In this document: positions 1 to 64,000 of the stretch, piece after piece | Layout: every line of letters starts with the position of its first letter | Position numbering within the stretch: position 1 is the stretch's first letter | From: Octopus vulgaris | Taxonomy: Eukaryota | Direction: 5' to 3' | DNA: 64,000 nt | NCBI GenBank assembly: GCA_951406725.2 | Contig: OX597814.1 | Location: 176,514,001-176,578,000 of the forward strand | Translations under genes and position numbers: made by a program | Notes under the pieces: model-generated | What the model was told of the DNA's origin: nothing | The model's database searches: none | Seen by the model: only the letters and a program-made list of their open reading frames with translations

Positions 1-329
1 GTAAGTGGATTTGGTAGATGGAAACAAAAAAAGCCTGTCACGTATATATATATATATATATAAATATTTAAAAATTGAGGGAGATAAATTAATATTAATT
101 TTAATATCAATTTAAAACCAGTAGTCCAGCATTCAAAAAATCTGAGGAGTCAGAGAAAATTCAAATATATGTGTATATTGGCAGGGCTGGCCTGCTAGGT
201 AGCCGGCCAGAATGCTAGAAAAAGATCATCAACGATCAAACTACAAGGGAAATTCTCTAGAGGAAGAATTCAGCGAACACCAGAACCAAATTTGGCGGGC
301 AGGACATATGAAAAATTAAATAAAAAACA

Positions 330-416
330 GACTTAAATGCATACCTCGGTTTCGGTCTTAACAAAAGAATTACTTGCATAATTCAAGTGTCCGTGACTTC
401 TTCAGTACATTCGGTC
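330..416 (-). ncRNA. Type I hammerhead ribozyme (copy 1)
   Basis: Reverse complement reads GAATGTA-CTGAAGA-AGTC...GACC-GAAAC-CGAG-GTA-TGCATTT; stem I GAATGTA/TGCATTT; stem II extended by GAATTAT-GCAA-GTAATTC. Confidence 0.75.
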
Positions 417-874
417 TTCGAGATGCAAACCGCAAGACTAACCCCAGCTCTCTGTGTCAAGACAGACACGTGCTTAGTCTTACTGATTACATCGGGAATA
501 AAATTTCAAATGTCTTGGTTCCGGCGCGCTAAGAGACTCCTGAAGCGAAGGGCTGCAGTGAATAATTCACTGCGGGTAATGCTTACAACTAGGGAACGTA
601 TTTATTTAAATATTTAAAAATTGAGGGAGATAAATTAATATTAATTTTAATATCAATTTAAAACCAGTAGTCCAGCATTCAAAAAATCTGAGGAGTCAGA
701 GAAAATTCAAATATATGTGTATATTGGCAGGGCTGGCCTGCTAGGTAGCCGGCCAGAATGCTAGAAAAGATCATCAACGATCAAACTACAAGGGAAATTC
801 TCTAGAGGAAGAATTCAGCGAACACCAGAACCAAATTTGGCGGGCAGGACATATGAAAAATTAAATAAAAAACA

Positions 875-961
875 GACTTAAATGCATACCTCGGTTTCGG
901 TCTTAACAAAAGAATTACTTGCATAATTCAAGTGTCCGTGACTTCTTCAGTACATTCGGTC
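875..961 (-). ncRNA. Type I hammerhead ribozyme (copy 2)
   Basis: Identical to 330-416, 545 nt away. Confidence 0.75.
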
Positions 962-1043
962 CTCGAGATGTAATCAGTAAGACTAAGCACGTGTCTGTCT
1001 TGACACAGAGAGCTGGGGTTAGTCTTGCGGTTTGCATCTCGAG

Positions 1044-1130
1044 GACCGAATGTACTGAAGAAGTCACGGACACTTGAATTATGCAAGTAATTCTTTTGTT
1101 AAGACCGAAACCGAGGTATGCATTTAAGTC
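1044..1130 (+). ncRNA. Type I hammerhead ribozyme (copy 3, inverted arm)
   Basis: CTGAAGA 1055-1061, GAAA 1107-1110, cleavage triplet GTA 1116-1118, stem I 1048-1054 pairing with 1119-1125. Confidence 0.75.
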
Positions 1131-1285
1131 TGTTTTTTATTTAATTTTTCATATGTCCTGCCCGCCAAATTTGGTTCTGGTGTTCGCTGAATTCTTCCTC
1201 TAGAGAATTTCCCTTGTAGTTTGATCGTTGATGATCTTTTTCTAGCATTCTGGCCGGCTACCTAGCAGGCCAGCCCTGCCAATAT

Positions 1286-1324
<39 letters not shown>

Positions 1325-1330
1325 TATATA

Positions 1331-1515
1331 TCATCATCATCGTTTAACGTCCGCTTTCCATGCTAGCATGGTTGGACAATTTGACTGAGGACTGGCAAAC
1401 CAGATGGCTGCACCAGGCTCCAATCTTGATCTGGCAGAGTTTCTACAGCTGGATGCCCTTCCTAATGCCAACCACTCCGAGAGTGTAGTGGGTGCTTTTA
1501 CGTGCCACCGGCATG
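1331..1515 (-). mobile_element. SINE family C ((GAT)n tail, GGCGTTAGGAAGGGCATCCAGCTGT core)
   Basis: Many copies across the window share the body and the CATGCTAGCATGGAAAGCGGACGTTAAACGATGATGA end. Confidence 0.75.
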
Positions 1516-1897
1516 AGGGCACACACACATACATATATGTGTGTGTGTGTGCCTTTGTGTCTGTGTTTATCCCCCACCACAGCTTAACAACTGGTGTGGT
1601 GTGTTTACGTCCCCATAACTTAGCAGTTTGGTAAAAGAGACTGATGGAAACAAAAAAATCAAGTACTGGTGTCGTTTCATTTAACTAAAAATTCTTCAAA
1701 GTAGTGCTCCAGCATGGCTTTTGTCTAATGACTGAAACAAGTAAAAGATAAAAAATAAATAAAAGAACATTTTAGTGAGAATGTGTGCGAGATAAACTGT
1801 ATGAAAGTTTGAGTGCCGCCTGGTAAATTTGAATCTGAAATATTTTTATTCAAGTTTATCAAAGGCTCTGTTTATCAGTTGAGAAAAATTATCAGGA

Positions 1898-2183
1898 ATC
1901 ATCATCATTTAACATCTGCTTTCCATGCTAGCATGGGTTGGACGATTTGACTGAGGACTGGCAAACCAGATGGCTGCACCAGGCTCCAATCTGATCTGGC
2001 AGAGTTTCTACAGCTGGATGCCCTTCCTAACGCCAACCACTCCGAGAATGTAATGTGTGCTTTTACTTGCCACCGGCATGAGTACCAATCAGGTGGTGCC
2101 GGCAATGTTCACACTCAAATGGTGTTTTTACGTGCCACCTGCACAGGAGCCAGTCCAGTTGCATTGGCAATGACCTTGCTTGT
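1898..2183 (-). mobile_element. SINE family C copy
   Basis: Same body and tail as 1331-1515. Confidence 0.75.
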
Positions 2184-2224
2184 AACCCTGGATTAATTTG
2201 ATCTTTTTGGGGGTTTTTTTTTTC

Positions 2225-2585
2225 TTATTTGTTTCAATCATTGGATTGTGACAGCGCTGGAGAACTTTGAAGGGTTTTAGTAGAACAAATCAACTCCAAT
2301 ACTTATTTTTTTTAAGTTTTGTACTTGTTCCGTCAGTCTCTTTTGCCAAACTATTAACTTACAGAGGTGTAAACAAACCAGCACTGGTTGCAAAGCAGTG
2401 GTATAAGGGACAAACATGGATGCAAAGACATACAGTTTCTCTCTTCCAAATTCACTCACAAGGCATTGGTCAGCCCAGGGTTATAACAGAAAACACTTCC
2501 ACAAGGTGTCACACAGTGGGACTGAACCCAAATCTATGCGGTTGTAAAGCAAACTTCTTAACCACACAGCTGTGCCTGCACCTAC
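2225..2585 (-). mobile_element. SINE family B (tRNA-derived head, CCTTGGGCAAGTGTCTTC core), diverged
   Basis: Similar to the copies at 29487-29849 and 62334-62680. Confidence 0.65.
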
Positions 2586-2691
2586 AGATGGTCAGTGTTT
2601 GGGGAAAAAATAAATAAATGGTCTCCAGCATGGCCACAGCCTTAGGAATAAAGAAATAGCTGGAATATTTTTGATCAATATGTCTACTCCA

Positions 2692-2926
2692 AAGGCGGCA
2701 AGCTGGCAGAAACGTTAGCATGCCGGGTGAAATGCTTAGCGATATTTCGTCTGCCGCTACGTTCTGAGTTCAAATTCTGTCGAGGTCTACTTTGCTTTTC
2801 ATCCTTTTGAGGTCGATTAAATAAGTACCAGTTGTGCACTGGGGTCGATATAATCGACTTAATCCATTTGTCTGTCCTTGTTTGTCCTCTCTGTGTTTAG
2901 CCACTTGTGGGTAGTAAAGAAATAAG
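2692..2926 (+). mobile_element. SINE family A (tRNA-derived; central domain resembles the Meta-SINE core)
   Basis: A-box-like GGCGGCAAGCTGGCAGAA, B-box-like GAGTTCAAATTC, GCTTTTCATCCTTT..GGTCGAT core; 13-bp TSD TATGTCTACTCCA at 2679-2691 and 2927-2939. Confidence 0.85.
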
Positions 2927-3169
2927 TATGTCTACTCCATCATTTCAGACCATGGACTACTACTACTACCACCACCACCACTACTACAACTACTACTACC
3001 ATTACTACTTGACCCATTTCTCTGGAATCTTTAACCTCTCTTAAAACTGGAGAAATAAGTGCAGATTGTTATTATATCAAGTGTGTACGGTAATTTGATA
3101 GGCTCTCTAATGAAATTGACTTATGAGTAGCTTGTTTAAAATATAAACTGAATGCTCTGTCTCCCCTCT

Positions 3170-3207
<38 letters not shown>

Positions 3208-3604
3208 TACACACACATACATATACCTACACACACATATATAAAGTTCTGAGCAATCAGATATAAATTTAATCACTGCTCGCAAAATTGTTTGCTAACA
3301 GGGATGGAGGACAATATAAATTTACATGTAAATGTTATATGAGGTCAGACTTCATGCTTTTTTATGGTGCTGGCATGGTAGTGTCGTAAAGAAACTCATT
3401 TTGCAACTATGTGGTTCCAGGTTCAGTCCCACTGTGCGGCACCTTGGGCAAAATGTCTTCTAATATAACCCCAGGCTAATCAATGCCTTGTGAGGGAATT
3501 TCGTTAGACAGTAACTGTCTGGAAATCTGTTGCATATGTGTACGTGCATTATTTTGCTCGCTTCAGTCATTTGAATGTGGCCACGCTGGAGCACCGCCAT
3601 ATAT

Positions 3605-3807
3605 ACTCTCTTTTACTCATTTCAGCCATTTGACTGTGGCCATGCTGCAGCACAGCCTTCAGTCGAGCAAATCGACCCCAGGACTTATTCTTTGTAAGCC
3701 TAGTACTTATTTTATCAGTCTCTCTTGCCGAACCACTAGGTGATGGGGATGTAAACACACCAGCATCAGTTGTCAAGCAATGTTGGGGGACAAACACAGA
3801 CACACAA

Positions 3808-3853
<46 letters not shown>

Positions 3854-3960
3854 GACAGGCTTCTTTCAGTTCCCGTCTACCAAATCCACTCACAAGGCTG
3901 TAGTAGAAGACACTTGCCCATGGTGCCACACAGTGGGACTGAACCCAGAACCATGTGGTT
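3605..3960 (-). mobile_element. SINE family B copy with internal (TA)n expansion
   Basis: Matches 19540-19937. Confidence 0.7.
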
Positions 3961-4049
3961 GATAAGTTTCATGTTGCAAGACAGTGTGTGAGAGAGAATC
4001 ATAATGCCATAGGAGAGAAATATGTCTGCATGGATGTTGGCTCATTTGC

Positions 4050-5080
4050 ATTTTAATGAGGCTGCAAAGAGAGAGACTTGGAGACACCACTATGAAAGGT
4101 TGCTAAATGAAGAGAATGAATGGGTAAAAGAGAGCCTGCCAAATGTCAACTCAACAGAGGGACCAGCTATCCAAGTTGACAGTACCTTGGTTGATAAAAC
4201 AATTAAGGGTATGAAGACAAGGAAAAGTCCTGGCCCATCAGGAATCACAGCAGAAATGCTTAAATTATCTGGCGGTGTAGGTTATAGTCTAGTCACCCAT
4301 ATAGTCAACCAGGTGATACATGAAGGAGTCATACCTAATGACTGGTGTAGCACCATAGTCAACTGCTACAAAGGTAAAGGTGATGCATTAGATAGGAATA
4401 ATTACAGAGGTATCAAATTGTTGGATCAGGTGATGAAAGTCATGGAGAGGGTCATAGCCCAACTAATTAGGGAGAGAATTAGTTTAGATGAGATGTAGTT
4501 TGGGTTTGTGTCAGGGAGAAACACCACCAATGCTGTATTTCTGGTAAGACAGCTACAGGAGAAATTCCTAGCCAAAGATAAACCTCTGTATTTGGCTTTC
4601 ATTGACATAGAGAAAGCCTTAGACAGGGTCCCTCAATCACTTATCTGGTCGTCAACGTGGAAACAAGGGATAGTTGAGTGGTTAGTGAGAGCTGTATAAG
4701 CCATGTACAGGGATGCTGTCAGTAAGATGAGGGTTGGCAACATATATAGTGAAGAATTCCAGGTAGGTGTAGGGGTCCACTAAGGATCAGTCCTTAGCCC
4801 CCTCTTATTCATCATAGTCATCCAGACAATAACAGAGGAATTCAAGACAGGATACCCCTGGGAGTTTCTCTGTGCTGATGACCATGCTCTAATAGCTGAG
4901 TCACTACCAGAACTAGAGATGTTTCAGGTGTGGAAGCAAGGTCTACAATCGAAGGGCCTTAGAGTCAATCTAGCAAAAACCAAAGTCTTAATAAGTCGGA
5001 AGGCAGACAAATCACAACTCCTTTCATGTAGATGGCTCTGCTCAATCTGTAGAAAAGGCATAGGTAGAAACTCCATAAAA
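4050..5080 (+). pseudogene. Degenerate RTE-clade LINE reverse transcriptase fragment
   Basis: Motifs GPSGITAEMLK, IPNDW, YKGKGD..NYRGIKLL, FIDIEKALDRVP, GVH*GSVLSPLLF, CADD; several in-frame stops. Confidence 0.9.
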
Positions 5081-5511
5081 AGTACCCTCATTTCTGCCAG
5101 TTTGCTACCTTAAATAATCTTTTCTACTCTAGGCACAAAGCCCGAAATTTTGTGGGAGGGAGCCAGTTGATTAGATTTGAACTCAAAACAAAGACAGACG
5201 AAATACCACTAAGCATTTTCCCTGGCATGCTAATGATTCTGCCAGTTCACCACCTTACAGTAAAATTACATTGACTTATGTACTGTTGTTTGTTTCTACC
5301 CGATATATTTTTGCCAGTCTCTTCTTATTTGGCTACTTACTACTTGAGTATTAATATGGTTATTATTTGGTTTAAATTGTTGCAGTTTGGCAATACAACT
5401 TTGGTAATACAAGTAGTGAGAGACTGCAGTACAGATGTCTGATGAAAGTGAGGACAGGTTTATCAATTAGATAACCTAATTTTCGATTATGTGAAACTGT
5501 ACAGAAATAGA

Positions 5512-6400
5512 TATTGTTAAATTCGGGGATGTTCATATCTTTTGCCAATTAACAACACACACTGTATACTTCTTATTCACTTCAGCTTTATTATTATTCT
5601 TGTTTTATTGTCCTTTGTCTGAAATCTTTCATCACACGTCCTGTGACCTCTTCAGCAACTTTCCATCCCACATGTCTCCTCCTGGTCTGTTTAGTCAATT
5701 CTGTCTTTCTGTTGTGTATATCCTTATCTGCATATATGTTTGTGTCTGTATCTGTGTGCTTGCGCATGTGTACATATGTCTATGTGTGTATGTATATGGG
5801 CTTGCTTACTACACAGTACTTGTCTTTTATTTAGTTTTTTGTTTATTTATTTATTCTCATTCCGTCTTTAGTACGTGTATGTGTAACTCCTGTGTGTATA
5901 TGGGTTTATGTATTATACTGATTGTATATGTCTTCTTTTTTTCTTTTTTCTTTGGGAAAAAGAAAAAAAGACGCAGATACAAACAGTATAATACATAAAT
6001 CCATACACACACACACAAGACACACATATACATAGTTAAGACGGAATGAGAAAAATAAAATAAATAAACGAATAAAAAATTGAATAAAAGACACAGGTAC
6101 AAACAGTGTAAGCAAACACAAATACAATTACATAAAACACACATACTAAACACAGACAAGCGAAAGAACACACACATACACACGTATGCGCAGATAAGAA
6201 TACACACCACAGAAAAACAGAATGTACTAAACAGAGGTGACATGTGAGAGGGACAGTTGTTGAAGAGGTCACAGGACGTGTGACGAAAAATTTCAGACAA
6301 AGAACGCTAAAAGAATAATAATAATAAAGCTGTGAAAAACAAGTATACAGTGAGTGTTGTTAATTGCCAAAAATATGACCATCTCCAAATATAACAATAA
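5512..6400. mobile_element. ~890-bp foldback (inverted repeat) element with a degenerate HHR in each arm
   Basis: 5512-5950 is the approximate reverse complement of 5956-6400; arms contain (C/T)TGAAGA-GGTCAC..GTGA(C/T)-GAAA(G/A)ATTTC. Confidence 0.7.
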
Positions 6401-9400
6401 TGACCTTATTATATGTGGTAAGAGACGTTGTTGTTTGTTAGCTCTTATTCAGTCCTAGGGTATCAGGTTTATGATCAAGTGTATTCCAGCCATGACATCG
6501 TATTTGTGTACTTAAGACTACATTCTCCAATGTGTACTTTCTTTTTAAAGACGTAGAGTGTAATTTAAGGGACATTTGGTTGCGATTTCTAACAAGTCGA
6601 GCGACTGCGTCAACGCTTCTTTGTTGGCTCAGAGTAACTATGTGTATAAATATATATCGTGTCTACAATATTCCAAGTGTGGTAGGGCATATCTGCAGTT
6701 CGTATATAATTAGAAGCTATTCAGTGCTGTAAAGGAACCCCAAGCTTTTCTAGTGTAGAGGAATCGCTAGCATTTGTGTATGTTTTAAATGAATTGTTCA
6801 TACGTAAAAGTGTACAAATGTGTGGATTTATTTTCTTGAGATTTTCGTGTCATCATGCCTGTGTTAATAAGACAAGGTCAAGTTTATTAAGATATGACCA
6901 TCAAAATTATACGTGATTGTGCTCAGAATACAAATGAGCATTGTAGAATTGCGTAATCTGAATTTTGGAGATAATGTGGTCAGAGGTAACCAACCATATT
7001 AGGTCACTACATAGGTTGGTTATTTAGAGAAAAAGAGTTGTGTATTCGGTAGCTAGACATCTTACTGACACAGAGCAAATTTCCATTATCTTTCACTTCA
7101 ATGGAACATCCTGTCATGAAGTTTCTGAGTTCGGTTGTTGTTTAATCCAAGTCAGCTCTGATCAAGCAGGACTTTTTTTTTTTTTTTAATTTTACCCCCC
7201 CCTCCTTTTGTCCTCTTTTTTCCTTTTATGATCCCTTTTGATCATAACCGCCTTTTTTTACCCCCAAAAGAAAAGCTCTACCTTGTAATTTGTCCTGTCT
7301 GTATGCAGCCCTGTGTGGCTAATAAAGAAACATATATTCAAAAGTGTTTCATCCGTGACCACATCGTCTATTTTTTTCCTTTTCAAACACAGCGTATGGA
7401 CGTAAAACGAATAAAATATATTAAGGACTACATCATTTAATGTGTCCTTCCTTCTTTAAAACAGTACAGTGATTCAAGGGAGGGCTTGACTGCTGTTTTT
7501 AGCATGCCAAGCAACCACGTGAAAGCTCCCATGTAGGTTTGCAGTTAAAATCCTATTGTTGATTTTACCTTTCATCTCACCAAAAGCAATTGCTTTATAA
7601 ATTATGAGTCTGACTTAATTGACAAGACCCACCTCTTAGACATTCCTTCTACAAACCCATAGACTTAGCCAATAAGTATTTGGCAAGGAACGTGAAATGT
7701 TTTGCTGTCTTTGTGCATGATTATTATTATGCTTTCTAGATTATTAGAGATTAGCATTAGAGAGATGGATTGGCAACCCGTCAGAGCGTTGGACAATAAA
7801 CTTTTTACCGTCTGAGCTCAAATCCTGCTAAAATCAACCTTACTTTCAACATCCTAGGCTCGATAAAATATGTATAAGGAGTTGAGTCGATATAATTGAC
7901 TCCAAAAGTTAGGACTTAGTGTCGCTGTTAGAAATCAGTATTTTTGGTCAGCTTGACCTCGCAAATAGCAGAATAGTTATATGTTATATTTTCTCCCTAT
8001 CTCATCCATCATTACACTCTCATTCTGTCTTTCTTTTTTCTCCCATATTCATCGTTATATGTATGTACAAATAAGTGGAGATAATTAAATTACAACTTAA
8101 ATCCACTAATTAAAAAAAAAACTATAATTACAATTGTTGTCTTATCCAATTTTGATACCGTAAACAATTTTTTAAGAACTAATTCGTTAAGCAACTGTTT
8201 TTGTCGGGTTAACGAAGTAGCTTCTAAATTGTCGTTCAACTTGCTAGAAATAACAGCCAAATCTCTCTCAAACCATACACTTCTTTCTTAAATAAAGAAT
8301 AAACAAATTAGATAAGGAATCGGCAGTCTTGACTAGTCAAAGATCTACTCAATCAAAACTGACCCGATAGGAAACATTCTGTTTTTATTTATAGTTGTTG
8401 CCTGCGTAAACTTTCGTACTTTAATCCTCCCATATGGTGTAGTCATCAGCTGTGATTACAACACGTTGAAATGTACAGCATCTGGAGAATTTAATGATGC
8501 ATTCCGAAAATATAATTAATATTCTCAAATGTTTTCGATTACTAAAAATATGCCATGACACAATTTTTGTTGTTTTAACATTAGTAAATTTGCCTTTCCC
8601 TTTTGTTATATTTCCTAAAAGCTGCTTTTATTTTTAACTCTCAGAAATCTATCAGAATCGCTCGCCCACTCGAAGAACTTATATTTACATTCGTATGATA
8701 GATAGCTAGATAGATAGATAACATAACTACTGGCATTAGTAATAAATACATACTACAATATATCTTGATTTTAGGTAAACTAATGTTCTTAAATTGGACT
8801 AAAATGAAACTTACAAAAACTCTTCACTTCTTTTATCGACACGAATTTGTTTATTATAATTAAGTAAACAACTCATAGATGTGGGTTTTATTCTTTGGTT
8901 TAGTATGAATTTAATGATTATCTATTTTTATTTTCTGTCATCCTAACCTGCCTCAATATCATAAATATGAATGCAAAGCTATAAATTTTTCTCTATCGAC
9001 ACGTTACAACCAAAGTTAGCGAAGAAGACTTGTTGGTTGGTCTGCCTCCACCGTGCTTATTATTTCCCGCAAAATCTTTATCGGGAATCCGCTTTTTTTT
9101 TTTTTTTATCTAGTTAACTAATTATTTATCTAAAACGAAAAATTACGTTTTCTTTTGTTATCAATTGAAACTAAATCGGCTAATGAATGACACGGACTCA
9201 CTGACCTTTGTTCTACGTAGGAAAAGACAAACAACATTCCTGGCTTAAACTGCTTCGAGTTGGTCTTGTCTCGTTTAAACGCAACCAAACCAACGACTGG
9301 ATTATATATATATATATATATATATTTATCTATAATTATAATAATAATAATGTCTGTTCTTTTGTAAGAAACAGGGGTCTCTAGAGAACCTCTTCCACGA

Positions 9401-9854
9401 TATTTTCCAATGTAAGTTCATGTCTTTTGATTTTCATATTCATTTGTGAATATTTTATTTCAGTGACGTTGCTAATAATGTGCTTTGGCGAAAAGGCATT
9501 TAAGACACGAATGTGTTAATATCAGCCCCAAGACACGAATGTGTAATATTAGTCCCAATACTTGTAAAATTATTTTATTTCGCTGTAATTGAGTAATCTA
9601 TGTATGCCCTTAGAGAAAGGCATCACTATCGCGATTTTTCTTCCCTATATGTAGATCTGTCAAGCCTTTGGCCTTGTTGTTTTGTTTATTAATTTCTGGC
9701 TATCTTAATGCTGATGTTTAGCTCTCAGGCCAACCCTGATTGAGCAGACATGCGATCAAAGGCATTCCAGCCATGACCATCTTGTCTTTTTAATATCATT
9801 ATTCCAGTGTGTCTTTCTTTATTTGATTTGACAGAGTGATCTGATGTTATATTT

Positions 9855-10033
9855 GTTCGTCTGCGGTTACGTTCTGAGTTCAAATTCCGCCGAGGTCGAC
9901 TTTGCCTTTCATCCTTTCGGGGTCGATAAATAAAGTACCAGTTACACACTGGGGTCGATGTAATCGACTTAATCCCTTTGTCTGTCCTTGTTTGTCCCCT
10001 CTATGTTTAGCCCTTTGTGGGCAGTAAAGAAAT
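9855..10033 (+). mobile_element. SINE family A copy, 5' truncated
   Basis: B-box, core and TAAAGAAATA tail. Confidence 0.75.
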
Positions 10034-12867
10034 ATATATTTGGTTACGACCACGGTAAAGGCTCCTCGTTGGCCGGTCACATCTTTCAAAAAAGCATGAA
10101 CATCACAGATTGGATTCACCTTCAGGTATTGTTTCAGTTCAAGAAATTATTCATTTCAGCTGTTCCTATTATGAAATATAGCCATTTCAGTTCTCTTAAG
10201 TCGCTGACATCCTTGAGAAAGATAAAAAAAAAAAAATATCGCGAAATATTCTGTTTTCTCCTATTTTAATACTCCAATAATTTAGCGAATTAATTTTATC
10301 CAATCTATACACTTCAAATATTATTGCTTAGCCACTATATATATATATAAAGTTATGAGAATTTTTTTAACGTTTACTGTGCTGAACTTTGGCGAAAACA
10401 AATAACCATATACGGGCCAGTGAGCAAATTTTTATGTCGTAGGTTGACCTATAAATAGCGACCACGTCTCCCTGAAATCACATAATACCATCTTGAACAG
10501 AAAGTTATTTAATAATGCGATCTAAGGTGGCATTTTACCTGAAAATAAGGTTGCATAGTCATGTTGGAATTTCTTTCGTCATAGATTTTCACAATCAAGG
10601 CTGGCTTAGACTACACAACCCGTGCAAACAAACGAGGAATTTGTTGGATCCAAGTTGTTTCTGCATTCTTGTGTATATTTTCTTTCGTTAGTTTTGGAAT
10701 AGTTGTCCCTCGAAGTCCCAGACATCATTGGAAAAGAAAAGGTTACAGAAATGGAGGGTAGTATTAAACAGCGGGGATATCGTAATAAGAAAGAAAAAAA
10801 ATTGAAGAAATAAAGCTACTTTTTCTTTACCTATGAGGTATGGGAATTCGAAGGGCAGCTATTTCAAAACTCTTCCAAAATGTTTAACTTGTTAAACTAC
10901 GAAGGCCGAGGTCATTTTTATTTTACACTGAGAGATGGCTATGCAAATTTGTAGGAGTGAAGTCGCGCTTGAGTTGACCCCGATTACATGTGGCACCAAT
11001 CTGTACTTTTGCTACATGTCAGCTACTTTTGTTTTTGTATGGTACGTAAGACACTCCAACCCTGACGGAATTTGAGTTCAGAACATACAAGGTGGTGATA
11101 TTAATTTAAACTCCTGCCTGGAAAAGAAAAAATTAGAGTTCTGCTTTTTTGTTTTACTGACTATATATCAATTCTTACACTCTCATTGCATTTACTCAGA
11201 ATAATATTTATTCTTTGGCTCTAAGTGAGCGAATGTATGATTAAAAACATTCCTTCAAGCCTTGAGACTATCCCACTTTTTTTCTACATCAGGTACAACA
11301 TAAACCAATCTATCCTTTATTTAAGGCAGTAGAACGTGAGTTAAGTGATGGAAGTGGGGATTTGGTCGCTATTTCTAGATGATCGAATAACCATGTAGAG
11401 GCTCTCTCGTTGGCTCAGTATTTGTATTTACAGAACTCAGTACATATTTGGGAATAAACATCATATAATAGAAATATTTGTTTATATCGTATTTGATGGC
11501 ATAACATACGCACAAGCATACTAGATGCAACTTAATTTCATTAATGCATATCTAGAGGTGGGGGGGAACTTTTACGTATCAAAGTATGTAATGTAGTCCC
11601 AACTTCGCATATAGGACCCGGGATGAGTTTCTCTTTATTTTGGGGACAATAAAGTGTTTTGTTTGCCATCTATACGGCATGTTTAACGTTGTAGAGCGGT
11701 TGTTGCTACTTAGTTATACGAACTATTTAATCTTTTGAACTCCCCCCACTTTTCAGTTTTCAAAAGTATTGTCAAAAGATCTATACTGAAATTTTGAAAA
11801 GGAAGAAGAAAAAATATATCCTAAAACTTTGTTAACTGAAAACATCCGAATGGACAAGGGATCTAAATCTACTGTATTCATAACCTTGTTGGTTACAGAA
11901 ATATATATTTCGTTACAGATTTATTATTCTTGCAGTTGAAATGCAACGGTTAGAAGTGAAATGTCCAATTTAATACTAATTACATTTAAAGAACTGCATG
12001 AACGATCGTCTTAATATTTTCTCTGGTCTTGAATCCATTTTCCACAAAGAGAAGTAACTCCTACTGGATACTTTGTCGAAATCAACAGGTGTCTGGAAAC
12101 CTGAAAACATTTTTCTTCAACGTTGACCTCATAATATCAGTATGAAAATATATAGCGGGGACAGAAGTATAGTCGATTACATCGACATCAGTACTGGACT
12201 AATGTTTTATTTTATCGATCCTACCTCACCGGTATAGGATGGAAAAGCTATATTGACCTCAGCAGGACTGAACTCAGGACGTAAAGAATTGCCGAACAGT
12301 ACTGACACACATCGATTACGTGTCATTCGTGATTGTTATTATCTTGTTCCCTTATTAATTTTGATCGGTAGATATGATGAAAGGCATTCTAAAACTTCTA
12401 TTTAAGGGCTACCGAGAACTTACATTCTCTAATGTTTCCTTTCCTTTTTAGCTTGGCATGATGTAGTTTGACGGAGATTTGGCCCCTATTTTTAGTAGGT
12501 CCAGCATGCATATATAGCAGGGATTGGGAATCTTAAAATGCTGTCCCCATTTAAATAAGATATCACAATACCGCCAGCTCACGAAGTACCCTAAAAACCC
12601 ATTAAAAAAACAAACAAATATTTCAAAAACATTTGCGTTCAACACGCCATAAAAAGTATTCTGGGTTAATCAATGGCATAAATTAACCAGGTTTTTAATA
12701 ATGTTATTTCTTAAGGTAGCATGCACACCTTGTATTTCTCAGCACAGATGTACCAGCCACAGGTTCTTACATTTGTTATTCTCCCTCACCCTCTGGCGTA
12801 GAGTGACTTTTAGTAGCTCAGTGTTGGTGACCCATGCATTTGACAACTTTTAAGTACTTTTCTCTTA

Positions 12868-13239
12868 TCTCTATATACATAAACGGCAAAATGTCTGTGT
12901 GTATGTGTGTGTATCCTTTATACAAATCCACAATTTTTCAGTTAGAGGGCTCGCACTTTCTATGGTCATTCAAAACCGTCCAAGGGTGGTCGTGCACATC
13001 TTTACATTTCCCCAGTCACCCCGCAAAGCCATTAAAAAATCAATAGAAGTGACTTTTTTGTGAATTTTCTATCCAAAATCCAATCAAAATGCCTGAAACT
13101 TGATACGCCAATTGAATGCCAGCTAGCTGTATGTGATTGGTCGGAGATTTGGACAGTACTTGCGTGTATGTGTGCACGCACGCAGCTGTATATGCATGCA
13201 CAAGCGCTATGACCTGGCGTTGCCGGGTCATAGTGCTAG
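12868..13239 (+). mobile_element. Non-autonomous Helitron
   Basis: 5' TC(TC)TATATACATAAA after A; subterminal hairpin GCGCTATGACCTGGC-GTT-GCCGGGTCATAGTGC; 3' CTAG followed by T; no TSD. Confidence 0.8.
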
Positions 13240-13350
13240 TAACTTTTTAAATTCTTTACTCTCTTATAAGAGCAGAAACAAAATTAAAGAAAACTTATTC
13301 CTTCTTAACGAAACTTAAGTACTCCAGTTTATTGGAATGTTCATTTAAAC

Positions 13351-13545
13351 CAGGGAGGGACAACTTTTTGTCAGCTGGGGGCCGCATTGTACCATTTCCG
13401 AGTGGGAGAGGGCCGCATGATAAAACATGCATGAAATATTACTTGCCCATTTTACACTGAATTTTTCACAGTTCTTCTTAATTTTGTCTTAGTATGAAAT
13501 TAGTATCCTAGGAACTCGTTGAGGGCCGCAGGTTGCCCATGCATG
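13351..13545. mobile_element. hAT-type MITE
   Basis: CAGGGAGGGACAAC...GTTGCCCATGCATG imperfect TIRs, internal GGGCCGCA motifs, 8-bp TSD ATTTAAAC (13343-13350, 13546-13553). Confidence 0.75.
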
Positions 13546-13720
13546 ATTTAAACCAATGTTTTTCAACCATTCTTTTACTCTATGGGCAGACCCCTTTGAT
13601 TTCTATTTTACTCGGATGCACCTTCATAACCACTCGACGTTTAAAAGATCCTAGTTTATTTTTATAATTAAATATTATTAGGAATTGTATAAAGATAGTT
13701 AAAACATTTTGTATATTGTT

Positions 13721-14157
13721 GAGGGTGGCCCAAAAGTTACAAAGGTGTTAATTCATTTATGTTGTTTAAAATTTACGAAAACTTAGCACCACATACAGCA
13801 TATATATATATGCGAAGGTAAAGAATACATACAGCCGGTGTTTTGGGTTAGGGTTGCTCCTAAACAGATATATATATCGTTTTAAAAAAACATAAATCTG
13901 AAAGCAGAAGCACACTGTATGATGTAGAGCAGTATATATTAAAAATGGAGAAGGGCAGTTTATGAGATTACCTTAGGTTTCCGTCCATAAAGGGTTTAGC
14001 TTTATGAAGTATTATCAGTTCCCAAAAACCTGTTGGTCCATGACCTCTTAAAAATAGGTTTTTGGGATCTGACAATATGTCCTTTATGGACGGGAAACCT
14101 AAGTTAATCCCATAAACTGGTCTTCCCCATTTTTAATATATATATTTATATTATATT

Positions 14158-14199
<42 letters not shown>

Positions 14200-14324
14200 G
14201 CTTACAAGAAATATATGTACATTAGAAGTGAAAAGTAACATTTTGTGAATTACAAATAAAAAATATATAATTAAAATGAATTTATTCAGCTTTTAGACTC
14301 CTCTGTGATTTTTGGGCCACCCTG
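13721..14324. mobile_element. Tc1/mariner-type MITE nested in the hAT MITE
   Basis: AGGGTGGCCCAAAA...TTTTGGGCCACCCTG-TA TIRs. Confidence 0.7.
13933..14142. mobile_element. Small foldback element in (TA)n with a degenerate hammerhead (14063-14112, +)
   Basis: ~60-bp outer inverted repeats and an inner inverted repeat; TGGGAT-CTGACAA-..GTCC-TTTAT-GGAC-..GAAAC-CTAA-GTTA-ATCCCA. Confidence 0.6.
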
Positions 14325-15553
14325 TAGAAGCAAACCCCAATTTATTGTACATAACAAAATCTTATATAGATTCCCAAAAATATATGTGCCCCAGTTGAAA
14401 ACCACTGATTTAAACTAAATTCTATGTAGTTATTACTAGCATGATCCTTGGATATCTTCCATTTAATAAATGTTCTTGTATTTTATGCATAAATTTATAC
14501 ATCATCGTAACATTGTTTCATCATGTTAAAAAATTCGGTCATTTCTTCAATTTTGTTCCACAGTTAAGCTTGTTTAAAGTGTGTCATTTGACAAACCAAT
14601 GTTGTGACAAGTAAGTTAATAAATATAATAATAGGTTTCATAATGTAAACAGGAAGAAAAAAGAACTCAAAACATGAGTATATATATATTTAGCAGAAGC
14701 AACAAAGTACCTCAATGGCTGAGAGTTTTGTGTGTTAACACTTATCAAACTATTTATACATTGAGGGGTTGTGAATTTATATTATCAAAATTTAATAATG
14801 GAAATGATTCCAAAATTTTCGCTCAATATTGAAAATTTTGTAGTTATGCTTGGGTGACTATCTTTACTGATAATCGGATATATCTCTCTCTATATATATA
14901 TATATGTATGGTCCCATGCCTGAGGCAACTAAAAAGCACCATTCAAGCGTGGTCATTTACCATGTGAACTACAATGCAAAAATTATGAGAAAGATATCGT
15001 GTATAATTTTTTTTTTTTTTTGTGCAGGGGTTCCTTGAGACATGTAATTTATTTTAAGGGTTATGCAAAGAAAAAAAAATGTTGAGAAACACTGTCTTAT
15101 TTGGGAGTGGGTGAGAGTTGGCAAAGAGTATCCAGCTGGTGAAAATCCTCAGTGAATTCTGTCTGACCCATGCAAACATGGAAAGGCAGATATTGAAACA
15201 TTAACCTCATCTCTGCTGTCTATCTCTTCGCAACTTTAGTACAAGGACCTGTTCTGCACCCCACCCCCATACTTTAATCCCTCAATCCCCAGCATAAAAC
15301 TGATCCCTCTTTCCCTTGAGGTTCATAGTTTTGCAAACTGCATGGCAATCTCTATAGTACTAGTGGCCAACACACAAAAATCACTCAGCCCATGCTGTAA
15401 AGTGATTGATGTTATGAAGGGCATCCAGCCATAGAAACCATACTAAAGCAGGCATTGGAGCACAATGCAGTCCTTGGACACATTGGATCCTGTCAAGCCA
15501 TCCAATCCATACCAGTGTGGATGTTAAATGATGAGGATTATGATCTATATTAA

Positions 15554-16524
15554 CCCTTTAGCATTCAGATTACTTTATCAAATGTAGTGCTTATTTAATT
15601 ACTTGGTTTTCATCTAATCATGCATTATATTGTAGCTTTGAGACTTTGATGATGTGGTTGTTTATTTTTAGAATGACATTGTAGAATAGGTGTGAGAAGG
15701 TGGATCAGGCTGGTTTGAACATGACTGACTGGCACTTTGTCGGTTACAACAGTGAGAGTTTCAGTTGATTCGATCAACAGAACAACCTCCTTGTGAAATT
15801 AACAGACAAGTGGATGAGCACTCCACAAACGCATGTACCCTAAATGTAGTTATCACTGGCATCCGTGCTAGTGGAGCGCTAAGAGCACCATCCGAGCATG
15901 ATCGTTGCCAGAGCACCTAATTGGCCTCCATGCCGGTGGCACGTAAAAAGTACCATTCAAGCGTGATTGTTACCAGCATCACCTTACTGACACTTGTGCC
16001 AGTGGCATGTGAAAAACATTCGAGCAAGGTCATTGCCATTGCCACTGGACTGGCTCCTGTGCAGGTGGCACATAATAAACAAAAAAATTGGCTGTTGCCA
16101 GTACTGCCTGACTTGCCCTCATGCCAGTGGCACATAAAAGCACCCACTACACTCTCGGAGTGGTTGGCATTAGGAAGGGCATCCAGCTGTAGAAACTCTG
16201 CCAGATCAGATTGGAGCCTGGTGCAGCCATCAGGTTCGCCAGTCCTCAGTCAAATTGTCCAACCCATGCTAGCATGGAAAGCAGACGTTAAACAATGATG
16301 ATGCAACATGACACAGAATGTGACAAGGCTGGCCCTTGGAATAACAAGTACTACTCATTTTTACCAGCTGAGTGGACTGGATTAATGCGTTGCCAGGAAT
16401 TGAACTCATGACCTTGCGATTGTGAGCTGAACACCCTAACAACTAAGCCACGTGCCTTCACTTGTTGGAACATTACACAAGTTGAATATCTAAACCTGAT
16501 ATGGCTGGTTTAAATGCTAAAGGG
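15554..16524. mobile_element. TTAA-type MITE (CCCTTTAGCATT TIR) with nested SINEs (~15722-16462)
   Basis: TTAA-CCCTTTAGCATT...AATGCTAAAGGG-TTAG; uninterrupted relative at 55844-56058. Confidence 0.7.
15855..16303 (+). mobile_element. SINE family C copy with internal tandem subrepeats
   Basis: Family C body and (GAT)n tail. Confidence 0.75.
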
Positions 16525-16782
16525 TTAGGCACAATACAGATGAAATATGTGTGTTATTTCCTATTATAGATGGCTATTCAAATGCATGTAACATTTTAAA
16601 AAGTAAAATGTATCCTTGTAGCTGTCTGATATATAGAAACTGACTATATTTCATTATTTTCGTTCTAGTTCCCATTTTTTACTATACTTCTTAAAATTTT
16701 CATTTTCGTTTCCTCAAACTTCTATAGTAGGAAAGCGACCCACATATCTACAAGCTTTAGCTTAGTTTCATAAGTAACATAA

Positions 16783-17197
16783 GGATCTTTTTGGTTTGAA
16801 CGGCAGTTTTTTCTAGCGGTGTCATATGAAATTGTCACCCATAATTATGACCCAAGAATCAATCTATTGCATTTCAATCTGTTTTAGGGTTAGGGTTAGG
16901 GGTGGGGGAAGGGTATCTTTTTTTTCTTCACAAATGTAAATAAACCCAATCTGTTTCTTAAACGAGGGACATATTCATACGGCACAATGCTTTTTAACTC
17001 AATAGATGTCACTGATTGGTTGAAATTGCAGAAATTGAAGTAAAAAAACAACAAATATCTTACAAACTATAGAATTTTCTCAATAAAGCCAAGAGAAAAA
17101 GATGTTTTATAAACACATTCTACTAGTATACGAAGTTTAAACTTTTTTAGTTACCTAGAAATTATGTTAAAAACTGCCGTCCAAACCGAAAAGATCC
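16783..17197 (+). mobile_element. Merlin-like MITE
   Basis: TIR GGATCTTTT(C/T)GGTTTG(A/G)ACGGCAGTTTTT; 8-bp TSD TAACATAA (16775-16782, 17198-17205). Superfamily inferred from GG-starting TIR and TSD length. Confidence 0.75.
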
Positions 17198-18509
17198 TAA
17201 CATAACTCTAAATTTGGCACAAAGCCAGCAATTTTGAGGGGAAGGGTAATCATTTTACATCAACCCCAGTATTCATCTGGCACTTATTTTTATTGACCCT
17301 GAAAGGCGAAGTTGACCTTGGTAACATTTTAACTCAGAACGAACGTAAAGTGCAAGAAGAAATACTGTTAAGTATTTTTTGTCTTGCTCAGTAACAATTC
17401 TACCAGCTCACTGTCTCAGTTTCATAACTAACTAATATAACACTGTGAAATGAGAGATGTTTGGAGTGGGGATGGGGTGTGGCTGAAAGAATATGTAGTA
17501 AGTACTGCAGAGTTTCTATAAATAGTTAAGTGCCTGTGCGTGAGCTTTCTCCTACCCCAACTCTCTCTCTCACACACATACTCACAGGTGTGATGGATTG
17601 TATATTACTATCCTTCCACAGCTGTTGCCTTTCTTGTGTAGCATTGATCAATGGTAAGATATATGGTAACTTGTACAAAATGCCAACTCAATTTATATAA
17701 TGGCATTACATCTATGTGGAAAAAGAAGAAAATCGGTATCACTGTTTATCTATTTATCTGACATATTCAATATCCCAAATAAAATGATAAAGCAAAAATA
17801 AAGAGATTATATCATTCATTTATTGAATTTCCCAAGTGAATTCTTGTTTTCTCTGTATGCTTGGGCTTGTGTGTGTGTATATATATGTGGTGGATCGAGA
17901 TTTGTTGATAGGCAATTTTGAAATTGGATTCACATAAAGATTTTTTTTTGTCTTTCACTTGCTGTGTCTGGTGGAAGAGAGAAGTGCCCTTGGCCTTTTC
18001 AGGACATACTAGGCCATTGACACCAATATTAATCATCATCATCATCATCTAGAGTTTGTATTCTAAGCTAGTTGGATGGTTTGGCATGATCCAACAGGCT
18101 AGAGAACTACAACAAGCTCCGTTGTCCCTTTTGGCATGGTTTCTACAGCTGGATGGCCTTTCTAACGCCGACCACTTTACAGAGTATATATTAATATTCT
18201 CCTTAAACTGTTGCCAGATGATACTTGCAGTAAAGATACAAACAGGTGGAAAGTTGCAGATGGTTATCATTCTCTAAGGTGGTGAGCTGGCAGTATCGTT
18301 AGCATACTGGCTGAAATACTTAGTAGCATTTCATCCATCTTTATGTTCTGAGTTCAAATTCTGCTGAGGTTGGCTTTACCTTTCATCCTTTCAAGGTCGA
18401 TAAAATAAGTACCTGTTGAGTACTGGGGCTGATGTAATTACCCTCGCTGGTGAAAAAGTCTCTCAAGGGAGATCTCTTGATCGACAACATCACTGAGCAA
18501 CAGCAAAAA

Positions 18510-18900
18510 GCGGCTAGCTGGCAGAAATGTTAGCACGCCAGGCAAAATGCTTAGCAGTATTTCGTCTGCCGTTATGTTCTGAGTTCAAATTCCACTGAGG
18601 TCAACTTTGCCTTTCATCCTTTCGGGGTCGATTAAATAAGTACCAGTTATGCACTGGGGTTGATATAATCGACTTAATCCATCTGTCTGTCCTTGTTTGT
18701 CCTCTGTGTTTAGCCCCTTGTGGGTCATAAAGAAATAGGTATTTCGCCCGTCGCTATGTTTCCGCCGAGGTCAACTTTGCCTTTCATCCTTTCGGGGTCG
18801 ATAAATTAAGTACCAGTTATGCCCTGGGGTCAATGTAATCGACTTAAATCCCTTTGTTTGTCCCCTCTATGTTTAGCCCCTTGTGGGCAATAATGAAATA
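18510..18900 (+). mobile_element. SINE family A, dimeric/tandem copy
   Basis: Core and tail present twice. Confidence 0.75.
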
Positions 18901-19539
18901 GGAAACATGTGAGGGTTGCTGACAGAAAATCTTTCTCATTGAATTCAGACTCTAATCATTATATCACATTGACTGAGAATCCTTTTAAGAATCAGTCAAC
19001 ATCATACTTGCAGAAATCCTGAAAGATCTTTGGGCACAAGTCGAAATATGTTTGGCTTTTGACAAATAATAGTATGAAAAACTATAAAATTATTTAGAAG
19101 TTATGAGAACATCTGAAACCTTATAATCAATGATGACCATGATATTTGTATTTCAGAGTAACTCAATATCTTGTGCCATAGAAATACTATGTTAAACATC
19201 TATTGAAAGCTAATATCTTTTTGTCACCACAAATCAAAATATTTGCTAGATTATTTTAAAATGCCTAGACAGCCCAATACTATACTGACAGATGGTCCAA
19301 ATTTATTGAAAAAATTTTTCTTTTGTTTCATACATCTCATATTGAATGCTTTTGTCACTATAAAGGGGGATTTTTTTTTTATTGAAATATTTCAAAATAC
19401 TTAACAGATGAATGTGAAACAACCTTGTATCACTTAGTTTAACCAAATCAAATTTTTAGTTTTCATTCTTTTAGCATGTATATTCAAGGGCTTTTATTTA
19501 TTGTATATGACAATATGAGATCATTTGATTAATTTCTTT

Positions 19540-19937
19540 TATCTCTTTTACTCTTTTACTTGTTTCAGTCATTTCACTGTGGCCATGATGGAGCACTGCC
19601 TTTAGTCGAGCAAATTGACCCCAGGACTTATTCTTTGTAAGCCTAGTACTTATTCTATCGGTCTCTTTTGCCAAACTGCTACGTTACGGGGACGTAAACA
19701 CACCAGCATCGGTTGTCAAGCGATGTTGGGGAAACAAACACAGACACATAAACACACATATATACATATATATGACGGGCTTCTTTCAGTTTCAATCTAC
19801 CAAATCCACTCACAAGGCTTTGGTTGGCCCGAGGCTATAGTAGAAGACACTTGCCCAAGGTGCCACGCAGTGGGACTGAACACAGAACCATGTGGTTGGT
19901 TAGCAAGCTACTTATCACACAGTCACTCCTATGCCTA
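19540..19937 (-). mobile_element. SINE family B, near full length
   Basis: tRNA-like head at the right end, ACAAGTAAAAGAG tail at the left end. Confidence 0.8.
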
Positions 19938-21714
19938 TTGATTCTCTCAAGGATCAATAGAATACGAAACTTTGTCATAATTTGTAAAGTTTCAGGTTAG
20001 AATATAATTCATTGTATATGTTTATGCTTACATTATCATCATCATCATTGTTTTAATGTTTAGTTTTCCATGCTTGCATGGGCGAGACAGAATCTGATGA
20101 AGCAGATTTTCTACAGCTGGATGCCTTTCCTGTTGCCAACCCTGACCTGTTTCCATGAAAGTAATATTTCCCCATGGCTGAACATGTTTATACAAAAGAA
20201 TGAAAATGAATGACTCTGCTTATGCAATGGTTATGCTCATTTACAATTATCATATGATGTCAAAACATCTCTCTCTCTCTCTCATACACACACTCTGCAC
20301 TTCTTTCAGTTTCTTTCTACCTAATTCACTTAGAAGGCTTTGGTCGGACCAAAGCTATGGCAGAAAATGTGTACAAGATGTCATAAAGTGGGAGTGGGCC
20401 TAGAGTCATGTGGCTGGGAATCCAACTTCTTAACCACTCTGCCCTGCCTGTGCCTCACAACATACACAATAAAGTTTGCTTTAAGCTGAACCTTCAAAAC
20501 TGACTACGTTTCACATATCACAAAATATGGTATTGTGAAATTATTTTGCTTCTTCCTCTTTGTTAACAAGAAAACAATACAGTTTGCATCTGATATAAGA
20601 CTTCTTTCTTTGACATGGTGCTTTGATTTTATTAATCCTTTTGATACCAACCCTCTTGATGCTGCCCTTGGTTATATGATACAAACTTTCTGGTTTACTC
20701 TCGGAGTGGTTGGCGTTAGGAAGAGCATCCACCTGTAGAAACTCTGCCAGATCAGATTGGAACCTGGTGCAGCCATCTGGTTTGCCAGCTCTCAGTCAAA
20801 TCATCAACCCATGCTAGCATGGAAAGCGGACATTAAAGGATGATGATGATGTAGTGTATTTAACAGAAATACGGTAACAAAAGGGTCAAACATGGTAATT
20901 TATCTGTTCCTTTCTAATCCTCACAGACCCACCTCTGAGAAACACTGCTCTAGCTCACTGGACCTTTTCCTACTGGCTCTAGAATTGAGGAAGTATTTAC
21001 CCTAGCTAGGGTTCAAATTATAAATTAAGTTTATCTCAATGTGGTGAGCAAAGCAATCTACATTCAGTCAACAAGTAAGCAGACTATCATATGTCTTACA
21101 GTACTCCCTCCTTCTCACACTGTATGTATATCCATACATGTGTAGGAAACAATAGTTAAGAACCTAAATTTGATTGCTAGAAAACTGGTTAGAGCAGGAT
21201 GGGTAATCATGATTATCTCATGTCATACACACACACATACATATACATACATATGCCAGCTTATTCAAATTAGTTCTGGTTTTTTCTGGAGCCTACACTG
21301 TTTCATCTGTTTTATTAAAAGTATGTCTTATCTTATTTGTGAAAGGTTTTAAATTACTACTTTGACATCAGCTTATTTATTTAAGATTATTAAATCTACT
21401 AATCAAACTTGCTGACAGGTAACTGTAAGAGAGAGAGTGTGTGTGTATCCATGTTGTAATTAAATCCTGTTGTTTAAGATGTTCCAAGTTCATATTCCAT
21501 CCAGTATCTGACAAGAAACGAGATCTTATAATACTTTCATCAGGCCAGAATGAAATACATGGATCAGGAGAATGAGATACAGTGCACAAGCCTTGAGCCT
21601 GGTGAGACACAGGTGTAACCTGGCCAGGAGGCACCCTACAGAGCTCAGTCCTTCCAAACATCACAGTCTCCTAGCCTTGGCAGACTAGTTCAACAGTAGC
21701 AAATTGTATCATAC

Positions 21715-21830
21715 AGAAAATTTGGGCATAAGAGGAATTAGATGCAGTGTACAAGCGAGAAGACTGCGCTGGTTTGGTCATGTGATGTGTATGGATGTAG
21801 ACAGTTGTATACAAAAGTGCTGATCACTTT
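21715..21830 (+). pseudogene. RTE LINE ORF C-terminal fragment
   Basis: Translates LGIRGIRCSVQARRLRWFGHVM. Confidence 0.65.
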
Positions 21831-23429
21831 AGTTGACCAGCAGAACATCCAAAAGAAAAATCTCATGACCCTTTGCAATAGGAAGAGAGAGAGCCAGGAG
21901 GTGAGCTGTGCTTGTTGCCAAACCCTTTCATTTTGCAAAATGATTACTAGGGGACAGGTACAGTGACTACCTGTGACCAACTGATATAGACCACTGACTC
22001 CTCCATGATATTGCTGAATGATCCAATACCAGAAAACTACTTTGCACCCAACAACAGAGTTCAGCATGAAAGAACCAAATCTGAAGGTTTTTGGAGTCAT
22101 GACAGCTCACTCAGATTTGTATATATACCTAGGATTATATTGTCCAATGTGTCTTTTCTTTTTTTTTTTAAATTAGGTTGTTATCTGAGAGAGCTTTGGT
22201 TGTTGTCTCTTGATCATTTGACCTGCTATAAATAATAGCCACATCCCACTGTCTTTAGGTTAAGGACATATTGTATCATATAGTCATACATACATGTAAA
22301 ATGAAAGGATGGTCACCTCTGCAAAGAATTTTATCATTCCATATTCCAATGGTGTATCCTGCTCAGTGTGCCAGCACTCTCCGGAGGTCCTCAAATGCCA
22401 GTAAAATATCTTGAAGATGATATGGGAAAGAGAGAGATGCCAATCAGAGGTGGTTTGTTAAATGAGTTTGGGTCTTTGGAGAGGAAAACTCAAAGAACAA
22501 AACAATTTCTCTCAATTTTGATGCTGGATGATGAAGAGATGTTTTTTTAGAATTTTCTCTTGAAGACCAAGTTTCTCTTCAAGAACAGCTGTACTGACAC
22601 ACGAATGCAAAAGAGCGGAATTTTTTTGTGTCTTGAAAACATTGCTATTAACCTTCACTGTTATTTTTTAAGTGTAGCATGGGCTCTGATTGAGCAGACC
22701 TGTATATTCTAATCAATACTACTCCATCTTTTTATATATCTAAGATTAAATTGTTCAATGTGTGCTTTTTTTCTTAAATTAGGTTGTCATTTGAGAGAGT
22801 CTTGGCTGCTGTTTCTAGCAGGTTGACTGTGCATCATGGAAATAGATGGAGCCTCTTCATGGTCATTTAAGCTGCTATAAATAACAGCTACACCCCTGTC
22901 AAATCACATATAGCCATCTTTAAGGAAATGATATTTTAGGTGATGTAGTCTTACATATCCCTAAAAGGAAGGGATAGCCACCTCTGTGAAGCATTTGATC
23001 ATTCATTTACTCCACCAGGGTTAAACAACCATAACACACATCATTGACTATTTTGTAAATAGTAATTTATTGTACGGGTGGGTACATACACACATGTATT
23101 TAAGCAGCATTCTCCTAATTACTGTCTGTTTCATAATTCAAAATGTACTTTGCTTTTATTGCAAATAATACGTGTATTATTGAAGAGAGATGTAGTTCCT
23201 TTTTTATTTTAGTTTGAATGACAACTTTCTGTTACCTGTTTTTTTTTTAATAAAAAATAATGACAATATGGTCTGATTTGAGAGATATTTGGTTGATATT
23301 TCTAGCATATCAAGTAATTGCATATAAGTATATGATGAGATCAGTTCATTCGGCACGTGTGCTCTACAACCAGAAGAAAGTTTTGGTTGGGGGACAAAAA
23401 TAATTTTAAAATATTTTTATGCATTTAAA

Positions 23430-23636
23430 CCCTTTCGTTACCAACCCAGCTGAAACCAGCTCTGGCTCTGAGTACAAATGTCTTGTTTTCAAAAGTTTTG
23501 AACTAAAATCTTCTTAGTCACAATTTATGTTCCTAACACTAGCTCGATAACAAGATATTTTACTAAATTCTTTGTTATATTTAAAGTAACTGAAAGAAGC
23601 ACAGAGCATGTCAAAATAAATACAGTAACGAAAGGG
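23430..23636. mobile_element. TTAA-type (piggyBac-like) MITE, CCCTTTCGTTAC TIR family
   Basis: CCCTTTCGTTAC...GTAACGAAAGGG-TTAA; other copies at 31367-31582 and 59353-59572. Confidence 0.8.
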
Positions 23637-24399
23637 TTAATGACATGGCAAAATTTCTAGTGATTGACTTTTGCATGAAAAACATACATTTGCTTTATTT
23701 CAGTATATATTTCTCACCACTATATTAGTTTGCCTAATCAGAATATTTTTCACTCATCCCTTTTCTGTCATTAGGTCAAGTAGCTATGGATTACCTTCTT
23801 TGACAAGCTTTTTGCTACTGATTAGTTTTATGCATTTCTCAGTTGGTGATGTTTAAATTGGTTGTCCATCCACTGCTTTGTATATTTAGCCCGCAGCTGA
23901 TGTGATCTTCCACATTGACACTTGCCTCTAAGATTGTGCCAAGTATGGTAATTTACTTGAAATTGTTGAATAGTCAGCACGATATACAGTCAGTGTGTTA
24001 CTTGCACACAGTCTTTAGCAGGTTGGGAGAATTGCCAGCTTGTCTGGGATGTAAGCACCAGCCTTGTGTGCCATCCACAGGATCTGCAACAATGTAACAT
24101 ATGCTGCTACCAGGACGACATGACCCTGCCAACTTAGTACTGTTGCTCTGTAATTATCATCTCTGTTACACAGCTGTACAGAGCCACTGAGATGACCAGT
24201 GACTTCATCACTTGAATCTATCCTGTGATCTTTCCAAACTTTGATTGGGTCGCTGATTGTTGAGAAATATAACTCAAACACGACAGGTGTCTACACACTA
24301 CTAACCGAAGAACCCTTCAACTTTTTAATAAATTCGAATTTTCTCCCTTGTTTTTAATCATTCTAAACGTTAATAATATTTTTTTTACTATTAGTGTAA

Positions 24400-25350
24400 T
24401 TTAAATTATAATATAATTTAAGTATGATAGTTAGCTCCCACGTAAGTACATGTGGGGGTGTGGTATTCGTTACTGCTATACTGTATTATTTAATGAGGCG
24501 TCATTACTGTTTTATAACGCACGATTGGTTTAAATAATGAAATCTTTATTAATGTTATTTTGACACCTGTACAGATTGAATTTTTTTTTCCTCTTTTTTA
24601 CTTCAGTCAATTGGTAATTTGTTGTACATAGAAAATCTATAAATCTGTGTAAAAAGAAAAACCAAACTTTTTTCACATATGTCGTCCCTACCGAATAATG
24701 AAACGACACGAGAGAAAATGCGCGAGTTGTTAAAATATGAAATTCGTAAAATGCGCGAGTTGTTAAAATATGAAATTCGTAAAATTTGTGTTCAATGTGT
24801 GCTGTTTTCTTATATTAGGTTGCCATTTGAGAGAGTCTTTACTGCTATTTCTAGCAGGTTGACTGTGCATCATGGAAATAGATGGAGCCTCTTCATGGTC
24901 ATTTAAGCTGCTACAAATAACAGCTACATCCCTGTCAAATCACATATAGCCATCTTTAAGGAAATTATATTTTAGGTGATGTAGTCGTACAGAGCCATTC
25001 TTTGGAGAAATTTTTTTATTTTTATCTTCAAATGCCTCTTTAGCCAAAACAGAACACATTTTCTTAACTTTTCGTGAAGACCCTATGGAGAACTACGAAA
25101 CTCATAATGAATTCCTTTTCCAGTACGTGGCCTGTAGCCCGATGTGCAGCTGGATAGTAGTGGTCATCGATAGTCACTACTTTATAAAGAAGCTTTTTTT
25201 TTTTTAAAGCTTCTTTATCCTAGAATTTGTTGGCGAGAAAAAGTAGCAGCAAATTAAAGAATCGACGGTTCTGATTTAGGAGTTATATTTTATATCAGAA
25301 CGGCAGCCATTTCTTCGTACGAGTGTTTTCATTAACGTGTATTTTCGCAT
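24400..25350 (+). promoter_or_regulatory. Candidate CpG-retaining promoter and non-coding first exon of the downstream gene
   Basis: Repeat-poor and visibly richer in CpG than the flanks; ATTGG near 24523; YY1-like GCAGCCATTT at ~25303 just before a possible donor GTACGA at 25317; the first coding exon has a splice acceptor, so an upstream exon is required. Confidence 0.3.
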
Positions 25351-26357
25351 TTATCTAAAATTGTTATATTGCACGTACTTTAATATTTATTTTTATTTAT
25401 TTATTAAATCGAATTAATTAACCAAGCTTTAATAATATATATAATTTTAGTCTCCATTTCAATGATCCATCATGTTAATAATTGCTAGTAATTGGTTACG
25501 CAAGAAATACGAAACTAACAAAGTTGAGAAATTCCATTAGTATGTCCGAAAATCCGTTCAAACGGAACTGTTTACATATCTGCAGTATTTTGGTATTGTG
25601 TTTATAACTTAAAAGCCAGTGATCCAACAAGCTTTTGAAAGTAAGACCTTTCGTGAAATTAACGTTTGTTTATTAAAAAGACACTTGCGATTATTTTAAT
25701 TTGAAAAAAAAAAAAAAAGATCTCTTAGTATGTGTTTATTTTGTGAAGTATTTCCATTTAAGTGGTTTTTCTTGTTTTTAAGTTTCCAGTTAAACGCATT
25801 TGCTTTAATGATATTCCTGCTGTTGATAATTTTAACGTTGTGTTTATGCGTGTTATGAAATAGTTTTGAGAGGATTGTCCTTACATTTTGACATCCTTTT
25901 TTCGTCATAAAACAACGTAAATTAATGTTTCTTGCGTTTGATTTGTATTGTAGTCAGTGGGGTAGGGTACATTGTAACATTGATGTCTTTCCTAATAACA
26001 CTAGAGATGTGAGTATTCTGATACCGTTTTGCTAACTGTGAACGGGAACCCTTAACCGTAATTCTACATGTTTGTTATACCATACTTTAATTTTTGTACT
26101 CCGTTACACTACAGTTGTTAGCTGTGTGGTTTGGAGATCATATGGCACCCGTTTTGTTACGCTACGTGTATCTTTTTCTTTTCAAGTTGAAAAATAAAAC
26201 GTCATTATATAAAACTGCATGTGAATTTCTAGTTAGCTCTCCAATGTTCCAAGCATTATTACATATGTTAACACTAAAGCTTAGCCATTTATGTTTGTGT
26301 TAAGACTCGATTCCATCATGAGATAAAGGTGCCAACTTTTAGAGGCTATGGAGTGTC

Positions 26358-26764
26358 GGATCTTTTCGGTTTGAACCGCATTTTTTTTAAAAATAATTTC
26401 CACGTAACTAAACACTTTTAAACTTCGTATACTGGTAGAATGTGTTTATAAAACATCTTTTTCTCTTGGCTTTATTGAGAAAATTCTATAGTTTGTAAGA
26501 TATTTGTTGTTGTTTTTCTTCAATTTCAGCCAATCAATGACGTCTATTGAGATGAAAACATTCTGTGCCGTATGAATATGTCCCTCGTTTAAGAAACAGA
26601 TTGGGTTTATTTACATTTGGGAAGAAAAAAGATACCCTTCCACCACCCTTAACCCTTACCCTAAAACATTGAAATGCAATAGATCGATACTAGGGTCATA
26701 ATTATGGGTGACAATTTCATATGACACCGCTAGGAAAAACTGCTGTTCAAACCGAAACGATTCC
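26358..26764 (-). mobile_element. Merlin-like MITE, inverted copy of 16783-17197
   Basis: Reverse-complement match along its length, same TIRs; no clear TSD. Confidence 0.75.
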
Positions 26765-27239
26765 AAATAGCACAATCTTAGACATTTTGAAAGGTGAGAG
26801 GGAAGACAAACGATGATTTCAAATTCCTCAGGTGTATGTAAGAATCATCAACATAAAATGATTTTAATAATTTGTGTGTGAATATATGTATGTATAATGT
26901 TATTAATATGTCTATCTTCCTGATCAATCCAGTTCACCTACATGAACTGATTTGGTCTGGAAGATTGCAACCAATACTTCTGGATCTTTCTCTCCTGAAT
27001 TCAGTGCTTTATTGCTAACCCAAAATTTCATTCACACACATTTAGTTATTATTATTATTATTCTCTATCCCCTTTCTTGTTCACTCTTGGTATTTGTTGC
27101 TGTCATCCAGTATCCACTACTCGTGGTAATGTGGAGACAGACTACTCTTATGTTGAGGGCCTTGTGCCTATATTAGCTATCAGCGAATTTGTGAAAAAGA
27201 TCAGTTTTGAATGAAAGTGGGTGAGATTGGAGGTGTCTG

Positions 27240-27510
27240 TTATTCTTTTACACAAAGGTGATTGTGGTGATTGGAATTGATGTTTAAGTACTTAAGATAT
27301 TGGTTAGGTTTGTGATATGGGGAGTGTTGGGAGGTTTCTAAGTTTAAAGTTATGTCTAGAAAATTAGTGGTTTTGTGGGAATTTTCAAAAGTAGTAGATA
27401 GATTGAGGCTAGAGAATAATTTGTGTAGATCTTTGCTAGTTCGTTCTAAAGAGGATTCATTTAAGCTCTTGGTGACTAGCAAGACATCATCTCTGTAGAG
27501 GCCTCCCATT
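27240..27510 (-). pseudogene. Penelope-like element reverse transcriptase fragment
   Basis: GLYRDD...NFLDITLNL...YHKPNQYLKYLNINSNH: catalytic YxDD plus the PLE-type thumb motif. Confidence 0.8.
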
Positions 27511-27807
27511 GATATTAGGGGAAATGTATTTGGAACTGGAATCTACATCTCCACACTTTCCATTCGCAATGACAAAATATGAACCCCTATTGGAATTTAC
27601 ATACCACGGACAGGAAACATTTCTATCACTTCTACACACCACTTTCCTTGGATAATGGAACTGCAACTATAACATCTTTATACATTTTAATTTTTATTTC
27701 TGCATTCATTCTCCTATTTCCCTATATACTTATTTGTTTCCTTTTCCAGATTAACTTCTCATATTGAACTCTAATATTTCCCTCTATTTAACCATCTCGC
27801 ATCGACT

Positions 27808-27847
27808 CTGATGAAAGGATATCCCTAATATCCCAGAAACAGCTGTA
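27808..27847 (+). ncRNA. Minimal hammerhead core of the Penelope element, disrupted by a SINE insertion
   Basis: CTGATGA-AA-GGATAT-CCCTA-ATATCC-CA-GAAAC-AGCT-GTA with palindromic ACAGCTGT stem III; stem I not well formed. Confidence 0.6.
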
Positions 27848-27851
27848 AACT

Positions 27852-28229
27852 GCCAGTGAGCTGGCAGAATCGTTAGCACGCCAGGCGAAATGCTTAGCGG
27901 TATTTTGTCTGCCGCTACATTCTGAGTTCAAATTCCGCCAAGGTCGACTTTGCCTTTCATCCTTTCGGAGTCAATCAAATAAGTACCAGTTACGCACTGG
28001 GGTCGATATAATCGACTTAATCTGTTTGTCCCCTCTGCGTTTAGCCCCTTGTGGGTAGTAAAGAAATAGGTATGTCGTTTGCAATTATGTTCTGAGTTCA
28101 AATTCCGCCAAGGTCAACTTTGCCTTTCAGGGTTGATAAATTAAGTACCAGTTACACACTGGGGTCGATGTAATCGACTTAATCCCTTTGTCTGTCCTTG
28201 TTTGGCCTCCTGTGGGCAATAAAGAAATA
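27852..28229 (+). mobile_element. SINE family A dimer inserted into the Penelope HHR
   Basis: 17-bp TSD AGAAACA(G/C)CTGTAAACT at 27835-27851 and 28230-28246. Confidence 0.85.
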
Positions 28230-28469
28230 AGAAACACCTGTAAACTAACTTTCTCTTTATAAATGTCCTGAAAATTCCACACAGCCTTGGCTTTGGGTTC
28301 TCATTTAACATATACATGCTCATATAAGACATGCATTAGATTCCTCACTCGTATCATTATCGAACCAAGAGTTTAATTACAGTCCTTCCATAGCATTTAC
28401 ATAGTGTTATCTGCCTCCTTGGATCTTCTGGATACTAATGCCTCATATATATATATATATATATATATG

Positions 28470-28650
28470 TAAAAAGCACCCACTACACTCATGGAGTGGT
28501 TGGCGTTAGGAAGGGTATCCAGCCGTAGAAACATTGCCAGATCAAACTGGGCCTGGTGCAGCCTTCTGGCTTCCCAGACCCCAGTTGAACCGTCCAACCC
28601 ATGCTAGCATGGAAAGCGGACGCTAAACGATGATGATGATGATGATGATG
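28470..28650 (+). mobile_element. SINE family C copy between (TA)n tracts
   Basis: Family C body and (GAT)n tail. Confidence 0.75.
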
Positions 28651-29486
28651 ATATATATATATATATATATATATCATTATCATCATCGTTTAACGTCTGT
28701 TCTCCATGCTAGCACGATGGGCTTCTTTCAGTTTCTGTCTACCAAATCCACTCACAAGGCTTTGGTTGGCCCGAGGCTATAGTAGAAGAAACTTGCCCAA
28801 GGTGCCATGCAATGGGACTGAACCTGGAACCATGTGGTTGGTAAGGAAGCTACTTAGCACACAGCCACTGCTGCTCCTGTTATGGTAGCATTTGGTTAAC
28901 AAGTGTAACAGATTGACTTTAAACTGATTGAAATGGAATTTGGTCACATTGAGAAACAGGTTGTAACAATAGAAAAGACACAAAAATATTTTTCTGTCTC
29001 AAAAGTGTGTTATCAAATTGGATTTCATAATCTGGTAAATAACGTCAATAACCTTGATAAGTGAATTATTTTTTAAAAACTGATGGCAATGTATTATTTC
29101 ACATCTGAGTAAATCACAGAGAATTTCATTTTTTTTTTTTTTTGTAAACTTTGTTGGATTTGTTTGGCCCTAGGTCAGCCTATAGTTAAAACACATTCTG
29201 GTTGTTACCATTCTATTATTTTCCCAGACATAGTAAATCATAGACTCACTATGTCTGGCAGAGAGATAAACAACAATAAAGCTTGCCAGAAAATCCTCTA
29301 TATTTTACTCTTTTGCTCTACCATCAGGTTTAATGTACTTCTGTATCAAGGTTATTCACCTGATTATGAAATTAAGTTTATTGATAACACACACTTGAGA
29401 CATTCAGCAAAAATATTTCCATTTGGTTTTTGCTACTATTGTTAAGATAACCCCTGTTTCTCACTATGATGAAATTCCATTTTAAT

Positions 29487-29849
29487 CACTGTGGTAAGTA
29501 GCTTGCTTACCAACCACATGGTTCTGGGTTCATTCCCACTGCATTGGCACCTTGGGCAAGTGTCTTCTACTATAGCCTCGGGCTGACCAAAGCCTTGTGA
29601 GTGGATTTGGTAGACGGAAAATGAAAGAAGCCCATCGTATATATGTATGTGTTTTTGTTTGTCCCCACCAACATCGCTTGACAACTGATGCTGGTGTGTT
29701 TACGTCCCCGTAACTTAGTGGTTCGGCAAAAGGGACTGATAGAATAAGTACTAGGCTTACAAAGAATAAGTCCTGAGGTCGATTTGCTCGACTAAAGGTG
29801 GTGCTCCGGCATGGCCACAGTCAAGTGACTGGAACAAGTAAAAGAGAGT
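29487..29849 (+). mobile_element. SINE family B copy
   Basis: Head, core and tail present. Confidence 0.8.
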
Positions 29850-30257
29850 TTAACTTTATTTTTTAACCCTGAAGTTAAATTTTGTGATGCCAGTAATTTG
29901 TGTTCAGAAAATAATGTGGATGGCAATAATTGATAATGCATTATCTATGAGGTTTATGTATATACTCATTTTCAATCAAAACATCAACTAGGTAATTTGA
30001 GAGAACAATAATAAACAAGTTGAACTAGATAAAAGCTTGATAAAATGTCACTGAACCTGCTAAAGTGCTGTGCCAAATAGATTTAGACTAAATCATTTAG
30101 CTAAATCATTATCACTGATTACTAGTTTGGTAGCCAGCTACAAATCCAGAAGGGTTTATATCTCAAAGATTAATTACAAATGGGTTACAATTTATAGATA
30201 GAATGGTTGAATGATTAAGAAGTTCACTGTGTAATCATGAAGTCTTGGGTTCAATTA

Positions 30258-30775
30258 CATCATCATCATTTAACGCCTGCATTCCATGCTAGCATGGGTT
30301 GGACGATTTAACTGATGAATGGCGAACCAGATGGCTGCACCAGGCTCCAATCTTGATCTGGCAGAGTTTCTACAGCTGGATGCCCTTCCTAACGCCAACC
30401 ACCCTGAGAGTGTAGTGGGTGCTTTTATATGCCACCGGCACGGGGCCAGTCTGGCAACGCCGGGAGAAATGCTTAGCGGTATTTCGTCTGTGTTACGTTG
30501 TGAGTTCAAATTCCGCCGAGGTCGACTTTGCCTTTCATCCTTTCGGAGTTGATAAATTAAGTACCAGTTACGCACTGGGGTCGATGTAATCGACTTAATA
30601 CCTATGTCTGTCCTTATTTGTCCCCTCTGTGTTTAGCCCCTTGTGGGTAATAAAGAAATAGGTACTGGCAACGGCCAAGCTCAAATGGTGGTTTTTACGT
30701 GCCACCTACACAGGAGTCAGTCCAGCAGCACTGGCAACGACCTCACTCGAATGTTTTGTTCATGTGCCACTGGCA
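30258..30775 (-). mobile_element. SINE family C copy with nested family A SINE (~30451-30661, +)
   Basis: Family C sequence resumes after the family A tail. Confidence 0.7.
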
Positions 30776-31366
30776 CACTGTGTGATATTTTGGGTAAATG
30801 TCTTTTATCATAGGCTCTGGTCAACTCAGGACTTTGTGAGTGAAATTGGGTTGCTGGAAACTTTGTGGTAGCTTATCAGAGGGATTGTACTTTTAATTCA
30901 AAGGTACAGCCATGTCATACTGAATCTGTTTGAGAATTCACTGCACACATGTTCAGGCTCTTAAGTACTAAATCAATAAACAAGTAATTAAGCATATTGA
31001 ACAATTGACTACTCATCAACACTGACTGATATCCAGTTTATAATTCATAGAAAACTATGTGGTTTTGAGTAACTTGAAAATAAATCCCAAGTGACAATAT
31101 CAGATTATCTTGATTTCTCAATGAAACATGTTATTGGTAAATCTATAAAATTATTAAATATTCCATAAAAAAAGCAGAGAATAGAAGCATATCTCTATGC
31201 TGGTAACATTTTTCACTGACGTTTTAGTCAATGATGATATATACTGCTTACTTGTCCAATCCATACCAGTACAGAAAAATTGATGTTTACTCAACAGAAT
31301 ATTACGTTGTAATTCATTTGCTTTTAGTCCAATGAATTGGGCCCTGTACTTTTTTTTTCTTTTTAA

Positions 31367-31582
31367 CCCTTTCATTACTGTATGTTTTTTTAGATGCTCT
31401 GTGTTTATTTCAATTACTTTAAATGTAACAAAGAATTTAGTAAAATAACTTACGTATAATTCAGCCAGTGTTAGAAACATAAATTGTGACTAAGGTGGAA
31501 GATTTTAATTCAAAACTTATGAAAACAAGACATTTGTACTACAGAGCCAGAGCTGGTTTCAGCCGGGTTCGTAACGAAAGGG
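31367..31582. mobile_element. TTAA-type MITE copy
   Basis: TTAA-CCCTTTC..GAAAGGG-TTAA. Confidence 0.8.
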
Positions 31583-31959
31583 TTAAATCTAGTATTCATT
31601 CTATCAGCCTCTTTTACTGAACTGCTAAGTTAAGGGAACATGAACACACCAACACTGGTTGTCAAGTGGTGGTGGTGAGACACAGATACAAAGACACAGA
31701 CATATATAAATATTGATAAACACACACATACATGATGGACTTCTTTCACTTTTCACTCACAAGGCTTTTGTTGGCCAAGGTTATAGTAGTATATAATTGT
31801 CCAAGGTGCCACACAGTGAGACTGATCCTGGAACCATATGGTTGGGAAGCAAACTTCTTACCACACAACCATGCCTGTGGTTCTATTTAATGCTTGTATC
31901 TTTTATCTATGGTAAAGTGAATATGTATTACTAATAAGACTGTTGTCAATTAGAGACCT

Positions 31960-32186
31960 ATATGGGGGGGGGAGTGCTGAAAAGTTCCTGGCTTTAGGAG
32001 TATTGCAAAAGACCTGGTTGGAAGCCCAACTTTCCGAGTTCTTTTACAAGGCTTAGGGAAACTAAGGGCTGCTGCAATAAGTGTGTGAATCTGAACAGGG
32101 AATATATTGAATAAAATCATAGTTAACTGATCCTCATATATTTTTCTTTTACTCAAAGCCAGGAACTTTTCAGCATCCACTCATCT
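31960..32186. mobile_element. Mariner-type MITE (relative at ~42488-42672)
   Basis: TGCTGAAAAGTTCCTGGCTTT / AAAGCCAGGAACTTTTCAGCA inverted repeats. Confidence 0.65.
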
Positions 32187-32939
32187 GTATGTCTCTTATT
32201 TATTAATAGATTGAAATAAAAATCTTCATTATGATAAACTAACCCCACCAATAAATTATTGATGATTCAAGTTTAGTTAATGTCTTTGGATAACCAAAAA
32301 TTACCAGCTTTCATTAGGTGCAGGCATGGCTGTGTGGTTAAGAAGCTCACTTTGCAACCATCTGGTTTCAAGTTCAGTCCCACTGCATATCATCTTTGGC
32401 AAGTGTCTTCTATTATAACCCCAATGCAAACAATACCTTGAGTGAATTTGGTAGATGGAAACTGTCATGTATCTACGTATATATATATATCTGGGTGTCT
32501 GTGTTTGTCACCCCTCCTGCTACCATTTGACAATCAAATTTGGTCTGCTTATATGCCTGTAACTCAGTGCTTTGGCAAAAGAGACCAATAAAGTACCAGT
32601 CTTGAAAAGAAAAGAAAAATAGTACTCTGAGGTTGATTTATTCAACTAAAATCTTTCAAGGTCGTGCCTCAGCATGGGCACAGTCCAGCAACTCAAACTG
32701 ATAAAAAATAATAACTTGTGTTTCTGGCTGTAGCCATCTTAAAGAAATCTGTATCCCTTCATTTTCTTTTTTTTTTTTTCAACTAAAAACTTGTATTTTT
32801 ATGAATGACCAAGTTCCACTTTTTATTCAGATTCTTGAGAATTTTTAATATTTTTTTTACTTTCAAAATTGTAGAAATGAATGTTTAAAACAAAATTTTT
32901 TTTTTTTTCTTTTCTGTTCTTCTATTTTAGAAATTTTAA

Positions 32940-33187
32940 ATGATGGCTAACAATCTGCCTGCCGGGAAGATGTACAAGAAACCAATAAAGAAAAATGTTG
33001 GTTTACGGGCATTCTTTCCTGAAATGCCCATCAGCATGAGTAACTTGGAGAAAGCCAAAATCTGGGTAAAAAGGCATAACAACAACTATTTTATGGGATG
33101 GACTCAAGAACAGCTTCAAAGTCTTGACCCCATTGTCAGGCCACTGACCATCATTACACCAGAATTGTACAAGCGGCACATGAATAG
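32940..33187 (+). CDS. Coding exon 1 of an uncharacterised 756-aa protein with a duplicated domain
   Basis: Strong polypyrimidine acceptor ending TTTTAG at 32930; in-frame TAA immediately before ATG 32940; donor AG|GTTAGT at 33187/33188 (phase 2); peptide is homologous to part of the last exon. Confidence 0.85.
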
Positions 33188-33284
33188 GTTAGTAGTAGCC
33201 ACTGATTACTTAGGGGTAATTTCAGTCTTATTAATGATGTTTTGATTTTATAATATTTTCTACATGTATTCTTTGCATTTATGT

Positions 33285-33321
<37 letters not shown>

Positions 33322-33333
33322 TGTAGGATTCAT

Positions 33334-33382
<49 letters not shown>

Positions 33383-33598
33383 TCTTTTGTTTTGTCCTGC
33401 ATTTTAACAAGAAAAACTACAAATTGAAATTGAATGACAACTTTGGAATGTTTATTCTTTTGCTGGAATTTCAATATCGTTTTAAATTCTTTAGATTCTA
33501 ATTAAATTCGTTGACAGAAAGTTTTAGGAAAAAATACGGAATGTAAAATATAGTTGAGTATATAGCCGTTAAAAATATAATTGACTCTATCATGTTTT

Positions 33599-33900
33599 AG
33601 AACTCTTATATTAAAATATACATAAATCTTAGCATACTTCTGGTAGCAGACTTTTATGTGGTCACTTTGCCTGCAGGAAATAGCAACCAAAGTTCCTTCA
33701 TGTTCTACCATCTTAGAAAGCCTGAGACACATTATGTCAGAAAAAAAGAGAACTCTTATTTTACAATATACATAAATCTTAGTATACTTCTGGTAGCAGA
33801 CTTTTATGAGGTCACTTGGCCTGCTGGAAATAGCAACCAAAGTTCCTTCATGTTATGTTCTACCATCTTAGAAAGCCTGAGACACAATATGTCAGAAAGA
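33599..33900. repeat. ~150-bp tandem duplication
   Basis: AGAACTCTTAT...ATGTCAGAAA occurs twice, starting near 33599 and 33749. Confidence 0.8.
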
Positions 33901-35195
33901 AAACAAGGTAGTCACAGCTGGAAGATCTTGTTATATAACAAAGTTGAACCCTTAAGATCATCATCATCAACACTTAATATCCATTTTCCATGCTGGCATG
34001 TGTTGGACGGCTTGGCAGAAACTGGCAAGGCCAGGGGCCATACCAGATTCCATAGTCTGTTTTGGCTTGGTTTCTGTGGCTGGATGTTCTTCCTAATGCC
34101 AACCACTTACTAGGTGCTTTTTACAGGACACCAGCATCCGCACCAATACTTTTTACGTGACACATTGGTTTTAGGATCTCGATTCTATTTTGGTGCGTAT
34201 GTCTTCTTAAGATGTTCATTTAGAACTTAGAAGACAATTAAATTTCAATACTGTATGGTATTTATGTGGTCCAACATAATACCATTTTGAGCAACAAAGA
34301 AGCCTCTACATGGTTACACAATCTGGTAGAAATAGTAATTGAATCTCCCTCAAGTCACACCGTCATCTTAAATAAAGATGGAATATATTTAACAATGTCC
34401 TAGATACTCTTTAAAAGAGAGGAAGGTCATGATTGAAATTCCTTTGATCAAACATTTGCTGTATCAGGAATGCCCTGGGGTGAAATACCAAGCACCATTT
34501 GTGACTTGAACCAATTCCATATCACCCTCACTTACATCTGTGTACTTTTAAGGATACATTACATAAGATTGACCAAGGTACATTAAGCTCTGGAATAGAT
34601 GGAATAGTCATGACTGATAAGCCTTTGATTATAGGTTGGCCTCTTTGAAACTGCTTCATGGTTAAGGAACAACAACTACAGCAAATCTGAATTATGTTGC
34701 TTTCAAATTAGTTTATGTTTTCTTTTGAAAATAAAATACAAAAAAGACAGAAAACCAGTCCTAGCAGTCCATGCTAAGAATAAGCTTTGCTTTCAGCTTT
34801 TGCCAAATTCTATCTGTTTATTAGTAGGAAATGTTATTGAAGTTTTCTTATTAGAGGGGGAAAAAGCTATTAATATTGATTTAAAATAAATTGAAACTGG
34901 TTTTGGTATTCTATTGTAACCTTATTTTTCACTTACTAGTTCATTCTCCAAATAATTTTTAGTTTTTCGTACTGCTATATAAAAACGTACCACTGAGCTG
35001 GGTTTGAACTTGGGAGAATTTTATAGCTTTCTCAACTCAAGATTTCAGTGTGACAATCTCTGTGATGGATAGAAAAATCTGTTAAGAAAGTAAACCAATT
35101 AAAACCCACAGTACAGGACATGGAACAAAAGTTGAAAAATAAAATTAATAGTTAAAAAATTATAAATTATTTAACACTAACTTGTCTCAGGCTTA

Positions 35196-35714
35196 TGAGG
35201 GTGAGTCAAAAAGTAATGGCAACACAGGAACATGTATCATACATCAAAACGAAGCTGGTCCTCTGTAGATCACATCCCTACTTCTCAACATAGTCACTGT
35301 TTCTCTCAATAGCAATGTTCCACCTTTGAATGAGAGCATGTATTCCTTGCCCAGTAAAATTCTGTTTACTGTTCTTTGATCCACTTCTTCACTACAGTTT
35401 ACACTTCCTTGTCACTGGACTATCATCTCTTTGGCCCCATAAAAGAGGGTTTGAGAGGCAAACCTTATTCCAGTGACGCGGAAGTGAAAGCTGTAGTGAA
35501 TAAGTGGCTCAAAGAACAATCAACAGAATTTTACGGGGCAGGGATAGATGCTCTCATTCAAAGGTGGAACATTGCTATTGAGAGAAATGGTGACTGTTGA
35601 AGTAGAGATGTGATCCACAGATGATCAGCTTCATTTTGATGTATGATACATGTTCCTGTGTTGGTAATTATACCTGTCCTAAACAAAATGGCATTACTTT
35701 TTAACTCACTCTTG
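35196..35714. mobile_element. Mariner-derived non-autonomous element with long TIRs and a transposase C-terminal remnant
   Basis: TA-flanked GAGGGTGAGTCAAAAAGTAATG termini; 35410-35600 translates SLDYHLFGPIKEGLRGKPYSSDAEVK...IQRWNIAIERNGD (mariner C-terminus). Confidence 0.85.
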
Positions 35715-37351
35715 TATAATTCACTAAACATTTCAAATAATTTAGAAAAATGTATTTTTTTACATTTGCTTCCAGTTAATTTTTAAGTGTGACTTTCTTT
35801 CCCCATTTCCTTGCCCTCTTATGATCACAATTTATTACAAGAAAAAAAAGTTGATTTTTTTTTCACTAATATCTTATAGGAACAGGCATGGCTATGTGGT
35901 TAAGAAGTTGCTTCTCAACCATATGGTTTCAGATTAGGTCCCACTGCACGGCGCCTTATGCAAGTATCATCTGTAGCGCTGGGCTGACTAATGTCTTGTG
36001 AGTAAATTTGAGAGACTGAAATTGTACAAAGTTCATAGTGTGTGTGTGTGAATTTTTACATACTGTGTGATTCTCATGAAATATCAACTGAGCTACAAGC
36101 AGTGAAGTTTGTCATTTCGTTATCAAAAAATTGTCCACTTGCACTGTATGAAAAACCTGTATGGGTTAATGACAAGAAGGACACCCAGCTGTAAAACAGT
36201 GTCGCAGAAAACATATATTCATGTAACCCGAGTTAAGATGGGAAAAAAGGCATAAATGATTGAACAAATAAATTATCTCAATTTTAAAGATATTGACTAT
36301 GTTCCTAAGTGATGTAAATTATCTAGTGAAGGGTTAGATGTCTTGCAAACGACTTGCACATGCAAGTGCTACCAGTCAAAAGCTTTGTATACCGGAAGCC
36401 AGCAAGTGTATAGGGTCATCAGGAGAGAATGCACACCATTTCGGGGCCTAGCTCTCGACGGCATCAATGCGCACCGGCCCCCCTCACTGATATGAGGCCC
36501 CGCTTGCTAGATCAAATTAAGCTTAATATCCTTCTAGCCATCGCTCATCATCTCTTTTTAACCAAATCCAGTGGCTAGCCTTCTCCACTGTAGATTGGAT
36601 ATCGGTCATGGTGGTATTGACTTTACGATGAGTTAGGCCTAGCGATAACAACAGTTATCAAATAAAGACTTTGATGAGGTTGTTAAGTTGTACCATTGAA
36701 TTAATGTTATAGTGACTTAATAGCTAACTCAATGTTTATGTATTTCATGTAAGAAGTATTAAAAAGCTAATTGAAAATAATTATCTAATGAGGAGGAAAC
36801 AATTTAGTTGATGACTGATATTCTTTTCATTTTATTCAGCAAATATGGGAGATGATTTCAAATATATTTTGATCTTGTTATAACCTCCATAGCCATCACT
36901 GTACACACCAAAGTAGTGATGAAAGACTTGCTAAATAAGTAATATCTAAGCTTGTACATTTATTGGTATAGGTAAATACAGTTGTTTGCAAAATGAATAG
37001 GACACCATCTGCATGAAAAATAATAGTTAAGTTTGTGTTAGGAAATTTAATGAGTGATTAGAGCGTTAAAAACTGAATAGTACCATCTAACTAGTGAATG
37101 TTATATTGAGAACGTATATTTCAAAATACTAATGTTGGTAGTAATATTGGAAGTATGAAGACATGTAATTGCCAACATATTGTATATGTAGTGGGAAATA
37201 GGATGTTAGATTCATACTGATCAGTTTTCTTTTGGAATAATTCTTGCAACGTTTATTGAATTTTATATGGGTTTTAAAGAAGGAATCCATATCTTTTTGA
37301 TCCTACTTGATGTTAATAAAATAGTTTTTCTTTACAGTTTATATGTGTGTG

Positions 37352-37383
<32 letters not shown>

Positions 37384-39816
37384 TATATATATATGTTTAA
37401 AGATTACTTGCCTCTTACATCAGATGCTTGTAAAGATGTCTTTTGCATGAGAATGGTACAGTCTTCTGAAAATGACTCTTAAATGTCTATCCCTTTTTAT
37501 ACTTGTTTTCATTTGCGCATATTTCTTTGCTCTATCCCCAATCAATTTTTCTTTCTTGCTCTTCTGTTGCTTTTTTTTTATAATGTCTTCATGGTACATG
37601 CTGCAAAAATAATCTGACTGTTCTTTTTCTTTTCCAAATATGGTAAGTACTTGTATACCACACAGTAATCACTTGTATCCCACCTTCCCTCTGGTTCAGA
37701 AATACTGCTCTGGGGTGTTTTTGGCTGTTGGTTTCCTTTTCTTGTGCTATTGTTTTTAATGATCCTCTATAATTTATTACATCCCACCACTTGTAACAGT
37801 CTAATATATATATATTATAAATTGATAAATGTGAACTACTTGCAAAATCATTAGTAGTGATTTCAAAAGTACTGAGTAATTTCAGTTTAAATAAAATCCA
37901 CTGGAAAATAAAAACTATTTTTATTTAGAAAATCTTTTTACACCAGTTGTTTTCACTGTTGGATACTTATCTTTCCTACTACTGGTCTTATCTGTATTTT
38001 CGGAATTAGGCCATTTTAAAGTATGGCAAATTGATACAATATTTAGTTATAGGCATTGCCCATCTTTAGTTTAGTTTGCCTGATTTTTCAACAGTTGACA
38101 GATTTTCATTTTTTAACAGTTGTGAGGTTGGTAGTAGAAAAAGGTAGTGAAATAAATACGCAAAAGTTTTCAGCAATATGGAAAAGTATCCCACCCATGC
38201 TAGCAAGGAAAAATGGATGCAAAGCAACAAATAAATGTTTAATTGAATATACAGTCTATGCTTGAATCAAGGACTTAAGGTTTCTACAAAACATCATTCA
38301 GGAGTCAGGTTTTTGCAAAATTTTGCAAAAACAAATTCAGTAAAAGCACAACACAGCCACCATAAAGATAAATAATGAAAAGAAGAAAATTACAAAAACA
38401 ATAACTATTGTTCAGAATGCATTATAATCGAGAAAAAAAACTTAAGTATTCCATATAAGCTAATAATTATCAATAATAATAATTACCAAGATATCTTTCG
38501 TGTTACATAAAATCTCAAATTTTGAATATCTTCATATATATGTAACTGTAGAATTAAGTAACAATGAAAATTAAGAATGTTTTGAATATTTCTGAGAAAG
38601 GATTCAGTTTAACAGATTGCTGCATATGTTCCAAATATAGACATCTATTCTATACAAAACTTTGTATATGAATTTTTGACTGACACAATGCAACATTTTG
38701 ATTACTTTTGTGTATGTAAAATATTGTTCTGATAATATTTGGTAGATATCACATATAACCCTACTGTTATGTATGTTTAGGAAATCTTTGAAAATAATAT
38801 AGTGACCTGTCAAGAATGCAACCTAGTGTCGAGAAACTAAACACTGGAATGATTATTAAGATATGCAACCTAATACACACATACATATAAATAATGTATG
38901 CATATGTATTACATGGAGGTTATTGGAACAATACAAGACATACTTCAATATAGAAGCAAAAAAGAGTCTAATATGAAAGAACTCTCTCATTCCTGGGCTA
39001 TATCTGAACACAAAATCTGAGTATTTGCTCCATGCTTGCATGAGAGGAAGTCCATCCTCTGTAATGGTGTAGACTGCTATAAAAGCTGGGGAGTGCTACT
39101 ATCATTTCATCTACTCCAGTTATTTCTTGCTGCTTGATCTTGGTATCAGAGTATGGCCTTCTATCACATCTTGTGTGCATTTTGTTTCTTCCTCTCTAAC
39201 CTTCTTTTCTTTCTCTCTACGTCTAACATCATTTATCTTTCTGTTTTTTTCTTTCTCTCATTATCTCCTATCTGTTTTTATTTTTGTCTCTTTGTTCACC
39301 ATATTTTTTTCTTTTCTACTCCAGCCTCAGGCCGACCAAAGCCCTGTGAGTGGATTTGGTAGATGGAAAACTAAAAGAAGCCTGTTGTATATATCTAAGT
39401 GTGTGTGTCTTTGTCCTTGTCTCCCACCACTGCTTGACAACTGGTGTTGGTGTGTTTATGTCTTCATAACTTAGCGGCTCAGCAAAAGAGACTGATAGAG
39501 TAAGTACCAGGCTTAAAAAAATAAGTACTGGTGTCAATTCATTCAACTAAGACTTCTTCAAGGCAGTGCTCCAGCATGGCTGTTGTCTAATGACTGAAAC
39601 AAAAGATAAGATATATAGTGGAACTGGCTCTACAGCCCTTTATTACAGGGTGTTTTAGTTTGTACATCTGACAGTTATATGGTCTATTAAATTCACATGA
39701 TCGTTATATAAAATATCTGTGTGAGAGAGCTATACATGTATACATATGTATGTGTTCATATAATAGGTAGAAGAAATAAAGTGTTTATAGGTGTGTGAGA
39801 CATGAACATGAATGTT

Positions 39817-39865
<49 letters not shown>

Positions 39866-39868
<3 letters not shown>

Positions 39869-40021
39869 TCTAGGAGTGGTTGGCGTTAGGAAGGGTATCA
39901 AGCTGTAGAATCTCTGCCAGATCAAGATTGGAGTCTGGTGCAGCCATCTGGTTCGCCAGTCTTCAGTCAAATCGTCCAACCCATGCTAGCATGGAAAGCA
40001 GACGTTAAACGATGATGATGA
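39866..40021 (+). mobile_element. SINE family C copy after a (TG)n(TA)n tract
   Basis: Family C body and tail. Confidence 0.75.
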
Positions 40022-41621
40022 CTTACGTACACTATCAACTATGTTTAAGTACATATGACTGTGGTTAAGAAGTTTGCATTGTAACCATATAGCTTTGTGT
40101 TTTGTCTTAACTGTGGGCAAATGTCTATGATAACCTCAGACTGGCCAATGCTTTGTGAGTCAGTTTGGTTGATGGAAATTACAAAACCTGTATGTGAGTG
40201 TGTGTGGTCTGTGTTTGTATTTCTGTATGATGGGAAAGTTTGAAGGTATGTATGTAAATATGTATATTGATATATAGGTTGTAAATGTATGCAGCCTAGT
40301 GAGCATGTATGTCCAAATGATTGATATGAATAAACCAAGGATATCATTCAGCTGAAGATTGATTATCTAGTGATATCAATCCCTTGCTTGGAATAACATT
40401 AATTATTTTTAATGTTAATACCAATATTTGTATAAATTTTCACTTTATTTTATAAACATTTCCAGTACATTTATTTTTGATTAAATATATTTGATGTAAT
40501 TATTGGTTGTACAGATACATTAGTGGTTATATATAAACTGAAAAGTAGATAACACAACTTTAATAGGCAATAATTGTACAAAAAAAAAAAACCCTCATTT
40601 AAAATTTGTCTAAACTCAAATCTGAGTCCTGACTCTGCAGAAATTCAGTAATTAAATTTGTTGTGAAAAGTAATAACTCCAAAAATTATATATATTTTTA
40701 CAAGCATAAAACAATAAATAAATTTTAAAAAGATAATGAATTTTTTAATTTTTAAATTATAGGGAGGAAAATCAGTAATATATGTATGTAATAAAATAAT
40801 TACCTCATACAGGAAACCCAAGATTTCTTTTGATTAGATTGTCATGATTAACTTTACTTTTTTGAGGATGGTTATTGGTCTTATTGGAATGAACTTTTCA
40901 TATATATTTTTTATCTTTATTTATGTAGGTTGTGTTTTGTTTTTATAGAATTTTGAATAAATATGAATAGCATAAGAGTACTGGCTCTTGAAAGAAGCTA
41001 TTGGAAACTTGAAATTCCTAATTCAAGTGTAGAACCTGTATTCAAATACAAATAAAATAAGCCGTGTGATTTTGGGTTTGTTCCTGCCGTGTGGTACTGT
41101 GGCAGGTATCTTATACAATTGCCTTGTAGAAGATGCTTGGCAGGAATAAACTTAAAATAGCCTTGTGATGACCAATGCTTTATGAGTGAATTTGATGAAT
41201 GGAAGTTCTCTAAGAGTTTATCTCACTCTCTCTTTCTCTATCCCTCTCTTTCTCCCTCTTTCACTCTCTCTTTCACCCCTTTTCCAACTGAGATATTCTT
41301 GTATCTCACAAGACCTATCTCTGTAACACTATTCCTTTTAAGCTGTCATCAACTGACACAAAGCCACCTCCCTCAATACTACTGCTCCTTTCAGTTGAGG
41401 GGGGTCTTTGTGTTGCAAGATACTTGGTGACCCAGCTGGTGCTGGTACCACAAAAAAAAAAGCACCTAGTACACTCTGTAGTGGTAGGCATTATGAAGGA
41501 TGTCTAACTGTAAAAACCATGCCAAAGCAGACAATTAAGCTTGGCACAGTCATCCTGTTAAACTGTCCATCTTATGCCAGTATGGAAAACAAACGTTAAA
41601 TGATGGTTATATATATATATA

Positions 41622-41818
41622 CCGCCAAACTGGCCCGTGTGCCGGTGGCCCATAAAAGCACCCACTACACTCTCGGAGTGGTTGGTATTAGGAGAGGCAT
41701 CCAGCTGTAGAAACTCTACCAGATCAGATTGGAGCCTGGCACAGCCATCTGGTTCGCCTGTCCTCAGTCAAATCATCCAACCCATGCTAGCATGGAAAAC
41801 GGACGTTAAATGACGACG
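41622..41818 (+). mobile_element. SINE family C copy
   Basis: Family C body and tail. Confidence 0.75.
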
Positions 41819-42142
41819 TGTGTGTGTGTGTGTTATTTATATGGATGTGTAAGTGTATGTCTTTAGGTTTTTCCATTTGTTTCTTAACGTTATTTATTTG
41901 CTTAGCATAAAATAATGTCCCTGCTGGTTTTATGCTAACATGCAAAAAACATGATCATGATGATATTGTAATGAATAGAAGCACTCCACAACATTGGGAT
42001 AAGTAGAAATTTTAGGTATATTTAGGCACCTGTGTTTTTAGTCAACACACATTGAACCTAACTGTGATAAGGTACGCAGAGAAAGCAGTGGTTTACCTTT
42101 TACATTGTTGGCTGACAGCATTGCTGAGACAGCAACTTAATA

Positions 42143-42355
42143 AGGTGGTGAGCTGGCAGAAGCGTTAGCGGCATTTCGTCTGTCTTTACGTTCTGAGTTC
42201 AAATTCTGCCGAGGTCCACTTTGCCTTTCGTCCTTTTGGGGTCGATAAATTAAGTACCAGTTACGCACTGGGGTCGATGTAATCGACTTAATCCTTTTGT
42301 CTGTCCTTGTTTGTCCCCCTCTATGTTTAGCTCCTTGTGAGCAATAAAGAAATAA
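42143..42355 (+). mobile_element. SINE family A copy
   Basis: Head, core and tail. Confidence 0.75.
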
Positions 42356-43884
42356 CTAATTCTGCTGTGCCTGGGTTTCCAGAAGCAAGTGCCTAGTCCT
42401 GTGTACACTTACCACCTCTCCTCTCATGGATCCTATATTCACAGCATCCATGAAGCTATACAGACATGAAATATTGGTTAAGTCATATACAAGGGGGTGT
42501 TGAAGTTCCTGGTTTTGGGTAAAAGAAAATACAGAAGGATGAGTTAATTATGATTTTATTCAACATATTCTCCTCTCAGATTCATACACTTATTGCAGTG
42601 GTCCGTCAGTTCTAAGCCCTGTAAAAGAAGGTTGGGCCTCCAACCTGGCCTTAAAGCCAGAAACACTCTTATATATCTGCCTTACAGTCCTTCCTTAATC
42701 TTCTTTAAATGCTCATGGGTTTATTATTATTATAGTGCTCATGGTTTGGGCAGAACCAATCCCACACGATTGTCTTTTGAACTTGTAATAGTCTAGTGTC
42801 ACAATCAGGATTTGTATGGAGTTACCTTCTCCTGGATGAGTGGAAGGGCTTCATCTTACCCTGGGTCCATTGAGATGTCTGTGAGTGACCTTCAGGAAGC
42901 AATTCTGTGACATGCTTATTAATCCGTAGCTGGGACTCTGACAGGTGCTACTAGTCCAGGTTAGAGTAGACCTGGGAACAACAATGGGGTAAGAAGTGGT
43001 TCCACACACCTTAAACTCTGTAACTTCTGAACAAGGGCCCCACTACGGTTGCTGTTTAAAGTTATGTCCAGAGGAATAGTAGGTAGTTTATAGGTATTCT
43101 CTCTGTAATCAGGAATAAATAAAGATAAGTGTCTTTTACTTTAGCCATGGGCCAACCAAAGCCTTGTGAGTGGGTTTTATAGAAACTGAAAGAAGACCAG
43201 ATATATGTATACATGTACAAATGTTTGTGCTTGCATGTGTTTATATGTTCATTTACATTTACTTTTCTCTGAAAATCACTCAGCTCTTGGCAGTGATGTT
43301 CCTGTCAATTCCCCTATCAATGGTTTATCTCTTACCTTTTCACTTCTGTGGAATAAGATGTATTGTAAATGTGAAGAAGATATGAGTTAGTGACAGGTAA
43401 CACATCCAGTTATAAAAACATTACTTTGGCATGTATTCGCCTAACCCATGCTAGCATGCAAAAAATGGATGTCAAAATGAGCAAATGAATTCTGATGAGG
43501 CTTTAATTTAAATCAAAACCAGTCAGATTGATCTCTTTTCCTAACCACAGAGAAAAACCTGTCATTTAACCATGGCATTTACCTTTTCACAATGAAGCTA
43601 AATTCATATTTACTGAAAACACATGCTTGTAAATTTACATGTGTATGTGCACAGACTTCATATTTCATAAGTTAATAAGGCTCAAGTTCAAGTTTATTAC
43701 TGCAATCTTGCAAGTCAGTAAAGCTTTAGAATATGATTTTGAAATGAATTTTTGCAATAAGTGGGCTTTTATTTATTTATTTATTTTATCTGGAATTAGT
43801 TGTTTAGTGAAAAATGAATTGAATTTGATATATATAAAAATAATTTTGGCAAGACAGTGTATGCTGTATATAAATATAAACTTT

Positions 43885-44080
43885 TCTACTCTAGCCTGAA
43901 ATTTTGGGGGCAGTCGATTAGATCAACCCCCAGTATGCAATTGGTACTTAATTTATCGACCCCAAAAGGATGAAAGGTGAAGTTGACCTCGACAGAATTT
44001 GAACTCAGAATGTAAAGACAAACAAAATATTGCTAAGCATTTCACCCGGTGTGCTAGCGTTTCTACCAGTTTGCCACCTT
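43885..44080 (-). mobile_element. SINE family A variant
   Basis: Reverse complement of the family A head and core with an alternative tail, as at ~5118-5256. Confidence 0.7.
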
Positions 44081-47000
44081 AGTATATAAATATAATGCAA
44101 GATGTACCGAAACAAATAAGCTGGGCTTTTTTAAGTGACAGACAATACTTGCAGTCTTCTGTTTGGTTTCTTGCTAAATTTATAAATTTTTTGTGTTGTT
44201 GACTCTTTTAGACATTTTTCAAAATATTGGTTCTACAGTTTTAGTGCAGCATCAATTCTTTGGTATTAATTAACTAAATTCTTTAAACAAAAATTAGTGA
44301 AAACTTAAACCTGTGTTTCAAAGTCTAATTTGAAATATTTTATATCAGTAGCAATATTTAGGTTCATCACCCAGCTCTAGATTGTCTTTAACAGAGTCCA
44401 CACTATTATAAGTAATTTAAACCAAGCCTTTGGTCTAAGGTTAGCTCAATAGTTTTGATATGCTGCTTTCTATTGTAACAGCCCATGAGATGTGGTTTCT
44501 TCCTCTCTTACCAGTCTCAGAGACCTTGCAAAATGTCATGTCCTAAGCCATAAAATTAAAATGAACAAACAATCACTGTTTCATTTTCACTAACCAATTA
44601 GAGAAAGGAATTGTATGTAAGTTATAAAAGAATATCTGACTGATAACAGCATAAAAGTAAAATGTTTGATGAAAAAATATCACTATGCAAGATAGCTGAG
44701 TTAGAAGTAGACCAAGGAAAAACTTAGCATGAAGTAATTTTAGACCAGAGATGAGATGCTGCAGGTAAGAGGCCTTAGCAACTTTCTATATTGTAGGTAT
44801 ATCCATGATGATGCAAAATAACCTCTTGACTAACTTTTGTGGTTGTTAGGACAGAGACAAGTGATTTATTTGTAATTGTAGTTTTTTTATTAAATTATGA
44901 TCATCAGTGATAATTTTTTTTCTTTTGCTTTGTATTTTTGTTTGTTATATTGATATATTTTTGTGGTGATTTTTTTTCAAATGATATTATATATATATAT
45001 TTATTTTTTTTTTTGGAATTATGTTTTTTAGTTTATCAAAACATTTTCGTTCTGTCAGTTGCTGCAGTCTTAGTTTGCCCCCCCATGCAGTATTCTGAAA
45101 ACCAAGTTATGGTATGGCTAAGTTAATGCTGTGATGTATGTTAATCCATTGACCATTTCTGTCATTTCAGATGCTGTAGATGTAACCATTATGTTTTGTT
45201 TAACCCACAAGCACATAGCTATTGCAAATGGAGGTAATTGCAAAAACCTATGTAAGAGGTTATTTGCACATATCATCTGCCAATCACTGACAAATTTATT
45301 TTATTTTTATCCCCCTCTATCTAACATATTTAGAAAACAATACTTCTATGTACAGTTTTTGCGTGGAAAAAAAGCTTGGCTTTGTCAAAATAATTTAAAG
45401 TTAAATTTTTTGCCTAGTTTATCCCCAAGTTCATTTTAGGATTTGAAGAGTAAAATTCTTAAATTTAGGTATTAGATTTTTCTGAGTTTAAGAATAAGGA
45501 ATATAAATTACTCATATTATAAGGAACATAGATAATTATTTTCAAGAAGGAAGGTAGATCATTTGAAGAAGAAAAATAATCCTTGAGATAAAAACGTTTT
45601 TTCAAAAATGGTTGATTTTTGATTTTGCTCCATACGTTTATCATTGTTTATTCCTCAGATCATCCTGCTTTTTATATTTTTTTTTTTACACTTTCATTAT
45701 TAACTTTCTATTGTCAGCTTTTTTTAGTCACTAACACATGAACTCACTTTTTATCATAAAATAACAAGATAATTAGGAATTAGTAATTATTCTAAATAGA
45801 AATAAAATGTAAGGGAAAAAAATAAACAACCATTATTGTTACATTTTGTAGCAGATTTAAATTGTAAATTAGTTTTAAAATAGTTTATACATTTTTTTAT
45901 CAACCTAATTTTAAAATTCTATATAGTATGCCTGTGTAGGGTTTTACTTGATGTCCATTATTTGGCAGTCAGCTTAATTGCGAAGACAGACAACTGCACC
46001 TGGGGGCAACTAAAAATGTTCTCTTTCATCAAGTTTTTGTTGGGAGATGTGGTTATTAGTCACATTCCTGATCATTTTCTAAATATTTTCCCCCAGTATA
46101 TTACTGCTTTTCTAATAAACTCCAGAGAGATTAAATTTAACCTTGATTGAATCCATACAGCCAACTGGATGTAAAGCATAGCATATAAGACTTAAATTTC
46201 ATCGCAAACTATTATCCACCAATTCTTATTTTTCTTACACCATTGTAAGCATTTATTCTCTGTCAAAAAGAATTTTGAGAGAATTTTCTGCAGTGAAGTC
46301 TTCAAGAAGAAACTATTTTTAAACCATTGGCTTCAGTTGTTATTGCAGAACAGTCCCTATGAGGAAATATTTTGCATAACACTTGTTTTGTTAAAATAGT
46401 AGAATGGAAAAATACAATATGTTAATAGCAGGCAACATTATTGAAAGGAATTTCTTTAAAAAGTTATTATTCTCTGATTGCTACATTGAACATTTGATCA
46501 TGTCACAATCGCTTCATCTTGCTTGATTTTTTAAAAAAAATTGTGAGTTTGTTGCCAATTTGCAGCAACCAAAACAATGTTTGTTTGTTTGTGTTTTTTA
46601 AAGAAATACTCAGTTCATATATTGTTATGAACCTCTGCTGTTTGGGGGTAAATGTTAAGGTTAGCAACCACCGAAGTTGTTTCAATAATAGTAACTTCAA
46701 TTGTTAAAGCATATTTGCATGTGACTATTTGTGAAATATGCCTAAAGAATTGTTAGGTTTACTGCTTCTAATCGTTCTTTCTTAGATCTTAGCAGCCACT
46801 GAGTTTCTATAAACATCTATTGATTGCTTGCCAGTCAGTGACTTGTGCACAGGATCCACTTTAGCAGTGTCAGAAATATCCATTTTAGTGAGAGAAAGAG
46901 AGTTTGTGTGTGTCTTTGTATTGTTGGCATTAGTATCGGTAGTAAATTCATACTCTGGCATCTGATTTTAGATATGTATGGGTTTATTAACATAAAGAAG

Positions 47001-47169
47001 CCACATGAAAGGCAAATGTTATTGGTAAAAATAAATATATCAAGTTGGATTATATCTCCTGGGTTTCAGTTAATGCAATAGATTCATGACTGTCACTCAC
47101 TCTGGAACATAAAGGTTCTGAAATCAAAAGCTGTGAGAACCTGCTGATCTGCAGTTATGCTAGTTGTAT

Positions 47170-47565
47170 TTTGTAGATTCTTCTTTATATGAAGCATAGG
47201 CCATTGATGGCTTTTCTCCTGTGTTCTTAACTCTGGGCTGTATTTTATGCTTCTCTCCAAATGGATCCCTGCTTTCAGCTGTTTTTAGGGTCTCCTCTCT
47301 TCACTGAGGGAAGGCTTCCTCTCCCAGATCTTGTTAGTTATAAATTGTCAGTGATGTTTCTGTAACTTAGCCTTTTTCTAGGTAGGGGTATTGGCCCTCT
47401 GCCAACCCATTTTTATCTCTGGAAAGAGATGGTCATTGACTCTTTGGCCTCTATCTTTTGACCCATCTAGCATGGAATGCCCTACAAAGAGCTTCCACAC
47501 TGCTGCTCTGCTGGCATAGCACTCAGGGTCACTGAGGCACACAAGCCACCACATCACAACAAGGA
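47170..47565 (-). mobile_element. Probable non-autonomous RTE-derived element
   Basis: Reverse complement begins CCTTGTTGTGATGTGGTGGCTTGTGTGCCTCAGTGACCCTGAG, resembling RTE/BovB-type 5' ends (recalled similarity, not searched). Confidence 0.4.
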
Positions 47566-48291
47566 TTGGACCTTGTGGTAGATCCTTGTAGGTAACCTGG
47601 ATAAATATTTGAGAAAATACCTTAGTGTTTTATTTGTTCAGGTAGATGAAGCAAGTTTATGTCTATCAGAATCTTTATATCTGATCTAGTCACCTTGAAA
47701 AAACTTTACCAGAAGTGTGAAGATCTTGCTGACATTGTTCTTGGAAGTGTAGGAAGAATGGATAATCCTTAAAACATATATTAATTTCTTATATTATTTA
47801 AATGTTAAAGGAACTTCTAAATCAACCCTACATATGTGTGTTTGTAATGTATGTATGTACATATGCACAAACAAGTATACTATTGTTATTTAGTCCCCAG
47901 TCAGACCTGACCAAACAGTTCTGTGATCAAAAATATTCCAGCTGTGACCTTCTTGTCTTTAAAAGTATTGAAGACTACATTATCTAATGTGTTCTTTCCT
48001 TTTGAAAGGTTGTAGGGTGTGATTTAAGGGAGATTTAGTTGCTATTTCTAGCAGCTCATGTGACAATGTTGAGACTCCCTATTTAGCAGTTTACTTTGTA
48101 ATATGTATGTGTTGAGTAAGATACTTAGACGAATCCTTTTTTTATTTTCAACTAAGAATAATTCAACTGATTGAGGTTGCCTAAATCAGAGACAACTGTT
48201 CCAATTTGAAACTAAATAATTCCACTGTTTGGTGATTTTGGTCACTCAAATCACAGTGGTATATAATCTTGTCAGCATATACAGTAAATTT

Positions 48292-48475
48292 TTTAAAACT
48301 TATTTCCAAATTGTCTGAAATCTTCTCTCATCAAAGAATTCTTAAAATTTGTGCCTAAGTTGTCTGAAATCTCATCGAAGAATTTTAAAAATTTGTTTCC
48401 AAGTTGTTTGAAGTCTTCTCTCCATCAAAGAGTTCTGAAAAATTTTCTCCAAATTGTTTGAAGTCTCTCATCAAG
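48292..48475. repeat. Minisatellite, ~4 diverged units of ~45-49 bp
   Basis: Repeating AAAATTTGT..CCAAGTTGT.TGAA.TC..CTCATCAAAGAATT. Confidence 0.75.
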
Positions 48476-50563
48476 CAAAATAATTGTTGCAGGATGCAAA
48501 AACAAAATCATTTGCATTTGTTGTTTATATCTCATTTATTGTTGATGTTCCAGTATGGCCAGTGATTAAATGCTTTCTCTAGAGAGTTTAGTTTCCATGT
48601 TTTGGGCTCTCTCTCTCTCTCTCTCTTCAGTCAAGTAATTTTATTCTACTTGATTATAAAATATTATGTGGAAATGTTGTTTTAGAATTTCAAAATACAT
48701 TTTGTATTGTATATATACAAAACCTCTTATTGTACGTCATTGACTGAATTTGAACTCCTACACGTCTTTCTTAAGACTGAGTGAATGTGTGTGAGTTGTT
48801 GCAGCAGCAGAACAATGTGTGAAGAAGACCAACAAAAAAAAAAAAGAAAGAAAAAGAAAAGAAAGCTTTCAAATAACAAACAAGGATTTACTTAATCCCT
48901 AAAAAGTCATATTTAATGAAAGATATTCTTCAGAACACACATTTTTAAAGCTGGCTGCAAGAAAATATACAGTTCTTCTCATTCCTTGCGTAAACACTGC
49001 AATATTTTGGCAATGCACAAGGAATTACAGTATAATACTGAATATTTTGAATTTTTTGTTTTCCTGAACAAATTTCAGTTCATTTCTCTGTTCAATGTTG
49101 CATGGAAAGGTATGGATATTTCTTTTACTAAAAGATGTTACATGTTCACATATGACCAAACTGATTATCGTTGAAGCTATAAAACCTGTCTTATTCAAAT
49201 TACTCTTGTTTTATACATTTTTCATGTTGTCTTTCTTTCATTATGTCAGCTAATTCAAGCCTTATACATGACATTGTGACACAAAAGATTGTATTTTTTT
49301 CTTACTATTTTGAATTTTATTCCAAAACTTGTTATTTTTAAACCAAAAAAAAAAAGAAAAGTATTTATGACATATCTCAGCTTATTTGGATGTTTGCTGG
49401 GATGAAATGTAAAATCGAACACTGGAATTTTAGTTTGCAAAATAGATGAATGATAATAAATATTGCAATGATTTAGTCTGACACTCCCATCTTGGCTATC
49501 ACCAAAGATCTTCAAAAAAAAGAAGCAGTTAAAAAACATGATTCAATTTGAATTGTTTAACCATTTATTTACCCTTGTCTTATATGTGTTGGATTATAAC
49601 CCTTAGCTTATCAGTTGATTAGTCTTGAGAAAATAATAGTAGTGAATATTTAGTTTGCTGTGTGAAAAAAATAATTTCATTAAAAGTCTGTTGTTTAGTC
49701 CTAGTTTAATGCATTGTTTATACTTATAGCTTGTGATGCATTTTGTCCTAAATTACCATGAGATTTATAGATAATTCTTTACACCATAACCATCATTAGC
49801 AATATTTTAGTGTCTTCCATCTCATCCAGTATGTATTGCATCCAGTTAAATTTAGATCACTTAATCAAAGTCCATTGATTTCAAGACATTTTTTTTTTTT
49901 TAAAATCTATCTTGTTTATTTATTTGTTCTTTTTTTCACCACCAATGCGAAAAAGAATAAAAAATTGTTTGCCCATTCACATTTTCATTCTAAATGTCTA
50001 TGTTTACTAATTCTTGATATTTTTTCTTCTGAGAAGTGGGGAATTTTGTTTAATTGATCTTACATCTAGGGGTAATAATTCAAAAGATTTTACTAGGACT
50101 ATAGTTTAGAATTGGGGTTTACTTAAGATATATAAGCTCTCTGAAATTTATATACATCTACCAAACAAATGTACTTGGAAATTATTTAGATTTAAATAGT
50201 AATTCCCATTATAATCTTAATTATCATAATTTTTTTTTTAACTTTGTGAGTTAAGAATAAATATTTTAGTGATCAAAGTTTGTAGAGTTTAAGTTATTTT
50301 ATCTATATTTACTTTAAAAATAGAAATTACATATGACATTTTAATTTTAGTTTTAAAGTTAATGAAAAAGACAGTCTGTCTTTTTCATTAGTCTCTGCTC
50401 TTTACAAATTATTTTTACTTTTAATCATTTGATATTCATTAGAAAACCTTTTAAAACATTGTTTAGATATATATGGGGAATGTAAATCTTCCTCATATAA
50501 CAGTTTATATCTCTATATTTGATAAATTATGTTACCTTTTAAATAACTTTTAATCTCTTGCAG

Positions 50564-50676
50564 GAGTGAATATTGTCGAATTGTGAAGCTTAAATATTGT
50601 TTGGAATCTGATGCTGACTGGGCTAAAGAATTCCGGCGTCGTTTGGGAACTGACAGTTCAAAGGGAGGTTTCCGAA
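50564..50676 (+). CDS. Coding exon 2 of the duplicated-domain protein
   Basis: TCTCTTGCAG acceptor, A|GTAAGC donor; phases 2 and 1 match both neighbours; encodes SEYCRIVKLKYCLESDADWAKEFRRRLGTDSSKGGFR. Confidence 0.88.
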
Positions 50677-50805
50677 GTAAGCATTGCCTTTCTTTCACTC
50701 TCATTCTTTTTCTTTCCTTTTTGTTTTCTCTTTTTACATGTTCATTTGTTTTTCTTATGTTTTGTTTCCATTGATAGAATAACACAAAATATGTTTTTGT
50801 TTCAG

Positions 50806-52715
50806 GTTTGGGTGAAGCTAAACTGTATGCCACTCAGTTGTGGCGTCAGTACAGTGAGCTGTATGATGTCCATCGTGCACGCATTGGCAACAGCAATTCA
50901 AGGGCTTCACTTGAAAAGCATCATTCACTTGATGGGTCTTCTCGTGACACAAAAGCTATTCATATCAGTTCAGGCTCAGCAATCAGTAGCTCAGCTGCCT
51001 CACTTCTCCCCCTTAGTGGCAGCCCAGACTCCTTGATCCCTCCATTTAGACGTGAAGATGACAAACTACTCAGCCTCCACCTTGCTTCAATGGACGAATC
51101 AAACAACCATCACTTAAACGAGTTTCCAAGTTCATCCAGTCTGAACATCAGTCCTCTTATAAAAGTAGAACGGGAAGAAAAATTTGAATCCTCCTCAACA
51201 ACCATCAGCAATGAGACAAATTGGTCTGTTGACAATAACAAAGTAAGCTCTTCTCACAACACACCTGTTTTTCCATCTGTTGACCAGATGGAACTCAGCA
51301 TTTTAGAAAGAGTTGATGTTTTACTGCGAAGAAGACGGAAAGATTTCTTTCTCGGTTATACTGAGGACCAGTTACGAAACTTGAGCCCTTTTGAACGTCC
51401 ACTGACCACAGTTACTGAAAAAGAATACCAAGAATATCTCTTCAGCGATGAAGGACAATTAACTTCTGCTCTTGCCACAGTTTTTGATCTCACTGAACCT
51501 TGGGCATTCCGTTTTAAAAAGATGCTTCATTTAAGTCCTGAGGAAGGTGGTTTTGCAACTTGGCCCGATGTTAAACAAGAACTTTATGTGCTATTGCAAA
51601 ACCATTTAAGTGGCAATAGTAATTCTCAAGAGTCTGTAGTACCGTCAATGCTTGATGGTTCCCATGGTACAATGCCATCTTTATCTTTAGACAGTGACCT
51701 TCCGAGTACATCAGGTTTGGTTGAAAGGGCCAGTGAAAATATTGATTTTACCAATACAAGTTCTAGCATGCTGTTGGGTAAGGATTCATTAAAAGAATCA
51801 ACAATATCACTGTTTAGTTCTGGCATTTTAAATGGAAGATTAACGAGCCAGAAGAAATCCCCCGATTCTTCCGACAGAACAGTTGTATCCCAAGCATCCC
51901 CTTCTGCCCCTGAAACCACTGAAGATGCTATTACTATAGATGATGATACTAATTCTGAAGATAATTTTGCTGCTGGTAACCAATCTCAAATGAAAAGCCC
52001 ACCTGTCTCTTCTAATGGCCCCAGCATCGACAATATCTGGAGCACCAACAATAGTAGTTCTAATGATCACAGAAGGGCTGCAAACCATCTTCAACAGCAG
52101 TTTTTATCTGATTCTAGCGTTAGTATTACTTCGTCCATTGAAAGAAGTGGTCACTCTGTTACTGCTGTATCATCCAGTTTATCTGCGATGGCAACACCCA
52201 ATCGCTTTGGTTCACCACTTGGTAAAGTCAGCAATCGTATCTCTTTAGATTTAGCTTCATTCGGTCGTAACCAAGGAAACTCAGAACAACTGGAATGTTC
52301 TCCTATGGAGCCTAGGAATTCTCGTGTTGTACCCCGTTTTAGTTCACAGTCAGCAATGGCAATGGACACAGGTAGTGTAGAAGTTCCTACAGTGAAGACC
52401 AGTAATCGTAGTAACCCTTCAAGACTGGTTGTTGCTGGTTCTAATTCTCTTTACTCAAATAATAATTCTAGTAGTAAATCTCTGGTATCGAAACTTTGGT
52501 CTCTCAGAGATAAGTTAGCTGAACGCTGTCGTGACGATCCAGCTGTTAGCTGGCATGATAAATTGAGGCCGCATTTGAAACTTATCCGATCACAATTAGG
52601 TGAGACTTACACTCTCCCGAGTTCTGTGCATGAAAGTATTGCCGATCTTTTCCTTGTTACATTGCAGCTTGAGCTGCTCGACAAACAAACATCAGGATTC
52701 AGTGACATGTCTTAA
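50806..52715 (+). CDS. Terminal coding exon 3: second domain copy, Ser-rich low-complexity region, helical C-terminus
   Basis: TTTGTTTCAG acceptor at 50805 after a 129-bp intron; 1.9-kb stop-free frame in AT-rich DNA; total CDS 248+113+1910=2271 nt = 756 aa plus stop. Confidence 0.93.
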
Positions 52716-53847
52716 TTATTAAAAGTAACTACAAACAAACAAAAACCCAATTTGACTGAATTATCCTTTTTAAACCTTCAAATATATGGAAACACTTGTT
52801 TCTTAAATATTTAAAAAAAGACTACCACAAAATATTGATAACCATTTACAAATACCTTAGTCTAATTTTAACCCTTAGGCTTACAAATATTTTGAATGAA
52901 TTGTTTCTTATTAAGGTGAAAAGTTTTTAAAAACCAAAACAGAAAAAAACCCCACATAAAACGGAAAACTATTGTTTCCATATTTTCCTTCCGTTCCCAT
53001 ATACACCAATCATTTGGTACCAAAATTGACTGATCAATCATTGCTGTTAATTTCTCAGTCTGTTTCAGACAACTGAAAATAACCGGTACACTTCTAAGTG
53101 TTCTTACTGTTCCTGAATATATTTTCAATTTCACCATTTATTTTACTGACATCTTCAATATTGTGTTTTACCAAAGGAAATGTTGAGTCATTTCGCCCAT
53201 CATTTACCAAAATATATTCAGTTGCTTTTTCTTTTTTTTTTTTTCATTATTTCTTTGGTTTTGATGTTAGAAAAATGTGTGTATGATTTTTTAAATTTTT
53301 TTTTTACAAGGGTCAGAGACCCATGCATATATATATACAAAAAATGCTTATCAGTTGTAGTCATTTTTTATAATTATTCCGCTGTGCCAGTAATTTATTT
53401 ATAAATGCAATTATAAAACAACATTATATTTCATTATCTGTGACCAAAGCTGTTTTGTAACCAGGCTAAACAAAACCAAGTCTAACTTGGGAAATTTGTG
53501 TTTCAAAATCATAGAACGTCAATAATTTACTGAATATTGTAAACTATTGCAATTAAGGACAACTCACACCAAACATGCATACATATTCATCCCTCCATCA
53601 ATCCATCCATCCATCCAAAGAAAATAATACATCTGTTGAAATATAAGTTGTTTCATATTTCATATGCTTTAATCTAAAATAGCAGTTTTAAAAAATGTTA
53701 CAATACACCAATATTTTTTAAATATGCTTCTGTTTTGTTATCAATTTTTAGTTTAAGAATTGTCTCAACAATTTTTTTCTTCTTCTAATCCTTTCCATGC
53801 TCTTCTGTAATCATTTTAAAGTTTATGCTGTGTATTTAACAAAAACA

Positions 53848-53881
<34 letters not shown>

Positions 53882-55843
53882 GGTATGGCTGAATGATTAA
53901 ACAGTTCACTTCTCCACAATATAGATTTGGATTCAGTTCCACTGCATGACACCATGAGCAAGTGTCTTCTATAGTCCTGGGCCAACCATTGCCTTGTGAG
54001 GGAATTTGGTTGATGGAATCTGAAAGAGTCCATCACATGTGATTGTGTATGTGTTTGTGCGTGTATAAATGTTTATAAAACCATGCTGAGCTGATGGTAC
54101 TGTTTGCGGTTTAGCTACAAAGAGCAGTCATCATTTGTGTTTGGACTGCAACTAGTGTAGGTTGTTGATGTTTCTTGTTAACAAACCATCTGCCAGCTCT
54201 GTGCTTTTGGATTCCTCTAGAATAAAAATCCCTTACTTGAAAAACAGGTGAGGTTCGGTGAGAGGAAGTACATCCAGCTATAAAAATCTTGTGTCAAATT
54301 CAGCTCTGTCTAAACCATGCTAGCATGGAGAAATAGACGTTAAATGAAACAAAATGTTGATATTAATATTTGTAATTATAACAACAAATTGGTTTTTGTT
54401 GGATGGAAGGTATAGCTATATATCCATTAAATAGTGCCTTAAGCATTTTTGGATCTTTGTAAAAAAAAAAAGCGAACTAAACAATATAATTGTATTATAT
54501 TGATGATAATAACTCTACAGTTTATATGATAAATTATTTTTACACTGGGTTTACATAATGTCAGATTCCAAAGTGAACTTGAAAGAAAGAGACAAAATTA
54601 TTTCTGACAATGTGTTTTTGCCTTTGTTTCAAATTTTTATTGAAATATGACTTGCTTAAATCTGTTTTTTATTATTAACAAATCAGAAATTATTTTCTAA
54701 TGTTGATGTTTACAGGTTTAACTCTTTCACAATCATATTTCTAATGAAATACACTGTTTGGTGATGCATTTCACTTAATTTTGGAAATAATCAAGAATTT
54801 TGAGGGATATAAGTAAAATAACTGATTTTTTTCATTATTAAGCTGGTGTTTGGAACATAACTGAAAATATTCCTAGACATAATTATGACAGAAGGTTTTA
54901 ATTTAAATGTGAACACTTTAAACCAGGAGGTTTTTCAATCATGAAACCGGAGATGGTTTCAGGTGAGATGTCAAAAGAATTCATTAAAAATTATGCTATC
55001 TTTTGCCAACAGAAATTTTTAACATAAAAAATTCTGAAATGAGTTGGCAGCATTCTTCTTTTTTTTTTTTCTAAATTTTATTTCAGCAAAAACAGAATAG
55101 TGTTTGCATTAGAAAACCCATAGAAATGAATTTTAAATGAAACCAAAAAGAGAAAGTGTTTCTTTAAAAAAAATTCTTTCCACACATAAACCCCATTCCT
55201 AAATTTCTACAAACTTTTCGTTAAAGACTTTTATATTGTAACGAGTTATACTCTCTACTTTCCAACATTTTATCTCTTGTATTAATTCCCATTTTAGCAG
55301 GGATTTGATCATTCTAAAAATTGAGACATTTTGCAAGAATGTTGTAGTTTTATCCTTAGATTGGCCCTGATTGAGCAGACTTTTGATCAAAGGTGTTCCA
55401 CACATGACCTTTCTGTTTATTTTTATTCTAGACATAATCAGGTCAGTGGTTTTCAAACTGACAAATGTTAGGCTTCCCTCCTTCCAAAACTATTACTGGT
55501 GTTTTTGCCCCAATCCTTATTAATGAAATTATAAAATAGCTTACATCCATACAATTCTTCTGTCGTCATCATGGCTTTGATCAAGTTTGAAAAGTTTAAA
55601 AAGAAAAAACAGAAACCCACCCTATTTTATTAAAAGTAGCAATTTGTCTGACTCTTTTCAATCTTCACAAAACTCTCCCCATGTAGCCACCCCTGGGCTA
55701 CATTATCTCATGTATCCTATATTTTTAGAACAGTAAAGTGTGATTTGAAGGAGATTTAATTGCTACTTCTAGCAGGTCAAGTCACCATGCAGAGGTTCTT
55801 TAAGAATTGTTAGTTTGTGTTTCATTCCAGATACCCATCTTAA

Positions 55844-56058
55844 CACCTTGGCATTCAGATTATTCTATCAAATGTAATACTTATTTAGTCATTGTTTTGA
55901 ATTAATCATGTATTATGTGATAGCTTCAAGATTGCAATGATGTAATTGTTTATTTTTAAAATGACATTGGTAGGTGAGAGGCTGAATCTGACCAATTTGC
56001 ACTTAAAACAGGAAACTTATTTTGGCCAGACATAGCAGCCAATATAAATGCTAAAGTG
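55844..56058. mobile_element. TTAA-type MITE (family of 15554-16524)
   Basis: TTAA-CACCTTGGCATT...AATGCTAAAGTG-TTAA. Confidence 0.65.
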
Positions 56059-56529
56059 TTAAATTCCAATTGTTTTCCATTATATTCAAGCAAAGTTGTG
56101 TGTCTTGCCTATGGACACACACACCCTATAAATATTTGTGCCAAGTGTTTGACTTTCAGTATATGGATCAACAGTTCTGTACTTTAAACTATTTAAACCC
56201 CAAAAGTAAGAAATATGTAAACAGTATGAATATGGGAAAGTAAAGGTGGTGTGTGATGTAAGTAATACGGGAATGTATAACACACATACACACACACACA
56301 CAAGTTCGTTTGAAGCTCAGGATTCATTTTGTTACAACCCTCAATTTTTCTCCATGTGTTGATCGTTCATTTGGTAAGATGAATCATTGTTCTGTTGCTT
56401 GAAGGATTGATTGCATGTAACTTTAAACTCTTGTAGGGACGCAGTATTTCATTGTGCAGCCATGATATACTGTAGAGTATATTAAACATTTTTATAAGTC
56501 AATACTTTGTTCTACTGTATTAGTGCGCT

Positions 56530-57072
56530 TAGGAATCTGGAGTAGAGGCAGACCCAGGAAGACATGGGATGAGGTTGGTCAAGCATAACCTTTGAACGTT
56601 GGACCTCAAAGAGGCAATAATGAAAGACTGAGACCTGGAGATACACTGTGACTGTGAAGACCCGGCAAATAAAGTGAGTTCACGGCTGTATCCTACACCA
56701 GTTTTACATAACCAGCCCCAGCTCATTCAAAAGTACCTTGGATCGTAGGGCGACCTGCTGTGCTTGAGGAGACCTGTTGAGCCAAGTACATCAACATCAA
56801 ACTGAAAATCAAATGGAAATTGTAGTTGTGATATAAAAAAGCACCATCCAAACGTCACTGATGCCAACACCGCCTTGACTGGCTTCTGTGCTGGTGACAT
56901 GTAAAAAGCCCTCACTACACTCATGGAGTGGTTGGCATTAGGAAAGGCATCCAGCTGTAGAAACACTGCCAGATCAGACTGGAGCCTGGTACAGCTTCCT
57001 GGCTTCCCAGACCCCGGGCGAACCATCCAACTCATGCTAGCATGGAAAACGGACGTTAAACAATGATGATGA
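56530..57072 (+). mobile_element. RTE LINE 3' fragment followed by family C sequence
   Basis: RPRKTWDEV motif near 56550; family C tail ends at ~57072. Confidence 0.7.
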
Positions 57073-59352
57073 TTCTATAGAAAAGCTCTGATTTTTGTTA
57101 CAGCACTTCATATCTGAGATGTTAGATACAAACAATCAGTGAGACCAAAAATGGATGCTCAGATATGGAATTACTGTAGAAAATCTATAGAGGTAACCTT
57201 AACTAATGATTTAAACTCTAGATGATAACAGTGAATTAAATTAACAGCTTCAAATGAATAAATAAACTCTTAAATGTTCTGTGTACTTTTATTCCCACCT
57301 GTTTACTCCCCCACCACCACCACCACACACAAACAGATAGATTACTCTTCTAAACTCGTTAAGTACTTTCTATTCACCATTCCATACACACAGAATTTCT
57401 AAGCAGAGTTAGGAAAAATAAACCTGGTCAATATCAATTCAAAACTCTTGAAAGTTCCTTAATTTCAACGTTAGTGATGGAATACTCGATCTGGTTCAAC
57501 TATAACTAAAATTTTGCAGATGTATTTAGATTTTGTTGGTATGTATGTATTTTTTGGAATGGTATAAAGCTATAAATAACAGCTTGTAAATATTGGGTCT
57601 AAAAAAACCCTTAGACTGAAAAGGCCAAAGGCTTCCTTTAGGACTTGAACCCACATCATCTGTAAACATTTTTATGCCTTTGTCAGAGAAGAAAGGGCAA
57701 TGGTTATGACATTTCTTTAACTTCAGCCTCTGATAGATATTAGAAAGGAACAAAAAAAAAAAAACAAAAAAACTATGAACCATGAATTGATCTTCAGTCC
57801 AAAGACCAGGTTCAAATGTTTGTAACAGAATAGGTTCTATTAAAAGTACTCAAGGTCAACAAGGTGATGGCAATACATACAATTAAGTCTATCGATCATT
57901 TTAGATACTAAGGGTGATAAAAATGTTATTCCCTGCTATTCTGGTTAGTTGTTAGAGTCATATTTAATTTGAAGAACTATAAGTTTTCACTAATTTTTCA
58001 TTTTTTTTAAATAAAGATTTATTTCTTAGGTAATAAGAAACTTAAAGGAGAGTTGAACAGCAGAAAGTCTTCAGAGAAGAAACCCACCTCTTGAAAGCGT
58101 TACAGCCCTTAATTTATTATACTTTAAAGGGGCTGGACTGCGTTCAGGTTATGAATCCTGGATACCCCTCTGCTATCATATTTTGTATTACTGTCTGCAT
58201 CGCAACCCCCTTGGACAGTTAAAGTGCCCTAGAGTCAAGTTCACCCAGGTTCAGTCTAGATGTCAGTTGACTGTAGGGTAAATTTTGTTTTCTGAAATTC
58301 AATTCTATTCCTCCTTTTAACAGATCCACTTGGAACACTTCTCAGCCTTAAGAATTCTGGTTCTCTTCTTAAATATTTATTTATAAGAGAATTGGCAAAT
58401 TGTCATGTTGATGATGCTCTTTCCTGATGGCATTATTAACATGAAATGTGAAATAGGTTCAACCAGAAATCAAACAAGATTTTGCATGCTAGGGGTCACC
58501 AAAGGTGCATTTTAACTGTTATATATTCATATTTATTTCAGTGTTATTTTATATTTTTTATTTCAATAAATGTATGTCAAGGAGTCAACATCATTGTGAA
58601 ATGTGGAAAATAGGGAAATAATTTCATTGTTATATAAAAGAGTTACAAATTCCATGTTATATAAAATAGAGAAGTAATTTCATTGTTATATAAAAGAGCT
58701 GAAAAGAAAAAGGTGTTAAGCTGTGAGCTTAGTGTCCATGACTTTATATCCTATTATATGTACTACGATGGTTTAGTGGTGAAGAATTAAACATTTGGTC
58801 TGATAGCAGAACACATAAGAATTGGTGGTGATGACGGTTTAGTGAGCTAAATGGAAACTGCAGGTTCACTATGAATAGAATCGTAATAATTTAGGGAGAA
58901 ATCTGAGCTAAATTAGTTGATTTGTTATTTGGTTGAAGGTTTGCTTTCTTTTTATTTTATGGCAGATAATGTTTTTTTTTCATATTTCAGAAGGAAACAA
59001 AATTTGAAGGAATCCCTGCTTTGTAATTAATGTAATTTGATTGACAATACATTCACCTGAAGCAGCTTAATTACCTTTTCTTTCTATGTCTAAAACCACA
59101 TAAATTAAATATGTGTGTATGATTTTTACAAGGATAAAATAACACTTACTTTCAAGTTTCACCTTCTTTGGACTCTGGTAAAGGCAACAGCTGAAACTTG
59201 AAAGTACATGTCAGCCTTTTCCTCTACTAAAAGGGGTTGAATGAGTCTTCAATTAATGTACATCCACTTTTTCAGGGGTTTTTTTTTTCCATATATAACT
59301 ATACATAAAAAGAAACCTCAATTTTCCAATTACTTATTTTTAACTTAATTAA

Positions 59353-59572
59353 CCCTTTCGTTACCGTATTTATTTTGAGATGCTCTGTGTTTCTTTGAAT
59401 TACTTTAAATATAACAAAGAATTTAGTAAAATAACTTAATTATCATTCAGCTAGTGTTAGGAACATAAATCGTGACTAAGGTTTGGTGGAAGATTTTAAT
59501 TCAGAACTTATGAAAACAAGACATTTGTAATCAGAGCCAGAGCCGGTTTTGGCCGGGTTGGTAACGAAAGGG
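59353..59572. mobile_element. TTAA-type MITE copy
   Basis: TTAA-CCCTTTCGTTACC...GGTAACGAAAGGG-TTAA perfect TIR. Confidence 0.85.
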
Positions 59573-61639
59573 TTAAAGACATGCTGATCATTTTTTTTTT
59601 TTCATATTGTTTCATGTTTATATTTTTTTATTTGACCAACTAATCACATTGTAACTTTCAGTTGACAATTTATAGACCCTCAATTGAAATTGTAAAGATT
59701 GAAAACATTACCAAACATTTGATCAATGCTTATAATGAAATTTAGCTTTACTGAATTTGTAAAATTTATCCAATTTTGCAATTTATATTTAATTCTTGGC
59801 TTAGATTGTTTATAGTTGAAGAAATTTATAACAATATTTATAAAATATTTATCATGTATTGGTTACATTTTACTATGTTCTGATTAGACATTATAGAAAG
59901 ATTAATCCTGTAGGAACATAACATGGGGATCATCTTTTTGATGTACTATCTATTTGAATATCTGATGCACCAGTTTCAACTCATGTTTTCTTTTGCAGAT
60001 TTCATTTAGTAAAGAACCTAATGGCATGTTTTTTTCTTTGTTTAAAATACAACTGTTTTTATCAATGAAATACGGAGATTTATGTTGATAGTGCAGACAG
60101 ATGTGGTATGATGGGATTAAAGAAATATTTAATTCAATGATTGCTGAGACCACTGGATGATTGTATTGCTATTATTACTTTTAGAATTGCATTTTTTTCA
60201 CTGTAAAAGAAAAAAATTACTTTAGATTTAGTGACAAACAAAATTTCCCTCTTAGTTTTATATCTTTATCATGATGCTTTATCTTAAGAAAGCAAGATGT
60301 TTGATGTACATAAATAAGACTAGCCTGTTATACAGTAATGTTCTTGTTTGTCTATTATCATTTCCTTAAAGGCAGTCACATTCTTTCATAAGATCTTTCA
60401 GCTAAATTGAACCGATTGCACAGCATTTTTGCTTTTATTTATTTTTTATTTTGCTGTGTGAACTTGAATAAAGTGCCAAAACTCTCTTGTTTTGATACCG
60501 GAGTGCTACATATTTGTTCTTCAGAGAGATCTAACATTATTATTTAATCAGTTCTTTTTCTTCATTCTCTCTCGAACCCGACTCCCATGAATGTCACAAT
60601 TGTTGATGGAGCAAACTCATATGGTATGGTTGGATTAAAGACGGATTTAGAGCAATGGTTTGTTGACATTGCCGGCTGATCAAGTTGATATATTTTATTA
60701 GAAATTTTGCTGGAGGGGAAAATATTAAAATAAATAAATGGTTAGAAATGAAATGTAAATATAAGTGCTTGATTCTTTCCAAAATTCCACTGTTCAATTG
60801 TGGTAGACATCAATAAAACTTATATTGTTTTTTTTTTTCCTTCCTCTTCAGCGGTGATATAATATAGAGAATATTTACTTGAAACTCTGGTTTCCTGTTA
60901 TTTTTATCAGAATTATATTTTCAGTGATAGTCTCAACATTTTTTTCAGCAGTAAATTCAATATATTTCATATATTTTTAGAGGAAAAAAAAATTCATATT
61001 AGTTGCAAAACAACCACAAAATGTATAAAAAGAAATTTTTAATATTTTTAGAATATTGAAACATTCCTCATTTTCTTTGTTTTTTTTTCTTCCCTAACAG
61101 ACTATTTATTATTCCTATTAATAAATGCAGATTTAATTACCTTCTACTTTTCTATTTTATGTGTGTATGTGTCTCTATTTCTCTCATATTTAATAATGAA
61201 CTGGATGAGTGAGCACTTGACATTGGGAGGGTAGATAATCAATTCTGTTTGGGACTCAGTTTCATGCCTAATGAAAACCAGTGCCGTTTGTGATTTGAAT
61301 TCTTGTTGAAAAATTGTTAACTTTTCATGCTGATGAAAAATCAATGATTTATGTTACGCTCCAGAAACATAACGTAAATTATATATGCACAGTTGTGGCT
61401 TCCCAACCACATGTTACCAGGTTTAGTTCCAATATGTGACACATTGACCAAATGTCTTCTACTGTAGCCTCAGGCCGGCCAAAGCCTTATAAGTGGATTT
61501 GGTAGATGGAAACTGAGAGAAACCTGTTGCATGTTTGTATTACTGTCTCCTTGCCTTGACATTGCATGTTTGGTAAGCAAGTCAGTGGTGTCCTTTGTTT
61601 ACAATCTTCCAAGACATTGGTCAGGTAGAAATATTACCT

Positions 61640-61871
61640 GAGGCGGTGAGCTGGCAGAAACGTTATCATGCCGGGCGAAATGTTTAGCAGTATTTTGTCT
61701 GCCACTACGTTCTGAGTTCAAATTCTGCTGAGGTCGACTTTGCCCTTTCACCCTTTCGGGGTCAATTAAATAAGTACCAGTCACGCACTGGAGTCAATAT
61801 AATCGACTTAATCCGTTTGTCTGTCCTTGTTTTTCCTCTGTGTTTAGCCCCTTGTGGGTAGTAAAGAAATA
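61640..61871 (+). mobile_element. SINE family A nested in an older SINE
   Basis: 13-bp TSD AGAAATATTACCT at 61627-61639 and 61872-61884. Confidence 0.85.
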
Positions 61872-62333
61872 AGAAATATTACCTTTCCTGGAAACAGGTC
61901 AGAGTTGGCAACGGGAAAGACATCCAGCCATAGAAAATCCACTTCAACAGATTCCATGTAACCCATGCAAACATGGGAAAGTTGCTATTAGATGATGACA
62001 TGTATTGTTATAACAGGTTTCACTTATTGCTCTGCTACCATACTGGGGTATCCCCTTTTGAGGATTCATTCAATCAAACGATGATGATATTGTCTGGTTC
62101 TGGCTCATAAACTGGTAAGTTACAAAGCCTAAAGAGACACAAAATAAAATATAATGTGTGGTGGTTGTTTCTTGAACAAGACTGTTATAATGTAGTCATT
62201 TTAAGGTGTTTTCCAGGTGTTTGTGCATAGAATTAATGAGTCTAATGTTGGATGTCTTTAATTCATGTAGATGATGCCTGTGTGTTTTGTTAGAGGTAAA
62301 CATCAAATGTGTTCTCATTAGAGAGCCAAAAAG

Positions 62334-62680
62334 AGGCACAGGAGTGGCTGTGTTGTAAGTAGCTTGCTTACCAAGCACGTGGTTCCAGGTTCAGTCCCAC
62401 TGCGTGGCACCTTGGGCAAGTGTCTTCTACTAAAGCCTTGGGCCAACCAAAGCCTTGTGAGTTGATACAAAAACTGAAAGAAGCCTGTCTTATATGTGTT
62501 TGTTCCCCCTCCACACACACACACACACATCAGTTGACAACCGATGGTGGTGTGTTTACTTCCTCGTAACTTAGCAGTTTGGCAAAAGAGACCGATAGAA
62601 TATGTCCTGAGGTCGATTTGCTCAACTAAAGGCGATGCTCCAGCATGGCCACAGTCAAATGACTGAAACAAGTAAAAAAG
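62334..62680 (+). mobile_element. SINE family B copy
   Basis: GGCACAGGAGTGGCTGTG head, GGTTCAGTCCC B-box-like motif, tail. Confidence 0.8.
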
Positions 62681-63165
62681 TAAAAAAAGTAAATCTGGCA
62701 GAATTGTTAACACTGAGTGAAATGTTTAGCAGCATTTCATCCATTCATCCTTATGTTGAGTTCAAATTCCATCAAGGAACAACCTTTCATCTTTCCGGGG
62801 GTTGATAAAATAAGTACCATTTGAGTACTGGAGTCAATGTAATCGACTCACCCATCACTCAAAATTGTTGGCCTTGTGCTAAAATTTGAAATCATTATTA
62901 GAGAACAAAGAACAGTGGTGACATAACTGAACTTTGATACACAATCTTCTGCAGATTTGCCATTGTTTCTTAGCTGGAAACATTTTACATTTTCTTCAGC
63001 TAGGAATAAATAACTTTTTTCTCTTTCTCTTTTCTGTAAGATTGAATAAATGTTGATACATAATTCTGCTTTGCCTTAGGCCTCAAATTCTCAATGAAGT
63101 CTCAGTGCTACTGATATATGAAACAACCATGTTTGAGCCACCTTTACACTTGGCAGAGCCTATCT

Positions 63166-63368
63166 TATTTCTTTATTGCACATAAGGGGCTAAACATAGA
63201 GGGGACAGACAAAGGGATTAAGTCGATTATATCGACCCCAGTGCGTAACTGGTACTTACTTAATCGACCCCAAAAGGATGAATGGCAAAGTTGAACTCAG
63301 AACGTAAAGACATGAAATACTGCTAAGCATTTCGCCTGGCATGCTAACAATTCTGCCAGCTCGCCGCC
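63166..63368 (-). mobile_element. SINE family A copy
   Basis: Reverse complement of family A, flanked by TATCT on both sides. Confidence 0.75.
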
Positions 63369-64000
63369 TATCTGTCTCCAGGTCTGACCATAGCCAATTT
63401 CTTTGCGGAAAGAAAGAGAGGAATCAACTTCAGTACTTAACTGTTTCTTTATTGACCCCGCTCAAAATAGGTTAAAGGCAAAGCTGACCTTAGCAGAATT
63501 TAAACTCATAGGACAAAGAGCTGAAATGATCACTACAGTGCAGTCTATCTCTACCAGTTGGTTGCCTTTTAACAGTTTTGAGTACAGTCATACAATTGAC
63601 TTTCACTTCAGTTCATGAGATAAATTACTATCTTTTAGTGTGTGTGTGTGTGTACATGTAGAGTAACAGCTGGCCCTGAGACGATAGGTTGACTGCTGAA
63701 AGATTGATAACTTGCTGTAAGTTCATAAGCAAAATTAAGTTAGTCCACCTAGTTATAAATAGATACTATAAATTACTACTGCTCAGTGTTTAAGTTTTGC
63801 ACTTAAAAGTATCATATATATAGAGAATGTAAGTGCTTGCACATTGCTTTGCATCTATTTTTCCTTGCTTGCATTAATAAGGTGGTTTCAAAGTAATTTT
63901 CTATGTACATTGAATCAAAAAATTTTGCATTAGGATATCCTTTCTACTACTTTTATTATTCCATTCATATCTAGAATGTCCTAGTATTTTATCCCAGAAA

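Follow-up and report, generated by a model that had tools for sequence, protein, structure and literature searches.

A predicted nuclear regulator of Octopus vulgaris built from two copies of an apparently undescribed domain

To our knowledge, new DNA-binding domain families are rare in animals, and catalogues of the regulators found solely in invertebrate lineages are poor. Among the closest described systems are proteins with BEN domains or GTF2I repeats, in which functionally differing copies of a helical domain are combined with long disordered linkers and with corepressor and SUMO motifs. The gene described here, located in a window of 64,000 nucleotides of the Octopus vulgaris genome (contig OX597814.1), encodes a protein predicted to be of similar design; unlike these proteins, it has no Pfam match to either family and possesses a different motif set.

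Joining the exons 32940-33187, 50564-50676 and 50806-52715 yields an open frame of 756 aa with GT..AG introns of 17,376 nt and 129 nt. This model, proposed by the initial annotation with junctions from 33187 to 50564 and from 50676 to 50806, is identical to the hypothetical protein CAI9716408.1 of O. vulgaris at NCBI; the gene is annotated already and its product is uncharacterised. Our transcript evidence consists of assembled contigs from four runs of four studies, which are presumed to be RNA and carry no expression levels; they span the 17,376-nt skip in three of the four runs and the 129-nt skip in all four. The gene is real and spliced. Ahead of the acceptor at 32931, the contigs carry about 107-110 nt of 5' sequence without genomic placement. 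Inspection for CpG revealed no clear promoter of the gene, and an Rfam scan of the whole window gave no match. While the exons of the initial annotation stand, it overlooked a cassette exon and a C-terminal domain, both of which are treated below. The gene is composed as follows:

32931..33187, plus strand: first coding exon, with acceptor 32931 and ATG 32940; aa 1-83, first half of copy 1 (type A) of the repeat
33188..50563, plus strand: GT-AG intron of 17,376 nt, phase 2, of the exon-skipping isoform; contigs in 3/4 runs
50564..50676, plus strand: coding exon 2, contributing aa 84-120 to copy 1 with the basic helix
50677..50805, plus strand: GT-AG intron of 129 nt, phase 1; contigs in 4/4 runs
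50806..52715, plus strand: coding part of the large last exon; copy 1 runs to 50867 and is followed by linker 1, copy 2, linker 2, the C-terminal domain and the stop
51258..51620, plus strand: repeat copy 2, aa 272-392, intronless and of acidic net charge; it clusters with the B copies, the middle ones of three-copy relatives
52476..52682, plus strand: three-helix domain at the C-terminus, aa 678-746, with about 60% identity to bivalves; a remote counterpart ends the compact relatives

The two-copy design had been recognised from two 84-aa stretches that align without gaps. Our recount returned the same 25 of 84 identical residues, and the local score of 158 lies far above those of 1000 shuffles (mean 37.1, maximum 65). 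The duplication is real, but the repeat is longer than these stretches, about 120 aa (copy 1, aa 22-141; copy 2, aa 272-392), with an HH-suite probability of 99% between the copies. Both introns fall within a copy 1 of this length, and the reported contrast between an intron-split copy 1 and an uninterrupted copy 2 holds at this extent. The C-terminal domain was considered as a third repeat and rejected (HH probabilities of 0.1% and 1.4%).

The conserved motif set of the domain comprises F26, R45, YF50-51, RP67-68 and F106; neither Cys nor His occurs among the columns conserved in at least 70% of 128 copies. AlphaFold models copy 1 as all helical (pLDDT 87.7, pTM 0.79) and the linkers of the full-length protein as disordered. 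With the copy-1 model, Foldseek found no match in PDB and BFVD at E <= 0.001; of 48,161 chains compared by VIA-align, the best reached Z 4.8 with an rmsd of 2.9 over 53 aligned residues, and most rows covered only residues 68-132. The full-length model fared similarly (best Z 5.0), and no clear BEN-fold assignment emerged for copy 1. Such an absence of fold matches is no proof of a new fold. At its curated cut-off, Pfam-A returned no family for five pieces and for six full proteins; over the domain in 73 relatives Pfam gave no family either, and in 35 compact proteins its best E was 0.0027, with no family in more than two of them. BEN and GTF2I sequence matches over the domain were absent from the octopus protein, the 73 relatives and the 35 compact proteins alike. 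PDB sequence searches yielded noise only; the rows at E 5e-6 add up very small matches to designed repeat proteins. Matches in NCBIfam and PHROGs were scattered and confined to single members, and the ESM Atlas gave no usable feature match. Judged from sequence comparison, the domain appears to be undescribed in the family libraries searched, in line with its earlier description as unrecognised.

A profile search of a protein library produced 140 hits, two of which (P0099 and P0140) were dropped as repeat artefacts. Among them are three-copy relatives sharing both introns and, selected by eye, 35 very divergent compact one-copy proteins (191-274 aa; median pairwise identity 24%). In a tree restricted to copies of at least 100 aa (n=128), 31 of the 35 fall into one clade (support 0.997); a K/R cluster follows the domain in 30/35. 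Since bivalves and the 140 hits carry the domain, its proposed restriction to a lineage is unsupported in the narrow sense; the family extends far beyond. Copy 1 of the octopus protein shares 79-80% identity with its counterpart in three bivalve proteins, and its function is therefore under strong constraint; copy 2 is 31-36% and the C-terminal domain 59-61% identical, and within coleoids copy 2 is conserved at 92-96%. In two of the 73 relatives scanned (P0063 and P0066), the domain is joined to C2H2 zinc fingers; their copies sit in different clades and therefore represent two separate fusions.

In many relatives the two copy-1 introns are marked at matching positions; they are thus old rather than recently gained, and the earlier argument from the introns is weak. 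The initial annotation had also hinted at an RNA-mediated internal duplication, in which reverse-transcribed spliced mRNA would have been inserted into its own gene. The contrast on which this idea builds is genuine, as both copy-1 introns are absent from copy 2, but we consider such an event unlikely. In relatives, too, a single open frame holds every later copy along with the C-terminal domain, and seven such frames begin at the second intron site; loss of introns from the 3' side would look alike. Moreover, the compact relatives are whole frames, so that an intronless ancestor, duplicated at the DNA level, would suffice without reverse transcription.

The copies differ in net charge, from +7 to +10 for copy 1 and from 0 to -7 for copy 2. 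At positions 83, 88 and 91, K/R is found in 100, 90 and 100% of 10 type-A copies, in 77, 77 and 97% of the 35 compact proteins, and in 0, 0 and 0% of 9 molluscan second copies. The basic helix thus seems to have been kept by copy 1 and lost from copy 2. Two short motifs lie in the region outside the folded domains:

51159..51170, plus strand: predicted SUMO-consensus site IKVE, aa 239-242, in the disordered linker 1
51930..51947, plus strand: weak SIM-like motif ITIDDD, aa 496-501, in 7/9 sequences

The pattern [IV]KxE is present in linker 1 of 9/9 sequences, 24-37 aa ahead of copy 2. It was set on molluscan sequences before the profile search that found further relatives, and 16 of 20 additional long relatives have it (3.8 expected), compared with 9/9 two-copy proteins (1.7 expected) and 5/35 compact proteins (7.8 expected). 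The SIM-like pattern was picked after inspection, and its shuffle probability is 0.08-0.15 in each case. A CtBP-type motif occurs in 9/20 long relatives (0.72 expected), its pattern having been chosen after VLDLS had been noticed in the same sequences, and in none of the nine two-copy molluscan proteins, octopus included. All these motif shuffle tests count related sequences as independent. In ZBTB18, VLDLS is a tested CtBP-binding motif (PMC9684030).

We propose, at about even chances, that the octopus protein regulates transcription in the nucleus and that its copy 1 binds DNA. Copy 1 would touch DNA through the helix aa 83-97 (R83, R88, K91) and nearby basic residues; copy 2, devoid of those basic residues, would offer a scaffold or partner surface; the long Ser-rich linkers with their SUMO site, and in three-copy relatives the CtBP-type motif, would lead to repression; and the C-terminal domain would act as a protein-contact module. 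A basic surface of this kind could suit RNA, acidic proteins or an import signal equally well. Of the earlier suggestion of a nuclear or nucleic-acid-binding module, the nuclear part gains indirect support from the zinc-finger fusions and the SUMO and CtBP-type motifs.

The zinc-finger fusions also lend themselves to another reading. In proteins with C2H2 arrays, the fused domain is frequently an effector module rather than a DNA reader. The repeat could accordingly serve protein interaction in the manner of KRAB, SCAN, BTB or ZAD, the octopus protein being a nuclear cofactor or scaffold without DNA reading of its own; the arrays of the two separate fusions could supply DNA binding, copy 2 is strongly conserved within coleoids despite its absent basic residues, and the SUMO and CtBP-type motifs fit cofactors as well. 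The zinc-finger-fused type-A copy belongs to a group with net charges of -9 to +6. We take this reading to be improbable, though a serious contender: compact proteins and type-A copies share the basic residues of one helix across a median identity of only about 24%, and in most of the family no second candidate for a DNA-binding domain is present.

An alternative exon with two donors lies inside the 17.4-kb intron and ends at 45233 or 45251:

45171..45233, plus strand: cassette exon, 63-nt form; upstream joint in 2/4 runs, joint from 45233 absent among the rows listed
45171..45251, plus strand: cassette exon, 81-nt form; joint 45251-50564 in 1/4 runs

The 63-nt form keeps the frame and adds 21 residues rich in Cys and His between aa 83 and 84, where the basic helix starts; it corresponds to the 777-aa RefSeq isoform X1, and the same insert is present in protein P0023 of the cuttlefish cluster. 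In the 81-nt form, an in-frame TAA at 45235-45237 limits the product to 104 aa. Premature-stop transcripts are prone to decay under the 50-nt rule, and this TAA sits 127 nt ahead of the last junction, more than the 50 nt that define a poison exon in splicing-coupled decay (AS-NMD). Joining the 81-nt form to 50564 also creates an in-frame ATG, whose downstream frame of 674 aa agrees with isoform X3 in the RefSeq records of two further octopus species; the 81-nt isoform is based on one contig in 1/4 runs and, at the protein level, on these X3 sequences. The cassette exon may thus tune output: skipping would give the full protein, the 63-nt form would insert its 21 residues where the basic helix begins, and the 81-nt form would probably be a decay substrate or give a protein without half of copy 1.

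Such an arrangement recalls splicing factors. Autoregulatory poison-exon loops are described as common in RNA-binding proteins (10.1101/464404). If the repeat bound RNA, for which the basic copy 1 would be suited, the cassette with its stop-introducing alternative donor could be a poison exon of this type, and its peptide indeed changes faster than copy 1 between octopus and the cuttlefish cluster (6/21 versus 3/130 positions; Fisher p 2e-4; all changes single-base), as if the exon were retained for a role in RNA. Poison exons occur beyond RNA-binding proteins, however; all six Cys/His of the cassette are retained between octopus and the cuttlefish cluster (6/6, p 0.09), which may reflect a function at the protein level, and both the short motifs (SUMO, CtBP-type) and the fusions to zinc fingers point to chromatin. 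We therefore consider RNA binding with autoregulation quite unlikely.

With respect to its origin, the family may descend from a compact one-copy ancestor composed of the domain, a basic stretch and the C-terminal domain, perhaps borne by a mobile element; having become fixed in an animal genome, it would have been tandemly multiplied, and the first copy would then have acquired two introns. A mobile-element origin is plausible. The octopus gene is a single-copy, orthologous and conserved host gene, as expected of a domesticated element gene. Evenly balanced in our judgement is the proposition that this is an ordinary host gene family, with the compact proteins as fast-evolving host paralogues and no mobile element involved. 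Viral, phage, prokaryotic and metagenome scans returned no locus with the domain and no mobile-element context for the compact proteins, although one candidate in the viral collection encoded a relative of P0090, again without a locus. In the octopus genome, the queries used show the gene as single-copy: P0090 and P0165, taken from the compact proteins, matched only the present gene or nothing, and L003, L005 and L008, considered as paralogues, were taken as chance matches (genome E 8.2, 0.73 and 5.9). Against a plain host family stand the divergence of the compact proteins together with their grouping in a single clade, and protein P0165, in which the domain is fused to a segment carrying DxxH and then a His/Cys finger. 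This combination is described for Kolobok transposases (PMC9587614); the P0165 fusion, a single case, may be a gene-model chimera. The widest version of our proposal is rather doubtful: an undescribed DNA-binding fold, spread by a eukaryotic mobile element as an accessory protein of 200-270 aa, would have been domesticated once as a conserved multi-copy animal repressor and captured twice more by C2H2 zinc-finger genes, and in coleoids its recognition helix would have become the target of a splicing switch with three outcomes.

New here are the third, C-terminal domain, the cassette exon, the family beyond cephalopods, the enrichment of SUMO sites, the CtBP-type motifs of long relatives and the basic helix that sets copy 1 apart from copy 2. 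In the literature searched, twelve accession and locus identifiers were not mentioned and topic searches gave no description of the domain; one locus identifier was unmatched in three supplementary files of PMC9712504, and other supplements may list the gene. The function of the domain is directly testable, as it is small, confidently modelled and offers natural contrasts in a basic copy 1, an acidic copy 2 and a splice insert at the key helix. Should the compact relatives reside in mobile elements, a new case of transposon domestication would be at hand and an accessory protein family would be named.

MADF-BESS proteins likewise combine an N-terminal basic helical domain, a long low-complexity linker and a small C-terminal helical domain; unlike in these, the N-terminal domain of the octopus protein is larger and repeated, and Pfam matched neither MADF nor BESS. 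As in known cases of domestication, a host regulator is accompanied by a pool of compact, fast-evolving relatives and by capture into zinc-finger proteins; unlike in those cases, none of their domains matched and no element was found for the compact proteins. According to PMC9587614, KolX of Kolobok is a Cys-rich, zinc-binding protein with a P2X7 ballast fold, whereas the domain of the octopus gene is modelled as all helical and lacks a conserved set of Cys. In the same paper KolX is a small DNA-transposon accessory protein that later appears in host genes, and among the relatives found here P0165 is joined to a Kolobok-like piece.

The three-exon model of the initial annotation is borne out: the frame for the 756-aa protein is open, and the two introns (17,376 and 129 nt) are GT..AG introns. 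The predicted protein (P0001) is identical to NCBI CAI9716408.1 from Octopus vulgaris, and in four runs from four studies, presumed to be RNA, contigs cross the long intron in three and the short one in all four. Because contigs cross both introns and the protein equals an annotated entry, the splice model is supported without recourse to the internal repeat. For the repeat, the reported identity of 25 out of 84 residues was reproduced, and the protein's self-alignment score of 158 compares with a mean of 37.1 and a maximum of 65 in 1000 shuffles. With the queries used, the gene is single-copy in its own genome. Orthologues, every one uncharacterised, are present in O. bimaculoides (LOC106883223), O. 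sinensis (LOC115217823), Argonauta and Sepia pharaonis. In two contigs, 5' sequence of about 107-110 nt is spliced on ahead of position 32931, and four RefSeq records exist for isoform X1; together, these imply at least one upstream untranslated exon.

Both junctions of the original intron picture were recovered, but an alternative exon inside the 17.4-kb intron had been overlooked. RefSeq isoform X1 and one cuttlefish-cluster protein contain 21 additional residues after aa 83, and a matching cassette exists in two forms:

45171-45233, + strand: cassette exon, 63-nt form, encoding the 21 residues, with AG before and GT after it
45171-45251, + strand: cassette exon, 81-nt form, with a second donor at 45251 used in one run

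Contigs from two of the four runs join the first exon to the cassette. In the 81-nt form the frame ends after 104 aa, 127 nt ahead of the last junction, and an in-frame ATG is formed across its junction four codons past the stop. The 674-aa frame starting there agrees with isoform X3 in RefSeq from two other species (666/674 and 672/674 positions), and we infer that X3 arises from the 45251 donor. Reinitiation is poor after a frame of 104 codons, so this transcript is more likely to be degraded. When the octopus and cuttlefish-cluster sequences are compared, substitutions are more frequent in the cassette peptide (6 of 21 positions) than in copy 1 (3 of 130; p 2e-4), while none of the peptide's six Cys/His residues has changed (p 0.09). 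The peptide is inserted at the start of the helix bearing basic residues 83, 88 and 91. A 23-nt inverted pair (44816-44838/45243-45265; 78% complementary) overlaps the second donor and may be due to chance in AT-rich DNA. Very deep contig pile-ups within the long intron (38800-40140, 41470-42800 and 43470-44140) are probably high-copy, SINE-like repeats.

Using orthologues from the bivalves Sinanodonta, Potamilus and Solemya, three conserved blocks were delimited; octopus-bivalve identity is highest in copy 1 (79-80%), lower in the C-terminal domain (59-61%) and lowest in copy 2 (31-36%). Profiles of the two copies align over 113 columns (probability 99.3%). The full AlphaFold model has pLDDT values of about 80-90 for both copies, about 70 for the C-terminal domain and <50 for the linkers; modelled alone, copy 1 forms seven helices (pLDDT 87.7, pTM 0.79). 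The repeat is covered by no Pfam match, and our searches of Pfam, NCBIfam and PHROGs returned no family over the domain. The gene is annotated, yet the literature searched holds no description of it. An entry in CDD, PANTHER, SMART, Repbase or AlphaFold DB is possible; we conclude that the domain family is real and undescribed, within a familiar kind of protein.

A profile built from five sequences and searched against 1.84 billion representatives gave 140 matches at E <= 0.001 (63 at 1e-10; 23 at 1e-30), two of which were excluded as repeat artefacts. The relatives fall into three architectures: long multi-copy proteins, compact one-copy proteins, and fusions. Long relatives possess up to three copies (all three in P0042) and the same C-terminal domain as the octopus protein. 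In an unrooted tree of 128 repeat copies, copy 1 of the octopus protein falls among the first copies (type A, support 0.986) and its copy 2 among the middle ones (type B, 0.975); the last copies (type C, 0.972) are without an octopus member, so that the third copy was either lost on the octopus line or gained elsewhere. Six multi-copy proteins (P0058, P0060, P0071, P0096, P0109 and P0157) evolve faster, form their own branches and are probably duplicated paralogues of one lineage. Among named proteins, a word-based search found close two-copy orthologues only in coleoids, two unionid mussels and Solemya. In other well-sequenced molluscs the gene may be present in its three-copy form or may have been lost.

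The 35 compact proteins, selected by eye, measure 191-274 aa and combine one copy with a short helical end; 30 have a basic stretch, and their median pairwise identity is 24%. A host-only C-terminal profile run against 144 proteins matched P0158 (1e-8), P0090 (2e-5), P0138 (3e-4) and P0168 (8e-3). Profile-profile comparison of the compact end with the host C-terminal domain gave 80.7% over 25 columns (reversed control, 0.4%); this end is a remote relative of that domain. In P0063 and P0066, whose copies lie in different clades, the domain is fused to C2H2 zinc fingers. P0063 also has a compact-looking N-terminal block (aa 1-55) with no Pfam match, which we take to resemble one in other invertebrate zinc-finger proteins. 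In P0165 the domain is fused to a segment that carries DxxH and a His/Cys finger, features that PMC9587614 describes for Kolobok transposases; by eye, this single protein appears Kolobok-like.

Size, divergence and layout of the compact proteins are as expected for mobile-element accessory genes, and PMC10027918 names transposon domestication as a source of animal transcription factors. Viral, metagenome, prokaryote and phage scans returned no locus for them, and we therefore regard a mobile-element origin of the family as evenly balanced.

The split copy 1 and intronless copy 2 noted initially were confirmed. Among 136 new matches, 17 stop or diverge just past the first intron site, six start at it, seven start at the second and two continue across the first as spliced. 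Such bounded matches resemble single exons taken from genomic sequence, so both introns are shared with relatives of the three-copy layout. In those relatives, too, the later copies and the C-terminal domain occupy one open frame. The asymmetry is old. The simplest account would be an intronless ancestor, tandem DNA duplication and introns gained early in copy A. The RNA-mediated duplication originally suggested would explain an intronless copy 2, and we consider such a retro-duplication unlikely; 3' intron loss is a possible cause of the same pattern.

Two long low-complexity frames (L018:1672-2682 and L018:3920-5869, + strand) end about 4 kb ahead of the window and are probably an upstream neighbour gene on the same strand. 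They contain 14 [TI]QT motifs, six of them grouped at the C-terminus of the second frame, look like the dynein-light-chain-binding tail of ATMIN/ASCIZ, and have no Pfam or PDB match. About 85 kb past the window, a 285-aa frame (L027:5133-5987, - strand; no Pfam match) has a start similar to the N-terminus of the QRICH2/C16orf96 family. LINE-type reverse transcriptase fragments lie at 4013-5110 (+ strand) and in the loci L009 and L021-L024; L015 contains a GIY-YIG fragment and L013 one that is HTH-like.

Basic residues (K/R) occupy positions 83/88/91 of one helix in 100/90/100% of type A copies and 77/77/97% of compact proteins, against 100/0/0% in type B, 12/4/75% in type C and none in molluscan second copies. 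A SUMO consensus lies 24-37 aa ahead of copy 2 in 9/9 sequences. With the pattern set beforehand, it also occurs in 16 of the 20 additional long relatives (3.8 expected); compact proteins are not enriched. A CtBP-type motif, its pattern picked after inspection, occurs in 9 of 20 long relatives (0.72 expected) and in none of nine two-copy proteins. The SUMO and CtBP-type counts treat related sequences as independent, so the ratios overstate significance. According to PMC9684030, VLDLS binds CtBP in ZBTB18. Taken together, basic helix, SUMO consensus and CtBP-type motif point to a nuclear regulator, whose copy 1 has, we estimate, an even chance of binding DNA. A repeat serving purely for protein interaction is rather less probable, and RNA binding would be more improbable still. 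The presumed way of working of the octopus protein is similar to that of the multi-copy BEN and GTF2I-repeat regulators, although its domain failed the Pfam tests for both.
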